NCBI GenBank assembly: GCA_963808235.1
Contig: CAWEEQ010000004.1
Coordinates: 2,656,001-2,720,000 of the forward strand
Direction: 5' to 3'
Length of the DNA: 64,000 bases
Origin: an uncultured delta proteobacterium
GTDB taxonomy: Bacteria; Desulfobacterota; Binatia; Binatales; Binataceae
In this document: positions 1 to 64,000 of the stretch, in pieces
Layout: every line of letters begins with the position of its first letter
Position numbering within the stretch: position 1 is the first letter of the stretch
Program-made: the position numbers and the translations under genes
The notes under the pieces: model-generated
What the model saw: only the letters and a program-made list of their open reading frames with translations
What the model was told of the DNA's origin: nothing
The model's database searches: none

Positions 1-278
1 CGTCGGCGGGACAAACGGTCGCATCCGCTCCCGCCGAGATAACGATCAACTTCGACGCTCCGATAGAGAAGCTGTTCGCCAAGCTGGAAGTGACCGGCGC
101 CGACGGCAAGAACGAAGCGGCCGGCGCTCCGCAGATCAGCGACGACGGACGGCGGATGTCGGTGAAGGTCAACGCGCTCAAACCCGGCGACTACGCGGTC
201 AAGTGGGCCGTCGTAGGTATCGATACGCATCATACGCAAGGCTCGTACACGTTCGCGATCGCAAGCGGAGGATCGTGA
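1..278 (+). CDS. copC: Copper-binding periplasmic protein CopC (5' truncated by the window edge)
   Basis: The frame is open from position 3: ..SAPAEITINFDAPIE...LKPGDYAVKWAVVGIDTHHTQGSYTF, matching the CopC C-terminal Y-x-V-x-W...D-x-H...G-x-x-x-F pattern; it overlaps the copD start (GTGA). Confidence 0.9.
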   Translation, partial: SAGQTVASAPAEITINFDAPIEKLFAKLEVTGADGKNEAAGAPQISDDGRRMSVKVNALKPGDYAVKWAVVGIDTHHTQGSYTFAIASGGS

Positions 279-1141
279 TCGAACCAGCGGTAATTCTGGC
301 CTGGCCATTGATCACGGCCCAGATCGTGATTTTTGGAACTGCGGCTTTTGCGCTGATGACATCACCTGGCGAGGTCCCGGGCGGCGATGGACCGACCCAC
401 GCCCTCATCGTGCTATGGCGCGGACTGGCGCTTGCGATTCTTGCAATTTCGCCGGTGAGGTTCCTGGCCGTGGCGGCCGGCATGGCCGACACTACGTTGA
501 AGGAAGCCATTCCATTTGTGCCGCAGATAATGCGCGAAACATTCGCCGGGCGGGTGTGGGCATGGCGACTCGGCGTCGACGCGATTCTGGCGATTGCGGC
601 GTGGCTTCCAGCGCGTCGGAAGCTCCCGGTTCTGATCTCCGCGATTTCGTGCGCACTGCTCCTATTCCAGAGCGTCACGAGTCACGCGGTGGATAGCGGC
701 GCGTACGCGATCGCAATTGTATTCATTCATCAGGTTGCCGCGGGCTTGTGGATCGGAGCGCTGGTAACCTTGCTGGTTGGAGCAACCTTCGGCCGCGCGG
801 GCGCCGAGTGGCTCAAGTGGGCTTCGGGGCGAGTGTCAACGACTGCGGGATGGTCGGTAGCGGCGCTTGCCATCACCGGCGCGATCAGGGCGTGGTACGC
901 GCTCGGACTGCGCTACGACCTGCTGGTGTATTCGCTCTACGGCCGCACCCTGCTCTGGAAGCTCGCGACCGCGGCAACGGTGATTCTGATCGGCGGATAC
1001 AACCGCTATCGCCTGGTGCCGGCAGTGGGCGAAGCGTCGGCGCGCACGACGCTGATTCATAATGTCACCCTGGAATGCCTGCTGCTGGCCGCGGTTCTCG
1101 GTTGGTCCGCGCTGCTGGCCAACACGCCGCCGCCGCATTGA
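275..1141 (+). CDS. copD: Copper transport membrane protein CopD
   Basis: Multi-TM protein with TSHA, FIHQVAAGLWIGAL and YGRTLLWK..GGYNR CopD motifs; GTG start at 275 overlaps the copC stop. Confidence 0.9.
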   Translation: MIEPAVILAWPLITAQIVIFGTAAFALMTSPGEVPGGDGPTHALIVLWRGLALAILAISPVRFLAVAAGMADTTLKEAIPFVPQIMRETFAGRVWAWRLGVDAILAIAAWLPARRKLPVLISAISCALLLFQSVTSHAVDSGAYAIAIVFIHQVAAGLWIGALVTLLVGATFGRAGAEWLKWASGRVSTTAGWSVAALAITGAIRAWYALGLRYDLLVYSLYGRTLLWKLATAATVILIGGYNRYRLVPAVGEASARTTLIHNVTLECLLLAAVLGWSALLANTPPPH

Positions 1142-1226
1142 CGAAAGTTTTGCGCCAGGCACCGCGATCGCGATGCCAATGGACATTGAACTCGGGGGAC
1201 GGTTACTTTAGAACGGTAACTGCGCT

Positions 1227-1541
1227 ATGAGGCAATTCTTTTCAAAGGCGGACTTGCGGGACCTGAGTTTGGTCATGGCCATAGTGATGCTGTTGGCCAG
1301 CATCCCCGTGACTGAGGGGTTCGTCGTCGTCTCGAGGCCGAGCGGACCAGAATTGACCGCCAACATTTGCCAGCCGATTCAAATGTTCGACCGCGCGTCG
1401 AACACGTTGCTCGCGCGCCCCGCGGCCGTCGCGCCGGAGGTCGTTCTCTGCGATCTGGGCCCGGCCGCGATAAAGGAGACGGTGCGATTGGTCGACATCA
1501 AGATCGCTCCCGACACTCCGCCCCCAAAGAGCCTCGTCTAA
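1227..1541 (+). CDS. Small exported/membrane-targeted protein with C-terminal PDTPPPK; candidate DUF2946/CruR-like regulatory uORF
   Basis: 104 aa; hydrophobic N-terminal segment, IC motif and second Cys, Pro-rich C-terminus; lies directly upstream of an OM transporter gene. Confidence 0.65.
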   Translation: MRQFFSKADLRDLSLVMAIVMLLASIPVTEGFVVVSRPSGPELTANICQPIQMFDRASNTLLARPAAVAPEVVLCDLGPAAIKETVRLVDIKIAPDTPPPKSLV

Positions 1542-1551
1542 GAACTCTCGA

Positions 1552-1642
1552 CAACGTTTCCTCTGATAGCCACGCTGCGAACCTCGCGGCGGAAGGCGTT
1601 TTCTCTGAGGCAAGCGGCGCGCCGCAAGGTGTCCGCTGGGAG
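1552..1642 (+). promoter_or_regulatory. Structured intergenic leader: two hairpins abutting the RBS of the OM barrel gene
   Basis: CGCTGCGA-ACC-TCGCGGCG stem, then AGCGG(C)GCGCC-GCAA-GGTGT-CCGCT (1613-1637, GNRA loop), immediately followed by GGGAG (1638-1642). Confidence 0.4.
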
Positions 1643-1649
1643 ATGTTCT

Positions 1650-2612
1650 ATGCGACGGAGTTATTGGGTTGCCCTGTTGGCAGGAGCGGCCGTTTTTCTG
1701 ATCGGCCTGACGCCCGATCTGAGCTGGGCCTGCGCTTGTGGATGTGGAGTCTACGAAGTCGGTACCGCAGCGTTGTTTCCGACCGACCACGGCGGAACGG
1801 TCTGGTTGGAGTATGACTACCAGGATCAGTACCTGAACTGGCATGCGACCCAAATCGCCTCAGGGGCCAAGAATGGCGACAAGAGAATCCGGACGCACTT
1901 TCTGACTCTCGGTGGTCAGTACATGTTCAACCGGAGTTGGGGAGTGCAGCTGGAGCTCCCGTACGCGTTTCGCTACTTCAAATCGACCAACGACGCCGGC
2001 CAGATTTTCGGGACCAACTTCAACACCATCGGGGACATCCGTATCCAAGGAATGTACACCGGGCTCTCGGAAGACATGTCGACGGGGCTGATGGCCGGCG
2101 CGAAGTTCCCGAGCGGATGGTGGACTTATCCGCATGCCGATCGAGACACCCAGATTGGCTCGGGGAGCACCGATCTACTGCTCTCGGCTTACCATCTCGG
2201 AACGTTTCCAACCCATGTTGGGAAGCTGCCGCTGACGTTCAGGGATCGCCCTTTCAACTGGTTTGTGCAGGCGTACGAGGATTTCCCGGTTTTCACGCAA
2301 GACCACTATACCCCGGGAAGGGAATTCGACTCGGCGCTGGGGGTCTACTACAACTTCGGCACGGTTGGCCCTTTGAAGGAACTCGCGCCGATGCTGACCT
2401 TTCTCGCTTCCGACCGCGCGCGTGACCAAGGCGCCTCTGCCAATCATGAGAACAGCGGCTATACGCGCTTTCTCATTGCTCCTGGAGCCGAGATCAAACT
2501 CGGAATCTTGCGACTATACGGAGACGTCGAGGTCCCGTTTTTTCAAAATATGATTGGTAATCAGATAACCGCGCCGCTCCTGTTCAAGACCATTGTAAGC
2601 TACGACTTCTAG
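1650..2612 (+). CDS. Outer-membrane beta-barrel transporter-like protein with N-terminal CACGC motif
   Basis: Signal peptide ending SWA, then CACGCG; alternating aromatic strands, GDIRI motif, C-terminal VSYDF beta-signal; ATG 1650 with GGGAG RBS. Confidence 0.75.
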   Translation: MRRSYWVALLAGAAVFLIGLTPDLSWACACGCGVYEVGTAALFPTDHGGTVWLEYDYQDQYLNWHATQIASGAKNGDKRIRTHFLTLGGQYMFNRSWGVQLELPYAFRYFKSTNDAGQIFGTNFNTIGDIRIQGMYTGLSEDMSTGLMAGAKFPSGWWTYPHADRDTQIGSGSTDLLLSAYHLGTFPTHVGKLPLTFRDRPFNWFVQAYEDFPVFTQDHYTPGREFDSALGVYYNFGTVGPLKELAPMLTFLASDRARDQGASANHENSGYTRFLIAPGAEIKLGILRLYGDVEVPFFQNMIGNQITAPLLFKTIVSYDF

Positions 2613-2621
2613 GAGCATCAG

Positions 2622-3155
2622 ATGCGCTCAAAAATGTCCTGGTTCGCCGCAGTTGTTGCCGGGATCCTTGCGTTTGCCGGTTCCAGCACTTTCGCGCGCG
2701 CGGCCACCGATGTCGGTCAGCCCGCGCCCGCGCTGGTCGTGCCGGAACTGGACGGCCAGGCGTTTGACCTAAGTGCGATGCGCGGGAAGGTCGTAATCGT
2801 CAATTTCTGGGCCACCTGGTGTCCTCCCTGCCGCGAGGAGATGCCGGCCCTCGACAGTTTCTATCGGCGCTATCATGGTCAGGGGCTTGAAATGATCGGT
2901 CTCAGCTCCGACCGCCCGCACAATCGGTCCGACGTGACCAAGGTCATGCAATCATTCAGCTATCCGGCGGCGATGCTGGATGACGCCAAGGTCAACGAGT
3001 TCGGCACATCCAGCGTTCTGCCGATCACCGTCATCGTGGATAGAAATGGCGTGGTGCGCGCGAAGCTTACCCCCGATCAAACCCCGGTTACCGAGAAGAG
3101 TCTATCCGACGCGGTGCTACCGCTGCTGGCGCAAAGTTCGGCGGCGAATCCTTAG
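2622..3155 (+). CDS. TlpA/ResA-like periplasmic disulfide reductase
   Basis: Signal peptide; VNFWATWCPPCREEMP thioredoxin motif. Confidence 0.92.
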   Translation: MRSKMSWFAAVVAGILAFAGSSTFARAATDVGQPAPALVVPELDGQAFDLSAMRGKVVIVNFWATWCPPCREEMPALDSFYRRYHGQGLEMIGLSSDRPHNRSDVTKVMQSFSYPAAMLDDAKVNEFGTSSVLPITVIVDRNGVVRAKLTPDQTPVTEKSLSDAVLPLLAQSSAANP

Positions 3156-3162
3156 GCTCCCA

Positions 3163-3492
3163 ATGAAGACCTTCGCCTTACTCGCGATCATTCTGATGGC
3201 TGGATGCTCAGCCGCGAACACTCACACCGGTGATATGGATCCGAGGCTCGCTGACCTGGAAGCACAGAGGCAGACGATCGCCGGGCGCGAGAAAAAGTGC
3301 ATCGACGAAACGCAGGCGCGTAGCCATGATCAAGTGGAGCGCGATCGGGAAGTTTTGGAATGCCACGCGACGGCGCATCACGAAAACGCCGAAATCTCCG
3401 AGCAAGAGCGCAAAGAATATGAGCTTCAGGCGCAGGAGGAGAGGCATCGTGCTTCCCTTATGGCGATTCTTACGACCTCTCAGCCACGCTGA
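3163..3492 (+). CDS. Hypothetical helical lipoprotein
   Basis: MKTFALLAIILMAGC lipobox from ATG 3163; coiled-coil-like body with two Cys. Confidence 0.7.
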   Translation: MKTFALLAIILMAGCSAANTHTGDMDPRLADLEAQRQTIAGREKKCIDETQARSHDQVERDREVLECHATAHHENAEISEQERKEYELQAQEERHRASLMAILTTSQPR

Positions 3493-3497
3493 GGACT

Positions 3498-4139
3498 ATG
3501 AATGGAAGTAGAATGGATTCGAGTCGAACTGCAGCCGATCTTGTTCATATGACTTCAACAGTGTCGATCGCCAGTACTGATTCGGCGCGCATCCCACAGG
3601 GAGGGGGTCTCGGAATGCAGGTTCTGCGCGATCTCGGTGGGGTCGCGCTGCTCGCAATCGCGTCGCTCGCGGCTGGACTCGTGATTAACCGGTTTTCACA
3701 CGGCCCGCTTCCAGTCGTGTATCAGACGCCAGAGGAGCGGTTCGATGCCGAGCTGACGACTCTGGTCGCGGCGCCGCCGTTTAAGATCGCGCCCGCGGCA
3801 ACGGTCGGACTCGATGAATTCCGCAAGGCCGTCGAAAGCAAGAGTGCGCTCATCCTGGATGCGCGCCCGTCCGTGTTCTTCGAACAGGGACACGTCCCGG
3901 GGGCGCTCAATCTCGCGCGAGACGACTTCGCGCGCGACTATCGGAACTTGGCTGGCGTGCTGCAGGCCGCCCATGACAAACCGATCGTCGTGTATTGCTC
4001 CGGTGGCGACTGTCATGACAGCCGGCTGGTTGCGAACGCGCTGCTGAGTCTCGGCATCAACAATGTGACGATCTTCACCGGGGGTTGGAATGAGTGGTCG
4101 GCGGCCGGACTGCCGGCATCGACGGGGAGCGGACCATGA
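3498..4139 (+). CDS. Membrane-anchored rhodanese-like domain protein
   Basis: TM segment; ILDAR..F..GHVPGA, active-site loop YCSGGDC, FTGGWNEW; start codon uncertain. Confidence 0.88.
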   Translation: MNGSRMDSSRTAADLVHMTSTVSIASTDSARIPQGGGLGMQVLRDLGGVALLAIASLAAGLVINRFSHGPLPVVYQTPEERFDAELTTLVAAPPFKIAPAATVGLDEFRKAVESKSALILDARPSVFFEQGHVPGALNLARDDFARDYRNLAGVLQAAHDKPIVVYCSGGDCHDSRLVANALLSLGINNVTIFTGGWNEWSAAGLPASTGSGP

Positions 4140-4624
4140 TGACGCTCGACAGCTCGCGCCGCTACGTCGTGTTGGCGATCAGCGCGGTGCTGGCCGGCGT
4201 GTTCATCTACGCGGGCATCGATAAGATTCGCGACCCGCTGCAGTTTGCGGATAGTATCGCGGCATTCGCGATCCTGCCGGTCGTGTTGATCAACCTGCCT
4301 GCGATCGGGTTGCCACCATTCGAGATAGGTTGCGCGCTCCTGTTGCTTCCGCCGGCGACCAGGCGGATCGGTGCGCTCGCCGTGGCTCTTCTGTCCGTCG
4401 TTTTCATGATCGCCCTGTCGTCCGCACTGCGTCGAGGTCTCACGCTCGACTGCGGATGTTTCGGGACCGGCGCGCCGTCGCGGCCGAGAATGTGGTTGGA
4501 GCTGGCGCTGGACGCAGGTTTGTTCGCGGGCGCGGTGTTCGTCTATTTGAGCTCGATCGCCCGCCTCTCCGCGCGGACGCCGTCTCTCTCTTCTTCACCG
4601 CAGCCTCAGGTTACAAACGAGTGA
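4136..4624 (+). CDS. MauE/DoxX family redox-associated membrane protein
   Basis: FIYAGIDK, LPPFEI, LDCGCFG motifs; ATGA overlap with the rhodanese stop. Confidence 0.9.
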   Translation: MMTLDSSRRYVVLAISAVLAGVFIYAGIDKIRDPLQFADSIAAFAILPVVLINLPAIGLPPFEIGCALLLLPPATRRIGALAVALLSVVFMIALSSALRRGLTLDCGCFGTGAPSRPRMWLELALDAGLFAGAVFVYLSSIARLSARTPSLSSSPQPQVTNE

Positions 4625-4666
4625 CCGGCGACAACAACAATCCAAATATCAGGAATGGATGCAAAT

Positions 4667-5266
4667 ATGAGTATTCATCGTAGTCTCAGATCTCTAGCTA
4701 TCGTCGCAGCAATAACGTCGAGCCTGCTCGCGGTGACTGGATGCCATCGCGGCGCCGCCGCGGATGACGCGGCCGCCTCGAACTGCCTCACGGACACCAG
4801 CCTCATCGATCAGAATGGCGACAAGGTCTCGCTCGCGTCGCTCAAGGGCAAGCCGCTGGTGGTGGATTTCATCTATACGTCGTGTCCGGGGCCGTGCCTG
4901 ATGGAGACGGCGAAGCTGGCCAACGTCGCGCTTCGATTGGGAAGCGATCTCGGTTCAAAGGTCATGATCGTTTCGATCAGCGTCGATCCCGAGCATGACG
5001 GGCCCAAACAATTGCTCGCTTACTCGCGTCAGCAGGGCGCGGACGAGAAGGGCTGGTATTTCCTGACCGGAGGTCCCGGCGACGTCGACAAAGCGCTGGC
5101 GGGTTTCAAGCTCAGCAGGCAAATCGAACCCGATGGCTCGGTCGGGCACCTGGTCGATATGATGCTTATCGGACCCGACGGGCGGCTGGTTCATGAATAC
5201 AACGGCGAAGTCGTAAAAGCTCAGACTATCGTCGATGATGTCAGGAAGACCCTGAACAAGAGTTGA
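4667..5266 (+). CDS. SCO1/SenC family copper chaperone (lipoprotein)
   Basis: DFIYTSCPGPC (CxxxC), ISVDPEHD, conserved His in VGH; lipobox VTGC. Confidence 0.9.
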   Translation: MSIHRSLRSLAIVAAITSSLLAVTGCHRGAAADDAAASNCLTDTSLIDQNGDKVSLASLKGKPLVVDFIYTSCPGPCLMETAKLANVALRLGSDLGSKVMIVSISVDPEHDGPKQLLAYSRQQGADEKGWYFLTGGPGDVDKALAGFKLSRQIEPDGSVGHLVDMMLIGPDGRLVHEYNGEVVKAQTIVDDVRKTLNKS

Positions 5267-5276
5267 AGGGTGCAGC

Positions 5277-5741
5277 ATGAGACGAGCAATCATTTTCGGA
5301 TCTTCGCTCGCGACGATTCTGGCGCTGGCATATTTGTGGCCGATGGTCGCTGGTTCGTCGGCGCAGAGCGGCGGTCCTCGCGGAGCGATGTGCGTCGCGG
5401 GCCATTGCTGCTGCTCGGGACGCGCAGAGGCGCAGACCGTCGCGGCTAACGAATCACAAGGCGCTCCGACGCTCGATCCAAAGCAGTTCGTGGGTCCGGT
5501 AAGAGAGGCGTACACATTTGCGGGGAAGGATCCCGCGCTGCTGGCGCAACTGCATTGCTACTGCGGATGCGACAAGGCGTTCGGTCATCAGAGCCTGCTC
5601 GATTGCTATCGCGGCACCCATGGAGCGACGTGCGAGGTCTGCACTCAGGAGGCGTTGCTGGCGAAGCGCATGTCGGAGCAAGGTTCGCCGGTCGATGAGA
5701 TACGCAACGCGATTCGCAGAAACTTCGCGCCCGACAATTGA
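5277..5741 (+). CDS. PCYCGC/CYCXC-motif Cys-rich exported protein
   Basis: LHCYCGC...GHQSLLDCY...HGATCEVC motif set; extra N-terminal MCVAGHCCC. Confidence 0.85.
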   Translation: MRRAIIFGSSLATILALAYLWPMVAGSSAQSGGPRGAMCVAGHCCCSGRAEAQTVAANESQGAPTLDPKQFVGPVREAYTFAGKDPALLAQLHCYCGCDKAFGHQSLLDCYRGTHGATCEVCTQEALLAKRMSEQGSPVDEIRNAIRRNFAPDN

Positions 5742-5795
5742 GTTGCGGGGGACAACCTATTTGCGACGTCGTGCTTTTCAATCACAATCGCTTCG

Positions 5796-6983
5796 ATGCG
5801 ATTGAATGCCGAAGCACAGCGACCGCCAGGTGACCGCCTGAAGGAAACCGAACGCCGACGCCGAATCATGATCGTGGCGGGCGAGGCGTCGGGCGACCTT
5901 CATGGCGGCGACCTGGCGCGCGAGATCGCGGCGCGCAATCCGGGCTGCGAACTGTTCGGAATAGCCGGCGAGAAGATGCGCGCGGCGGGAGTGCGAGCGC
6001 TGGTCAGGATGGAGGATATCCACGGGCTCGGACTCTCCGAACTCGCCTCGACGATCGGACGCACGGTTTCCGCGTTTCGCGAGCTGCGGAGGATCATCAA
6101 GCGCGACAAGCCCGACCTCGTGATCCTGATCGATTACGCCGAATTCAACCTGATTCTCTCCGGCACCGCCCGGCGCGCGGGCGTGCCAGTGCTCTATTAC
6201 ATCACGCCGCAGGTGTGGGCGTGGCGGCGCGGGCGCGTCGACAAGCTGGTCGATCGCGCGGACCGTCTCGCGGTGGTGCTGCCATTCGAGAAGGAGCTGT
6301 TTCATCGCGCGGGCGAGCGGGTTTCATTCGTCGGGCATCCTTTGCTTGACCGCGTCGCGAAGGTGTCGAGTCGCGCGGAGACGTTGAAGCTTCACGGATT
6401 TTCACCAGGAGCACGACTGATCGCGATTCTGCCCGGGAGCCGCCGCGCGGAAGTTCGCTACCTGCTGAAGCCGATGGTGGAGGCGGCGCGGATCATTGCG
6501 CGCGACAATAACCTGGAAGTAGCGCTCGCGCTCGCGCCGACGCTGACCCGCGACGAACTTGCCGCGGTCGGGCGCGCAGATCTCGCCGGAGTGCGAATTG
6601 TCGAGAACGATACGTATAGTATTGTCGCCGCGAGCCAGCTTGCGCTGGTGGCGTCGGGGACTGCCACGCTCGAGACGGCGCTGCTCGGATGCCCCGAGGT
6701 GATCGCTTACAAAGTCTCGCCACTTACCTATATTCTAGGGCGGATGCTTGTGACCGGAGTGGATTTTATCGGGATGCCGAACATATTGGCGGGCCAGCAA
6801 ATTGTGCCGGAACTGATCCAGGGCGAGGTGACCGTGGAAAACCTCGTGCGGGCCGCCGAGCCGCTGCTCAGCGATACGATTCGCGCCGAAACAGTAACGG
6901 CGCTCGGCGCGCTGCGTGACAAGCTGGGCGCTCCGGGAGCCGCCGGCCGCGTCGCCGAAATTGCGCTGAGCATGATCGCATGA
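5796..6983 (+). CDS. lpxB: Lipid-A-disaccharide synthase
   Basis: VAGEASGD, PQVWAWR, FVGHPL, LPGSRRAE, ASGTATLE motifs. Confidence 0.97.
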   Translation: MRLNAEAQRPPGDRLKETERRRRIMIVAGEASGDLHGGDLAREIAARNPGCELFGIAGEKMRAAGVRALVRMEDIHGLGLSELASTIGRTVSAFRELRRIIKRDKPDLVILIDYAEFNLILSGTARRAGVPVLYYITPQVWAWRRGRVDKLVDRADRLAVVLPFEKELFHRAGERVSFVGHPLLDRVAKVSSRAETLKLHGFSPGARLIAILPGSRRAEVRYLLKPMVEAARIIARDNNLEVALALAPTLTRDELAAVGRADLAGVRIVENDTYSIVAASQLALVASGTATLETALLGCPEVIAYKVSPLTYILGRMLVTGVDFIGMPNILAGQQIVPELIQGEVTVENLVRAAEPLLSDTIRAETVTALGALRDKLGAPGAAGRVAEIALSMIA

Positions 6984-8773
6984 AGATGCTCACCCCATTG
7001 CAATTGCGCATGCTCGGATACCTCCGCCGGTACATGTTTCCCTACGTGGTATTGCTTGCAATCGCGATGCTCACGCTGTCAGCGGCTACCGGGGGCGTGC
7101 CGGTGCTGGTACGGATGGTGGTCGATCTCGGGACCAGTCTCGGCGTTTCGCATCGTCTCGATAGGCACGGCGCCTTCATGCTGCGGGAATACTCGCTGGT
7201 GCTGGCGGGACTATTTTTGCTCCGCGCGATCGCCAATTTCTCCGATGACTATTTGAGCGCCTACATCGCCCAGAAGGTCACGATGGATCTTCGCGCCGAT
7301 CTCAACGAAAGCCTGCAACGCCAATCGCTCAGCTTTTTCAATCGCACCCCGACTGGAGTGATGGTTTCACGCGTGATCAATGATGTGAACCTCGTCACGC
7401 AAGCCATCACCAACGGAGTATTTTCCGTCTTCGGCGGCGGCGCGTCGCTGATAGTGCTTCTCGTGGTCGCATTCAAGCTCGATTGGCGGCTGGCGATTGT
7501 CGCCTTTATCGGTTTCCCAATCGTCGTCATTCCGATCGTAAGTCTTTCCAAGAAAGTGCGCCGCGAGACCAAGAATTCACAGAAGCAAATGAGCGGCCTG
7601 CAATCGCTGCTGCACGAAACCTTCCAGGGAAACCGCGTCGTCAAGGCGTTCGGGATGGAAGATTACGAGCGCAAGCGATTCAACCGCGAGCTGAAGCGCC
7701 TGTTTCGAATCTACCTGCGCGTCGCGCGAATCAAAGCGTTTACCGGTCCGCTGATCGAGGCGATGGGGGCGTTCGCGGTCGTGGCGGTCGTATGGTGGGC
7801 GATGGGCTCGCTGCAATCGGGCGCGCGCACGCTCGGTCAATTCGCCGGTTTTTTCACGGTGATGATCCTGGTGTACCCGCCCTTCAAGAGCGTCAGCAAG
7901 ACCAACAACACCATCCAGCAGGGGCTCGCCGCCGCCGAGCGCGTCTTCGAAATGATGGATCATCCGAGCGATGTGCCCGACAATCCCGATGCGACGGAGC
8001 TAGCGCACGGCCCGCATAGCATCGCGTTCGAAAACGTGAGTTTCAGATACGGCGAGGAATGGGTGCTGCGCGATATCAACCTCGAGATTGGCGCGGGCAA
8101 GGTGGTGGCGCTGGTCGGGATGAGCGGTGGCGGCAAATCCACGATCGCGGACCTGATTCCGCGCTTCTATGACGTTCAGAAAGGGCGCGTAACGATCGAC
8201 GGAATCGACGTGCGCAACCTGAAAATTGCATCGCTACGCGCGGAAATCGGCCTGGTCACTCAGCATACGTTTCTCTTCGACGACACGATTCGCGACAACA
8301 TCGCGTACGGCAGCGGCGACCGGAAACTCGATCGGCTGAGCGCGGCCGCCAAGCTCGCCAACGCGCACGACTTCATCTCACGGCTGCCGGCGGGCTACGA
8401 GACGATGGTCGGTGAGCTGGGCGTTCGCATGTCGGGCGGCGAGCGCCAGCGTATCGCGATCGCGCGCGCACTCTTGAAGGACGCACCGATCCTGATTCTC
8501 GACGAAGCGACTTCTTCACTCGACTCGGAGTCAGAACGATCGGTGCAGGAGGCGCTCGAGCATCTGATGGCGAATCGAACCACGCTGGTGATTGCGCATC
8601 GCTTGTCCACCGTGCGCCGCGCGGATCGAATTGTAGTGATCGTCCACGGTCGAATCGTCGAAGAGGGAACTCACGACGAGCTGTTCGCGCGGGGCCGCGA
8701 ATATCGCAAACTTTACGATCTCCAGTTCATGTCGCCCGAGGATCTCGCCGGCAACGGCGGACTCGTCAACTGA
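6980..8773 (+). CDS. msbA: Lipid A flippase ABC transporter MsbA
   Basis: TM domain plus NBD (GMSGGGKST, SGGERQR, ILDEATS); lies between lpxB and waaA. Confidence 0.92.
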   Translation: MKMLTPLQLRMLGYLRRYMFPYVVLLAIAMLTLSAATGGVPVLVRMVVDLGTSLGVSHRLDRHGAFMLREYSLVLAGLFLLRAIANFSDDYLSAYIAQKVTMDLRADLNESLQRQSLSFFNRTPTGVMVSRVINDVNLVTQAITNGVFSVFGGGASLIVLLVVAFKLDWRLAIVAFIGFPIVVIPIVSLSKKVRRETKNSQKQMSGLQSLLHETFQGNRVVKAFGMEDYERKRFNRELKRLFRIYLRVARIKAFTGPLIEAMGAFAVVAVVWWAMGSLQSGARTLGQFAGFFTVMILVYPPFKSVSKTNNTIQQGLAAAERVFEMMDHPSDVPDNPDATELAHGPHSIAFENVSFRYGEEWVLRDINLEIGAGKVVALVGMSGGGKSTIADLIPRFYDVQKGRVTIDGIDVRNLKIASLRAEIGLVTQHTFLFDDTIRDNIAYGSGDRKLDRLSAAAKLANAHDFISRLPAGYETMVGELGVRMSGGERQRIAIARALLKDAPILILDEATSSLDSESERSVQEALEHLMANRTTLVIAHRLSTVRRADRIVVIVHGRIVEEGTHDELFARGREYRKLYDLQFMSPEDLAGNGGLVN

Positions 8774-8821
8774 GATGCCTTGCTGCGCGCGCCCGAGCTT
8801 GCGCAAATCCATGAGGCTTCG

Positions 8822-10078
8822 ATGTTGAACGCGGCGTACAATTTGCTCTGGTATCCGGCGCTACCCTTCGCGCTGCTCGCGGCGCATCCGGCGAATATGC
8901 GGGATTTTTCCGAGCGCATGGGTCGTGGAGAATTTCCAGAAGCAACCGGCGCTCCGCGAATCTGGATTCATGCGTCCTCGGTCGGCGAAATAGAAGCTAT
9001 CCGGCCAGTCGCGATGGGATTGCTGGAGCATTATCCGAGTGCGGTCCTTGCGATTACCACCATGACCGCAACGGGCCGCGATGCGGCGGAGCGTCGAATA
9101 CCCAAGGCGTCGGCATGGATGCTCGCGCCGTTCGACACGCCGTGGGCGGTTCGATCGTTTCTGGCGCGCTTTCGTCCGAAGGTACTGCTGATCACCGAGA
9201 CCGAAATCTGGCCCAACTACTTTCGCGAGGCGGCGCGATTCGGCGCACGGATTGCAGTTGTCAACGGCCGCATGTCCGAACGATCGATGCGCCGCTATTT
9301 GCTTGCGCGGAGCCTGTTCGAAAACGCACTTGGGCGCGCGAACCTGATCATGACGCAGAGCAGCGACGATGCGTACCGCTATGCCAAGTTCGAGCTCGCG
9401 ACGAAAATCATCGTGACCGGAAATACGAAAATCGCGGAGCAGGTGGATGAAGCCGCGATTCGACCCGAACTGCTCGCGTTTGCGCCCGAACGGCAAATTT
9501 TGGTTGCTGGCTCGACGGCGGCAGGCGAAGAACCCGTCGTCGTCGATGCATATCGAATACTGCGTACGCGTTTTACGAGTCTCGCGCTGGTGCTGGCGCC
9601 GCGTCATCTGGAACGCGTTGGTGAACTCGAAAAGATGCTGCAAGCCGATTCGTTGCGCTACGTGAAGGCGTCGAGCCTGGGTCGCGAAAATTCGATCGGG
9701 AGCGCCAACATTTTGCTGCTCGATACGATGGGCGAACTGCGCGCACTCTATCGCCGCGCAACCGTCGCTTTCGTCGGCGGCAGCCTTGTTCCTGGACGCG
9801 GCGGCCAGAGCCCCGTGGAACCCGCGATGGCGAGCGTCCCGGTCCTCACCGGTCCGCATCACAAGAACCAACGCGAGGTTGTGAACGCCCTGCTCGAGGC
9901 TGGCGGAGCCGCGGTGGTCAAGAATGCTCGCGACATCGCAAACGAATGCACGCGTTGGCTTGCTGACGACGCGGCGCGGCAGGACGCGGGCCGCAGCGCG
10001 CAGATCGCGATCTCCAAACGATCGGGCAGCGCGCGAATCTCCGTTGAACAGATCCAGGCGCTGATCGATCGTGGCTGA
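8822..10078 (+). CDS. waaA: 3-deoxy-D-manno-octulosonic acid transferase
   Basis: WIHASSVGE, ETEIWPN, NGRMS, APRHLER, DTMGEL, GGQSPVEPA motifs. Confidence 0.95.
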   Translation: MLNAAYNLLWYPALPFALLAAHPANMRDFSERMGRGEFPEATGAPRIWIHASSVGEIEAIRPVAMGLLEHYPSAVLAITTMTATGRDAAERRIPKASAWMLAPFDTPWAVRSFLARFRPKVLLITETEIWPNYFREAARFGARIAVVNGRMSERSMRRYLLARSLFENALGRANLIMTQSSDDAYRYAKFELATKIIVTGNTKIAEQVDEAAIRPELLAFAPERQILVAGSTAAGEEPVVVDAYRILRTRFTSLALVLAPRHLERVGELEKMLQADSLRYVKASSLGRENSIGSANILLLDTMGELRALYRRATVAFVGGSLVPGRGGQSPVEPAMASVPVLTGPHHKNQREVVNALLEAGGAAVVKNARDIANECTRWLADDAARQDAGRSAQIAISKRSGSARISVEQIQALIDRG

Positions 10079-10081
10079 TTG

Positions 10082-11203
10082 ATGGCGTCTCGCGAGCCAG
10101 GCCGAAATCGCCCGCGAATCGAACGGCTGTGGACGCGGAAGCTTCCCGCGCGCGACTTGCCCGGATGGCTTCCACTCGCCGCCGCGGCCGGACTCTACCG
10201 CTTTGGAATCAGCGTCCGACATCTATATTGGCGGTTGAACAAGCGCCGGGTGGACGTGATGACGATCAGCGTCGGCAACCTGACGGTCGGTGGCAACGGC
10301 AAGACTCCGTTCACGCTGTTTCTCGCCAACCGCTTGCAGAGCCATGGTCTGAAGGTTGCGATAGTGAGTCGCGGCTATAATCGTGCACCGTCGCGAGCGC
10401 TCGCATTGCTGGTTGCCGACGGCGGCACCTTGAAAGTCTCACCGGAAGAAGCGGGCGACGAACCGACGATGCTCGCAAAGTTGTTCAGCGGACCGATCGC
10501 AGTCGCGCGGCGCCGAATAGATGCGATCGAGTTGCTGACGCAACTAGGCCCGCTCGATGCAGTTATCCTCGACGATGGATTTCAGCACGAACGGTTGTAT
10601 CGCGATGTCGATCTGCTGCTGGTGAGCAGCCAGCGGGGATTTGGCAATGGCTGGATGCTTCCGGCCGGCCCGATGCGCGAGCCGATCGGCTCCGTGAGGC
10701 GCGCCGACGCGATCGTGATCGTAAATTTTGGCGATCAAGCATCGTCCTTGCGTCCGTCCGAAATCGCGAAACTCAGCTCGCGAAAGGTTCTCCGCGCTTC
10801 GATTCGTCCGCACTCCTTCCTCGCTATCGAGAACGGAGAATGGCGCGAAATCCCGCTCGGCCTTGCCGGACGGCGGGTGCTCGCGGTCAGCGGCCTCGCC
10901 GACGCGAGCGGTTTTTATGCGATGCTGCGCGATCTCGACGCGGACCTGGTCGGTGTTTTCGAGTATCCTGATCATCATGCCTACACCAGTGCAGATTGGC
11001 AGACTATTGTGAATGCGATGCGCGATGTGGACCTGGTCGTCACCACCGAGAAGGATCTAGTAAAGCTGGAACGGTTTCCGTTCGCGCGCGATTCGCTATA
11101 CGCTCTCAGGCTCGAAGTTACGATGGACCCGGCCGATGCGCTGGCGCTTGATGAATTGATACTGGGCGCCGCGAACAAGCGCGCTGCCGCGTCGCACGCA
11201 TAG
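10082..11203 (+). CDS. lpxK: Tetraacyldisaccharide 4'-kinase
   Basis: [41 protein letters not shown] motifs. Confidence 0.97.
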
Positions 11204-11237
11204 AAACTCCGGAGAAATCGATCGGAGGGTTTCCGCA

Positions 11238-11408
11238 ATGGCGCTGAATCAGGAACTGCTCGACATCCTCGCGTGCCCGAAGTGCAAGGGCGCCCTGCGA
11301 CTGAATCCGAAGCAGGACGGCCTGGTCTGCGATGCCTGCAAACTGGAATATCCGGTGCGCGACGATATTCCGATCATGCTGATCGAGGAAGCTAAGCCGA
11401 TTTCGTGA
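11238..11408 (+). CDS. ycaR: Trm112/YcaR family zinc-finger protein (56 aa; not in ORF track)
   Basis: Hand translation MALNQELLDILACPKCKGALRLNPKQDGLVCDACKLEYPVRDDIPIMLIEEAKPIS*; GGAGG RBS; usual position after lpxK. Confidence 0.93.
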   Translation: MALNQELLDILACPKCKGALRLNPKQDGLVCDACKLEYPVRDDIPIMLIEEAKPIS

Positions 11409-11451
11409 GCGCCGTTTCGCCGCTCGTCGCGCAGCCGTTACGCTCCGCCCA

Positions 11452-12696
11452 ATGAGAACCATCGACGAGGAGCGCGCGCGCCGGCTCGCGTGGCTCGCGA
11501 TGGGCCTTTACATCGCAGGACTTGGCATCTCGGCGACGCTGCGCAAGCAGGGCGATTTCAACGTCTACTATCGCACCGGTCATCGCGTGCTTCACGGCCT
11601 CGCGATCTATCCGCCTGACGATTCGGATCGATTTCTCTACGCGCCAATCTTTGCGATCGCTTTCGCGCCGCTGGCCGCGCTGCCGCGCCGTCTTGCGCAG
11701 TTCGTCTTCTTCACGATCAACGCCTACGCCCTGGTCGAGTTCGTACTCGGCGCGGGCGTGATCCTGTTTGGCCGCGTGCGACGATTGCCCGCGGCGCTGA
11801 TTGTGCTTCCCGTGCTTCTCGCATTTGTCTTCATCGACAACAACATCGAGCACGGTCAGATCAACCTGCCCACGCTCGCGCTGATTGTCTGGACGATCGT
11901 AGCCGCCGAGGAATCGCACGACCCATCGGCAGGCGGGATGCTCGCCGCCGCAATACTGATCAAACCATTTGCGGTTCTCGCCGCGCTTTACCTGTTGATC
12001 AGAGGCCGGTTTAAGGCGCTCGGATGGACCGTCGTCGCGGGAATCGCGCTGTTGGTGGCGCCGATCGTGTTTTTCGGGCCGCATCGATGGATCGATCAGA
12101 GCGCCGCCTACGTGACTGCGATGCTATCGATGACGAATCGATATCGAACCATGATCACCAACCAGTCGGCAGTGTCGGCGGTGGCGCGCGTGATGAGCCT
12201 GCAAATCGGCACGGACGCGGAAACATCGTCGATTCCTACGATTGTCGGAATGTCGCTCGAAATGATTCTCATCGCCGCGGTGCTTTTCTGGGACTCGCGC
12301 GCGCGCGAACGCGGGCCTTTGCGCGGCCGTCTCGCGCTGTGCGGACTCTTCTGTTTGATGCCCTCGTTCGCGCCGATTTCATGGAAGAGTTACTACGCCG
12401 CGATGCTGCTGCCATACATGGCACTGATCGCCGCCTTGTGGACGGATCGCGCTGACGGCGACCGCGCGCAACCCGCAGTGTGGACGTTGTTGGGGCTATC
12501 GATCGCACTCAATTACATTCCGGAACTTCATTGGAACCGATTCGCGCTATTTTACTCAGCGCATTTTGTTTCTTCGCTCCTCACGCTAGCCGCGCTGTTT
12601 GTCCTCTGGCTCAGAAGTGGCGAGATTGATCGCATGACCGCTACTATGAATTCCGCGGCCGAAATCGTTACTCATCGGCCCGCAGCCAACAGGTGA
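11452..12696 (+). CDS. GT87/DUF2029 family polytopic membrane glycosyltransferase
   Basis: GDFNVYY, FLYAP, GQIN, IKP, NQS motifs; many TM helices. Confidence 0.85.
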   Translation: MRTIDEERARRLAWLAMGLYIAGLGISATLRKQGDFNVYYRTGHRVLHGLAIYPPDDSDRFLYAPIFAIAFAPLAALPRRLAQFVFFTINAYALVEFVLGAGVILFGRVRRLPAALIVLPVLLAFVFIDNNIEHGQINLPTLALIVWTIVAAEESHDPSAGGMLAAAILIKPFAVLAALYLLIRGRFKALGWTVVAGIALLVAPIVFFGPHRWIDQSAAYVTAMLSMTNRYRTMITNQSAVSAVARVMSLQIGTDAETSSIPTIVGMSLEMILIAAVLFWDSRARERGPLRGRLALCGLFCLMPSFAPISWKSYYAAMLLPYMALIAALWTDRADGDRAQPAVWTLLGLSIALNYIPELHWNRFALFYSAHFVSSLLTLAALFVLWLRSGEIDRMTATMNSAAEIVTHRPAANR

Positions 12697-13437
12697 GACC
12701 TGCATCGCAAATTCAGTGGCGCGCCGATCCGAACTTCACCCGAATCAGGCTCGGACGCCGCGACATAATCTTGCATCGCGACGTTGCAGCGCTCGCGTCC
12801 GCGATTCTTCAGAGCCTCGGCACACTCGGCGCCGCGGGGGCATTGGGGGCGGGCAATCGGCAGAGCGCGTTTCGCATCAATATCGAGGGGGCGCCGGAGA
12901 TGTACGCGCGACGCTCGCGCCGCGGCGGCATCATTGCGTCGATACTCAACGATGTTTACCTGGGCATCAATCCACGTCCGCTGATTGAACTCGCGGTGAC
13001 GGTCGCCGCGATGAATCGCGGAGTTCCGGTCGCGGAGCCGATGGGCGCGATCGTCGAATGGATTGGTCCTGCGCTTTACCGCGGATTTTTTCTGACCCGC
13101 GCGATGCCGGGAATGACGCTCTGGGAATTCATTCAGACCGACGACGATCCGGTGGTGCGAAGTCACGTCCTCGAACAGGCTCGCGCCGCAATCGAAACGA
13201 TGCATCGCAAGGGCCTCTTGCACGCCGACCTCAACCTGCACAACCTGCTCGTGACCCAGGCCGGCGAGAGTTTCACCGTGATGATCCTCGACCTCGATAA
13301 GTCACGGCTATACGATTCTCCGCTGTCGCCTGCGATGCGCCGCACGAACCTCGCGCCTCGCGCGTTCCGCGCGCAAACTCGATCCCGCCCAAAAGTACCT
13401 GGACGCCGCCGCCTTCGCGATTCTGAACCTGGAGTGA
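12693..13437 (+). CDS. kdkA: Kdo kinase-like LPS kinase (KdkA/InaA family), apparent 2-nt frameshift near 13356
   Basis: RRGG, HADLNLHNLL and LDLDKS kinase motifs; the expected C-terminal NL(AR)LARSARK continues in another frame to TGA at 13437. Confidence 0.78.
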
Positions 13438-13642
13438 TCTCGGCTGCCTGGAACGCGTGACTGCCGATCAAAGTCAATGAAAGCGGCTTGCTTTAGACGT
13501 GGTGCGTTTGTATTGTCCGTCGCCTGGAACGATAAGACACTTCTTAACGACCCGCGGCCAGCAGCAGTCACCAAGACCGGAATGGTGATGTGCATCCGAG
13601 GAAAATGTTGGCCGGACTGAGCGAACTCAAATCGGTGAAAAA

Positions 13643-14896
13643 ATGCGCAAGAAAAACACGTCGCGGGCATTGAGGGCAAGCGGTTGGCTTACCTTGGCAC
13701 TTACCCTTGCCGTTGCGCTCGGGGCCGGCACTGTCCAGGCGTTACCCTTGATCAGTTGCAATAATGCGTCGCTCACTCCTCCGTTTGGGCCGATTACGAC
13801 CTACGACTTTAACGGCGGGGCCACCGTCGGCTCCTTCCTTCCAACAGGAGCCGATAACGGCCGGGGTCTCTTGGTCGTCGGCAACCTGGTCTACTATACA
13901 GATCTAGGCGCTCCCTTTGGCTTCGGGCCCCCGGCTTTCATCCACATCGCGCCGCTTAATGGCGGGGCTGGAGGCGCAGACATCGGGACGATACCTAACC
14001 CACGGCCTGCTGATGGCGTTCAGGATATCGCTATCTTCAACGGGGCGCTCTACGTCCTGACAGGCTATCCCAACGATCCGCCAGAAGTGTTCAAACTCAA
14101 TGCAACTACGGGGGCAGTAATTGGCGGTCCGATCTCGATTGCCGCGCCGGCCGCGATAGATTCTGATGGTTTCGCCGTACTAGCGAACGGCAACTTCTTT
14201 CTCAACAGTGGCGATGGGGACTGCAACTACAATCAATACAATCCCACGACGGGCGCCTTGATCGGCGGCACCACGATTGTGGTACCGGGCGCCTCCTTTT
14301 GCACGGGAGTGGATACCGATGGGGTATCGCTGTTCTTTGAAACCGACTTGGACAGCTTCACCCAAACGGATCTGGCCGGGAATCTCATCAGGCGCCAAGC
14401 TGTGGCCGCGAACCAATGTGAAGACATATCGCTAGACTTAGCCGCAACCTGCAACGCGGGCGTCACGATCTCCGGATCAATGGAGGGAAACCTGCCTGTT
14501 CACTCCGGCGACACTCTACGTGCCGGCTTTGATTTCAGTATCCCCGGCAATCATCCCGCCGATACCGTTACATTCTCGAACATAAACGTGTCCATGACGG
14601 TCCAGTGTCCGGATAAAACGTCGGTGACGCTGAATGTCCCCATGCCAAATCAGACCATCACTGACCCAGCTCACGACAACGACTGGCTACCGAGCGGAAA
14701 TCAAAGCAGCAATCTGGTTTACCAGGGTTCGATAACTGTTCCCCCAATTTGCGGCGGCGCAACCGGCCACGTACCCAAAGGCGCAACATTCACCGCCGTC
14801 CTGATGGGGTCTACAAATGACAGCGTCCACGTCCGCTTCCACTATAGCGACGCCACTTCCGGCTCGTGGAGCGGCACGCAGGGATACTGCCACTGA
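13643..14896 (+). CDS. Secreted two-domain protein (beta-propeller-like N-terminus plus Cys-containing beta-sandwich-like C-terminus), function unknown
   Basis: Signal peptide (..GTVQA), Gly/Thr/Asn-rich, about 8 Cys; codon usage looks different from the flanking genes. Confidence 0.75.
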   Translation: MRKKNTSRALRASGWLTLALTLAVALGAGTVQALPLISCNNASLTPPFGPITTYDFNGGATVGSFLPTGADNGRGLLVVGNLVYYTDLGAPFGFGPPAFIHIAPLNGGAGGADIGTIPNPRPADGVQDIAIFNGALYVLTGYPNDPPEVFKLNATTGAVIGGPISIAAPAAIDSDGFAVLANGNFFLNSGDGDCNYNQYNPTTGALIGGTTIVVPGASFCTGVDTDGVSLFFETDLDSFTQTDLAGNLIRRQAVAANQCEDISLDLAATCNAGVTISGSMEGNLPVHSGDTLRAGFDFSIPGNHPADTVTFSNINVSMTVQCPDKTSVTLNVPMPNQTITDPAHDNDWLPSGNQSSNLVYQGSITVPPICGGATGHVPKGATFTAVLMGSTNDSVHVRFHYSDATSGSWSGTQGYCH

Positions 14897-14912
14897 ACCC
14901 GGATGGTCTTTA

Positions 14913-14940
14913 GCGTAGCCGGTCGACGGACCGGCTACGC
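14913..14940. terminator. Perfect 12-bp hairpin between convergent genes
   Basis: GCGTAGCCGGTC-GACG-GACCGGCTACGC; U-tracts are weak. Confidence 0.6.
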
Positions 14941-14945
14941 GCCGT

Positions 14946-15344
14946 TTACTCAGATACAAGCGACATTCGCTTCGTCGCGATCGCGTCAATCTCGATTCGA
15001 GCCTTGCGCGGCAACGCCGCGACCTGGACCGTCGAGCGCGCCGGATACGGTGGCTCGAAATGCTCGCCGTAGATACGGTTGACCGTCTCGAACTCGCTGA
15101 GATCGACCATGAAGATCGTTGTCCGGATCACATCGACAAAATCCACGCCCGCGGCTGCCAGCACTTCGCCAAGATTCTGGAGCGCACGCCGCGTTTCGAA
15201 TTCGATTCCGCCTTCCACCAACGTCCCCGACAGCGGATCGAAACCAATCTGCCCCGAGCAGAAGATCATTCCGCGCTGTTCGACAGCCTGCGAGTACGGA
15301 CCGAGCGCAGCTGGCGCCTGTTTGGTATGAATCGCTGTCTTCAT
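14946..15344 (-). CDS. ridA: RidA/YjgF enamine deaminase
   Basis: APAALGPYSQAV, SGQI, PARSTVQVAALP..IEI motifs. Confidence 0.93.
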   Translation of the reverse strand: MKTAIHTKQAPAALGPYSQAVEQRGMIFCSGQIGFDPLSGTLVEGGIEFETRRALQNLGEVLAAAGVDFVDVIRTTIFMVDLSEFETVNRIYGEHFEPPYPARSTVQVAALPRKARIEIDAIATKRMSLVSE

Positions 15345-15362
15345 CGCATTGCGCGCAAACGA

Positions 15363-17576
15363 TCAGAAGCGATGGCCGTTTTGCTGGCCCAGGCGCGACA
15401 CTCTCATCACGCCGTCGATCGCGCCGATCGAGTTCATCAGGTTGTTCAACTGCCGCGCGCTGGTGACGCTGACTTCGAACACCGACAGCGCGCGTCCGTC
15501 CGCGCCTCGGGTCTTTACTTCCGCAGTCGAGATATTGACGCCAGCCGAAGCGATCGCCTTGGTCATCGCGGCGAGCAATCCCGGCTGATCGGCGCACAAG
15601 ACCTCGAGGCGGATCTGCCGTGGCGCTTCCTCCCCGTCTTTCCAAACCACCGGGACGCGTCGTTGCGGATCTGTATTGAGCGCATGCGGGCATCCCGCGA
15701 CATGGACCGTGACGCCGCGTCCGCGAGTAATGAACCCGGTGATCGCCTCACCCGGCAGCGGATTGCAGCATCGCGCGAATCGCACCAGCATGTCGCCGAC
15801 GCCGGACACAACCACCGCGCTGCTGGCCGACTTGCGCGCTTCCTTGGCGGCGCGCTCACGCTGCGCGGGCCCGAAAGCCGTGGGCGGCTTGTCCGGCCGG
15901 TAGATCTTTAATTCTTCCGGGGTCAGAACCTTCGCGAGCAATTGTGCCGGCGTGATTATTCCGTAGCCGATCGCGGCGAGCAGACTCTCGACGTCGCGCT
16001 GCGAAAATTCCGAAAGCACATTTTCGAGTCGTTTGCTCGATCGAAGCTGCCCAACGCTCAGCTTGAGCGGTTCCAGTTCTCGATCGACCAGAGATACCGC
16101 CAGATCGCGCGATCGTTCCGCCTGCTGATTGCGAAGCCACTGGCGGATGCGTGATTTTGCGCGCGCCGTGGCCGCAAAATTGGTCCAGTCCTTGCCCGGC
16201 ACCTGCTTTTCGGAAGTCAGCACTTCAACCGTGTCGCCCGAGCGAAGCCGGTAGCGCAGCGGAACCATCCGCCCGTTCACGCGCGCGCCGGCCAGATGGT
16301 TTCCAACTTCCGAGTGAATTCGATATGCGAAGTCGATCACCGTCGAGCCGAGTGGGAAATCGAAGACGTCGCCCTTGGGCGTGAAGACGAAAACTTCTTC
16401 GGGAAATAAATCGTCCTTGACTGTGGAGAGAAATTCCTGCGGGTCCTTGAGGTTCTGCTGCCACTCGATAAGCCTGCGCAGCCACGCGAACCGCTCCGTA
16501 TCCCTGAGTTCCTTGGAGTTGCCCTCCTTGTAACTCCAGTGCGCCGCGATTCCCTCTTCCGCCACCTTGTGCATTTCGCGGGTGCGGATTTGCACTTCCA
16601 TCCGCTGGCCGCGCGGCCCAATCACCGTGGTATGCAGCGACTGGTACATGTTGGCCTTGGGCAGCGCGATATAATCCTTGAAGCGCCCCGGCACCGGCTT
16701 CCAATTCGCATGCACTACGCCGAGCGCCTCGTAACATTCGCGGACCGTGTCGACGATGATACGGAACGCGACCAAGTCGTAGATTTCCTCGAAGCTGAGC
16801 CCCAGCTCCTGCATCTTGGTGTGGATCGAGTAGAAGTGTTTCGGACGGCCGGTGACTTCCGCCTTCACGCTGCTTTCGTCGAGGCGCCGGGAGAGAATCT
16901 CGATCACGCTCGCGATATATTCCTCGCGCTCCTTGCGTTTCTTCGCGACGAAAGCCTTGAGCGTGCCGTACGCGCTGGTGTTCAGATAGCGAAAAGAAAG
17001 ATCCTCGAGCTCGGACTTGAGCCAGTAGATGCCGAGGCGGTGGGCGATCGGCGCGTAGATTTCCATCGTCTCGCGCGCGATTTCCTGCTGCCGGTCCGCG
17101 TCCAGATGATCGAGAGTGCGCATGTTGTGCAGGCGATCGGCGAGCTTGATCAGCACCACCCGGATGTCATGCGCCATCGCGATGATCATCTTGCGGAAAT
17201 TCTCCGCCTGCTTTTCTTCGCGGCTCTGGAAAGTGATCTTCGAGACCTTGGTCACCCCGTCGACGAGTTGCGCAACCTCGGCGCCGAAGTCCGACTGCAC
17301 TTCGGCGAGCGACGCCTGGGTGTCTTCCACCACGTCGTGGAGCAGGCCGGTAACGATCGACGGTACGTCGAGTTTGAGCTGCGCGATGATCAGCGCGACG
17401 TTGAGCGGATGGATTACATACGGCTCGCCTGACTCGCGCTTCTGATCGACATGCATCCGCGCCGAATATTCGTAAGCGCGGCGAATAAGAGCGACGTCGG
17501 CCTGCGGGCTGTAACTCTGAACCCGCCCGATAAGGTCCGCGAGTTGATCGGGACTACTTTGAGCTAACTCTTCCAC
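15363..17576 (-). CDS. spoT: Bifunctional (p)ppGpp synthetase/hydrolase (long RSH)
   Basis: HD domain (LLHDVVEDT), synthetase (YQSLHT, EVQIRT), TGS, CC and ACT domains. Confidence 0.95.
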   Translation of the reverse strand: MEELAQSSPDQLADLIGRVQSYSPQADVALIRRAYEYSARMHVDQKRESGEPYVIHPLNVALIIAQLKLDVPSIVTGLLHDVVEDTQASLAEVQSDFGAEVAQLVDGVTKVSKITFQSREEKQAENFRKMIIAMAHDIRVVLIKLADRLHNMRTLDHLDADRQQEIARETMEIYAPIAHRLGIYWLKSELEDLSFRYLNTSAYGTLKAFVAKKRKEREEYIASVIEILSRRLDESSVKAEVTGRPKHFYSIHTKMQELGLSFEEIYDLVAFRIIVDTVRECYEALGVVHANWKPVPGRFKDYIALPKANMYQSLHTTVIGPRGQRMEVQIRTREMHKVAEEGIAAHWSYKEGNSKELRDTERFAWLRRLIEWQQNLKDPQEFLSTVKDDLFPEEVFVFTPKGDVFDFPLGSTVIDFAYRIHSEVGNHLAGARVNGRMVPLRYRLRSGDTVEVLTSEKQVPGKDWTNFAATARAKSRIRQWLRNQQAERSRDLAVSLVDRELEPLKLSVGQLRSSKRLENVLSEFSQRDVESLLAAIGYGIITPAQLLAKVLTPEELKIYRPDKPPTAFGPAQRERAAKEARKSASSAVVVSGVGDMLVRFARCCNPLPGEAITGFITRGRGVTVHVAGCPHALNTDPQRRVPVVWKDGEEAPRQIRLEVLCADQPGLLAAMTKAIASAGVNISTAEVKTRGADGRALSVFEVSVTSARQLNNLMNSIGAIDGVMRVSRLGQQNGHRF

Positions 17577-18193
17577 GGCGCGAAATCGGCCCGCAAGCGG
17601 CCGACCCTGAGCCTCTCCGCGTTCACGATCGCCTGCAGGCGCGCGATCGAATCATTCACTTTGGAGTTGATTATCAGGTAGTCGTATTCCGGAAATGCCT
17701 CCGCTTCGCTGCGCGCCTTCAGAAGGCGATGCTGGATCTTCGATTCTTCCTCAGTGCCGCGCTTACGTAGCCGCCCTTCCAGTTCGGCGAAGCTCGGGGG
17801 AAGAACAAAGACCGCGACGGAGTCGTCGGGATAGATCGCGCGAATCTGGCGAGCGCCCTGGATATCGATATCGAGCAGGATGTCGTGGCCGACCGCAACT
17901 GCGGCGTCGAGCGGAGCGCGCGGGGTGCCATACGAAGACTCAAACACACGCGCCCATTCCGCAAGTTCGCCGGAAGATTGCCTGCGTCTGAACTCGTCTT
18001 CACTCACAAAGCGATAATCGATTCCTTCTGCCTCTCCCTCTCGAGGCGTGCGAGTGGTCAGCGATACCGAGAACTCGAGGTCCGCAATTGCCTTGAGCGC
18101 CTCACGATAAATCGTAGTCTTGCCAGCACCCGAAGGCGCCGAAAGGATGAAGATTATACCGCGTCTCGGCGGCGGGGAGTCATCTGATCTCAA
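17564..18193 (-). CDS. gmk: Guanylate kinase
   Basis: SAPSGAGKTT, TTRTPR, YGT, IDIQGA, LPPS motifs. Confidence 0.97.
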   Translation of the reverse strand: MRSDDSPPPRRGIIFILSAPSGAGKTTIYREALKAIADLEFSVSLTTRTPREGEAEGIDYRFVSEDEFRRRQSSGELAEWARVFESSYGTPRAPLDAAVAVGHDILLDIDIQGARQIRAIYPDDSVAVFVLPPSFAELEGRLRKRGTEEESKIQHRLLKARSEAEAFPEYDYLIINSKVNDSIARLQAIVNAERLRVGRLRADFAPWKS

Positions 18194-18240
18194 GAATATC
18201 TAACCCGTCCCATAGGTGCAAATGACGTTTAATACTATGC

Positions 18241-19116
18241 CTATTCGACGTTTTGCACCTGCTCCCGCATCTTTTCCGCTTCCGCCTTAACTTCAACCGT
18301 TACTTGAGAAAGTGCCGCGTTCTGCGACTTCGAGCCCATCGTGTTCACTTCGCGGTTAATTTCCTGGAGTAGAAACTCGATCGATTTCCCGACCTGCCCT
18401 TTGCGTTTCAACAGCGACTTGAGGCCCTCCAGATGGGTGCGAAGGCGCGTGATCTCCTCGCTGATATCGCCATGCTGCGAGGCCGATGACGCTTCCTCGT
18501 AGAGCTTCTTCTCGTTGACGGGCAGGTCCGCGAGCAGTTCGCGAACGCGTTTGTGAAAGTTCTCCATTATCTCGGCGCGGGACTGTTCGGCGAGCTGCTC
18601 GATCTTCGGCACCATGGTCTCGATACTACGCATCCGGGTCGCAAAGTCGTTGTGCAGGCTGCGGCCCTCACGCTGGCGCTCGGCGTCGAGCGCCTTCAGC
18701 GCGCGAGAGAGCGCTTTTTGGCCGAGCGCAAACGCCGCGCGCGAGTCATGTTCTTCCTCGATCACGTGGAAAATTTCGGGACGGCTCAATATCGAACCGA
18801 TTTCCGGATTGCCATTGAGATGGAGCTGCTTGCCGAGCCGGCGCAGTTCCGCGACGTAGAGGTTTGCGAGCCGATCGTTCACCTCCAGGCGCACCGGCGG
18901 CGGCTTTATCGCAACTGATTTGATAAACACCTCGACGCGGCCACGCGCGACTACGTTCTGCACGGATTTGCGGATCTCCGCTTCGTGCTCGCCCCATCCG
19001 CGCGGCACCGCGAGCTTGAGTTCGAAAAAGCGCTGATTGAGCGCGCGCACTTCGGCGGTCACGCGGGTGCCGTTATGCTCGGCAATCGCTCTGCCGAAGC
19101 CGGTCATGCTTTTCAT
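18241..19116 (-). CDS. yicC: YicC/YloC family endoribonuclease
   Basis: MKSMTGFG start, RGRVE, EEITRL, QEINREVNTMGSK, REQVQNVE end. Confidence 0.95.
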   Translation of the reverse strand: MKSMTGFGRAIAEHNGTRVTAEVRALNQRFFELKLAVPRGWGEHEAEIRKSVQNVVARGRVEVFIKSVAIKPPPVRLEVNDRLANLYVAELRRLGKQLHLNGNPEIGSILSRPEIFHVIEEEHDSRAAFALGQKALSRALKALDAERQREGRSLHNDFATRMRSIETMVPKIEQLAEQSRAEIMENFHKRVRELLADLPVNEKKLYEEASSASQHGDISEEITRLRTHLEGLKSLLKRKGQVGKSIEFLLQEINREVNTMGSKSQNAALSQVTVEVKAEAEKMREQVQNVE

Positions 19117-20306
19117 TGGTTCGAGTTCCTTACTCCCCGGGTTTTTTTGAGCGCCGCCCGATAGAGCTCAAGCGTCCGTTCAGCCATCGAGTCCATCGAG
19201 TATTTGTTTTCCGCATGCGCACGCGCCGCCGCACCCATGTTTGCTCGGAGCTCGGCGGATTTTGCCAGCCAGGAGATCGCAGATCCGATTTCATCTGCAC
19301 GACCGGGCGCGACCAATATCCCGGTGATGTCGTGCTCGACGACTTCGCGGAGTCCGCCGACAGCGCTCGCGATCGCGGGCAATCCGCTTGCCATGGCTTC
19401 CAGAGCCGCAACGCCGAGACCCTCATTCAGGGAAGGCATCGCGAATATGTCCGACGCCCACAGCAGTTCGCGCGGATGCTCGATTCGGCCAAGCATCGTA
19501 ACATGCTGGGCGCATCCAAGCTCAGCGATCTGGCGCACCAGATCCCGGCGAATCGATCCCTCGCCCGCGATGAAGCACCTGACCGGGAAGGCTGACTCCG
19601 CCAGAGTCGCGATCGCTTCGACCAGATAGCGATGACCCTTGCGAGCTTCGAGCGCGCCGACCGCGGTTATCGCAATCTCGTCTTCTCCTATTCCGAGTGC
19701 CGCTCGCGCGCCGGCGCGTTGATCGGCGGTCGGAGGATGGAAGCGCTCGCAATCGACTCCGCTTGGAACAACCGCGATGCGAGCGCGATCTACATTAGCC
19801 GCCGCCAGAGAATCGGCAACGCCGCCAGAAATCGCGACCACGCAATCGACCGCACGATTGAACAGGTACGGCGCGAAAATACGATTGGGCCGGTAGTCCA
19901 TGCGGCGCGTGACAAACAACGCCGGCGCAAACCCGCGCACCAGCGGCGCCATCGAATGCGCGCGTGAAGTGTGGAAGTGGACGATGTCGTAGTGCTCACG
20001 TTTGAGAATTCCGCGCAGCCGGATCGCGGCGGGAATGTCAACCGCGTTGCGGATTCGCAGAGGATGGCATCGGATACCGGCATTGGCTGCCCGCTCCCAG
20101 AGCCGGGCCGCCGGATCGCAAATCAGTTCAGCGCTGTGGCCGGCCGCGATCAGCGCAAGCGTCAGGCCCATAACCTGGGTCTCGCCACCGCCGAAGCCGA
20201 GTTCGGGATCGACGCCTGCGATGCGCAGCCGTGACATAGGGACAGTGTTCGGTTGCGGGGCCAGCGACTGGGCGGGTGCAGATTTCATATTATAGTTTGA
20301 TCGCAT
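19113..20306 (-). CDS. GT4 family glycosyltransferase (LPS core)
   Basis: GGGETQ, KGH, EGLGVAALEAMA motifs; start may be 20237-20306. Confidence 0.9.
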   Translation of the reverse strand: MRSNYNMKSAPAQSLAPQPNTVPMSRLRIAGVDPELGFGGGETQVMGLTLALIAAGHSAELICDPAARLWERAANAGIRCHPLRIRNAVDIPAAIRLRGILKREHYDIVHFHTSRAHSMAPLVRGFAPALFVTRRMDYRPNRIFAPYLFNRAVDCVVAISGGVADSLAAANVDRARIAVVPSGVDCERFHPPTADQRAGARAALGIGEDEIAITAVGALEARKGHRYLVEAIATLAESAFPVRCFIAGEGSIRRDLVRQIAELGCAQHVTMLGRIEHPRELLWASDIFAMPSLNEGLGVAALEAMASGLPAIASAVGGLREVVEHDITGILVAPGRADEIGSAISWLAKSAELRANMGAAARAHAENKYSMDSMAERTLELYRAALKKTRGVRNSNQ

Positions 20307-20995
20307 CAGTCGAAGAATCGGTAATACAAAATTGCGCCCACCGCGCTCAGCGCATCGCGGAATCCGATCTTCTTGCCCTCCTCGTAGGTGCGTCCCGAGT
20401 ACGAGACCGGTACTTCATATATTCGCCATCGCGCGCGCGCCGCCTTGGCCGTTACCTCCGGCTCGAAGGTAAAGCGATTTGCGCTGAGCTTGAGGGTGAC
20501 GAGCTTCTCGCGCACGAAAGCTTTCATGCCGGTTTCCATGTCGGTCAGATTCAAGTCGCTGATCATGTCGGAGAGCAGGGTCACGCTGCGGTTGGCCACG
20601 TAATGCCAGAAGAACATCACACGATGAGGACCGGATAGGAAGCGCGAGCCATAAACCATATCGGCGCGGCCGTCGAGCAAAGGCGGAATCATCGCGGCGT
20701 AATCTTTTGGATCGTATTCGAGGTCGGCGTCCTGCACGAAGAGGTATGGATTTTTCGCGGCGGCAAAACCAAGCCTCAGCGCGGCGCCTTTGCCACGATT
20801 GACGGCGTGATAAAAGCACTGCACGCGTGGATGATTGAACTTTTGTAGAAATTCGCGAGTCCCGTCCGTGGAAGCATCGTCGACCACGATAACTTCAGCG
20901 TCGAATCCGCAGTCGAGTACGCGCTCGATCACGCGGCCGATGGTGTTGGCTTCGTTGTAGACCGGGATCACCACCGAAATCTTCGCCGGAGCCAT
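20306..20995 (-). CDS. GT2 family glycosyltransferase (DPM/polyprenol-phosphate sugar synthase-like)
   Basis: VIPVYNE, VDDAS.DGT, NRGKGAA, QDADLEYDP, YGSRF, DMETG motifs. Confidence 0.92.
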   Translation of the reverse strand: MAPAKISVVIPVYNEANTIGRVIERVLDCGFDAEVIVVDDASTDGTREFLQKFNHPRVQCFYHAVNRGKGAALRLGFAAAKNPYLFVQDADLEYDPKDYAAMIPPLLDGRADMVYGSRFLSGPHRVMFFWHYVANRSVTLLSDMISDLNLTDMETGMKAFVREKLVTLKLSANRFTFEPEVTAKAARARWRIYEVPVSYSGRTYEEGKKIGFRDALSAVGAILYYRFFD

Positions 20996-21862
20996 CAACC
21001 CTCCCTTGCCTCCCTGCGCTCGGGCCGAATCTCTTCCGCAGCTTGCGCGAGATCCCGGTCACGCGCAATTCGCGCCCGCAGCATCTGCGCAACGCGCCGG
21101 CGCGTCGTGCGCCGGCGCCGGGGCGGCATCGCCGCCGAATAACCGCACCACACCCGCATACGATCGGTATTGCTGATCGTCTTGAGGTCGAGATGGCCGA
21201 GTTGAACGAGATTGCGCATCCGCGGCCGCTCGAAGCGGCTAAGAATCGTGCGCCGGGTGCGATCGTGATCGATAAACACAAACTGCGGCGGATTCACGCC
21301 GGTGACGAAAATATTATACGGGGTGAGATCGCCATGGAGATAACCGGCGCGATGCAGCCGCGCGACCTCCCCGCCGAGTGCGCGCAGGATTCCGCGTTTT
21401 GCCGCAAGCGTCTCGCGCCGCAGGCGCAGGTGCCGCGGAATGTTCCAACCGTCGACGGCCGCGGTCGCCACGATCTCGCGGCCGCCGTGCTGTTCCGCAC
21501 CGAGCAGCAAAATTTCGGGAACGCCAATCCCGTCGCCGCGAAGATGCTCCGATATGCGCGCGACGTGCGCGACCCGCGAGCCCTTGAACATCCGCCGGAT
21601 CGAGAGCGGTCCGCGAGTCGCGTCAATCACCTTGAAGTAGACAAACGGGCCGCTGGCGCCGCCCAGACGCTCGCGCCAGGTCTCCGCGTGACGCGAGCGA
21701 CGCACGCATTTGGCCAGAGTCCCGTCGATGGCCGCGAACGCGGAATCGATCAGAACTTCGCGAAGTTCTTCGGAAAATCGCGCGTCGTAGTCAAGCAGGA
21801 ACAGAACCCATCCCCCCCGCCTGAGCGGTACGCCCTCGAACCCAGAACGTCCACCAGTTCAA
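20995..21862 (-). CDS. Lipopolysaccharide kinase (InaA/WaaP-like); 5' part out of frame at a G7 tract (21812-21818)
   Basis: LHRAGYLHGDL..N, FIDHD, RNLVQL motifs; the frame is open upstream of 21705 but has no start; a TTG at 21862 overlapping the waaF stop joins it if the G-run is 6 long. Confidence 0.75.
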
Positions 21863-22932
21863 TTCGACGCTCCGCGCAGATCGAGCGCGCGCCGTAAGGC
21901 CGCACTGACTTCGCCCGGGGATATTCGCCGCATGCATTCCCGCCCGATCGGGCATTGGCGAAGATAGCAGGGATGACATGGGATCTCGCCGCTGACGGCG
22001 AATTCGGCAAAGCCCCACGGCGCGGAACGTTCGGCCGCGGTCGCGCCCCAGAGCGACACGACGGGACATCCGACGGCCGCCGCGATATGCATCGGGCCTG
22101 AGTCGGGACCGAACGCCGCGGCGCATTCCTGGAAGACCGCGATCAGGTCGCGAAGCGAGGTGCGGCCGGCAAGATTCAGCGCCGGCGTATCGCCAAGATG
22201 ACGCATCACGTCGCCGGCGAGCCCGGTCTCATCGGGACCGCCGAGCAAAACTGGAAACAGTGCTGGAGAATTTGTGCCGGCGCGCACCAGTTCGGTGATT
22301 ACCGCTGCGGTCGATTCGGGGAAGTAGATGCGGCTCGGCCACGACGAACCGAGAATGACGGCGAGTCGCGGCCGCGGCGCATCGGTGAGGATTGCACGCG
22401 CACGATCGCGTTCCTGATCAGACGCGGTCAGTCCAAATTCAATGGGCGCCGGTGGAATTTCGAGCGCGTCGCCGAACGCCTGGTACTGAAGCAGCTTCAG
22501 TCGCATGTTGGGCTGTGGCGCAATGTGATGATTGGAAAAGAGATGGTTGAACTCCTTGGTGTTCACCGCGGAGAAACCAAATCGATCGCAAGCGCCAGAG
22601 ACTCTCGACGCGAGCCCGCTCTTTAGATGGCGCTGAAGGTCGAGGACCAGGTCGAAGCCTCCGCCGCGAATCCGGTTCAGGAAGGGAAGAAAGGTCCACG
22701 GCGCGTGAGCGCGATCGTACATGATCACCTGGTCGAGCCAGGGATGATTCTCGAGCAGTGGAGCCGATTTCGGTTCGACAGCCCACCCGATATGCGCGTC
22801 CGGCCACGCGTGGCGGATGCGTCCGAGCAACGGAAGTGCGCGAACAACGTCGCCAATGGCGCCGAGCAGCACGATCAGCACGCGGCGCGGGCGCGTCATA
22901 ATTTGCGGAGCGATGGCTTCGGCAGCGGACAT
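21859..22932 (-). CDS. waaF: GT9 ADP-heptose:LPS heptosyltransferase
   Basis: GAIGDVV, DLQ..KS, LAGRTSL, DSGPMHIAAA, WGAT motifs; WaaC versus WaaF not resolved. Confidence 0.85.
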   Translation of the reverse strand: MSAAEAIAPQIMTRPRRVLIVLLGAIGDVVRALPLLGRIRHAWPDAHIGWAVEPKSAPLLENHPWLDQVIMYDRAHAPWTFLPFLNRIRGGGFDLVLDLQRHLKSGLASRVSGACDRFGFSAVNTKEFNHLFSNHHIAPQPNMRLKLLQYQAFGDALEIPPAPIEFGLTASDQERDRARAILTDAPRPRLAVILGSSWPSRIYFPESTAAVITELVRAGTNSPALFPVLLGGPDETGLAGDVMRHLGDTPALNLAGRTSLRDLIAVFQECAAAFGPDSGPMHIAAAVGCPVVSLWGATAAERSAPWGFAEFAVSGEIPCHPCYLRQCPIGRECMRRISPGEVSAALRRALDLRGASN

Positions 22933-23092
22933 CCGTAGAGGTGCTCGAGTCTCAGTTCGACTCCGACCGGTCGATCATAACGACCAAGGCGAGCCGGGCA
23001 AAGAGCGGGCGGGTAACCGTTAAGCCCGCAATTGTTCGGAGACGCGCCATCTGCGTATAAGAGGCGCTGGGGGTTGGCGGAGGAGATTCCAC

Positions 23093-25498
23093 TTGACGAC
23101 GGGACTGCGCGATCCGGGCGATCTGACCGGACCGGTAACTTTTCTTTTGTTGTGTCTCATTGCGCTGGTTGTGATCCGCGGCAGCGAGGCGCCATCTATC
23201 GGCGTGACGGAACCGCCCGCGTCGGAATTCTCGCCGGCGCGCGCGATGCGCGACGTGCGGGCAATCGCGGTGCGGCCTCATCCAGTCTCATCCACCGAGC
23301 ACGAACGGGTACTCGAATATATCGTCGGGCGGCTGCAGGAACTCGGCGCGAATCCTGAAGTTCAGACTGCGACCGTCGCGCGGCACATTCCGTTCGGGCC
23401 CGATACGTGGGCCGTGGTGCGCAATATCGTAGGACGGGTCCCGGGCCTGGCAACAGATCCCGCGAAAAAATCTACCGGCGCGGTGATGCTGGTCGCGCAC
23501 TATGACTCTGTGCCAAGCGGGCCGGGCGCGGGCGACGATGCCGCGTCGGTCGCGGCAATCCTGGAGACGATTCGCGCGCTGAAAGCCGGCCGCGCGCTGC
23601 GCAACGATCTCATCGTGCTGTTCACCGATGGCGAGGAACTCGGCTTACTGGGCGCCAAGGCTTTCGTCGAAACGTACCCGACTCTGCGCGAGGTCAAGGT
23701 CGTGCTGAACTTCGAGTTTCGCGGCGACGAAGGGCCGTCGATGATGTTCCAGACCAGTGAGCGCAATCAATGGCTGGTCGATCAGTTCGCAGCCGCGGCG
23801 CCATTTCCGCGCGCGACCTCGGCGGCGGTATCGGTGTATCGGAGAATGCCGAGCGACACGGACCTTACTGTTTTTCTTGCGACCGGAGTCGACGGTATGG
23901 ATTTCGCGCCATCGGGCGGGATTACCCGTTATCACACGGAACTCGACAACGCCGACCAGCTCGACCCGCGCTCGCTTCAGCATCAGGGAATGTACGCGCT
24001 GTCGATGGCGCGGCAGTTTGGATCGATAGCGTTGAGCGATCCTCGATTCGACGACCAGGTCTTTTTTGTCGCCGGCGGCATCCTGATGCATTACACGAAG
24101 CATTTCGCGCTACCGCTTGCCTTGCTGGTGGCGATGCTGGTTGCCGGCGGATTGGGAATCGGAATTTACGACGGACGATTTAACGCCGGAGGTATCGCCG
24201 CGGGAGCTGCGATCTATGCCCTTGCGCTCGTTGTCGCGGTGTTGGAGGCACGCGGCACGTGGGGACTAATGTCCGAGCTGGCGGGCTACCAGATGCTGCC
24301 GTGTGGAACGACCTACGGCGGCGGGTGCTACTCGGTCGCGGCGCTCGCAATCATTTTCTGCACATTGTGGACGACATACGTTTTGATGAGCCGGAGGATT
24401 CGCGCGCAAAACCTCGGTGCGGGTGCGCTGATTGTCTGGACGGTGCTTATGCTCGCCGTCAGCGTCGGATTTCCCGGCGGCAGCTATATGTTCACCTGGC
24501 CGCTGTTGTTTGCGACGCTCGCAATCAGTTATCGCTCGGGCGCGACACTGGAACGCGCATCGATTCGGCCCGCGATTCTTGCGCTCGTCGGGTTGGTGCC
24601 GGGCACCGCGATGATAGCGCCGGCCTTCGTCGCTTCGCCGGATGGAACGCTGCTCTTCCTCGTACTATCGGGACTGACAGCCGCACTTCTGTTTGGCCTA
24701 TTGATCCCTTACATGGACTGGCTGACGAGCGGCTGGCGATGGTTCGTGCCGTCGGTGTCGGGATTTCTCGCGCTTGTCATGATCATCGAGGGTCTCGGGG
24801 CGAGCAGGTTCGACGCGACCCGGCCGCATCCGGACAGTATCTTTTATGTTCTCGACACGGATCGCGGACGAGCGACGTGGGCGAGCCTGGATTCGCAGCC
24901 CGACGTTTTCACCGCGCAATTTTTCCATCGTCACGTGCGCGCGGGATGGCTCGCGCGGCTGACAGGGCTGGCGACAATCGACGCGGCGAACGATACGCTC
25001 AAACGAATTCCGGTCTTGCGCAATTTCGCTTATCTCAATCATGGGCGAACGATCGAAGGCGACGCGCCGGCGATCAAGGCGGCTGCGCCGGAAATCAAGG
25101 TACTCGATGACGCGAGCAAAGACGGCGCGCGCGCGGTTAGGATTCATATCGCGTCGGAGCGCAACGCGCCGATCGTGTGGATGTCGGTGCCGTTCGGCGT
25201 GACGGTTCTGGGCAGTTCGATCGACGGCAAATCGGCGGGCGACCGAATCACCAACGGATGGACCGGGTGGTATTGGAACGCGCCGCCAACTGGTTTCGAC
25301 CTTGAGCTCAAGCTCGCGGCGCAGGGGCCATTCGCGCTGACCGTGATCGATCAGACTGCGGAATTACCGGAGACGCCTGGGTTTTCGTTCGAGCCTCGCG
25401 GAACGGCCATGATGCCGACGCCGTTTCTCTTTTTCGACTCGGCAACCCTTGTCACAAGGACGATCGCAATCGGCGGCGAGGCGTTAACGACGCGGTGA
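23093..25498 (+). CDS. Membrane-bound M28 family metallopeptidase (ERMP1-like)
   Basis: AHYDSV..GPGAGDD, DGEELGL, NFEFRG, DTD, YHT; C-terminal TM bundle. Confidence 0.9.
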   Translation: MTTGLRDPGDLTGPVTFLLLCLIALVVIRGSEAPSIGVTEPPASEFSPARAMRDVRAIAVRPHPVSSTEHERVLEYIVGRLQELGANPEVQTATVARHIPFGPDTWAVVRNIVGRVPGLATDPAKKSTGAVMLVAHYDSVPSGPGAGDDAASVAAILETIRALKAGRALRNDLIVLFTDGEELGLLGAKAFVETYPTLREVKVVLNFEFRGDEGPSMMFQTSERNQWLVDQFAAAAPFPRATSAAVSVYRRMPSDTDLTVFLATGVDGMDFAPSGGITRYHTELDNADQLDPRSLQHQGMYALSMARQFGSIALSDPRFDDQVFFVAGGILMHYTKHFALPLALLVAMLVAGGLGIGIYDGRFNAGGIAAGAAIYALALVVAVLEARGTWGLMSELAGYQMLPCGTTYGGGCYSVAALAIIFCTLWTTYVLMSRRIRAQNLGAGALIVWTVLMLAVSVGFPGGSYMFTWPLLFATLAISYRSGATLERASIRPAILALVGLVPGTAMIAPAFVASPDGTLLFLVLSGLTAALLFGLLIPYMDWLTSGWRWFVPSVSGFLALVMIIEGLGASRFDATRPHPDSIFYVLDTDRGRATWASLDSQPDVFTAQFFHRHVRAGWLARLTGLATIDAANDTLKRIPVLRNFAYLNHGRTIEGDAPAIKAAAPEIKVLDDASKDGARAVRIHIASERNAPIVWMSVPFGVTVLGSSIDGKSAGDRITNGWTGWYWNAPPTGFDLELKLAAQGPFALTVIDQTAELPETPGFSFEPRGTAMMPTPFLFFDSATLVTRTIAIGGEALTTR

Positions 25499-25519
25499 GC
25501 AAAGCGCGATGCAGACCGA

Positions 25520-26734
25520 TCACCGATCGCATTCGCCGCCGATCATGTTGACCATCCCGAAGGTCGTGATGATGTCGGGGATCATGTGGCCGATCAGCAT
25601 TTTGTGGAGCACGCCCATCCCGAGAAAACACGGCGGCCTGACTCGCACCCGGTACGGACGCCCGCTGCCGTCGCTCACGACGTAAAATCCCAACTCGCCG
25701 TTGGCGCCCTCGACCGCCTGGTAAATTTCGCCCGCGGGCACGTGGATGCCTTCCATGATGAGCTTGAAATGGTTCATCAGGCCTTCGATCGAGTTGTACA
25801 CTTTCTCTTTTTCGGGCAGCACGATTTTAGGATCGGTGATCGTCACTGGCCCCTCCGGAAGGGACTTAACCGCCTGCTCGATGATTCGCTTTGATTGATA
25901 CATCTCGCGGAAGCGCACGTTGAAGCGGTCGTAGTTGTCGCCTTGCTCGCCGACCGGGACTTCGAAATCCATTCGATCGTAGACGAGATATGGATGCGCC
26001 TTGCGGACGTCGTATGAGACCCCAGTCGCGCGCAGCAGCGGCCCGGTGAGGCCGTAGGAGATCGCGTCCCGCTTCGGCAGAATCCCGACACCCGACATCC
26101 GATCGATGAACACGCGATTGCGGCTCAGCAGTTTGTCGCAGTCGCTCAAGACCTGGTCGATCCTGACGAATGCGGCCTTCATCCGATCCGCAAAGTCGGC
26201 GGGAAGATCGTGAGTCATGCCGCCCACGCGGCACCATGTCACCGTCAGCCGCGCGCCGGTCACCGATTCGATCAAATCGTAAAGGAACTCGCGCGCCTCG
26301 AGCATGAACATAAACACGGTCGCTGCGCCGACCTCGTTGGAAGCCGCCCCAAGGCAGGTCAGATGGTCGGCGATGCGCGAGACCTCGCTCATGATCATGC
26401 GCACGTACTTGCATCGCTCAGTCGTCTCGACTCCGAGCAGGCGCTCGACGGCGAGCGCAAAGCCGACGTTGTTGATGCACGGCGACGCGTAGTTGAGCCG
26501 GTCGGTGTACGGGAAGCATTGGGTCCAGGTGCCCTGCTCGCACATCTTTTCGAATCCGCGATGCAGGTAGCCGACCTCGACGTCGCAATCGACGATCCGC
26601 TCGCCGTCGAGCTTCAGGTTGAACTTGATGGTGCCGTGGGACGCGGGATGCGACGGCCCCATCTGGAGTTCCATTATCTCGTCGGACGGATCCGACGGCA
26701 CGATTTTATCTTCCCAGCGCGCGGGTAGTGCCAT
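25520..26734 (-). CDS. nuoD: NADH-quinone oxidoreductase subunit D
   Basis: MGPSHPASHG, GYLHRGFEK, DRLNY, GELGFY, GECDR C-terminus. Confidence 0.96.
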   Translation of the reverse strand: MALPARWEDKIVPSDPSDEIMELQMGPSHPASHGTIKFNLKLDGERIVDCDVEVGYLHRGFEKMCEQGTWTQCFPYTDRLNYASPCINNVGFALAVERLLGVETTERCKYVRMIMSEVSRIADHLTCLGAASNEVGAATVFMFMLEAREFLYDLIESVTGARLTVTWCRVGGMTHDLPADFADRMKAAFVRIDQVLSDCDKLLSRNRVFIDRMSGVGILPKRDAISYGLTGPLLRATGVSYDVRKAHPYLVYDRMDFEVPVGEQGDNYDRFNVRFREMYQSKRIIEQAVKSLPEGPVTITDPKIVLPEKEKVYNSIEGLMNHFKLIMEGIHVPAGEIYQAVEGANGELGFYVVSDGSGRPYRVRVRPPCFLGMGVLHKMLIGHMIPDIITTFGMVNMIGGECDR

Positions 26735-26756
26735 GATTTTTTTCACGTCTGCGTCT

Positions 26757-27257
26757 TCAGCGCGAGGAGCGGATCGGATGCACGATCGGATCGATCTCCT
26801 CAACGATGGGCTGGCGTTTGTTGTAGAGATAATCCTTGCGCAGCGGATGGCCCTCGAATGAATCGTACATCAGGATGCGGCGCAGGTCGGGATGGCCCTT
26901 GAAATTGATTCCGAACATGTCGAAGCATTCGCGCTCCAGCCAATCGGCCGCGCCCCAGATGCCGACGATGCTGTGCACCCACGGGTCGGCACCATCTACG
27001 CCTATTTTGACCCGGAGGCGATGACCCAGGGTCAGCGAATTCAGTTGGTAGACGACATCGAAGCGCGGATTGCGCTCGAGCCAGTCAACCGCTGTCAAGT
27101 CGGTCAGGAAGTTGAACTCGAAGCCGGGTTCGTCGCGGAGCGCGCGAAAAAAATCGTACCCATGCTCGCGGCCGATGGTGACAGTTTCCTCGCCGCGAGC
27201 GTCTTCGCTATCGAGGATCTCCGCGCCGAAGCGCTGCTTTAATTTTTCGATCAACAT
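26757..27257 (-). CDS. nuoC: NADH-quinone oxidoreductase subunit C
   Basis: DLTAVD, ERECFDMFGI.F.GHPDLRRIL, GHPLRKDY motifs. Confidence 0.96.
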   Translation of the reverse strand: MLIEKLKQRFGAEILDSEDARGEETVTIGREHGYDFFRALRDEPGFEFNFLTDLTAVDWLERNPRFDVVYQLNSLTLGHRLRVKIGVDGADPWVHSIVGIWGAADWLERECFDMFGINFKGHPDLRRILMYDSFEGHPLRKDYLYNKRQPIVEEIDPIVHPIRSSR

Positions 27258-27263
27258 TGAGAA

Positions 27264-27617
27264 TCAATCCCAATCCAGCGCGCCGCGCTGCCACGCGTAA
27301 ACGAGACCCACCACAAGTATCGAGATGAAAATCAGCGCCTCGACGAAACCAAACATCCCAAGATGCCGCAGCTCGACCGCCCACGGATAGAGAAAAATCA
27401 CTTCCACATCGAAGAGCAGGAACAGGATCGCGGTCAGGTAAAATCGCACCGTAAAGCGACCCCATGCCGAACCGCTCGGCGGGTTGCCGCATTCGAACGC
27501 CTCTCCCTTCACCTGGCTCGGTCGAGAGGGGCCGACAAGCATGTTGATGGTGCACATCACGCCGACAATCACGGCGGCGAGGACGATCGTCACAGCGATG
27601 GGGAACCAGGTTGCCAT
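27264..27617 (-). CDS. nuoA: NADH-quinone oxidoreductase subunit A
   Basis: FECG, RFY..AILFLLFDVE..FLYPWA, GALDW motifs. Confidence 0.96.
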   Translation of the reverse strand: MATWFPIAVTIVLAAVIVGVMCTINMLVGPSRPSQVKGEAFECGNPPSGSAWGRFTVRFYLTAILFLLFDVEVIFLYPWAVELRHLGMFGFVEALIFISILVVGLVYAWQRGALDWD

Positions 27618-27728
27618 TCGCCTTCCATCAACAACGGAGAATCATCAAGACGACTTATCTCCATATGAATAGCGGATTAGCGATGCTTTGGGAACGATCG
27701 ACGCGGCGTCGGCGGTCGGTGGCTCTTT

Positions 27729-28802
27729 TCAGGCGATACCGTAGTGCCGGCGTTTGCGCCACAGAGTCGTCACGTTGATGCCCAGCGTCGCCGCGGCCTG
27801 ACCAAGAGTCGGGCTCTCCGCCAGCGCTCGCAGGATGTGCTCGCGTTCGAGGTCTTTCAGCCGAGTGCCGTGCGCAGCGCCGGCGGATATCGCGGACGTG
27901 CGATGACGGACAGAATCCGGCAGGTCATCAAGGGTGACTGTATCGGTTCGAGTAAGATCCGCGGCGCGCTTCAGAGCATTGTGAAGCTCGCGCAGATTTC
28001 CCGGCCATCGATAGCTGACCAGAGCGTCGACCGCCTCGGGCGCCAGGCGGAGACCAGGGCGACCGCTGTCGATCGAAATTCGCTTTAACATCCAATCGGC
28101 AAAGGGAACGATATCCTGAGTGCATTCGCGCAGCGGCGGCAGAGTAAAAGTGATCACGTTCAGCCGATAGTAAAGATCCTCGCGAAAACGTCCTGCCGCG
28201 ACTTCGGCCTCAAGATTTCGATTGGACGCGACGATGACGCGAACGTCAACTCTGAGGGTTTGATCGCTGCCGATGCGCTCAAAGCATCGGTCCTGAACGA
28301 AACGAAGAAATTTCATCTGCACCGAGGTCGGGAGCTCGGCGATTTCGTCGAACAATACGGTGCCGCCGTCGCCGGCTTCTAGGCGCCCGGGCTTGTCGTT
28401 GATCGCGCCAGTAAAACTTCCGCGAACGTGACCGAACAGCTCATCTTCGAGCAGATGCTCCGCCAGCGTGGTGCAATTGATCACGACGAATGGCCCACGG
28501 CGCCGCGGACTCCATCGATGAATCTGGCGCGCAAGCAGGTCCTTGCCGGTACCGCTTTCGCCGGTGAGGAGAATGGTCGAGTCGCCGGCCGCGGCACGTT
28601 CGAGCATCGCCAGCATCGCGGACATTTCAGGCTTCCGTGATTCGAGGAGTAGATCTTCTTCGACCGGTACCAGGCGCGCAGCGTCGTCGGCCTGGAACTC
28701 AGACGCCGGGCTTGCGTAGTGTCTTCGAACATCCATCGCCATCACACTGTGCGGTCTCGGAAAAACGACTCGACCTGCCCTGCCCCCCTCGACTGAAGTC
28801 AC
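27729..28802 (-). CDS. Sigma54-dependent transcriptional activator (AAA+ plus Fis HTH, AlgB-like), no N-terminal receiver domain
   Basis: GESGTGKD, ELFGH.RGSFTGA, FDEI, FREDLYYRLNV, WPGNLREL, HTH AAATLGINVTTLWRKR; only about 55 aa before the AAA+ domain. Confidence 0.9.
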   Translation of the reverse strand: MTSVEGGRAGRVVFPRPHSVMAMDVRRHYASPASEFQADDAARLVPVEEDLLLESRKPEMSAMLAMLERAAAGDSTILLTGESGTGKDLLARQIHRWSPRRRGPFVVINCTTLAEHLLEDELFGHVRGSFTGAINDKPGRLEAGDGGTVLFDEIAELPTSVQMKFLRFVQDRCFERIGSDQTLRVDVRVIVASNRNLEAEVAAGRFREDLYYRLNVITFTLPPLRECTQDIVPFADWMLKRISIDSGRPGLRLAPEAVDALVSYRWPGNLRELHNALKRAADLTRTDTVTLDDLPDSVRHRTSAISAGAAHGTRLKDLEREHILRALAESPTLGQAAATLGINVTTLWRKRRHYGIA

Positions 28803-29821
28803 TACGCCGGCGGCGCACCATAGTGCTTGTTCAATTCAAGGTTGACCTGCAGCACGTTGATCATTTTCTCGCCGACGAAACCGCCCAGCGGAGCGAACGC
28901 ATCTGCTTGCAGAATTTGCTCGATCTCCATGCGCACCTGGGCCGGGTCACGCTTGGTATCGCTCGCCCATTTTGAAGCGACGCGATCGAGCTGGTATTGC
29001 GCGTTTTGCATCGTGATATGCGGGTCAAGCCCGGACGCGGACGCGGTAACCATATCTCCCGGCACATCCTGCAGGTCGGCATCCGCATGGTCCTGGCGCC
29101 ACATGTCGAAGAAGTTCGACTGGATGTCGGATCCGTCCTTGACGGGCTGGATCACAGTCTGGCTCTTCCCACCGGGCAATTGACTGGTAACCGCCGACGG
29201 AAACTTGCCGGGATACTGCTTGGAGAAGTTTTCGAAGAACAACATGGCCAAGTCCGACGGTTGCGGCGTTGGGGTGCCAGGGTTCTGCTTGATCCAATCG
29301 GCGACTTCGGCCTTATGAGCTGCGGCCCAATCCGTAATGTACTTCGCGTGAGACGGATCGGCACTTACCCATCCCTGTGCGGCCGCATTGTGAGCATCCG
29401 CCCACTGCGCCACGATATGCGGCTGTCCGCCGGCGCTGTCCTGCTGGAACCATGCCTCGACGTCCGGCGCCACCAGCTGACCCGCCTTGGGGCCGCTCTT
29501 GTATTTGACGATCGGACCTAGTTGCTGCGCCACGCGATAGCGCAGCATGTAGTTAGAGGCGGCAAGCGCCGATGAGGCCGACGCCGAACCGTCATAGGAC
29601 GCCGCCGAAGGCCGGGGCCAGAAGTACTCATCTTTGGTGAACGGCTGCGCGATCTGCAGCGACCCAACCATCTTACCATCCGGTCCGGTGACCATGCTGC
29701 CATTCGCGGTGAATGGGAACAGCGTCTGTCCGATTGCCCATACGGCCAGTGGGTATATCAGGCAGCAGATGACTACGCTGGAACCCAGCAGCCATAAACT
29801 TTTGACTATGTGATTTTTCAT
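28802..29821 (-). CDS. kdpC: K+-transporting ATPase subunit C (enlarged, about 339 aa)
   Basis: IYPLAV, ANGS, QPF...YFWPRPSA, DMVTASASGLDPHI, INVLQVNLEL. Confidence 0.92.
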   Translation of the reverse strand: MKNHIVKSLWLLGSSVVICCLIYPLAVWAIGQTLFPFTANGSMVTGPDGKMVGSLQIAQPFTKDEYFWPRPSAASYDGSASASSALAASNYMLRYRVAQQLGPIVKYKSGPKAGQLVAPDVEAWFQQDSAGGQPHIVAQWADAHNAAAQGWVSADPSHAKYITDWAAAHKAEVADWIKQNPGTPTPQPSDLAMLFFENFSKQYPGKFPSAVTSQLPGGKSQTVIQPVKDGSDIQSNFFDMWRQDHADADLQDVPGDMVTASASGLDPHITMQNAQYQLDRVASKWASDTKRDPAQVRMEIEQILQADAFAPLGGFVGEKMINVLQVNLELNKHYGAPPA

Positions 29822-29846
29822 TGTGGTTATCCTCACTCAGCCTTGC

Positions 29847-32006
29847 TCACGCAACCAGGTGCATAGCACTCAACACGACATCGATTAGCTTGATGCCGGC
29901 GAACGGAAGGATGACGCCGCCCAGTCCCCAGACAAGGAGATTTTTTCGCAAGAGCGCGTCGGCACCTAGCGGCCGATACTTAACTCCTTTCAAGGCAACC
30001 GGAATAAGCGCCGGAATGATGATTGCGTTGAAGATGACCGCCGACAGTATCGCCGAAGTCGGCGAGTGAAGATGCATCACGTCCATCGCCGCAAGCCACG
30101 GAAGAGTGCCGGCGAACAGAGCTGGAACGATCGCAAAGTACTTGGCAACGTCGTTGGCGACAGAAAACGTGGTCAACGCACCGCGCGTCATCAGTAGCTG
30201 CTTGCCTACTTCGACCACCTCAATGAGCTTGGTCGGGTCGGAATCAAGATCGACCATGTTGCCGGCTTCCTTGGCGGCCTGGGTGCCGGAGTTCATCGCG
30301 AGGCCCACGTCAGCCTGCGCAAGCGCGGGCGCATCGTTGGTACCATCGCCCATCATCGCGACCAGCTTGCCCTCGGCCTGCTCCTTGCGGATGTAGGCGA
30401 GTTTCGATTCCGGCGTAGCTTGCGCGACGAAGTCATCGACGCCGGCCTGCTTTGCGATCGCCGCGGCGGTGAGAGGATTGTCGCCCGTGATCATGACCGT
30501 GCGCAGACCCATGTTGCGCAGCCGCTCGAAGCGCTCGCTCATTCCGCTTTTCAGGATGTCTTCCAGGGCGACAACGCCGGCAATTTTAGAATTTTCAGCT
30601 ACCACCAGTGGGGTCGCACCTTTCGAGGCAATCGCGTCGACGGCCTCCTGCAGCCCGGTCGGGACCGCGCCGCCTCTTTGCCGGACGAAGGCGATAACCG
30701 CATCCGGCGCGCCCTTACGGATGGCTCTGCCGTCTGAGAGATCAACTCCACTCATCCGGGTCTGCGCGCTGAAGGCGATAAATTTCGCATCGCTCGGAGG
30801 GGTCAACTCGTCTTTGGCGCCAACTCCGGCGGCTTGGGCCGCAACGACGATGCTCTTACCTTCCGGGGTTTCATCGGCGGCCGAAGCGAGCGCCGCCAGC
30901 GATGCTAATTTGATTTTTGTATAGCCGGCGACCGGTTCGAAGTCAGTGGCGTGGCGATTGCCCACCGTAATCGTGCCCGTCTTGTCGAGAAGCACTATGT
31001 CTATATCGCCCGCCGTCTCAACCGCCTTGCCGCTCTTGGCGATGATGTTCGCCTGGAGCGCGCGATCCATCCCGGCGATTCCGATCGCAGCGAGCAGCGC
31101 ACCTATTGTAGTAGGAATGAGACAGACCAGGAGCCCTACAAGGGTGGGAACGTCAGTGCCGAGGCTCTTTAGAGGCTCGGACACTCCGAGATAACCCATC
31201 ATGTACTGTTCCGCATTCCACGCCATAGGCCAGATCGGAATAACAACAATCAGAAAGGCAAGGGTAAGTGCGGAAAGCACCAGGGTCAGCGCGATCTCAT
31301 TCGGGGTCTTCTGGCGAACGGCGCCTTCGACCAGAGCGATCATGCGATCGAGGAAAGTCTGACCCGGAACGCCGGTGATCTTTACCACGATCCGATCGGA
31401 GATAACCCTGGTTCCGCCGGTGACTCCGGAACGATCTCCGCCGCCCTCGCGGATAACCGGAGCCGATTCGCCGGTAATGGCGGATTCATCCACTGACGCG
31501 ATGCCCGAGATCACCTCGCCGTCGCTCGGAATGACCTGTCCAGCGGCTACCACGACGCGGTCACCCGGCCGTAAGTCGGTCGACGAAACCTCTTCGACGA
31601 CATCGCCTGCCTTGAGACGGTAGGCCGGTGTCTCGGTGCGTGTCTTGCGCAGCGAATCGGCCTGCGCCTTGCCGCGTGCCTCCGCAAGCGCGGTCGCGAA
31701 ATTCGCAAACAGCACCGTCACCCAAAGCCAGAAATCCAGCGCAATGAAATAGGTGATCGGAACCTGGCTCACGGAAGTACTTACCAGCGCCTGCAGGATG
31801 AAGAGCAGCGTGAGCGCCGCGCCGATCTCCACCACGAACATCACTGGATTGCTCCATTGAATATCCGGGCGAAGCATTAAGATTGACTGCTTCAGTGCGT
31901 CGCGCACGAGCTCTGGTTCGAAAAGCTTTCGGCTTCTGATCCGTCTCGGCGGACGGGGATGTTGAGGTTGCTCAATAATCCGTATCGGTGTTGCGGCTGC
32001 TCCCAT
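29847..32006 (-). CDS. kdpB: K+-transporting ATPase subunit B
   Basis: NPVMF, TGES, IPTTIG, DKTGT, KGA, TGDN, GDGTND, NDVAKYF; ATG 32006 with GGAGG RBS. Confidence 0.97.
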
Positions 32007-32076
32007 TTTCAGATCCTCCGACAAAATGCGCTCGTCTAAGACCAGGGTCCTCGAGTGTCCAGCACACTTGGCGGTC

Positions 32077-33894
32077 CTAACCGCCGAAGGGGATCGGCCC
32101 CAAGTGATCTGCCAGCGGGCCGAGCGCGGCCACTGGCAGGAACAGGAGTGCGCCGACGATCACGATTGTGCCTAAGAGCAGACAGCCAAAGGTGGCAGTG
32201 TCGTCGCGCAAAGTTCCCAGACCGAATGGCGTGCTCTTCTTCATGCCGAGAAACGCCGCCATCGCTATAGGTGCCACGATAGGAAGATAGCGGCCGAACA
32301 AGATGACCAGGCCGCCTGCTATATCCCACGGCACCGCTTCCGCCGCCGGACTCGGGTTGCTGTTGAGGCCATAGCTGACTCCGAGGCCGTCAAACGCGGA
32401 GCCGTTGTTAGCCGATGACGACGAGAACTGGTAGACGATCTGCGACAATCCGTGCGCGCCGGGGTTACTGGTAGCTTTCATTCCCCAACTAGTCGCAGCG
32501 AACAGCCCCGACGGTCCCAGGATCAGGATCGGATGAATCAGTAGCGCGATCATCGCCAGCTTCATCTCGCGAGCGCCGATCTTCTTGCCAAGATACTCAG
32601 GCGTGCGTCCAACCATCTGCCCGGCCAGAAAGATGCCGATGATTAGGAACAGCAGCAGGTTGATCATTCCCACGCCCTTGCCGCCGTAGATGCAGTTCAG
32701 CCACATGCCGACGAAAGGAGATAGCCCGGCTATGGGGTTCAGGCTGTCGTGCTCGGCGTTGACCGCGCCGCACGTCACATCAACTGTTGCTGCCGCGAAC
32801 GTCGCACCTGCCGAGGTTCCGAAACGCAATTCCTTGCCCTCGAGATTGCCCAGATGCTGATCGACCGGCAGTCCTGCCACGGCAGGCAGGGTAATGACTC
32901 GTTTCCCACCGGGCGCACTGGCGCTCGCGATCGTGAACGTTCGACTTTGCGGATGCGCAGTAAGTCCGGGATTCGGCTTCATGGTGTCGAAGTAAATCGC
33001 CCAGACCACTGTCCCGACGAATAACAACAGCATCACCGAGAAAATGACTATCGAGTGCCGCAGCCGCTTGAGCATCCGGCCGTACATCAGGACCAGCGCC
33101 ATCGGAAACAGCATCATGCAGAAGGTGGTAAAGAAGTTCGCTCCCGCGCTCGGGTTCTCGAACGGATGGGCCGAGTTCATCCCATAGAAGCCGCCACCGT
33201 TGGTTCCCATCATCTTCATGGGCACGAAGGCCGCCAGCGGTCCTACTACGATAGTCTGCTGCTTGGGCTGACCGTTGTCCTGGGTGCCCATCGATGCAGG
33301 TTCGAGCGTATTGACCTGGTAGGTGCTCTGATAAGTCATCGGCATTCCCTGGGCCAGGAACACCAAGCTGATGACGAAGGCTGCGGGCAGGAACATGTAC
33401 AGCACCACCCGCCACATATCGACGAAGAAGTTGCCCACGTGCGGATCGCTTCTGAGCGCGCGAATGATTGCCGTGAGGGCGCACAAGCCGACCGCCGCAG
33501 AAAGAAAAAACATCGCCACACAAAAGAATATTTGGCTGAAATTCGAGAAAGCGACGTCTCCCGAATAGTGCTGGATGTTAGTGTTGGTGATGAACGAGAT
33601 GACGGTGTTGAAAATCGTGCTGGGCGCCAGCATCCCGAGCCCGCGCGGATTGAGCGGCATCAAGGGCTGCAGTGACAAGACAGCGTAGCCGTACACGAAG
33701 AGGACCGTGTTGAACACCAGCAGCGCGACTGTGTACTGCTTCCAGTTCTGCGGCCCGCTATCCAACCGCTTCTCGAACCATCCGAAGATTCGCGCCGGCT
33801 TGTAGTCGCCGTTCATGATTCGCGCCATGTAACGGCTTAACGGGATCGCGAGTACGATCGTGAAAACAATTATGGAGATTGGCAGAAGCCACAT
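32077..33894 (-). CDS. kdpA: K+-transporting ATPase subunit A
   Basis: Selectivity-filter segments [26 protein letters not shown]; [18 protein letters not shown]. Confidence 0.97.
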
Positions 33895-33936
33895 AGGCCT
33901 TAAGTCCTCTTCTTGGATGTCAGCGGGTCGTGATGA

Positions 33937-34017
33937 CTAGAACCACTCAGGCCGAACCATCGCGGTAACCAGGTAGACGAACGCGAGGGCCGCCACGACT
34001 GCGGTTAGATAGATCAT
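33937..34017 (-). CDS. kdpF: K+-transporting ATPase subunit F (26 aa; not in ORF track)
   Basis: MIYLTAVVAALAFVYLVTAMVRPEWF*, with the YL..A..RPE.F signature; GGGAGA RBS; directly upstream of kdpA. Confidence 0.9.
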   Translation of the reverse strand: MIYLTAVVAALAFVYLVTAMVRPEWF

Positions 34018-34397
34018 AGTTGTCTCCCTAAATTTTCTCGCAGGCGACTAAAAACGCGAAACAGAGGCCGAGGCCGAGCAGGCCCAATAGGAATGTTGCC
34101 GGCAACCACACTTCCACGTTCATCGGAATTCCTCCGTGGTTCGAGATTCACGATATAAGCTTTGATGGGGTAGCGAGTTTCCAGCTCGACGAGCGCGGGA
34201 CATGGTCCCTCCGCAAAAGTGGCGAAGCGGCTCGAGCTATCCGGACCGGCCATCGGATGGCCGTCGTCATCTAACACTACAACTCGTTTTTCTGAGACAA
34301 GGAAGTGCCAATTGCATCGGATGCAGTAATAGAGTCGAGCCTTGCGCCCAAACAGCGCGCTATCGCACATCGGCCCAATAACAAACTCGTGCCTCAT
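34014..34397 (-). CDS. Hypothetical Cys-containing protein heading the kdp operon (overlaps the 31-aa peptide)
   Basis: MRHEFVIGPMCDS..YYCIRC..GPCP; ORF 34014-34448 with likely start at ATG 34397; stop overlaps the kdpF ATG (ATGA). Confidence 0.55.
   Translation of the reverse strand: MRHEFVIGPMCDSALFGRKARLYYCIRCNWHFLVSEKRVVVLDDDGHPMAGPDSSSRFATFAEGPCPALVELETRYPIKAYIVNLEPRRNSDERGSVVAGNIPIGPARPRPLFRVFSRLRENLGRQL
34028..34123 (-). CDS. Second small single-TM peptide upstream of kdpF (31 aa; not in ORF track)
   Basis: MNVEVWLPATFLLGLLGLGLCFAFLVACEKI*; GGAGG RBS; ends 10 nt before the kdpF ATG. Confidence 0.75.
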   Translation of the reverse strand: MNVEVWLPATFLLGLLGLGLCFAFLVACEKI

Positions 34398-34461
34398 GTT
34401 CGGCACGTGCCGTTCGGAGCTGGAGAATCGATTTCCCCAAAGTTTCATGAGACTGTGCTAA

Positions 34462-34477
34462 GGCATTTTCCGGGCCA
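34462..34477 (-). promoter_or_regulatory. Putative sigma54 (-24/-12) promoter of the kdp operon
   Basis: Minus strand TGGCCCGGAAAATGCC = GG-N10-GC; a sigma54 activator is encoded at the end of the same operon. Confidence 0.6.
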
Positions 34478-34507
34478 TAGCGAAAACCCGCGGAATCAAT
34501 CGCAAAA

Positions 34508-34574
34508 TCAAAATGCACTGCTCGAGCCGCCTCGAGCCCTCTGCTTCAAAATGAAATGTGGAATGCATTTTGAA
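34508..34574. promoter_or_regulatory. AT-rich inverted repeats, candidate enhancer (UAS) for the sigma54 activator
   Basis: TCAAAATGCA (34508-34517), TTCAAAATG (34545-34553) and inverse TGCATTTTGAA (34564-34574), upstream of the sigma54 site. Confidence 0.5.
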
Positions 34575-34885
34575 ATCTCGCGCATGGGCTCGACGCATCA
34601 CGCCGTGAGGCGAGGCAATCGCTGGCTGGCGACATTAGATGCGAAGCGTTGAAATGCGGCTGAAAAGTAATTTGCAGCGCAAGGGTGACTTTCGCGACGC
34701 GGCGGCCCGTCACCCCCAATTACGTACGCCAGCGCTGGCCAGAAACTGGATTAAGAATTTGTGATCATTATGGCTCTTGACGTTAACGATCTGCGGGACT
34801 AATGACGGAATCGGAAGAATGAAGGCTTTGGGCAGGTTCTAAAATTCGAGGCGTCGGCAGCCACATGCCGAAGAGAGGAGCTGAT

Positions 34886-36205
34886 ATGAATCGCGCATTG
34901 AGATGCGGAGCACAGTGCGTCGGCCTCCTGACCGCACTGGCAATCATGATCGGATTCTTCAACGCACCGGCGTCAGCACAGGTGCACCCGGGAGACTTCA
35001 TCACTCCGGACAACGCGGCGCAGATCAAGGACCTCGTTACCCCGGGTCAGTACTTGCGCGTGCTGCACGGAATGACGATCAAAGTCGTTCCGACCGAGCG
35101 CATCGACTGGCCGCCGCCATACAAGGATGCGACCGAGAAATATTCGAGCCAGGTGAGACTGACGGCGGACCACCGGAGCCTGCTTGGCTACGTCGCGGGC
35201 GAGCCGTTTCCGCTCATCGACGCCAACGATCCGGACGCCGGGACCAAGGTGATGTGGAACATGGCGTTTCGGCCGATCTCGAGCGACGAGTACGACTTGC
35301 GATGGTTCGATTGCGACAGCGTCTACTGGGGCAGGAACGCGCCCTTCCGTGAAATCACCGACATCGAGGTCGGGCACTACGCTGGCTACAACGAAGTCGG
35401 ACGGACCGAAGTGAATCCTATGCCGATCGATCCGGACTTCAAGAAAACCGGGCGCTACTTCCTGGGTCTGCTCTACCCGGTTCTGTCGCCCCAGGATGCG
35501 CGCGGCACGGGACTGATCAAGTTCCGCTATGCCGATCCAAACATCCAGGACGCCTCGTGGACGTGGACCCCCGGCGCGCGCCGCGTCCGCCGTCTGAACT
35601 ACGCGATCCTAGACAGCGCGACTGGAGCGCAGGCTTATGATCCGAATCACTACGAAGGCTTCAGCGGCAAGAACGAAAACTACAATTTCAGACTGATCGG
35701 CGAAAAGAATATGCTTGCGTCGATCAACATCGCGCACGTGCCCGACGTCCGCTGCCCGACCGACGGTGGGGCGAGTCATTGTCCCGACAACTGGGAATTG
35801 CGGCATGAGTACATTATCGAGGGCAAACCACGACCGGGCCGTTTCAACTCGCTCTACGATCACGAAGTTCTCTATGTCGATTCCGAAGCGGTCTTCGTCA
35901 TGGCGAACGACATCTATGATCGTGGCGGTCAGTTGTTCATTAACTACACGTCGTGGATGCGCTACTCGGATCGTTCGGAGCCAGACGCCAAAATCGCGAT
36001 CTATCCCTTCAAGCGCGAGTTCCAGTCCGGTTCGTCAAGCATCAACCTGCAGAGCGGTTTCTCGACCGTCTGCTATCACCCGTCGCCGGATGCACCGTCG
36101 CGCGATTCGTGGTTCATCAATATGGGCTCAGTCGATCGCGACTGGTTCACGCCCGAACAGATGGCCGCGGCAGCCGAAGGCGGACATGGCGTCAGCGGCG
36201 ACTGA
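34886..36205 (+). CDS. DUF1329 domain exported protein
   Basis: Signal peptide, GEPFP.ID..DP.AG.K.MWN, P.ARRVRRL, YDRGGQL, F.PEQM; strong GAGGAG RBS. Confidence 0.88.
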   Translation: MNRALRCGAQCVGLLTALAIMIGFFNAPASAQVHPGDFITPDNAAQIKDLVTPGQYLRVLHGMTIKVVPTERIDWPPPYKDATEKYSSQVRLTADHRSLLGYVAGEPFPLIDANDPDAGTKVMWNMAFRPISSDEYDLRWFDCDSVYWGRNAPFREITDIEVGHYAGYNEVGRTEVNPMPIDPDFKKTGRYFLGLLYPVLSPQDARGTGLIKFRYADPNIQDASWTWTPGARRVRRLNYAILDSATGAQAYDPNHYEGFSGKNENYNFRLIGEKNMLASINIAHVPDVRCPTDGGASHCPDNWELRHEYIIEGKPRPGRFNSLYDHEVLYVDSEAVFVMANDIYDRGGQLFINYTSWMRYSDRSEPDAKIAIYPFKREFQSGSSSINLQSGFSTVCYHPSPDAPSRDSWFINMGSVDRDWFTPEQMAAAAEGGHGVSGD

Positions 36206-36270
36206 GGTCAGATCGAGGGACAGAACCACGTGGAAATTTAGCTAGACGCGGCCCCAAGTCAGAGATAATG

Positions 36271-36306
36271 CCGGCGCAGCCAGTGATGGTTGCGCCGGTT
36301 TTCATT
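36271..36306 (+). terminator. Intrinsic terminator after the DUF1329 gene
   Basis: CCGGCGCAGCCA-GTGA-TGGTTGCGCCGG followed by TTTTCATTT. Confidence 0.75.
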
Positions 36307-36362
36307 TGCGTCGCTCCAATCGTATCGCGCAAGCATAACCCTACCGATACAATCTCATCAGG

Positions 36363-37418
36363 ATGAACGGCGACATCGGGTTCGAACAATGGGCAGCGGA
36401 AGCGATCGCGCGGCAATGGCCTGGAGCGCGGATCGACAAAATCGCGGCGCTCAAGGGAGATCTCTCGACGCGGCGATTCTGGCGCGTCTGGATAGCTTCG
36501 CGCCAGAACAATGGCTCTCCACCGACGGCGATCGTTGTCGACCTGGGCCCCGACGATTTCCCACGCTACGTACGCGCATTAGATCTCTTATCCCATCAGC
36601 CGTCCGAGCCGCCGTGGATTAACGTCCACCGCTTTCTAAGCGCGCTTGGCACACCAGTTCCCGCGCTCTATGATGCAGCTCCCCAGCGCCGCGCTATGCT
36701 GATCGAAGACGTGGGCGAAGTTTCGCTGCACACTGCCGCGCTCCATACCGATGCTGACATCTCGGATCTTTTCCGCCTCGCCACGGAGGAACTGCTGCGT
36801 TTGCACGTCGAAGGAACTCTGAAGATCGACGATCGATGCATCGCGTGCGGAATCGCGTACGAAGGGCGGCTGTTTGAGTGGGAGATGAAGGAGTTCAAGG
36901 AAATCGGCCTCGCGGTGGTCGCTCCCGGAGCGGCGCCGGCATCCATCGAGCCTGAGCTTGCGATGCTCGCGAGGCGATTGGGCAGCTATCCGCGCGTGTT
37001 CTCGCATCGCGACTACCACCGCGAGAATCTTTACGTTCAGAACGAGCGGCGGATTCGAATAATCGATTTCCAGGACGCTCTCATGGCGCCGGCTGCGCAA
37101 GACCTCGCAGTATTGTTGACGACTCGCGATACCGACGATGTAGTCACGCCCGCGATCGAGCGCCGCATCCTGGATTTCTACTACGCGGGGCTGAGCCGGC
37201 GAGGCGTTGTCACGCTCGCGCACGGGGATTTTATTACCAGCTACCGATTGTGCGTGCTGCAGCACGCGCTCAAGATGATCGGACGTTTCGAGATGTTCGA
37301 GCGCGACGGCAAGACAGGATATCGCGCGTTCATCCCGCACGTGCTCATGCAAGCGCGGCGGATGCTGGCTGAAATGCGCCGCGATTTTCCTGAGCTCTGT
37401 GGCGTGCTGAGCGCGTAG
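36363..37418 (+). CDS. amgK: Anomeric MurNAc/GlcNAc kinase AmgK-like phosphotransferase
   Basis: GDLSTRRFWR, HRDYH..NL, IDFQDA; paired with a nucleotidyltransferase. Confidence 0.8.
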   Translation: MNGDIGFEQWAAEAIARQWPGARIDKIAALKGDLSTRRFWRVWIASRQNNGSPPTAIVVDLGPDDFPRYVRALDLLSHQPSEPPWINVHRFLSALGTPVPALYDAAPQRRAMLIEDVGEVSLHTAALHTDADISDLFRLATEELLRLHVEGTLKIDDRCIACGIAYEGRLFEWEMKEFKEIGLAVVAPGAAPASIEPELAMLARRLGSYPRVFSHRDYHRENLYVQNERRIRIIDFQDALMAPAAQDLAVLLTTRDTDDVVTPAIERRILDFYYAGLSRRGVVTLAHGDFITSYRLCVLQHALKMIGRFEMFERDGKTGYRAFIPHVLMQARRMLAEMRRDFPELCGVLSA

Positions 37419-37437
37419 CGTGAGAGTCTGAAAGCAA

Positions 37438-38217
37438 ATGCGAGCACTGGTACTGGCAGCGGGAATGGGAGAGCGGCTGCGGCCGCTCAGCCTCGAAACT
37501 CCGAAGCCCATGCTCCCGATCGCCGGACGGCCGCTGATTCATTATCCGCTCGCGATGCTGAAGCGGGCGGGAATCACCGAGGTCGCAATCAACGTCCATC
37601 ACCTGGCTGGCAAGATTCAAGATGGACTCGGCGACGGTTCGCGACTTGGATTGCGCATCACGTATGCGCCCGAGCCCGTGCTGCTGGGCACCGGCGGTCC
37701 GCTCAACGGTTTGCGCGAGTACCTCGGCGGGGGCTCATTTGTGATCGCTAACGGCGACACGATTCTGGATCTCGATCTCGGCGCCATGATCGCCGTGCAT
37801 CGCGATCGCGCCGCGCTCGCAACGATCGCACTCTTCAAGCCCGCAAATCTCGACTACTACAGTTTGATCGAAATCGACACCGACGAGCGAATCCGCCGCA
37901 TGCGCCTGCTCAAGCGCCGCAGTCCGCTCGAATTTGACGATTTCCCCAAAGACCTCGCACCAGCCGCCGCGTCAGCGCTTTCATCGTACATGTATTGCGG
38001 CGTGATCGTCGCGGAACCCGCCGTCCTCGACCTGGTACCGGCGCCGCCGCCGTGGAGCCTGATGACGGGGTTGTTCGCACCGATGGTCTCCGCCGGGTTG
38101 CCGGTATTCGGCCGGGTGCATCGCGGCTACTTCCGCACCATCGACGATTTACAAAGTTACGACGCGTTGAAGGCCGAGTTCGCGTCGTCGCCGCCCAAAG
38201 ATTTCTTTGCTGATTAG
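37438..38217 (+). CDS. murU: MurNAc-1-phosphate uridylyltransferase-like NDP-sugar synthase
   Basis: LAAGMGERLRPL...PKP, LGTGG, NGD; follows the amgK-like gene. Confidence 0.75.
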   Translation: MRALVLAAGMGERLRPLSLETPKPMLPIAGRPLIHYPLAMLKRAGITEVAINVHHLAGKIQDGLGDGSRLGLRITYAPEPVLLGTGGPLNGLREYLGGGSFVIANGDTILDLDLGAMIAVHRDRAALATIALFKPANLDYYSLIEIDTDERIRRMRLLKRRSPLEFDDFPKDLAPAAASALSSYMYCGVIVAEPAVLDLVPAPPPWSLMTGLFAPMVSAGLPVFGRVHRGYFRTIDDLQSYDALKAEFASSPPKDFFAD

Positions 38218-38221
38218 TCGA

Positions 38222-39160
38222 CTACCAGTGCATGAACGCCGCGATCAGGAACGCAGCTATCATCAGCAAGCCGAACTCCATGTGAAGCTGGACAGAACGG
38301 AACAGTGCGAGGTTGAGCTTCTTCGGCGCGCTCTCTCGCATCACGATTCGAATCTGGTCGAGCGCGCGCGGCACCGTGATGAAAACGACCAGCGCAATCC
38401 ACGGGAGCGTATGCGCGAGCACGGCCGCAATCGTCGTCGCGTAGGCGGCAACATCGAGCGCAACGAGTTCGTAATTGGCGCCAGTGCGTCCGAGCATCGT
38501 CGCAATCGTTCGCTTTCCGTGGCGCGTGTCGCTCTCGATGTCGCGAATATTATTTGCGTGCAAGATTCCGGCGACCATGAAACCGAGCGGTATCGACGCC
38601 CACAAAGCCGTAGCAGAGAAATGCAGCGCCATGACAAAATACGCGCCGAGCACGATCACCGGACCCATGAAGACGAACACGGTCAACTCGCCGAGCGCCA
38701 CGTACGCAAGTGACACCGGGCTCGCGGTATAGAAGTAGCCGGCCGCGATGCTCGGAATTCCGAGCGCGAGGATCGGCCACCCGCAAAGCGAGACCAGGAT
38801 AAGTCCGATCACAGCGCCGATCGCGAACGCTAAGATTCCGCCGCGCCAGACCTGCTCCGGCGTCAGCAGTCCGCGCTGAATTACCATGCTCGGCCCTAGC
38901 GACTCCTCGGAATCGGCGCCGCTGCGGTAATCGTAGTAGTCGTTGATAAGGTTGGTGCCGGCCTGGATCGCGATCGCGCCGACCAGCGCGAGAACCATGC
39001 GGCCCAGGGAGAAATATCCGGCACGCGCCGCAATCGCGACCCCGAGAAACACCGGGATCGCGGCCGCACTCAGCGATGGCGCGCGAACCGCCTGAATCCA
39101 AATCGAGAAGGCGCTCGGGCGCGTTCCGCCTTCGTGTGAAATTACGCCAGCGTCAGCCAT
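38222..39160 (-). CDS. menA: 1,4-dihydroxy-2-naphthoate polyprenyltransferase
   Basis: NLINDYYD...G.D, ANNIRDIESD...GK.T UbiA/MenA motifs; multi-TM. Confidence 0.9.
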   Translation of the reverse strand: MADAGVISHEGGTRPSAFSIWIQAVRAPSLSAAAIPVFLGVAIAARAGYFSLGRMVLALVGAIAIQAGTNLINDYYDYRSGADSEESLGPSMVIQRGLLTPEQVWRGGILAFAIGAVIGLILVSLCGWPILALGIPSIAAGYFYTASPVSLAYVALGELTVFVFMGPVIVLGAYFVMALHFSATALWASIPLGFMVAGILHANNIRDIESDTRHGKRTIATMLGRTGANYELVALDVAAYATTIAAVLAHTLPWIALVVFITVPRALDQIRIVMRESAPKKLNLALFRSVQLHMEFGLLMIAAFLIAAFMHW

Positions 39161-39173
39161 GGTGATCTGGAAG

Positions 39174-41651
39174 CTACACTAAAACGTTCGCGCTCTTGAG
39201 TCTCGCAATTTCTTCGGCGCTGTAGCCGAGCAGATCGGTCAGCACCTCTTCGGTATTCTCGCCGATCGCCGGAGCGCCGCGATAGTCCAGATCGATCGCG
39301 CCGAACCGCACCGGAATTCCCGCCACTACGCGCTCGCCGACCTCGCTATGCTTCAATTTCACCAGCATCCCGGAATCCGCAAACGCCGGATCGTTCATCA
39401 ACTCAGGCGTGCTGTAAACGGGGCCCGCCGCAAGATCGAGTCCGCGGAGCTTGGCAACAAGCTCATCGCGATCGAAGCTGCGCGTGCGTGCGGCAATAGC
39501 CCGCTCGAGTTCCTCGAGATTGGAAAGGCGCCCCGCAACTTTTGCGAACCTTGGATCGGCGGCCATCGCCGATATGCCGAGCGTCTCGCACAGCTTCGCG
39601 AATTCCTCGTCCGCGGCGATCGCAATCGCGATCCACTTGTCGTCGCCAGCCACTGGGAACACTCCGTGCGGCGCCATCGATTCGTCGCGATTTCCCGCCC
39701 CGCCCTGGTCGCGCCCGTTCATCAGAAAATCCATCATTGCCTCGGGCATCATCGTGGTGACCATCTCGGCCATCGACAGATCGAGATACTGCCCCTCGCC
39801 GGTGCGATCGCGATGGTGCAACGCGGCCAGCAGGAAGAACACCATCCCGGTGCCCACCGCGAAATCGGGCCAGGTGCCGCCGATCCCGCACGGAAACGAA
39901 TCCGGATAACCGGTGATATGGCACAGCCCCGCGAATGCCTGCGTCGTCGGGCCGAATCCCACCGTCCGCGCGAACGGTCCATCCTGTCCGAGCGGCGTTC
40001 CGCTCAGCATGATGAGGTCCGGTTTGATCTTGATCAGATCGTCGTAGCCAAGTCCGTACTTGGCCATGTTACCGACCGTGAAATTCTCCGTGACGAAATC
40101 ACTGCGCATGATTATTTTACGCGCGATCTCCCGTGCCTCCGGCTCCACCAAATTCAGCGCAACGCTGCGCCGCGATGTATTGATCGCGTGGAACACTCCG
40201 CTCCGGTTGAATCCGGGCACGCCATCCGTCCCGGTCAGAAATCGCACCAGGTCCGGCGCCAGCGCGCTCTCGATTCGTATGACGTCGGCTCCCAAGGCGC
40301 CCAGCCACGCCGTCGTGTGCGGGACCGCGAAGATCCATCCGAAGTCCGCTATCCGGATTCCTTCGAGCGGCCGCCTTGCCTTCACCCGATCCGTCTTCCT
40401 TCCAAACTCGCTCGATCCCGCTTCGACTCGCTTCGGTCGCCCGCCGAGAATCTGCTGATTGTGCTCGCCAATGCGCGGCGCACCACGCACGATTCGCCAT
40501 GGCGTGCTCGAGAACTTGCAAGGCGCGCCGGGCATCCGCACTTCGCCCGCCGCCGAATTCTCTTGCGCGACGAAAAACCGTCGTGCCTTGTACTGCTCGT
40601 TGCTCGCGACTTCCGCCGGAGTATGAACCGGGAAGCACGGCACATGCTCCGTCTGGGCCTTTTCGAAAGCCTCAGCTCGCGTATGCGAAGATAGCCAGTC
40701 GATTACTCCGGCTTCGACCGCGTCAATGTGCGCAACCCGTCCGAGCACGGTCTGGAATAGCTCGACGTCCATCCACTCGGGACTACCCATCGCCTTCTTC
40801 GCGCCGCGCCAGAACCGATCGGTTCCAACGCTGAAGCTGACCCATCCGTCCTTGCACGGATAAACCCACTGCCCGCTGGTCTTGAAACGCGTAGTCAGTC
40901 GTTGAAACGCCGCCGAGTCGTGCGCCTCATGAGAGTAAAATCCGAGATTGGGCCGAATCATGCTGATCATCGCGAGCCACTGGCTCACATCCACATGCTG
41001 GCCGGCGCCATTAGCCTTTCGACTATATAGTGCGCACATCGCGGCCGCCGCGGCTGTATAGCCAGTCAAATAGTCAGATTGCCTTCCGCCCAGCTTCAGC
41101 GGCGGTTGATTCGGCGGATCGGTCACCTGATGCCAGGGCGTCTCGTAACCCACTCCGCTCATATGAGTCGAGACGAGATCGCCGCCGCGGAGATTTTTGT
41201 ACCGCGATTCGGCGCCGAAAAAAGTCACCGAGACCACGATCAGCTTTGGAAATCGCGCCGTCAGCGTGCGCCAGTCGATCCCGAGACTCTCGTTCAGTTC
41301 GGGACGATTCGGATTGAAGACAATATCGGCGTCGACGAGCAAATCGAACAGCTGATCGCGGCTGCGCCGGTCTTCCAGGTCGAGCGTCACGCCGAGCTTG
41401 TTGGTGTTCAAATAAAGATGAAGCCCGCCGGTTTCGAGGTCGGATATCGAATCGCGAAACGGTCCGAGTGCGCGCTCCTTTGAGCCTGTTTGCGGCGGCT
41501 CGACTTTGATTACTTCCGCCCCAAAATCGGCGAACGACTTCGCCGCCATCGCCGCCGCCAGGAACGGCATCGTATCGAGACTCGGCAGCTCGACGACCCT
41601 CAGATCATCGAGCGCGCGCGGCTGATTCCGGGACTCCTCGAATCGCGCCAT
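39174..41651 (-). CDS. Tandem two-domain family III (CaiB/BaiF) CoA-transferase
   Basis: Two repeats of GA(E/D)VI(K/R)(V/I)E, G.GQ..D.S and AP.IGE.(N/T) motifs. Confidence 0.92.
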   Translation of the reverse strand: MARFEESRNQPRALDDLRVVELPSLDTMPFLAAAMAAKSFADFGAEVIKVEPPQTGSKERALGPFRDSISDLETGGLHLYLNTNKLGVTLDLEDRRSRDQLFDLLVDADIVFNPNRPELNESLGIDWRTLTARFPKLIVVSVTFFGAESRYKNLRGGDLVSTHMSGVGYETPWHQVTDPPNQPPLKLGGRQSDYLTGYTAAAAAMCALYSRKANGAGQHVDVSQWLAMISMIRPNLGFYSHEAHDSAAFQRLTTRFKTSGQWVYPCKDGWVSFSVGTDRFWRGAKKAMGSPEWMDVELFQTVLGRVAHIDAVEAGVIDWLSSHTRAEAFEKAQTEHVPCFPVHTPAEVASNEQYKARRFFVAQENSAAGEVRMPGAPCKFSSTPWRIVRGAPRIGEHNQQILGGRPKRVEAGSSEFGRKTDRVKARRPLEGIRIADFGWIFAVPHTTAWLGALGADVIRIESALAPDLVRFLTGTDGVPGFNRSGVFHAINTSRRSVALNLVEPEAREIARKIIMRSDFVTENFTVGNMAKYGLGYDDLIKIKPDLIMLSGTPLGQDGPFARTVGFGPTTQAFAGLCHITGYPDSFPCGIGGTWPDFAVGTGMVFFLLAALHHRDRTGEGQYLDLSMAEMVTTMMPEAMMDFLMNGRDQGGAGNRDESMAPHGVFPVAGDDKWIAIAIAADEEFAKLCETLGISAMAADPRFAKVAGRLSNLEELERAIAARTRSFDRDELVAKLRGLDLAAGPVYSTPELMNDPAFADSGMLVKLKHSEVGERVVAGIPVRFGAIDLDYRGAPAIGENTEEVLTDLLGYSAEEIARLKSANVLV

Positions 41652-41658
41652 GGCTAAG

Positions 41659-42351
41659 TTACTCGACCCGCTCCGCTTTCAAATTGTCGATGAGGTCGAT
41701 CAACTCAGCCATCGTGCGAATCACGTGGTCCGGTTTGAATTGCGAGTGACTCTGCAGGTAGCCGAACGACGCCGCACCTGTTGCCACCGCAACCGACGCG
41801 CCGTAGCCGGCATTGATCGCCGCCATGATGTCGCGCGGCTCGTCGCCGACATACATGCACGCGCGCGGATGCATCGCGGCCTTCAGCGCCGTCTGTTTGA
41901 GGCTCTGGGTCTTGTCGAGCGCGCGCAGCGACGTCGTTGTCTGCGTCACGACGTGATCCAGGTATGACGCGAGCCCCACCATCGCGAGCTTCTCGACCAG
42001 CCGCTGCGAATCTCCCGGACGGCTGGTGATCACGGCGGTCGCATAGCCGCGCCGCTTAAGCTCCGCCAGCGTTTCCTGCACATGCGGCAGCACTTCGAGG
42101 CGTTCGGTCTTGTCGATTTCCGCGAGAAAGTATGCGTACGCAAGCTTCGCGTACTCGGGCCGCAGATGCTCCGGCACGCCGAGCCACACGTCGTCGGCCG
42201 CGAGCGCCTCGCGAAATCGCTCGTGCGTTAGCGGAGGTTCGTGGCCGAGTTCGTCGAGCGCACTCTTGGCGGCGATATACAGCGGTCCGTGGATATCGAC
42301 CAGGGTGCCGTCGAGATCGAAGAAGACCGCCTTGAATTCGCGCGATGCCAA
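41659..42351 (-). CDS. HAD family hydrolase (phosphoglycolate phosphatase-like)
   Basis: FDLDGTLVD motif I, ITS motif II, YVGDEPRD motif IV. Confidence 0.88.
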   Translation of the reverse strand: MASREFKAVFFDLDGTLVDIHGPLYIAAKSALDELGHEPPLTHERFREALAADDVWLGVPEHLRPEYAKLAYAYFLAEIDKTERLEVLPHVQETLAELKRRGYATAVITSRPGDSQRLVEKLAMVGLASYLDHVVTQTTTSLRALDKTQSLKQTALKAAMHPRACMYVGDEPRDIMAAINAGYGASVAVATGAASFGYLQSHSQFKPDHVIRTMAELIDLIDNLKAERVE

Positions 42352-42456
42352 AGAGTTCCTCGCTATTGCCGAAATCGAGCCGTGAGAAATGCCGGGTCAG
42401 CGACTGACCCAGCCCTCTTTGAACCCTTTTGTTTCCGCACTTGTCAAGTTGCGGGC

Positions 42457-44598
42457 TCACTCGCCCGGTTGATACAGCAGCCGGTATTCGCGCCGCCCGC
42501 CGATCACTTTCTTCACGTACTCGCGGGTCTCCTTGTACGCGATATTCTCTACCCACTCGTCATCGTCGCCCGGAGATTCGGACATCCATTTTGCGACCGC
42601 GTGCTCGCCGCCGTTGTACGCCGCCACCGCATGGAATGCGTTGCCGCGGAACATCTCGAACAGGCTCTTCAGATAGGTCGTGCCCAGGTCAACATTGATC
42701 GACGGGTCATAGAGCGGGATCGCGTCCGTACTCATCCCGCGTTCAGCCGCGACTTTTTTCGCTGTTGAGGGAATCAGTTGCATCAAACCGCGCGCATTCG
42801 ACACCGAAGTCGCTTTCGGATTGAACAGGCTCTCCTGCCGCGCCAGCGCAAGCACCAGGTAGGGATCGAGCGCCAACCGCGTCGATGCGGAATTGAAAAG
42901 ATCCCAGTACGCACGAGGATAGCGAACGCGCTCGGCAGTGGCGTGATCGAGCTGCCCGAATTTCTCCATCCGCGTCGAGGCCTGTATCGCGTCGTACCAT
43001 GCGTCGGCGCTCGCGAACCCGGCCAGCACGAATCGCCGCATCTCGCGCGAGTCTCCGCTGGCCTCGAGTGCCTTCAACTCTCCGGGCTCCAATTCTTTGA
43101 GTCCCATCGCACGAAGCGCATTCAGCCGCGCCAAGTGATAGTCGGCAGCGCCCGAAACCGCCGGCGAACCGCTGAACTCCGGATCGGACGCCGACGACGC
43201 CGGAAGATATGGATTCGCCGCCGCGACGCGACGGCTTGCGAGCTCCGGATAGTAGTTGCTGTCGGTACTCTCAGCGAGCTTCACGAATAGCGACCGCGCG
43301 ACATCGGCGTCGCCCGCTTTTTCAAGCGCCCGCGCATGCCAGTAATCGCACATGTCGCGATCGGTCGGTTCCTTCGCATGAGTGCGAGCGGTCAGGAATC
43401 CCGCCGCTGCGCCCCGATAGTCACGCGCGAGATACAATGTCCACGGCGCGCGAAATCGTGCCTCCTCGGCGGCGTCGCTGTTCGGATAGCGCGCCGCGAG
43501 TTTCCGATACTCCGCGCGCGCCGAATCGAGCTTGTGCTCCTCTTCGAAAATCTTGCCGATTCGCAGCATCGCGCCCGGCGCGCGCTCATTCGCAGGAAAT
43601 TCCGCGACCAGACGGCTCAGCGCCTCACGCGCAGGGGCGTAATCATTGTCATGCCAATAAATCAGCGCGAGCGCTTCCAGAGCCGCCGCGGCGTCCGGGC
43701 CGCGCGGTGCGATTTGCAGATACTCCAGGATCGCGCGCTTGGCGCGGTCCGGATCGGGCTTCTGCGCGCGCGCCTGGACCCAAACCAGCTCCGCGCGTAT
43801 TGATTCCTCGGGCGCCATCGCGAGCCCCATTTCCGCCTGTTCGTTCGCCTCAGCCAGGGCGCCTTCGCGGAGCAGCAACGCCGCTTCGCCACGATGGTAC
43901 GTGAGCGACCGCGTATCCACGACTCCCGGATTCGACGCGAGAATCGAACTCACCAGCGAGCGCGCCTCAGCGTCCGCATCGGAGCGCGGATACCTGTCGC
44001 GCAATTCCATCAACTGCGTGTACGCGGCCTGCGGCTTCCCGAGCGCGATCCACGCCCGCGCCTCGACGATTCGCGCGCCCTGCTCTATCGACGGCTCGGG
44101 ATGCCGCCCGAGCAGCCGTGTCGCAACGGCCACCGCCTCAAAACTGCGCCCGAGCTTCACCAAATTTTGCCCGAGCAACAGCTCAGCCTGATCGCGCGTC
44201 ACGCTCTGCGGATACGAACTGACCAGCCGTTGAAGCGTCTCAGCCGACCCGGCCAAATCGCCCTGATCGTGTTGCGCGAGCGCCAGGTAATAGAGCGCAT
44301 AGTCGCCGAGCGCGGGAAAATGATCGGCCGCAAATTTCAGCCGCTCGATCGCGCGCGCATTGTCATGACCCTGGTAGGCCCGATACCCATCAAGAAACGC
44401 AGCCCGCGGATCTGATGACTGCTCGGATGCCGTCGCCGCTGACGGCGTCGAAGCAGACGACGTCGCATTCGCGCTCGGCGCAGCGACTTGAGCGGATGCA
44501 ACCGGCGCATCAGCCCGCGCGGGCGCCGAGGCGCATCCCGCCAACTGCATCCCACACAGCATCACCACCACCATCGCGGACCGCCCATTCACTTTCAT
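42457..44598 (-). CDS. slt: Soluble lytic murein transglycosylase with TPR repeats (lipoprotein)
   Basis: Lipobox LAGC; TPR superhelix; SLT motifs RQESLF, ARGLMQL, AAYNGG, ETREYVKKV. Confidence 0.9.
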   Translation of the reverse strand: MKVNGRSAMVVVMLCGMQLAGCASAPARADAPVASAQVAAPSANATSSASTPSAATASEQSSDPRAAFLDGYRAYQGHDNARAIERLKFAADHFPALGDYALYYLALAQHDQGDLAGSAETLQRLVSSYPQSVTRDQAELLLGQNLVKLGRSFEAVAVATRLLGRHPEPSIEQGARIVEARAWIALGKPQAAYTQLMELRDRYPRSDADAEARSLVSSILASNPGVVDTRSLTYHRGEAALLLREGALAEANEQAEMGLAMAPEESIRAELVWVQARAQKPDPDRAKRAILEYLQIAPRGPDAAAALEALALIYWHDNDYAPAREALSRLVAEFPANERAPGAMLRIGKIFEEEHKLDSARAEYRKLAARYPNSDAAEEARFRAPWTLYLARDYRGAAAGFLTARTHAKEPTDRDMCDYWHARALEKAGDADVARSLFVKLAESTDSNYYPELASRRVAAANPYLPASSASDPEFSGSPAVSGAADYHLARLNALRAMGLKELEPGELKALEASGDSREMRRFVLAGFASADAWYDAIQASTRMEKFGQLDHATAERVRYPRAYWDLFNSASTRLALDPYLVLALARQESLFNPKATSVSNARGLMQLIPSTAKKVAAERGMSTDAIPLYDPSINVDLGTTYLKSLFEMFRGNAFHAVAAYNGGEHAVAKWMSESPGDDDEWVENIAYKETREYVKKVIGGRREYRLLYQPGE

Positions 44599-44698
44599 CC
44601 GATCTGGGTTAGCGCATGCTCGGAGCCGCTTCAATTGCTTGAGTTTCGGGGTGGCGATGCGCGATAAGTGGATTTGCGCGCAGGAGACAGTGAGATCC

Positions 44699-45826
44699 AT
44701 GTTCAACGGCATCAAGGTGATCGACGCTGACGGCCACGTGATGGAGCCGAACGAACTCTACGACCAATACCTCGAGAGCAAGTTCAAACCCGACCTCGAG
44801 GAACTCAAGAAGGTCGCGGCGACGCGCGCGTCGAAATACTTCTTCGGCTATTTCCATCAGTTGAATACCGGGCGGCCGCTCGGCGTGGCGCAGGTCGACA
44901 AGCCGCTGATGCGCACCGGGCGCAAGCCCCACGGCGAGACGCCGGATGTGCGCGGTGGCTTCGATCCGCAGATCAGAATCAAGGACATGGATCGCGAGGG
45001 AATCGACGTCGGGGTGCTGTTTGCAACGGTCGTGTCGAGCTTCTGCGCGCTCAAGAGCGTCGATTTCGAAGTCGCGATGATCCGCGCGTACCATCGATGG
45101 CTCGCCGACTATTGCTCGGCGTATCCCGACCGGCTGAAGGGCGTCGCCGTGGTGCCGATGCGCGCGCCCGAGCGCGCAGCCGAAGAGATTCGCCGTGTCG
45201 CGAAAGAACCGTGGGCGGTCGGCATCTACCTGTCGTCGCACATGGAAGAGAAGCTGCTCGACCATCCGGGGTTCCATCCAATTTGGCAGGCCTGCGTCGA
45301 TACCGATTTGCCGGCATGCTTTCACGGCGGCACCGCGCGTCCACCGTATGGCCTCGGCACGTTTGAGATGGGCAACAATCTTTTCATCCAGCACTCGGCG
45401 ACCAATCCGTTCGAAGTGATGCGCGGGATTGCGGCGTTCGTCGGCGGCGGCGTGCTCGACACTTTTCCAAAGCTGCGCGCCGCGTTTCTGGAGGCTGGTG
45501 TGGGATGGCTGCCGTTCTGGATGGAGCGGCTCGACGAGCACTACGAGCTGATGCCGGAGTACGTGCCGTTTCTGCATCGCAAACCGTCAGAGGTGATTCG
45601 CAGCGAGAATTTTTTCATCTCATGCGATCCCGACGAGGAGACGCTGCCGTATGTCGTCAACGCGGTCGGCGCGGAGCACATCCTGTACGCGTCGGATTAT
45701 CCGCACTTCGACGGCAGGTTTCCTGAGACTGTGAGCCTGACCGCCGGGCGCAAAGAGTTCGACGCTGGCGTTCGCCGGAAAATCCTGCACGAAAATCCGA
45801 CTCGGCTGTATACACGGCTCAAGTAG
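44699..45826 (+). CDS. Amidohydrolase_2 family protein
   Basis: IDADGHVMEP, FH, LEAG.GW.P, YASDYPH motifs. Confidence 0.9.
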   Translation: MFNGIKVIDADGHVMEPNELYDQYLESKFKPDLEELKKVAATRASKYFFGYFHQLNTGRPLGVAQVDKPLMRTGRKPHGETPDVRGGFDPQIRIKDMDREGIDVGVLFATVVSSFCALKSVDFEVAMIRAYHRWLADYCSAYPDRLKGVAVVPMRAPERAAEEIRRVAKEPWAVGIYLSSHMEEKLLDHPGFHPIWQACVDTDLPACFHGGTARPPYGLGTFEMGNNLFIQHSATNPFEVMRGIAAFVGGGVLDTFPKLRAAFLEAGVGWLPFWMERLDEHYELMPEYVPFLHRKPSEVIRSENFFISCDPDEETLPYVVNAVGAEHILYASDYPHFDGRFPETVSLTAGRKEFDAGVRRKILHENPTRLYTRLK

Positions 45827-45837
45827 TAGAAACCGAT

Positions 45838-46380
45838 ATGGCTTCAGCCGCATTAGGGATACGCGGCGGACACGTCACCAACCTCCTCAGTCTCGGTATA
45901 GGGTGGTTCGCGTGCGTCGCCGGCGCGGCCAACGGAACGCCGGCGTACGGCATCGCGGTTGCGGCGATGCTGCTCGCGCTGAATATCCTGATCGCCGAAG
46001 ATCCGATTCATGAAGCGCGCGTGATCGTGGAGGTCGGCGCGATTGGATTTCTGATCGACACGACGCTTGGGTTGGCGGGCGTCTTCGTTTTCCATCCGGG
46101 AACGATCGATCCGCGCTGTCCGATATGGCTGGTCGCGCTCTGGATGATGTTCGGGAGCACGTTGACCGCGTCGCTCGCACGGCTCGCCGCGCGCGTTGCG
46201 GTCGCGTCGATCACGGGCGCGATGGCGGCGCCGCTCAGCTATCTAGCGGCGTCAAGGATGGGCGCGTTTGCGATTCCGGGACTCGTCGCGCCGCGGCTGG
46301 TCATCATCGCGATCGTGTGGGCGGTAGTTTTTCCGAGCCTGCTGAAGCTCGCGAATCGGCGCGAGCCTTCGACAATTTGA
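45838..46380 (+). CDS. DUF2878 family membrane protein
   Basis: GWFACV, G..ID, P.WL..LW..F, PLSY.A...GA motifs. Confidence 0.75.
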   Translation: MASAALGIRGGHVTNLLSLGIGWFACVAGAANGTPAYGIAVAAMLLALNILIAEDPIHEARVIVEVGAIGFLIDTTLGLAGVFVFHPGTIDPRCPIWLVALWMMFGSTLTASLARLAARVAVASITGAMAAPLSYLAASRMGAFAIPGLVAPRLVIIAIVWAVVFPSLLKLANRREPSTI

Positions 46381-46381
46381 A

Positions 46382-47548
46382 TCAATCAACTTGGTGATCG
46401 ATCAGCGAGCCGCGTTCGGTTGCCGGAATTCCGTACGGGCCGAAGACGCGCGCGCGATAGTCGTCGTCGCGAGCGGCGCGCATGAGTGCGTCGCGGTCGC
46501 GCAGGATTCGCAACTGATCGCGGACATAATCGACCTGCCTTTCCACTTCGTACTTGCGGCCTTCGACGTAAAGGGAGAACGCGTCGGCGCTCAAATCGCC
46601 GGCGCGGAGCGCGTTGTCGGCGGCGAGTGCGGCGAGGCGTCCGGTGCGCATCGCGAACTCGTTGCCCTGACCCGTTATCGGCGAAAGGTATCCGGCCGCG
46701 TCGCCGACCAGGAGCAGGCGGTCCCTTGCGACGGCGCTCACGCGATATCCCAGCGGCGCCATCGACCATGTTTGGCCGCTGCGCTGCTCGCTCCTGATGC
46801 GCTCATAGAGCCATGGGTCGTGCTGTTTTGCGATTGACTCATAGAATTCGATCGCGCCCAGATGGTCTGTTTGTTTCGCCGCCAGGTCCGCTTCGAGAAT
46901 ATAGCGATATAACCCCGGCCGAATGCGCGAACCGGAGATCATCGCGCCGCGGACTCCATAGAGATGACGGTTCCAGGTATTAAGTGGAGTGCCTTCGAAT
47001 GATTTAAAAAAGACTGCGACGCCGATTTGGGAAAATTCCGGATCCTCGGACTTGAGATTCAGGGTGCGGAGCGATGGCGCATAACGGCCACCCGCGTCGA
47101 TGATCAAACGCGCGCTGATTTCGGAACGATCGAGGGTGCGCGCGATCGCCGAATCGTGGCGGAACTCAACGTCGGTGACCCGCGCGTTCCAGACCAACTT
47201 GCATCCAACCTCTACCAGCCGCTTGCGCAAGGCCGCATTGAACCCGCCGCGATCCACCTGCACGGCATACGGCGGATGCGGCATGGGATGGTAGGTCCAC
47301 GACAGATCGGGATAGACATTGCGAATTCCGGTTATCCGATCGAGGACCCAATCGCCTTCGAACTTGAGCCCGAGGGCGTCACATTCGTACTGAGTTATGG
47401 GCACCAGCACTTCGCCCGAAGTGATGTCCTCGCCATCCTCGCGCTCTTTGCGCTCGAGCGCGATCACCCGGTACCCGGCTTGAACGAGGCGGATGGCCGC
47501 CGCGCATCCAGCAGGTCCCGCCCCAATAACGATCACATCGGCGTCCAC
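46382..47548 (-). CDS. FAD-dependent oxidoreductase (geranylgeranyl reductase/halogenase-like)
   Basis: GAGPAG, DR..F, IDAGG, VGDAAG..SP.TGQG motifs. Confidence 0.88.
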   Translation of the reverse strand: MDADVIVIGAGPAGCAAAIRLVQAGYRVIALERKEREDGEDITSGEVLVPITQYECDALGLKFEGDWVLDRITGIRNVYPDLSWTYHPMPHPPYAVQVDRGGFNAALRKRLVEVGCKLVWNARVTDVEFRHDSAIARTLDRSEISARLIIDAGGRYAPSLRTLNLKSEDPEFSQIGVAVFFKSFEGTPLNTWNRHLYGVRGAMISGSRIRPGLYRYILEADLAAKQTDHLGAIEFYESIAKQHDPWLYERIRSEQRSGQTWSMAPLGYRVSAVARDRLLLVGDAAGYLSPITGQGNEFAMRTGRLAALAADNALRAGDLSADAFSLYVEGRKYEVERQVDYVRDQLRILRDRDALMRAARDDDYRARVFGPYGIPATERGSLIDHQVD

Positions 47549-47641
47549 GGTTGGATCAGTCTGTTGCCATGGTGATTCCGAAGCTCAAGCTAGTACAGAG
47601 GTTCTGATTGCGCCAACCTACCATTGGGCGCGCAATTCAAC

Positions 47642-47671
47642 TTGACTGCGATTCTTTGGACTCCTTATAGT
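47642..47671 (+). promoter_or_regulatory. Sigma70-type promoter upstream of nuoI
   Basis: TTGACT-N18-TATAGT. Confidence 0.6.
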
Positions 47672-47762
47672 TGGGCTTTGGAGTTCCTCCATACTCAGCG
47701 CCGCACCGATGCGGTGGTGCCGAAAAGCCTTCTGCGAGTTGGGATCTGGTGCTGGTTTATCG

Positions 47763-48470
47763 ATGAAAAGAAGCGAGGAAATGACCTTCTGGGAGCGGAT
47801 CTATATCCCCGAGATCCTGCACGGGCTGGCGATCACCACCTCCCATCTTCTGCGCAACTTCGCGCTGCATACTGCGCACCTGTTTGGATTCAAGAAGGAC
47901 GTTAACGCGACCTCGACGACCCAGTATCCCGAAGAACGCAAACACTACCCGGACAATTTTCGCGGCAGCCATCGGCTGACGCTGCGCGAGGACTCCTCGG
48001 TCCGATGCACCGCGTGCTTTCTGTGCGCGACCGCGTGCCCGGCGGAATGCATCTATATAGAAGCGGGCGAGTCGCCTGATCCGCATATCGAAAAATTCCC
48101 GGTGCGCTACGAAATCGACACCCTCCGATGCATCTACTGCGGGCTCTGCGTCGAGGCGTGCCCGTGCGACGCGATTCGAATGGACACCTACGTGCATCCG
48201 CGCATCTGGGGCTTTGACCGCCACGATTTCGTCGAAACCAAGGAGCAACTGATGCATCGGTCGCGCGTGCTCGCCGAGAAAGGACGCGACGGCAACATGG
48301 ACGAGATGCTGGCTTGGTACCGCCAGCAGGCCGAGGAGCTCTACGATCCGCAGCGCCCCGAGCTGAAGACCTATACCAATCGCGCCGTACCCAAGCACTA
48401 TGCCGAGGCGCCCGACCATATCGACGATCTCACCGTGATCGACCGGCATCGCGCGCGCACTCGAAAGTAG
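47763..48470 (+). CDS. nuoI: NADH-quinone oxidoreductase subunit I (stand-alone, C-terminally extended)
   Basis: QYPEE, FRG.H.L, CTACFLCATACP and RCIYCGLCVEACPCDAI (two 4Fe-4S sites). Confidence 0.9.
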   Translation: MKRSEEMTFWERIYIPEILHGLAITTSHLLRNFALHTAHLFGFKKDVNATSTTQYPEERKHYPDNFRGSHRLTLREDSSVRCTACFLCATACPAECIYIEAGESPDPHIEKFPVRYEIDTLRCIYCGLCVEACPCDAIRMDTYVHPRIWGFDRHDFVETKEQLMHRSRVLAEKGRDGNMDEMLAWYRQQAEELYDPQRPELKTYTNRAVPKHYAEAPDHIDDLTVIDRHRARTRK

Positions 48471-48474
48471 CAAA

Positions 48475-48720
48475 ATGACTCGAGTAACTATTGGGCTGAC
48501 GCTCGCGGGCCTGGTCGTGCTCTTTATCGCGTACGCGAAGGGAGTCGGCGTGATTCACGGCGGCGACGTGGTTGGCCACATGTACTGGGCGACCGCGGCG
48601 ATAACGCTGGTGGCGCTCGGCAATTTTATCGCGGTGGCGCATCTGGCGCGCTCCGAGCGGATGATCCAGGAGCTGCGCGCTCTGTGCGAAAAGAACGGCA
48701 TCGAGTACGGTGAAGACTAG
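48475..48720 (+). CDS. Small two-TM hypothetical protein
   Basis: 81 aa, two hydrophobic helices with His residues; 4 nt after nuoI. Confidence 0.65.
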   Translation: MTRVTIGLTLAGLVVLFIAYAKGVGVIHGGDVVGHMYWATAAITLVALGNFIAVAHLARSERMIQELRALCEKNGIEYGED

Positions 48721-48789
48721 ACTATACTTGGCAAGCTATACTTGAAGTGACCGACAACGCCGCGCGGCAATGGCCGTGGAGGTGATTCG

Positions 48790-50103
48790 ATGACGCAAAT
48801 TGAAGCTGCCCGCAAGGGTATTATCACCCGCCAGATGACCGAAGTGGCGGAGGATGAAGGGCTTAACGCCGAGGATATCCGCGCACTGGTCGCGACCGGC
48901 GAGGCCGTGATCCCGCACAATATTCATCATGAGTTTCGCGCGATCGGAATCGGCAAGGGGCTGCGCACCAAGGTCAATGCGAATATCGGTGCGTCGAATT
49001 TCCATCAACTGATCGAAGAGGAAGTCGAGAAGCTTTACACCGCGGTCCGCTACGGCGCCGACTCGGTGATGGATCTTTCGACCGGCACCGATCTCGACAA
49101 GATTCGGGGTGAGATCCTGTCGCGATGCTCCGTGATTCTCGGCACCGTGCCGATTTACCAGCTTGGCTCCGAGCGCTCGATCATGGAGATGGAGATTGAG
49201 TTCTTTCTCGACGTGATCGAGCGGCAGGCGCGCCAGGGCGTCGATTACATGACACTGCATTGCGGGGTGACGCGCGAGAGCGTGAAACGCCTACGCGGGC
49301 ATGCTCGAATCGAAGGTATCGTGTCGCGCGGCGGCGCGATGCTGGCGGCGTGGATCGAGCGGACCGGCAACGAAAATCCGCTCTACGAACACTTCGACGA
49401 AGTCTGCGCCGTGCTCCGAGAGCATGACGTGACGATATCGATCGGCGACGGGCTTCGCCCCGGGGCGACCGGCGACGCAACCGATCGCGGGCAAATCGCA
49501 GAACTGCTGCTGATGGGCGAATTGGCCGACCGCGCGCGCACGATGGGCGTGCAGGTGATGATCGAGGGTCCCGGCCATGTGCCGCTCGATCAAATCGAGG
49601 CCAACGTGAAGCTCGAAAAGCGGGTATGCGGCGGCGCTCCGTTCTATGTGCTCGGACCGCTGACGTGCGACGTTGCGCCGGGTTACGATCACATCACGGG
49701 CGCGATCGGCGGCGCGGTCGCGTCGGCGGCCGGCACCGATTTTCTATGCTACGTGACCCCAGCCGAGCATCTCCGTCTCCCAGATATCGATGATGTGCGC
49801 GAGGGCGTAATCGCGACGCGAATCGCAGCGCATTCGGGCGACCTGGTGAAAGGGGTGCGCGGAGCGAAACAGTGGAACGATCAGATGTCGCGATTTCGCA
49901 AAGCGCTCAACTGGGAAGGGATGTACGCGATGGCGATGGATCCCGACAAGGCGCGCCGCTACAAGGAAGAAAGCGAAGCGGCGGGCTCGAACGTGTGCAC
50001 GATGTGCGGTTCGCTGTGCTCGATCAATATTGACAACGCGGCGCTGAAGTTCACGCACAAGCGTTCGCTCGCCGAGGCTCCCGCTCATGCCGCCGGCCGA
50101 TAA
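48790..50103 (+). CDS. thiC: Phosphomethylpyrimidine synthase (short ThiC form)
   Basis: TKVNANIG, MDLSTG, GTVPIYQ, SRGG, GDGLRPG, EGPGH, CYVTPAEHL, CTMCGSLC. Confidence 0.9.
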   Translation: MTQIEAARKGIITRQMTEVAEDEGLNAEDIRALVATGEAVIPHNIHHEFRAIGIGKGLRTKVNANIGASNFHQLIEEEVEKLYTAVRYGADSVMDLSTGTDLDKIRGEILSRCSVILGTVPIYQLGSERSIMEMEIEFFLDVIERQARQGVDYMTLHCGVTRESVKRLRGHARIEGIVSRGGAMLAAWIERTGNENPLYEHFDEVCAVLREHDVTISIGDGLRPGATGDATDRGQIAELLLMGELADRARTMGVQVMIEGPGHVPLDQIEANVKLEKRVCGGAPFYVLGPLTCDVAPGYDHITGAIGGAVASAAGTDFLCYVTPAEHLRLPDIDDVREGVIATRIAAHSGDLVKGVRGAKQWNDQMSRFRKALNWEGMYAMAMDPDKARRYKEESEAAGSNVCTMCGSLCSINIDNAALKFTHKRSLAEAPAHAAGR

Positions 50104-50572
50104 CAACAATATCCCCGACAACGCGGCGGCGCTCGAACTCGAGCTCGTCGACAATCGGGGCATGGCGCGCCGAATCTCGGATTTTTGCGGCCACAACTTG
50201 GTGGTCTATTTCTACCCGATGGACGATACGCCGGGGTGCACGGTCGAGGCCAAGGAGTTTCGCGACAACTTCGAGCAATTCGAGGATCTCGACTGCGTGG
50301 TGATTGGAGTGAGCACGGATTCCGCCGAGCGGCATCGCGCATTTGCGGAAAAGCATGCATTCCCGTTCATCCTGCTCGCCGACGAAGATGGCAAACTCGC
50401 GACCGCGTTCGGCGTGTTGAAGGGGAAATACGCGGCGCGGTCGACGTTCGTCTTCGACCACGATTTGAGGTTGCGGCGCTCTTTTCACGACGTGACGCCG
50501 CGCGGGCATGCGGCGCAAGTGCTGGAATTCGTACGGACCATCGTCGAATCGCATCGCATGATCGGCGGATAG
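50087..50572 (+). CDS. bcp: Peroxiredoxin (BCP/PrxQ)
   Basis: YFYPMDDTPGCTVEA, GVSTD, RSTFV motifs. Confidence 0.9.
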   Translation: MPPADNNNIPDNAAALELELVDNRGMARRISDFCGHNLVVYFYPMDDTPGCTVEAKEFRDNFEQFEDLDCVVIGVSTDSAERHRAFAEKHAFPFILLADEDGKLATAFGVLKGKYAARSTFVFDHDLRLRRSFHDVTPRGHAAQVLEFVRTIVESHRMIGG

Positions 50573-50697
50573 ATTAACACCCCCGGTTAGAATCGACCGG
50601 CGCACAAGGGGAATTCGCGCCGGTAGCATGACTCGCCTAAGTGGTTATAGTTGTATAGTGAAACTGACCCCGCTGGTTGGCGGGACGGATAAAATTT

Positions 50698-51936
50698 ATG
50701 GCAAAGACTTCGAAGAATATCCTCGATGAGGCGCGCACCTCGATTAAGCAGATCGATATCGACGAGGCGCGGCGCATGCTCGAGAAGCCGGGCACGGTGC
50801 TGGTCGACGTGCGCGAGGCCGACGAGTGGCGCCAGGGCCACATTCCACAGGCGGTCGCGATTCCGCGCGGTTTCCTGGAACTCAGGGTCGAAGAGAAGAT
50901 TCCCGACCATAAGACCCCGGTGATTCTGCAATGCGCGTCGGGCACGCGCTCGCTGCTCGCGGCGCGCACGCTGCGCGAACTCGGCTACGAGAACGTGTAC
51001 AACATGACCGGCGGCTTCAACGCGTGGAAAGATCGCGGCCTCAAGTGGATTGCGGATCGTGCGTTCAGCGCCGACGAGATCAACCGCTACTCGCGCCATT
51101 TCGTGATTCCCGAAGTCGGTGAAAAGGGACAGGCAAAGCTGCTCGACTCAAAGGTGCTGCTACTCGGCGCGGGCGCACTCGGCTCGCCGGTGGCTCTGTA
51201 CCTGGCGGCGGCGGGAGTCGGCACGATCGGGCTGGTCGATTTCGACGTGGTCGATCTGTCGAATTTGCAGCGGCAGATAATCCACACCACCGACCGGGTC
51301 GGCACACCGAAAACCGAGTCGGCGCAGAAGCAAATCAACGCGCTGAATCCGGGCGTCAAGGTGGTTCGTCACGACGTGCGCCTCACATCCGAGAACGTGA
51401 TGGACATAATCAAGGACTACGACGTGATCGTGAATTGCGGCGACAATTTCCCGACTCGCTACCTGATCAGCGACGCGTGCGTGTTCGCGAAGAAGCCACT
51501 GGTGGACGGCGCGATTTTTCGATTCGAGGGTAACGCGACGGTCTTCTACGCGGCCAAAGGCGGACCTTGCTACCGATGCCTGTATCCCGAGCCGGCGCCG
51601 CCGGACATGGCGCCGTCGTGCGCGGAAGCCGGCGTGCTCGGCGCAGTGCCGGGACTGATTGGATCGATCGAGGCGCTCGAGGCGATCAAGCTGATCGTCG
51701 GCGCGGGAGAGCCGCTGATCGGCAAGATGATTTACTTCGACACGCTGTCGGACAAGGACTACGTGCGGATGCTGAAGATCCGCAAGGATCCTAAGTGCCC
51801 CGTGTGCAGCGAGCATCCAACGCAGACTACGCTGATCGATTACGAGGCGTTCTGCGGAGTGGGCGCGTCGGACAACGGCAGCGAGCATTCGGAGCTGTCA
51901 ACGGTGCAACCGGCAGCGGGAGCGTCGGCGAGGTAG
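50698..51936 (+). CDS. moeB: Rhodanese-MoeB/ThiF fusion (sulfur-carrier adenylyltransferase/sulfurtransferase)
   Basis: N-terminal rhodanese (CASGTRS); RYSRH, GAGALG, SNLQRQ, CYRC, PSCAEAG, CPVC. Confidence 0.9.
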   Translation: MAKTSKNILDEARTSIKQIDIDEARRMLEKPGTVLVDVREADEWRQGHIPQAVAIPRGFLELRVEEKIPDHKTPVILQCASGTRSLLAARTLRELGYENVYNMTGGFNAWKDRGLKWIADRAFSADEINRYSRHFVIPEVGEKGQAKLLDSKVLLLGAGALGSPVALYLAAAGVGTIGLVDFDVVDLSNLQRQIIHTTDRVGTPKTESAQKQINALNPGVKVVRHDVRLTSENVMDIIKDYDVIVNCGDNFPTRYLISDACVFAKKPLVDGAIFRFEGNATVFYAAKGGPCYRCLYPEPAPPDMAPSCAEAGVLGAVPGLIGSIEALEAIKLIVGAGEPLIGKMIYFDTLSDKDYVRMLKIRKDPKCPVCSEHPTQTTLIDYEAFCGVGASDNGSEHSELSTVQPAAGASAR

Positions 51937-52066
51937 CTTGAGCGCTTAATTTGCGCGCTCTGGTTTCGGCAGCCTGAAATCTGGTTTGATGGCGGCGGAC
52001 GCAGTCGATAATGCGTCCGCCGCCGATTTTTTTGACGCACCTGTTTCCTGCGGAGAGGCTATCTCG

Positions 52067-52768
52067 ATGGCGCTGGGACCGTTTCATGTCGCGGAAAAAC
52101 TTAAGGCGAAGACGGGCTTGAGAGGAACCGCGCTCTTTATGCGCCATGGCGAGACCGCGTGGAATCGCGAAGGCCGGGTGATGGGCCGCAATCCAATCGA
52201 ACTCGACGAGCATGGACGCGCGCAGGTCGAAGCCGCGATACCGTTCGCGCGCCTGATCGGGCCCCAGTTGATCGTCACGAGTCCGCTGATTCGCGCGCGG
52301 CAGTCAGCCGAAATAATCGCGAGCGGTCTGGGCGGCGTTGCGGTGATCGAAGAAGCGCAACTCTCCGAAGTTCAATATGGGCGATGGGAGGGGATGGTGT
52401 ACGACGACCTGATCGACGATCCCGATTACGCGCGCTACAAGGAAGACCCGCTCGCCACGGCGACGCCCGGCGGCGAGACCATCGTCCAGGTGCAAGCGCG
52501 AGGGATCGAGGCGATCGGGCGCGCGATCGCGGCGAACCCGGGCCTGCGAATTCTTTTCGTCTCGCACGGCGACATCATCCGCACCGTGCTGTGCAAACTG
52601 ATGGGCCTGGAGCTGGAGCATTTCCGGCGCATCCGAGTGGATAACGCGACTTTCTCAGCGGTCCAGTTGATGGGCGATTTTGCCGAAGTAAAATTCCTGA
52701 ACTTGCTGCCTGACCCGGGGCGCGCATTCGTAGTACCGTTCAGATCGACCAAGCCCCAATCAGACTGA
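52067..52768 (+). CDS. Histidine phosphatase family protein
   Basis: RHGET.WN, SPL.RA, E..YG.WEG, SHG motifs; GGAGAGG RBS. Confidence 0.88.
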   Translation: MALGPFHVAEKLKAKTGLRGTALFMRHGETAWNREGRVMGRNPIELDEHGRAQVEAAIPFARLIGPQLIVTSPLIRARQSAEIIASGLGGVAVIEEAQLSEVQYGRWEGMVYDDLIDDPDYARYKEDPLATATPGGETIVQVQARGIEAIGRAIAANPGLRILFVSHGDIIRTVLCKLMGLELEHFRRIRVDNATFSAVQLMGDFAEVKFLNLLPDPGRAFVVPFRSTKPQSD

Positions 52769-52793
52769 CCCGCGCGCGCGAGTGCGGAGATGG

Positions 52794-53978
52794 CTACGGC
52801 GCGGAAGGATCGTAAGAGGCGGTTGCGGAGCGGGAGCCGACTTCGATGCCCTTGCGGACGCGGATATCTGAGCCGGGTTTGCCGGGGACTTCGACGTTCA
52901 GCTTGCGATACCCGCCAGCGGCAGGATCCGGCGCGAGAAATCCGACCGTATATTGCTCGCGCAGCTCGAGGCTGATGTTCTCGCAATCGCGGCGCAGCGC
53001 CTCACCGTCGCCGGCTTCGCGAACGATGTAGGTCTTGGCGCCGGTTTCGGTCGACAGCGCGTGCAGGGTTTCTGAATCAACCCGCTCGGCGTCGTCGCCG
53101 CCCAAAACGAACGGGCCGATCGCGACCGATAGTCCGCTGCTCGACGCGTTAGGATCGCCAATTCCGATCGAGTACACCAGCACGCCCATCCGGCGCGCCT
53201 GCGCGACCACGTCGTTCACGGTCGAGGCGCTGGTGTTGTCCATGCCGTCGGTCACCACGAGCAGCGCTTTCTTGTCGTAGCGGCCGCGCTGCACCATGTT
53301 GAGGCCCTGCATGATCACGTCGAAGAGAGCGGTCTGCCCGTAGGCGTGCAGCAGCGACAGACGGCGCATCACGAGGTCATGATTCATCGTGAACGGCTGG
53401 AGCAAAAATGGACGGCTCGAAAATGCGAACAGGAATACGTCGTCACGCTCGTTCAGATCGCGCAGGAACTCGGCGATCGCGGCGCGCGCCTGTGGAATTT
53501 TTGGCACCATGCTTCCCGACGTATCGACCAGGATTCCGACCGAAACCGGAGTGTTCAGATCCTGGCGGAAAAATTCGATCGGGCGTTGCTGCCCGTCCAT
53601 GAAAAGTTTGAAATCGCTCTTTTGCAGACCGGTGACGTAGGTCCCGCGCGGATCGGTCACGGTCACGGTGACCTGTTCGTAGCCCGGCTGCTCGCGGAGT
53701 TCACGCGTGGGCAGGGTGAGTTCCTGGCCGGTCTGTGGAGCCTGCGGCGGTATCTTCAGCGAATCGCCACCCTGCGCCGCGGGCATCGAGGGCAACTCGA
53801 GCGTCGAGGTGGTTTTGCCCTGGTTCTGCGGTACCACCATCGGAACCGGCAGCGACTTGGTCGACGAGCCTTGCTGCGCAGCAGCCGGCATCACGCCGAC
53901 GACTAGAATCGCGACAATAAACGCAAACGCGGTGATTGCGGATATCTGGTGTTGTTTAGCGCCCGGGGTTGTGGCCAT
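52794..53978 (-). CDS. Exported VWA domain protein (Acidobacterial VWFA-related type)
   Basis: Signal peptide, DTSGSM MIDAS, TALFD, TDG.DN, TG..., QYTVGF. Confidence 0.88.
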   Translation of the reverse strand: MATTPGAKQHQISAITAFAFIVAILVVGVMPAAAQQGSSTKSLPVPMVVPQNQGKTTSTLELPSMPAAQGGDSLKIPPQAPQTGQELTLPTRELREQPGYEQVTVTVTDPRGTYVTGLQKSDFKLFMDGQQRPIEFFRQDLNTPVSVGILVDTSGSMVPKIPQARAAIAEFLRDLNERDDVFLFAFSSRPFLLQPFTMNHDLVMRRLSLLHAYGQTALFDVIMQGLNMVQRGRYDKKALLVVTDGMDNTSASTVNDVVAQARRMGVLVYSIGIGDPNASSSGLSVAIGPFVLGGDDAERVDSETLHALSTETGAKTYIVREAGDGEALRRDCENISLELREQYTVGFLAPDPAAGGYRKLNVEVPGKPGSDIRVRKGIEVGSRSATASYDPSAP

Positions 53979-54259
53979 TGCGATCCGAATCCTGCGCCGA
54001 CTCGATGCGCGCGCAACTCTCATGATCCTATTTGCTCGTACTTTGGGCAAGTCGGTCATTTTAGTCGAGTTGATCGCGCGTTAGTCTATATGAGCCACAG
54101 GTTTTGGCGATCTCCTCTACACAGTCTGACGAATTCGCGGCGCCGATGTTTCAGGCGAGCGGAAATCTAAACGTGCGTTAATGAGTGCCTGGCTCAAACG
54201 CTCGGTTTGAGTCAGCAATTCGCGAAGCTTAGGATTGGCTCGCGTGAGCCCGTGAGCGA

Positions 54260-54628
54260 ATGAGCGCGCCACCAAAAGATACCATCGCACCGTCCGCGGA
54301 AATCGCATCGCCTAATGTACTGGTGATGGACAGCGCCGGGATGGTCGTCGAGTGGACGCGCGATGCGGAAGCGATTTTCGGATGGCCGCGCGCGGAGGCT
54401 ATCGGCCAGCGGCTGTCGGCATTGATCATACCGGAGCGTCTTCGCGCCGCGCATGAAGCCGGGCTCAAGTATTTTCTGGGCGGCGGTCCGGGCAAGCTGA
54501 TCGACCGGACGCTCCAGATTGTCGCGATCGATCGTGGCGGCATCGAATTCAACGTCGAACTCCGCATCACGGCGGAGAAGTCCGCCCACGGCTACCGGTT
54601 TGCGAGCTCGGCGCGCCGCGTGGAGTGA
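54260..54628 (+). CDS. Stand-alone PAS domain protein
   Basis: D..G.V.EW...AE.IFGW...EAIG..L..LIIP..LR..H..G; no output domain. Confidence 0.82.
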   Translation: MSAPPKDTIAPSAEIASPNVLVMDSAGMVVEWTRDAEAIFGWPRAEAIGQRLSALIIPERLRAAHEAGLKYFLGGGPGKLIDRTLQIVAIDRGGIEFNVELRITAEKSAHGYRFASSARRVE

Positions 54629-54741
54629 TCCAGCTTAAACGTTCGTTCAAGGCCGCCGTCTTTTCTTGTTTCCCATTCTGATTTCGTCGTAACCTGATGA
54701 ATCCGCCCTGGCCGCGCAGATCCGCAGCCGCTTAAGGAGAA

Positions 54742-55965
54742 ATGATGAAGTTCGGAATTTTCATGGCCCCCTTCCATCGCGTCGGCGAGAATCCGACGCT
54801 CTGTTTCGAGCGCGACATGCAACTGATCGAATGGCTCGACGAACTCGGCTACGAAGAAGCTTTCATCGGAGAGCATCATTCTTCGGGATGGGAAATAATC
54901 TCGTCGCCGGAAATTTTTATGGCTGTCGCGGCGACGCGGACCAAAAGGATCAAGCTCGGCTCGGGCGTCGTCAGCATCCCGTACCATCATCCGTTCAATG
55001 TCGCGAACCGCTTCGCATTGCTCGACCATCTGACTCATGGCCGGGTGATGCTCGGATGCGGTCCGGGAGCGCTGGCCGCGGACGCGTACATGCTCGGGAT
55101 TGACTCGACCACGCAGCGCAAACGCATGGTCGAGGGCGTCAAAGCGATCATCCGGCTTTTCACCGAAGAGGGAAAAATTTCGATCGACGGCTCATACTTC
55201 AAGCTGGTCGACGCGCACTTGCAGGTGAAGCCATTTCAGCAGCCGTATATGCCGATATTCGTCGCGAGCACGATCTCGCCGTCGGGGATGGTCGCGGCGG
55301 GACAGCTCGGATGCGGGGTGCTGTCGGTCGCATCGTACGCGCCCGGCGGTCTCGACGAGCTGATGAAGCGATGGACGATGGCCGAGGAGACGGCGGCCGA
55401 GAATAACAAAACTGTCGATCGCAAGAACTGGCGGCTGGTATTTCCGATTCACCTCGCGGAGACGAAAGAAGAAGCGATGAAAGATATCCGCGACGGCGCC
55501 AACTCGTGGATCCAGGATTACTTTATCGACACGCTCGGCGCGCGGCTGCAGTTCGAGGAATATCCGAATCAGCCGGTCGAGGAGATGAATATCGATCGGA
55601 TGAACGGGCGCGGCGGCATAATCGTCGGCACGCCCGACGATGCGATCGCGCGGATCAAGGAACTTCAGCAGGCGACCGGCGGCTTCGGCGGCGTGCTCGG
55701 ACTCGCGCACGAATGGACGACGCGCGAGAAGACACTGCGCTCATACGAACTGTTTGCGCGCTACGTCGCGCCGCAATTCCAGGGTCCGGTCGCGCCGCAG
55801 GTCAAGTTCTCCAACGAATGGGCTCGCGAAAATCGCGACCTGATGTTCACCAAGGCGGTGGCGGGAATCCTGACCGCGGTGCAGGACTACGCGCAGCACA
55901 AAGAAGAAAAAGGCGAGCCGGTCCCCGAGATGCTGACCCAGCCGATAAACCGGGTGCGTCCGTAA
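54742..55965 (+). CDS. LLM class flavin-dependent monooxygenase (limonene monooxygenase-like)
   Basis: FGIFMAPFH, IGEHHS.GWE, LDHLT.GR, GTPDD, SYELFARYVAP. Confidence 0.9.
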   Translation: MMKFGIFMAPFHRVGENPTLCFERDMQLIEWLDELGYEEAFIGEHHSSGWEIISSPEIFMAVAATRTKRIKLGSGVVSIPYHHPFNVANRFALLDHLTHGRVMLGCGPGALAADAYMLGIDSTTQRKRMVEGVKAIIRLFTEEGKISIDGSYFKLVDAHLQVKPFQQPYMPIFVASTISPSGMVAAGQLGCGVLSVASYAPGGLDELMKRWTMAEETAAENNKTVDRKNWRLVFPIHLAETKEEAMKDIRDGANSWIQDYFIDTLGARLQFEEYPNQPVEEMNIDRMNGRGGIIVGTPDDAIARIKELQQATGGFGGVLGLAHEWTTREKTLRSYELFARYVAPQFQGPVAPQVKFSNEWARENRDLMFTKAVAGILTAVQDYAQHKEEKGEPVPEMLTQPINRVRP

Positions 55966-55975
55966 CTCAACTACG

Positions 55976-56818
55976 ATGTCGAGCATCGAGGAGGTTCCGT
56001 TTGCGGTTCGCCGGCAGAAGCTTCTCGATCGTGCGGTGACTATTTTCTCGACCGATGCGCGCTTCCCGGCGGGATGGCTCGAAGGAAGTCTCGCCGATGG
56101 ATCCGCGGATCCCTACTCAGACATCGACTTGCATCTATGCGTTAGCCAACAGGCTTGGGACGAGGTTTGGAATAACCGGCGCGTCGTGATCGAGAAAGTC
56201 GCGCCGATCCTCGCGTCGCTCGATATCATGGGCGTGTTCGGGGTCGGATGCTTGATTGCGGGGCCGGTGAAGCTCGACGTCTTCTTCGAGCGGGAAAGCG
56301 GCCTGTCGTCAATGCCGCGGGTCGCCGTGAAGCGGCTTTGGGGCACCGCGGAACTCTACGAGAGGCTCAAGATCGGCGACGATCTGGGAGACGCCGCAAT
56401 CAAGCGCGCACTCGAAACGAATGTGCTCGGATTTTTGCAGGGCGCGACCTGGCCCGTACGACTGCTGGCGCGCCGGCAAGTAAATACATTTCTATTTTGC
56501 GAGATCCTGCTGGTCGAGACCGGGATCGTTCCGCTGATGTTGCTGGAAACCGATCGCCGCGCGTTCCATCGCAACATGTTCACGCGCGCAAAGCTGCTCG
56601 CGCCCGATCGGCGCGAAGAATGTGCGCGGCTGATCGACCGCATCGAAGCGTCGGTTCGCAAAGGCGATCGTGGCGCGATGCGCGACGTACATATCGAAAT
56701 CCACAGAAAAATCTGCGGACTCGCGCGTGCTGCGTTCGAGCGATACGCCCTCGAGTTCCCGCCGCAAGTTGAAGACGAAATGGTAGATTTCTACAAACGC
56801 GAGTGGCCGCTTTCGTGA
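55976..56818 (+). CDS. Pol-beta superfamily nucleotidyltransferase (Lnu/ANT-like architecture)
   Basis: LEGSLADGSADPYSDIDL (GS...DxD), third Asp in KLDV, helical C-terminal domain. Confidence 0.75.
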   Translation: MSSIEEVPFAVRRQKLLDRAVTIFSTDARFPAGWLEGSLADGSADPYSDIDLHLCVSQQAWDEVWNNRRVVIEKVAPILASLDIMGVFGVGCLIAGPVKLDVFFERESGLSSMPRVAVKRLWGTAELYERLKIGDDLGDAAIKRALETNVLGFLQGATWPVRLLARRQVNTFLFCEILLVETGIVPLMLLETDRRAFHRNMFTRAKLLAPDRREECARLIDRIEASVRKGDRGAMRDVHIEIHRKICGLARAAFERYALEFPPQVEDEMVDFYKREWPLS

Positions 56819-56846
56819 CCGGCTCCTGAATGCAAGGAGGCGAGCG

Positions 56847-57236
56847 ATGGCCGACAACGATCGTCTGAAGTATCTGCGGATCGCGCTGGTACTGGTTGGC
56901 GTGATTTTCATCGCCGGAATTTACCCCCTGATGATCATTTGGCCATCTGGCTGGACGTGGCATACCGGTCACTCGGACTACCCAATGATGATTGTCGGGA
57001 TCTATGCGACCCTCGGCGTGTTCCTGATTATCGCGGCGCGCAACCCGCTCGAACATCGAAGCCTCATCTGGTTCACCATCTGGTCGAGCGTCGTCCATGC
57101 CGCGATCATGACGGTTCAATCTTTCGAGGCACCCGAACATCATGGTCACCTGCTGGGCGACGTGCCGGCGCTACTATTCGTAGCTGTATTGCTGGCTCTT
57201 CTAACTCCGCGCGGAGAGCGAGCGCCGGTTGGATAG
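56847..57236 (+). CDS. DUF6632-like membrane protein
   Basis: WPSGW.W, M..GIYATLG.FL..AARNP..H.SLIWFT.WSS..H, HL.GDV. Confidence 0.75.
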   Translation: MADNDRLKYLRIALVLVGVIFIAGIYPLMIIWPSGWTWHTGHSDYPMMIVGIYATLGVFLIIAARNPLEHRSLIWFTIWSSVVHAAIMTVQSFEAPEHHGHLLGDVPALLFVAVLLALLTPRGERAPVG

Positions 57237-57289
57237 TCTCAGTCTTCGGTGCTACTCAAGCCTGTAGCCAGCATTGAGGGAGCACATCG

Positions 57290-58456
57290 ATGGACGCTCA
57301 CGCCGAGATATCGCGCGCGATTGATAACTACCGCGACAAAGTGGTCGCGCTCAGTCATGAGATACATGAGCATCCTGAGCTCAAGTTCGAGGAGCATTTC
57401 GCTGCCGATCTGCTGACGCGCGCCGCGAAAGAACTCGGCCTCGAAGTCGAACGCGGGGTTGGCGGGCTGAAGACGGCGTTTCGTGCAGAGTTCGGCGGTG
57501 AGGGACCGACGGTCGCAATCCTTGCTGAATATGACGCGCTGCCCAACGGCCACTCATGCGGACACAATTTGATCGCGGGCGCCGCGCTCAGCGCCGTCGC
57601 GGGTTTGAAGAGCCTCGCGGGTAAGCTGCCGGGGCGAATTATTTTTCTCGGCACTCCGGCCGAGGAAGGCGGCGGCGGAAAGATCATTCTGATCGAAAAA
57701 GGCGTGCTGCATGGCGTCGACGCTGCCATGATGGCGCATCCGACCGACATGGAATGGTGCACGATGCCCGCGCTGGCGACGCAGCACATCAGGCTCAAGT
57801 TTCGCGGCCGCGCAGCACACGCCGCGCTCGCACCGTGGGACGGATCGAGCGCGCTGGCTGCGGTGATCCAGACATTCCAGAGTGTCGATGCGATGCGGCT
57901 GCATCTGCGCGACGGCTCGCGCATCCACGGGATCATCACCGACGGCGGCCAGGCGGTGAATATCATCCCCGAGAAAGCCGAATGCCTGTTCCTGGCTCGC
58001 GGGAAGACCAGCCGCTACACGGAGCAGATTGGCGCAAGGGTGATCCGATGCGCCGAGGCGGCCGCCATGGCGACTGGCACTAGCGTCGAACCGATTATCG
58101 AGGGCGGCTACAAGAACCTGATCAACAACTTGAGCATGGCGCATCGTTACGCCGCCCATAGCGAGGCGCTCGGCACCAAGACTCCCGTGGCGCCAGATAA
58201 TATCCCGACCGGCAGCACCGACATGGGCGACGTGAGCCACGTGATGCCGGCGATTCATCCGTCGTTCGCGATCTCGCGCCACGGCGAGGGGACTTGCCAT
58301 GAAGATGCGTTCGTCGCGCACGCCGACTCGCAGCGCGGATACGACGCGATGATCAGGGTGGCGAAAGCGATGGCGATGACGGCATACGACCTGCTCGCGG
58401 AACCCGAATTGATGGCCGCGACGAAGAAGGAATTTGCCGCCCGCAAAGAGAGTTGA
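57290..58456 (+). CDS. M20D family amidohydrolase (AbgB/PM20D2-like)
   Basis: HPEL..EE, EYDALP..HSCGHN, GTPAEEGGGGK, GSTDMGDVS. Confidence 0.9.
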   Translation: MDAHAEISRAIDNYRDKVVALSHEIHEHPELKFEEHFAADLLTRAAKELGLEVERGVGGLKTAFRAEFGGEGPTVAILAEYDALPNGHSCGHNLIAGAALSAVAGLKSLAGKLPGRIIFLGTPAEEGGGGKIILIEKGVLHGVDAAMMAHPTDMEWCTMPALATQHIRLKFRGRAAHAALAPWDGSSALAAVIQTFQSVDAMRLHLRDGSRIHGIITDGGQAVNIIPEKAECLFLARGKTSRYTEQIGARVIRCAEAAAMATGTSVEPIIEGGYKNLINNLSMAHRYAAHSEALGTKTPVAPDNIPTGSTDMGDVSHVMPAIHPSFAISRHGEGTCHEDAFVAHADSQRGYDAMIRVAKAMAMTAYDLLAEPELMAATKKEFAARKES

Positions 58457-58477
58457 GATGGGGTGGAGTCGAGAGCG

Positions 58478-58735
58478 TTAGTGGCAACCGCATCCGCCGC
58501 CGCAGCATCCACCGCCTGGGATGCCGCCGCCGCCGGCGCGAGTACCGGAACCTGCTATCGCTTGCGCTGCGGCTGCGACGCCATCGGCGTTGCCGGCGCG
58601 CGCCGCAAAGGTCGACATCTCGCGCGTGAGCGATCCGCCGTTGCAATGCGGGCATCGCGCGGAGTCGTCAGCCGCGCGCACCAACGCCTCGAACGAGCGG
58701 TCGCAGTTGCTGCATCGGTATTCGTAGATCGGCAT
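58478..58735 (-). CDS. FmdB family zinc-ribbon protein
   Basis: MPIYEYRC..C...FE, CP.C, C-terminal GGCCGGGCGCH. Confidence 0.9.
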   Translation of the reverse strand: MPIYEYRCSNCDRSFEALVRAADDSARCPHCNGGSLTREMSTFAARAGNADGVAAAAQAIAGSGTRAGGGGIPGGGCCGGGCGCH

Positions 58736-58738
58736 CGT

Positions 58739-59143
58739 CTACTCGTCGAGCGGCTGCGCATACTCGACCAGCACGCCGCGAGTCGCCTTGGGATGAAGGA
58801 AGCAGATCATGCCGGCGAGTCCGTGGCGCGGCTTTTGATCGATTAGCTGGATATCTTTCCCGCGCGCCGCGTCGAGCTCGCGCGCGACGTCGTCGCTCTC
58901 GAAGCATACGTGATGCAATCCGCCGCCGCGCCGCGCGAGAAACTTGCCGACGCCATTTTCTGCATCGAGCGGTTCGAGCAGTTCGATTTCGCTCTCGCCG
59001 ACTTTGAGCAGGGCCGCGCGAACGCCCTGCTCTTCAATCGTCGCGCTCTTGGTGAGATGCAGGCCGAGCGTGTCGCGCCAGAACTTCAAACTCGCGTCGA
59101 GATTCGGCACGACCACGCCGACGTGATGAATCTTTTTGAGCAT
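58739..59143 (-). CDS. mce: Methylmalonyl-CoA epimerase
   Basis: IHHVG, QGV, IELLEP, KFL..RG.GLHHVC, FLHPK...GVLVE. Confidence 0.88.
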   Translation of the reverse strand: MLKKIHHVGVVVPNLDASLKFWRDTLGLHLTKSATIEEQGVRAALLKVGESEIELLEPLDAENGVGKFLARRGGGLHHVCFESDDVARELDAARGKDIQLIDQKPRHGLAGMICFLHPKATRGVLVEYAQPLDE

Positions 59144-59150
59144 CCCCGCG

Positions 59151-61568
59151 CTAGTTGGCCCTGTGATCGAGGCATAGCTTTTTCTGTAGCTGGTCCCACT
59201 GAGCAAACATCTCACGCGACCCGAGCGTCGGATGCTCGATACGCGTCTGCCTGAGCTTGTCGCACGCACCCGTGTTGTTGCCCTGCTCGCTGTAGACTAC
59301 GGCGATGTTGTACTTTGCTTCGTAGTACAGGGGGTCGGATTCGGCCGCCGTGCCCTCGACGGCGGTCCATAGGTTCACCGCGTCCTTCCAGTCCTTCTTC
59401 TCCTGCGCGATGCGCGCGAGACCTGCGTTAGCATCAGGCGACCCGGGGTCGGCCTTCACGACCTGCTGGAAGACCTTGTCCGCCTCGTCGTTCTGTCCGG
59501 TCGCTTGCAGCGCTTGCGCGTAGATCGACAGCGTACCGGTCAGATTTTTGACCGGGATCTTGCCTGCCCCGGCCATGTCCGCGAAATACTTGTACGCCGT
59601 GATCGTCAGCTTAGCGTTGGCGTTGTAGGCCTTCTCGTCGCCGTTTCCCTTGGCCTCTTTGGCGGCGTTCCAGAAGTCGATTCCGAGTCCCTTGATAAAA
59701 TCACTCTTGGCGGTATTGCCCTTGCTGCGTTCGACCAGTGCGGCCACGTCACGGTTAACTTCATCGTACTTGCCAGTGTGATCGAGCGCCGTGATTCGCC
59801 ACTCGGCGACATCCTGGAACTTAGCGCTCATGCTCGGGTATTGCGATTCGTATCCATTCAAGAGCGGCCCTACCTGCGCGTATTCGACGTGGTCCTGGTC
59901 TTCTTCGAGGATTGAAGCGAGCATGTACGTCGCTTCGCCGCGAATCTCGCGAACCTCCTTCTTGGCAACCGGAGTATTGGCAGCGCGCTCCGCCTCAGGC
60001 CCCATCTTGATTGCCTCGTTCAGACTGTCCAATGCGGCCTTTCTGACCGCGGCGGTATCGAGCTTGGGACCTTTGTTGTCCTTGTTTTCCTTAGTAGCCG
60101 CGGCGTTGCCCTGAAGCTGCTTGTAGTAGCACTCCGCAGCCTTGAACCTTGCGATAAAGGTGAACTCGGGGGCGCCCTTGACCTTGGAATACATCTGGGC
60201 GGCTCCGACAAGATCCCCCTGCCGCTGCAGGCGGTCGGCAAGCGCCACCTGCAACTCGGCGGCATGATCACCGTTCGGATTTTTCTGCAGATACTCCTCC
60301 GCGACTTTCGCCCACTGACTTTCCAGCGCCGTATCCTTCTGACCGCCCTTCTGCCATCGGTCGTGCTGGAGGCTGTACTTCAAAAACACCGCCTGGCTCG
60401 CATCGCCGCCCCCACTCGCTGCGATCTTGCCCAGCATCGCCTCGACCAGGTCGTAGCGCTTCTCACGCTGATAGATATCGGCGGCGAACCTGCAGGCCTT
60501 GGGATATTTCCCGCTGTCGCACGCCGCGGCATAGTACTTGGCCGCGCCGGCTTCATCCTTGCGCGAGAGCAACACGGCGGCAAGCAGCCACTTCTCGAAC
60601 GGATCGTTCGAGTTGCCGAACTCCTCGACCGCGTTGCTGGGGAACTTGGATGCCGCCGAGACGTCGATCGCCCATCCTTCCTTGTCGTTCTCCTTGGTCT
60701 TCATCGCGTCGATGATCTGCTGGTGGTACTGAGCCTTCTTGGCGGGATCGCTGGTGGCTCGTTCGGCGCTGAACAGGGTCTGCAATTGAAGCATGAACTG
60801 GCCGGACCCGCCTTTCCCGCCGCCCTCCCCTGGAGTAATCAGCTTTGCGGCCTCATCAGCTTTGCCCATTTTCGCGTAGGTAGTGGAGAGTCCCTGGCGC
60901 GCCGCGGCGTACTGCTGCGTGCTAGTTCCGTCTTCCATTATTTTCTTGAAGTCGGCGATCGCGTGGTCGTATTCGGAGTGATCGAACTTGCCAAGCTCGC
61001 GTTCGCAGAAGGCGCGGCCGAGCGTATTCTCGCGGATCAGGTTGGGATCGGGCATCGCGAGCATGCTGGCGGTGAAGCCGTCGATCGATTGGTTCAGCAG
61101 CTTCTTCGATTGCTCGGCGTTGTCGTCGAACAGAGTGGTCGCAGCCGTGAACCGCAGCCAGGCAAGCGGATATGCGGCCTTCAATGCCAATTGTTCGGGT
61201 TGGTCGTAGTCGCATTGCCCGCCGTTGTCGATCTGCGCGATGCAATCGTCCTTCTTCTTGGCATAGGTCGTTTCCATCCGATCGAGCATCGATTCGAGCT
61301 GATGGAAGACCGGTATCAGCGAGCCCTTGTCCACCTTGCCGCTCGAAGTGAGCTTGGCAAAGCTTCCCTCCGCAGCGTCGAGGCGGCTGATCACCTGGTC
61401 TGCGGTCGACGCGTTCGACTCGGCCGAGGACATCTGGCCGGAGAGGCTCGAAAGCTCGCTCTCGAGCTGTCCGGCGCTCTGCGCAGCAGCGACCCCACCC
61501 ATCAGCGCGAGGGCGAAAAATGCGGTCAGCATCACCATAAGGCGATGGGAAAAATGCGAACGATTCAT
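59151..61568 (-). CDS. Large exported TPR/helical repeat protein
   Basis: Signal peptide ending AAA-Q, all-alpha TPR-like repeats, Cys pairs, C-terminal AC..L....HP. Confidence 0.78.
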   Translation of the reverse strand: MNRSHFSHRLMVMLTAFFALALMGGVAAAQSAGQLESELSSLSGQMSSAESNASTADQVISRLDAAEGSFAKLTSSGKVDKGSLIPVFHQLESMLDRMETTYAKKKDDCIAQIDNGGQCDYDQPEQLALKAAYPLAWLRFTAATTLFDDNAEQSKKLLNQSIDGFTASMLAMPDPNLIRENTLGRAFCERELGKFDHSEYDHAIADFKKIMEDGTSTQQYAAARQGLSTTYAKMGKADEAAKLITPGEGGGKGGSGQFMLQLQTLFSAERATSDPAKKAQYHQQIIDAMKTKENDKEGWAIDVSAASKFPSNAVEEFGNSNDPFEKWLLAAVLLSRKDEAGAAKYYAAACDSGKYPKACRFAADIYQREKRYDLVEAMLGKIAASGGGDASQAVFLKYSLQHDRWQKGGQKDTALESQWAKVAEEYLQKNPNGDHAAELQVALADRLQRQGDLVGAAQMYSKVKGAPEFTFIARFKAAECYYKQLQGNAAATKENKDNKGPKLDTAAVRKAALDSLNEAIKMGPEAERAANTPVAKKEVREIRGEATYMLASILEEDQDHVEYAQVGPLLNGYESQYPSMSAKFQDVAEWRITALDHTGKYDEVNRDVAALVERSKGNTAKSDFIKGLGIDFWNAAKEAKGNGDEKAYNANAKLTITAYKYFADMAGAGKIPVKNLTGTLSIYAQALQATGQNDEADKVFQQVVKADPGSPDANAGLARIAQEKKDWKDAVNLWTAVEGTAAESDPLYYEAKYNIAVVYSEQGNNTGACDKLRQTRIEHPTLGSREMFAQWDQLQKKLCLDHRAN

Positions 61569-61635
61569 TTGTCTAATCCCCAAGTACGTGTTTCGAAAAT
61601 GGGTCGCCATAGATAAGGACAACCCATCGATGACG

Positions 61636-62361
61636 TCAAGCCAATTCAAATACTCGCGCAACATCTATTACCGTGGCAAGCGAGGAAATTCGGGCTGTCC
61701 GGGCTGCTATGACAGGGGTCGGCAGCGGTCGCTCGCGATCAATCAATACGGACGCCATTCCAACTGCGCCGGCAGCCGCGAAATCGAGGTGCTCCGAGTC
61801 GCCGATATGCATCGCGTCGCGGGGGCTTGCGCCCACGCTTGAAAGCGCGAACTCGAACAACTCGCGCCGCGGCTTGGCGTAGCCGGCCTCGGACGAAATG
61901 GTAATCGTGTCGAAATGGCGGGTCAGGTCGAGTCCTTCAAGGATGCGATATAACCGGTGATCGAAGTTGGAAATCACGCCCAGTTTGATTCCACTATTCT
62001 TTAGACGTAGCAAGGTCTGCGCCGCTTCATCGTCGGCCACCCAATGAGCCGGGTCTCCGAAGTATGCGAACAGCGTGTCAAAATATCCGTCGAAGTCCGC
62101 AAATTCGCCGAGTGCCGCGAAGGTCTCGGCAACCCGCATCCGCCACCATTCGCGCTCGAGCCGGCGAAGGTCGCCCGGCGGATGCCCCGGCCCGAAAGCG
62201 AGCCCGGGCGCATCGCCGAAGGCACGGCGAAAACCCGCCGAGACCGCCTCCTCTGACGCATCCACCCCGAATTCACGAGCAAGCCGGGCGTAGGTCCGCC
62301 CGATAGGCTCGCGGGGTTCGAACAGGGTCCCCGCAGCGTCGAAGAAAGCAGCCCGAATCAT
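61636..62361 (-). CDS. HAD-IA hydrolase (REG-2/HDHD3-like)
   Basis: FFDAAGTL, ISNFD, KP...F, HIGDS...D motifs. Confidence 0.9.
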   Translation of the reverse strand: MIRAAFFDAAGTLFEPREPIGRTYARLAREFGVDASEEAVSAGFRRAFGDAPGLAFGPGHPPGDLRRLEREWWRMRVAETFAALGEFADFDGYFDTLFAYFGDPAHWVADDEAAQTLLRLKNSGIKLGVISNFDHRLYRILEGLDLTRHFDTITISSEAGYAKPRRELFEFALSSVGASPRDAMHIGDSEHLDFAAAGAVGMASVLIDRERPLPTPVIAARTARISSLATVIDVARVFELA

Positions 62362-62367
62362 TCCCGG

Positions 62368-63243
62368 CTAATTCAAACCGTCCCAGACCTGGATCAACAC
62401 TCCGAAGGCCGAGGTCGGCGAGATGAAGAATTGGCGCTCGCCGCGCCAGTTGCGCTTTTCGTCGACGACCCTGATGCCGTCGCGCTTGAGTAGGTCGCGG
62501 GTCGCGTCGAAGTCTTTCAAGTCGATCGAAATATGATGCATCCCCTCGCCATATTTTGCGATGAACTTGCCGACGAAGTCGTTTCCCGACGTGTTCGGTG
62601 GGCTCTGGATAAACTCGAGCTTGAAGCCGGCGACCTCGATATGCCCGAGCGCAAAGCTACCCTCGGAATTGCTCACGTGCGGCTCGTGCGTAATCTTCGT
62701 ACCGGGGAAGTAGCGGGTGAAGAATTCGTATGCCGTAGTTATGTCTTTCACCGCCAATGACACGTGATCGAAATACGCCTTGCCGTCGGGCGCGGGCTTC
62801 GGATGCGTCTGTTCCCAGTTCGGGGTGTGCCAGAACTGGATCAGCGCGCCGAACGCAGAGCGCGGCGAGATGAATGCGGTCGCAGAGCCGGAGTCGTACT
62901 TTTGCTCGTCGACGATTCGCACCCCGCCCGCTTTCATGTTGGCCGTCAGCGCTTCGAGATTGTCCACCTCGATCGACAGATGATGCATCCCTTCGCCGCG
63001 CCGGTTGATGAACTTGGTGACGAACCCGGGCTTGCCCGGCGGGTCTTCGATCAGCTCGACGACGAATCCGCCCAGATGGAAATCCTGCCAGTAGAACGAT
63101 CCGGCGACTTGCTCGTCGATCGTTTTCGGACTGCGGATCGTGATTGGAAAGTACTTCGCGAAGAACTCGTACGCGCGGTCGATTGATTTCACCGCGATCG
63201 ATACGTGATCGAATCTCATCCGAACTTTTTCAGCCGTAGCCAT
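62368..63243 (-). CDS. Tandem VOC domain protein (double epimerase-like)
   Basis: Two repeats of FDHVS.AVK...F..KFI...GEGMHH.SI...FISP.SAFG.LIQ. Confidence 0.88.
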   Translation of the reverse strand: MATAEKVRMRFDHVSIAVKSIDRAYEFFAKYFPITIRSPKTIDEQVAGSFYWQDFHLGGFVVELIEDPPGKPGFVTKFINRRGEGMHHLSIEVDNLEALTANMKAGGVRIVDEQKYDSGSATAFISPRSAFGALIQFWHTPNWEQTHPKPAPDGKAYFDHVSLAVKDITTAYEFFTRYFPGTKITHEPHVSNSEGSFALGHIEVAGFKLEFIQSPPNTSGNDFVGKFIAKYGEGMHHISIDLKDFDATRDLLKRDGIRVVDEKRNWRGERQFFISPTSAFGVLIQVWDGLN

Positions 63244-63405
63244 GCCTAAACCTTCTCTCCCTTCTGGTGTATGCGAGATTTCCTCGAGCCTGGGCGGAAG
63301 CGCCACAGTAGCCGGAAGGAATTGCGCAGCACCAGCGGCCATCCGTTGGCGATCTTTCCGGCGTACATGCGAAGCGATTGATCGGCGCGCGACAATGCCG
63401 GCACG

Positions 63406-64000
63406 TCAAAGAAATTCGAGCCTCGCGTCAAGCCGCGCGCCCTCGGTGCGCACCACTATATAGCCGCCGCCCTTGAACGGGCCGGCGTTGAGAATTTTCG
63501 TCGGGCCGATCTCGTCGATGCCCGCCGACTCGTGGATATGACCCGAGATGCAGACCTCGGGCTTCACTTCTTCTATAAAACGCCGCGCCGCGGTGCTGCC
63601 GACGGGCTTACCGCTCATGATTCGATCGCACTTGGTGTCGTAGGGCGGCGTGTGACAGATCATCAGCAGCGGGCGCACATCGCGGACCGCTTGGTAGCCG
63701 GCGCGAAGGGTCGCATAGATTTCCTCTTCGCTCAGTTCCATCGGGGTGCCGAACGGCGTGATATTCGAGCCGCCGCATCCGAAGATTCCGATCCCGCCAA
63801 TCGTAAGACCCTTCCCATGCAGCGCGACCCCTCCTCTTCGAGAAACGGGATCACTTCAAGCCGATCGAGATTGCCCGGCACCGCGAGCACCGACGAGCAT
63901 GCGCGGCGCACGTCGGTCAGCACTTTGCGCGCATCGTCGACTCCGCCGAAGTTGGTGAGATCGCCCGACACGATCACGAGGTCGCAATCGCGCATCGCCT
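63406..64000 (-). CDS. Metallophosphoesterase (Icc-like; 5' truncated by the window edge; apparent 1-nt frameshift near 63830)
   Basis: GDLT and PGN.D in ORF 63732-63995; H.PP and GHIHE in ORF 63406-63741; adding one base joins the two frames. Confidence 0.8.

Follow-up and report, generated by a model that had tools for sequence, protein, structure and literature searches.

A lineage-restricted leader ORF upstream of an outer-membrane barrel gene in a Binataceae copper island is a candidate CutF/CruR-like nascent-chain sensor

The window analysed here, a 64,000-nt stretch of DNA from an uncultured member of the Binataceae, carries a short open reading frame, ORF104, followed on the same strand by a gene for an outer-membrane β-barrel. 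Pfam searches placed CopC (3-278) and CopD (203-1141) upstream of the two genes and a TlpA-like redoxin (2622-3155) downstream, followed by rhodanese, MauE/DoxX, SCO1 and PCYCGC genes, and it was confirmed that ORF104 and the barrel gene sit inside a CopC/CopD/SCO1/TlpA copper island. The features of the locus are as follows:

1186-1214, + strand: promoter-like element TTGAAC-N17-TAGAAC, from an alignment of 14 subfamily-1 upstream regions
1227-1541, + strand: ORF104, leader ORF of 104 codons plus TAA, ATG start
1266-1316, + strand: hydrophobic membrane/signal segment, approximately residues 14-30 by sequence (helix 7-25 in the AlphaFold2 model)
1362-1382, + strand: Cys motif N46-I-C48-Q-P50-I-Q52 (family consensus [FL]TLDICHPLQ)
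1486-1590, + strand: C>G bubble, a rut-like C-rich, G-poor stretch (C approximately 40% and G approximately 17%, 78-nt windows)
1506-1529, + strand: candidate arrest motif A94-P-D-T-P98-P-P100-K101, from alignments of 21 and 93 members
1530-1541, + strand: three-residue tail SLV and stop codon, with a fixed spacing from last Pro to stop
1542-1649, + strand: structured spacer of 108 nt between the ORF104 stop and the barrel ATG
1572-1606, + strand: hairpin A, GC-rich, six pairs (arms approximately 1573-1579 and 1585-1591), then a U-rich run at 1599-1606
1615-1638, + strand: hairpin B, nine pairs with a GCAA loop at 1624-1627, adjoining the barrel SD
1638-1642, + strand: Shine-Dalgarno (SD) sequence GGGAG for the barrel, 7 nt upstream of its ATG, kept in the subfamily-1 spacer alignment
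1650-2612, + strand: cargo gene for the 320-aa outer-membrane β-barrel, ATG at 1650

Much of this layout had been proposed in an initial annotation, namely a 104-aa ORF with a secretion-like hydrophobic N-terminus, a structured spacer of about 110 nt, a last hairpin with a GCAA loop next to the ribosome-binding site (placed at 1613-1637) and an outer-membrane transporter gene within a copper cluster. All four elements were recovered; the hairpins of the spacer were conserved, and a barrel fold was predicted for the cargo.

The two hexamers of the promoter-like element, TTGAAC (1186-1191) and TAGAAC (1209-1214), are separated by 17 nt, and the second ends 12 nt before the ORF104 ATG. Across the 14 subfamily-1 upstream regions, TTGAAC was invariant and the TA..A of the second hexamer was kept; farther upstream, the sequences were unalignable. 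A simple sigma-70 scan did not call the element because the hexamer lacks the final T. ORF104 has no Shine-Dalgarno sequence and lies only 12 nt from the promoter-like element; therefore, its mRNA is predicted to be leaderless or to have a very short leader. The genome's own annotation starts ORF104 at Met17, giving a product of 88 aa. Contrary to this start, codons 1-13 were found to be conserved, with a dN/dS of 0.21.

The N-terminal tail that precedes the hydrophobic segment is positively charged (R2, K7 and R11), and no obvious AxA cleavage site was evident in the N-terminal sequence; the segment may be an uncleaved anchor. Two Cys residues, C48 and C75, are present. A lipobox reading of the C48 motif was rejected by eye, since the preceding residue is Ile, Val or Leu and not Gly, Ala or Ser. 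The C-terminus of ORF104 reads ...IAPDTPPPKSLV, with TAA at 1539-1541; thus, four residues follow the PPP, which does not stand at the very end. The AlphaFold2 model (pLDDT 78, pTM 0.33) contained helix 7-25 and one β-hairpin, and its last 59 residues (46-104) had no regular secondary structure.

Of the 36 other genomes of the genus, 34 contained an ORF104 homologue with an open frame, and a search of 1.84 billion proteins yielded 133 cluster representatives of approximately 100 aa that matched end to end. ORF104-family members were carried by 23 of the 25 genomes sampled from a single taxonomic family (Ca. Binataceae-type MAGs) and by none of the 175 sampled from the rest of the class. Sequence comparison confirmed that the conservation of ORF104 is far beyond chance and that it is a real gene; judged in the same way, its relatives form a separate, lineage-restricted family. 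Mean column identity in the 93-member alignment was 33%, and the only invariant columns were C48 and P98-P100. In the 21-member alignment, C48, P95, D96, P98-P100 and K101 were invariant. Among 131 short representatives, 115 had a PPP within the last 15 residues. In these 115, the residue directly after the last Pro was always K, E or R, exactly four residues followed the last Pro in 97, and the final residue was A, V, I or L in 81. The signature of the family tail is P[D/E]xPPP[K/E/R]+3, the last three residues being fixed in number and not in identity. Together with a membrane helix at the N-terminus and the one invariant Cys, this tail characterises the family.

The distance from the Cys to the last Pro was 51-55 residues in 112 of 113 representatives (52 or 53 in 98), a ruler that may be inflated in part because the hits were gathered by a profile that penalises indels. 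Across the family, the stretch between the Cys and the Pro motif was hypervariable in sequence, with a length fixed to within one residue, and the distance from the end of the helix to the Cys varied from 9 to 22 residues. These comparisons bear on several points of the initial annotation. Conservation of the Pro tail in homologues was borne out by the 115 representatives. Of the two Cys residues that it had singled out for a conservation check, both exist in ORF104, C48 proved invariant (21/21 and 93/93), and C75 was not conserved. The C-terminal APDTPPPK that it had described is present as a motif, and the description of it as terminal did not hold.

ORF104 matched no Pfam family at E<=0.1. 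As the initial annotation had expected, the DUF2946 HMM, like those of DUF6769 and CzcI, matched none of 93 family members at E<=10, and PF11162 (DUF2946) was not matched anywhere in the genome at E<=1. Across the phylum, DUF2946 gave only weak matches in 5 of 201 genomes, three of the five with internal stops. Neither CXXC nor RAPP was present in the 21- and 93-member alignments, where the tail is P[DE]xPPP[KER]. Of 30 protein-language-model neighbours of the family among named clusters, 21 carried DUF6769 and 8 CzcI; they scored 0.91-0.92 and shared few features (74-84 of 256). The DUF6769 neighbour clusters are auto-named 'DUF2946 domain-containing', and we take this resemblance as a lead only.

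Both spacer hairpins were conserved. In hairpin A, 94% of cells were paired, with double changes at one pair, and the hairpin was missing in one of 12 spacers (G007). Hairpin B was kept in all 12 subfamily-1 spacers, with 94% of cells paired versus 29-58% when the partners were slid, and one of its pairs showed compensatory G-U to C-G changes in two sequences. The last pair of hairpin B takes the first G of the SD, which is otherwise not covered. The double changes at two pairs were equalled by 242 of 500 shuffles and the covariation score by 2 of 500, and we consider the covariation support to be weak. The single-sequence fold was unremarkable (z = -1.19), and Rfam gave no match at E<=1 in positions 1-6000. 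A canonical intrinsic terminator was not called by a scan of the spacer. Hairpin A with its U-run resembles such a terminator in most subfamily-1 spacers but was rejected as one: the run begins 4-8 nt past the stem, and the hairpin is missing from one spacer. Likewise set aside was a long-range helix pairing the Pro codons with the first codons of the cargo, which RNAalifold predicted for subfamily 2 and which also appeared in the MFE of the window; all of its pairs are invariant, and complementarity between Pro codons (CCN) and G-rich Arg/SD sequences is expected anyway. Pairing to the SD directly after the stop codon (GAACUCUC with GAGA.GUUC) appeared in some subfamily-1 MFEs (L001, L002 and L009), was lost in others and was not retained.

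Two conserved hairpins, together with nucleotides around the cargo start that are kept independently of the cargo, would also suit an element that is essentially an RNA leader, consisting of hairpins and a C-rich tract, in which translation of the ORF is incidental. We regard this explanation as highly improbable. Selection at the amino-acid level was clear, with a dN of 0 and a dS of 0.32 for the Pro motif in subfamily 1 and a dN/dS of 0.1-0.4 elsewhere. The protein motifs were retained at an identity of approximately 25-30%, and the two subfamilies use different codons for them. The element matched no Rfam family.

Access to the barrel SD was assessed with partition-function models of 32 loci, purely thermodynamic, in which a ribosome footprint was blocked at PPP, on the stop codon or at a control position upstream. 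The mean unpaired probability of the barrel initiation region was 0.336 when free, 0.344 with the footprint at PPP, 0.351 at the stop and 0.370 at the upstream control. The models showed no stall-specific gain, and the earlier notion of a hairpin that hides the ribosome-binding site and is opened by a stalled ribosome found no support in them. The base composition of the region pointed elsewhere. The C>G bubble extends over the Pro motif and the stop codon into the first approximately 50 nt of the spacer, and its C-G value reached +23 in the window, where the 99th percentile of the 64-kb stretch is 17.9. Over 39 loci, the median C-G was +20.5, and in 37 of them the value ranked no lower than the 97th percentile of the respective locus. 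The C excess is partly due to the Pro codons. Rho is encoded in the genome (701 bits). A rut-like bubble at the uORF 3' end and intergenic region and a Rho gene are therefore both present, and termination itself is predicted; going by these sequence features, a signature of Rho-type attenuation fits better than SD unmasking.

The position of ORF104-family members relative to other genes was constant, as had been anticipated. In 42 of 42 loci, the next same-strand gene was copper- or metal-related, and the cargo belonged to five families: CACGC barrels (23 loci), barrel-like proteins with an N-terminal His (14), SCO1 (2), YHS-like (2) and FtrD-like (1). The gap between leader and cargo was 89-228 nt in 32 loci, compared with 108 nt in the window. 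The subfamily-2 spacers aligned into the first cargo codons regardless of the type of cargo. From the loci and these alignments, the promoter, leader and spacer appear to behave as a cassette that has been moved between different cargo genes.

The signal peptide of the barrel in the window ends in SWA (residue 27), the product starting with MRRSYWVALLAGAAVFLIGLTPDLSWA followed by CACGCG. The mature N-terminus is C28-A-C30-G-C32-G, and A27 through V34 were invariant in 19 of 19 homologues. The AlphaFold2 model of the 320-aa cargo was a β-barrel with a pLDDT of 71.6 and a pTM of 0.71. Its best PDB matches were FapF (5o65/5o67/5o68, TM 0.57-0.71) and the COG4313 channel 4rl8 (TM 0.61/0.71), with Foldseek E values of 1e-8 to 8e-8. 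The sole Pfam match was a weak one to OMP_b-brl (E=0.053); PF13557 (Phenol_MetA_deg) gave no match in the barrel at E<=0.1 and was found on 13% of the members of an Atlas neighbour cluster. By its predicted fold, the barrel resembles Pput2725 (4rl8, COG4313) and FapF (5o65) at a sequence identity of 13-14%, and its invariant mature CACGCG is attributable to neither structure. The small outer-membrane barrels at these loci, whose N-termini are rich in Cys or carry His, are candidate copper channels.

An explanation that has to be weighed against control in cis is that ORF104 is a stable small inner-membrane protein that acts in trans in copper trafficking, its upstream place reflecting operon ancestry and not regulation. 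Anchored in the membrane, it could serve as a partner or chaperone that handles Cu through its Cys motif and contacts another component through its Pro-rich tail. A trans-acting protein would agree with purifying selection along the whole of ORF104: dN/dS was 0.0-0.41 across codons 1-101, the last three codons excepted, and even the 'variable' middle (codons 67-93) was under purifying selection within subfamily 1, at 0.41. This middle value, taken with the pLDDT of 78 and the modelled helix and β-hairpin, may be compatible with a stable small protein. The further A-R-P motif (residues 63-65), conserved in both genus subfamilies, the two to four copies per genome and the lack of an RNA effect in the stall-footprint models point the same way. 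However, five unrelated cargo families downstream speak against one dedicated partner. At the family level, the middle is hypervariable and yet fixed in length within one residue, and the last three residues are fixed in number and not in identity. The last 59 residues were modelled without regular structure at a pTM of 0.33, and the C-terminal motif equals the stalling motif that is functionally required in CutF. Nor would a trans-acting protein give a role to the C>G bubble or to the spacer, which is long and structured. On balance, we consider this explanation rather unlikely.

The nature of the signal was considered separately. The residues that follow the invariant Cys are His-Pro in 73 of 113 representatives and Gln-Pro in 13 of 113, the copy in the window having Gln-Pro, and 43 of 115 representatives contain a single Cys. 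By sequence, the metal ligand set is thin, with one invariant Cys and, in the window, Gln where most members have His; metal binding at this motif is putative. An arrest peptide might therefore respond to a signal other than copper: the nascent Cys could report periplasmic thiol oxidation, through a mixed disulfide with an oxidoreductase of the DsbA/TlpA type, or membrane-insertion capacity, as in SecM, MifM and VemP. A lone invariant Cys would be better suited to a mixed disulfide than to Cu(I) binding, and genes for a TlpA-like redoxin, SCO1, MauE/DoxX and rhodanese lie in the island. A membrane segment followed by a C-terminal arrest motif is, moreover, the architecture of monitoring substrates (PMC9973294; 10.1101/2023.09.02.556018). 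Against such a signal, the cargo serves copper or metal handling and not the Sec, YidC or Dsb machinery, and Cys-His-Pro is the majority form, Cys/His motifs being typical of CutF-like metal sensors (PMC9973294). We consider a non-copper signal improbable.

Taken together, we consider it reasonably probable that ORF104 acts as a nascent-chain sensor like CutF and CruR and regulates the barrel in cis, probably via Rho. We infer the translation arrest, the ligand, the sign of the response, the involvement of Rho and the topology of ORF104 as follows. ORF104 would head its own short-leader transcript and control the barrel gene 108 nt downstream. The N-terminal helix would send the nascent chain to the Sec translocon, with the N-terminus inside, and the ribosome would pause on the polyproline run at the invariant P-D-T-P-P-P-K. 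During this pause, the Cys48 motif, 50-52 residues back, would have just emerged on the periplasmic side, because this distance corresponds to approximately 30 tunnel residues plus the crossing of the membrane. Copper bound at Cys48, or another thiol event, would then alter the dwell time of the ribosome. The stalled ribosome would occupy the C-rich, G-poor stretch that runs from the motif past the stop codon into the spacer. In the favoured output, which corresponds to the CruR mode, ribosome occupancy would block Rho, and release would lead to Rho termination in the structured spacer before the barrel. The less favoured output, the CutF mode, would be the opening of structure at the barrel ribosome-binding site.

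We put forward a broader proposal only tentatively, and rate it well below the preceding one. ORF104 might be an independently evolved, non-DUF2946 sensor, in which a single Cys(-His), placed 52-53 residues from a polyproline brake, sits at the translocon exit during the pause and senses the periplasm, and which is carried on a portable promoter and spacer cassette that the Binataceae have recombined before at least five kinds of copper gene. If the origin is convergent, 'ruler plus P[D/E]xPPP[K/R]' would represent a generally usable way of signalling across a membrane by means of the translating ribosome. If the proposal is true, sensors with a single Cys may differ from CxxxC sensors in how they report thiol or copper chemistry.

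To our knowledge, copper-responsive arrest peptides have been studied in only two cases, CutF and CruR. The mechanisms of the two differ, and why the spacing of the metal and stall motifs matters is part of the debate. The approximately 115 diverged sequences of the ORF104 family represent a natural experiment, in which nearly all else diverges and the Cys, the polyproline brake, the residue count from one to the other and the four-residue distance to the stop stay constant, and changes in spacing make the idea of 'geometry at the translocon exit' directly testable. With this family, such control would also reach small outer-membrane barrels, which are candidate copper channels, and an uncultured lineage from soil.

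Compared with other known systems, SecM, MifM, VemP and the RAPP-type monitoring substrates have the same layout of a membrane or signal segment and a C-terminal arrest motif, and they control the downstream gene via the position of the stalled ribosome, as proposed for ORF104. They differ in that they regulate Sec, YidC or SecDF genes by means of other arrest sequences, whereas the ORF104 cargo is copper-related; a RAPP or SecM-type motif was absent from the 21-member alignment of ORF104. The CzcI/DUF6769 clusters (PF28244, PF20558) are the nearest named clusters by language-model features, without an HMM match, and CzcI itself is counted among the CutF-like proteins and described as having no C-terminal proline motif (PMC9973294).

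The comparison with CruR (bp2923) of Bordetella pertussis draws on its published description (PMC9426467). Like ORF104, cruR is a uORF that heads the operon of an outer-membrane protein, in that case for copper uptake. Both have a long GC-rich intergenic region (162 nt for cruR and 108 nt for ORF104), both have a C>G bubble that extends from the 3' part of the uORF into this region, and both peptides are predicted to be poorly structured. The spacing of the CruR motifs is said there to matter for regulation. According to the same source (PMC9426467), CruR differs in having CXXC and RAPP, neither of which occurs in ORF104, and in belonging to DUF2946, which the ORF104 family does not. Its cargo is a TonB-dependent transporter, in contrast to the small COG4313/FapF-like barrel downstream of ORF104, and its Rho dependence has been demonstrated, that of ORF104 being suggested by the bubble (PMC9426467).

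The cutFOG locus of Rhodobacter capsulatus is different in several respects. No homology to CutF was detectable, as judged by Pfam DUF2946 (0/93 members), and CutF has a CxxxC where only one Cys is invariant in the ORF104 family (Cys-His-Pro, with Cys-Gln-Pro for the window's copy). The cargo of CutF is a multicopper oxidase and that of ORF104 an outer-membrane barrel. Compared with CutF, the spacer of ORF104 has 108 nt, its hairpin adjoins the SD without covering it, and the folding models gave no stall-dependent opening. ORF104 also has its own promoter-like element and no SD, and it belongs to one family of an uncultured lineage only.

The similarities are nonetheless extensive. CutF is likewise a small ORF (<150 aa) directly upstream of a copper gene on the same strand, and both proteins combine an N-terminal Sec-type hydrophobic segment with a Cys-based motif in the (predicted) exported part. 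In both systems, the intergenic region is structured, with a hairpin at the cargo's ribosome-binding site. With regard to the operational filter for CutF-like proteins (PMC9973294), ORF104 has the required size and PPP (104 aa, PPP at 98-100), as do 115 of 131 short representatives, and the distance to the next gene (108 nt for ORF104; 89-228 nt over 32 loci) also lies within it. The distance between the motifs is similar, with 45 residues in CutF and 50-52 in ORF104; the CutF spacing has been discussed as possibly critical, and the CutF proline motif by itself gave no detectable stall in a LepB reporter (PMC9973294). According to a further report, the C-terminus of CutF is P109EPEGPPPRL118, a motif that was experimentally required (bioRxiv 10.1101/2025.02.05.636593). 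The C-terminal pattern is common to the two, with ...P-E-G-P-P-P-R-L in CutF and ...P-D-T-P-P-P-K-S-L-V in ORF104 (bioRxiv 10.1101/2025.02.05.636593). The initial annotation had read TPPP in place of RAPP as the mark of a new class, a reading that we do not uphold. Since the CutF tail follows the same P-[D/E]-x-PPP-[K/R] pattern, the ORF104 family is better described as a new family within the CutF-like kind, or as a variant of it.

The initial annotation placed a 104-aa ORF, a structured spacer and a barrel gene in series inside a copper cluster, and this arrangement was found as described in the sequence and in Pfam searches. The features are as follows.

1227-1541, + strand: ORF104, the candidate leader, with an ATG start and 104 codons
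1542-1649: spacer of 108 nt between ORF104 and the barrel gene
1638-1642: Shine-Dalgarno (SD) sequence GGGAG of the barrel gene
1650: ATG of the barrel gene, which encodes a 320-aa product

At its N-terminus the ORF104 product is charged; hydrophobic residues fill positions 14-30 approximately, and the chain ends in ...IAPDTPPPKSLV. The two cysteines first pointed out, Cys48 and Cys75, are both present, but only Cys48 is conserved; similarly, the proline run exists but is not terminal, as four residues follow the last Pro. ORF104 is probably translated into an arrest or leader peptide that acts in cis, in which Cys48 would read a periplasmic signal while the ribosome stands on the Pro run. The evidence for this and for all other readings is comparative or modelled.

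A six-frame protein search revealed an open ORF104 homologue in 34 of the 36 other genomes of the genus and in none of 24 genomes from other families of the class, counts in which the unpublished G018 and G023 are included. Two leader subfamilies were present in the genus: subfamily 1, with 58-79% identity and the tail APDTPPPK plus three residues, and subfamily 2, with 33-42% identity and the tail APDPPPPK plus three residues. Among 13 subfamily-1 genes, dN/dS was 0.21 for codons 1-13, 0.40 for 14-30, 0.32 for 31-54, 0.11 for 55-66, 0.41 for 67-93 and 0 for 94-101; for the last three codons alone (1530-1538) it exceeded 1 in this small sample, with a low dS of 0.16. The number of these tail codons is fixed and their residue identity is free. 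The genome annotation leaves out 1227-1274 and starts ORF104 at Met17, giving 88 aa (P0002), and most listed relatives have 104 aa; the ATG at 1227 is favoured because of the dN/dS profile across the N-terminal codons. Conservation of the frame and the dN/dS values mark ORF104 as a genuine, translated gene. An RNA-only element appears very improbable.

Scoring of a 21-sequence profile against 1.84 billion protein representatives gave 133 matches at E≤0.001; almost all of these proteins are 95-120 aa long and are covered by the match over their full length. A word-based search matched 218 proteins; no Pfam domain was found in the 120 of these that were listed, and the named ones were 'hypothetical'. 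The Pro tail proved to be kept in homologues, with PPP within the last 15 residues in 115 of 131 short representatives. Five of the other 16 carry near-variants (PRPP in two, PQPP, TPTP and IHPP), and the remaining 11 have no tail at all and by eye seem truncated or frameshifted. Among the 115 tailed representatives, exactly four residues follow the last Pro in 97, K comes right after it in 81, E in 22 and R in 12, and 81 have A, V, I or L as their C-terminal residue. Residues flanking polyproline motifs tune EF-P dependence. In an alignment of 93 sequences with a mean column identity of 33%, only Cys48 and Pro98-100 were invariant. The distance from the Cys to the last Pro was 51-55 residues in 112 of 113 sequences and 52 or 53 in 98, a ruler that may be somewhat inflated by gathering sequences with an indel-penalising profile; by a crude measure, the helix end lies 9-22 residues before the Cys. 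Of 25 genomes sampled from the window's own taxonomic family (nine genera), 23 had a match to the 93-sequence profile, whereas 175 genomes representing 19 other families of the class had none; the unpublished G018 is part of this count. Related loci are labelled Ca. Binatus, Binataceae or 'delta proteobacterium' MAGs.

The AlphaFold2 model of ORF104 from the 93-sequence alignment (pLDDT 78, pTM 0.33) revealed a helix at residues 7-25 and a β-hairpin at 32-45, while residues 46-104 had no regular structure. It is less likely that ORF104 is a small, stable membrane protein with a function in trans. As for the signal, the conserved cysteine is followed by His-Pro in 73 representatives and by Gln-Pro in 13, including the window copy, whose candidate ligand set is especially thin because Gln replaces the usual His. 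An arrest peptide reporting thiol or insertion status instead of copper is regarded as unlikely.

A copper/thiol island surrounds the ORF104-barrel pair, with CopC and CopD upstream and a TlpA-like redoxin, rhodanese, MauE/DoxX, SCO1 and a PCYCGC protein downstream (Pfam). The neighbours CopC/CopD, SCO1 and TlpA point to a likely role of the downstream gene, or cargo, in copper uptake. The window barrel protein has a signal peptide ending in SWA and the mature N-terminus CACGCG, and residues A27-C-A-C-G-C-G-V34 were invariant in 19 of 19 homologues. It was modelled as a β-barrel (pLDDT 71.6, pTM 0.71) nearest to FapF and the COG4313 channel 4rl8. In most CACGC-barrel homologues the pre-sequence ahead of the hydrophobic core is extended by about 19 residues (MRRISE...AGKTCRR...), an extension absent from the window copy (1650-1730). 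The island of about 8 kb is embedded in a lipid A gene set (4282-5654 of L021, the same-contig locus upstream of the window, and window 5796-11203): FabZ-like and LpxA-like genes (Pfam) lie upstream, with BamA- and Skp-like ORFs recognised by eye farther out, and LpxB, an MsbA-like ABC transporter, Kdo transferase and LpxK (Pfam) lie downstream.

The next same-strand gene was surveyed at 42 loci (L001-L020, the L021 paralogue and L027-L047), with cargo start codons picked by eye, guided by the SD and the signal peptide around them; the loci are mutually related with at least one duplicate pair (L037/L038), so that the counts overstate independence. It encodes a CACGC barrel at 23 loci, a protein of about 320 aa with the predicted mature end HGVVGDY... 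at 14, SCO1/SenC at two (one, L040, by N-terminal likeness alone at the locus end), a YHS-like protein at two (E 1e-4, under the Pfam cut-off) and, at one, an FtrD-like protein with a CACGC barrel next in line. The HGVVGDY type has a conserved N-terminus after the predicted cleavage site, and no Pfam match was found for it. L037 and L038 show identical printed leader and downstream sequence, but one MAG carries the label 'Actinomycetes bacterium' and the other 'delta proteobacterium', which suggests that the contig was duplicated or mis-binned.

The second leader copy of this genome belongs to subfamily 2 (L021:8513-8833, ...ETPDPPPPKSLC) and begins three bases past an SCO1 gene, 2.7 kb upstream of ORF104. 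It is followed by 99 nt (to the MRR start), a 324-aa exported protein (L021:8927-9901, predicted mature end HGVVGDYVFLEPL...), CopC, CopD and ORF104; the leader and exported-protein genes share the contig of the window and lie 1.2-2.7 kb ahead of its start. With one leader and its own cargo before copCD, and ORF104 and the barrel after, the two-gene module is tandem-duplicated around copCD with different cargo. Loci L011 and L012 (genomes G004 and G012) contain arrays of leader, YHS-like, FtrD-like and leader genes, the second leader of L011 being frameshifted.

Upstream of 14 subfamily-1 leaders, only TTGAAC-N17-TA(G/A)AA(C/G) and 12-13 nt before the ATG were conserved, and none of these regions had an SD before the leader ATG, which suggests that the leader has a promoter of its own and that its mRNA is leaderless or nearly so. 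The scan called no canonical promoter or terminator, and no Rfam family matched. The leader-cargo gap was 89-228 nt at 32 loci. Subfamily-2 spacers could be aligned into the first cargo codons (ATG CGG AGG A..) whichever barrel type follows; leader and spacer thus behave as a cassette. The 172-nt spacer of L017/L028 is a hybrid: its 5' half is of subfamily-2 type and includes an apparent remnant of a cargo start (ATGAGGGG...TAG), and its 3' half is of subfamily-1 type with the U-run, hairpin B and SD; this suggests recombination between cassettes.

RNAalifold of subfamily 1 revealed GC-rich hairpin A, then a U-run, and hairpin B adjoining the SD; subfamily 2 has an analogous pair. The GCAA-loop hairpin placed next to the barrel ribosome-binding site was indeed found, at 1615-1638, touching the SD. 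In the subfamily-1 hairpins, 94% of cells were paired compared with 29-58% for slid partners. Double changes occurred in two pairs, and the covariation score was 0.187 versus 0.137 shuffled and was reached by 2 of 500 shuffles. These values lend modest backing to the predicted hairpins, which were drawn from the same sequences. The window spacer's own fold was unremarkable (z = -1.19).

With 28 nt blocked at the Pro run by a model ribosome footprint, the mean unpaired probability of the cargo start went from 0.336 to 0.344 across 32 loci, compared with 0.351 for a footprint at the stop codon and 0.370 for an upstream control; in the model, a footprint there thus left the region where cargo translation starts no more accessible than before. 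A C-rich, G-poor stretch (C 40%, G 17% in 78-nt windows) is centred on the ORF104 stop; its C-G value of +23 exceeds the 99th percentile for the whole 64-kb window. Among 39 loci, median C-G at the leader stop was +20.5, at least the 97th percentile of the own locus in 37, and the locus-wide maximum lay within 60 nt of the leader stop in 20. This bubble is partly due to the Pro codons, but some 50 nt of it lie within the spacer. The genome encodes Rho. Within the arrest-peptide reading, the output step would be Rho-dependent attenuation as in CruR, which is favoured because there is a C>G bubble, the spacer is long and structured, and the cargo is likely to serve in copper uptake. SD unmasking as in CutF is ranked lower since the folding models gave no support.

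Among the papers listed on CutF or CruR (2022 on) and on DUF2946 with copper, none concerned the ORF104 family. ORF104 is outside Pfam DUF2946: the HMM check left it unmatched, none of 93 family members matched at E≤10, and the genome had no PF11162 match. Among named clusters, those of DUF6769 (auto-named 'DUF2946 domain-containing') and CzcI were nearest by protein-language model, with scores of 0.91-0.92 and few shared features, and this proximity is no more than a lead. CruR carries CXXC and RAPP, the spacing of its motifs matters, and Cu lifts its arrest, after which Rho terminates within the 162-nt intergenic region, into which a C>G bubble extends from the uORF (PMC9426467); in contrast, ORF104 has neither CXXC nor RAPP. 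CutF must sit directly upstream of cutO and is thought to stall upon Cu binding, opening a stem-loop that masks the SD of cutO, and its motif-to-motif distance of 45 residues has been discussed as possibly critical (PMC9973294). CutF-like proteins, defined as having fewer than 150 aa, a PP motif among the final 15 residues, a signal peptide and a neighbouring gene on the same strand, were found ahead of many metal genes (PMC9973294); signal peptide aside, ORF104 has all of these properties. The CutF motif is P109EPEGPPPRL118, a PPP to PAP change abolishes regulation, and EF-P is involved (bioRxiv 10.1101/2025.02.05.636593). The pattern P-[D/E]-x-PPP-[K/R] is common to CutF and ORF104.
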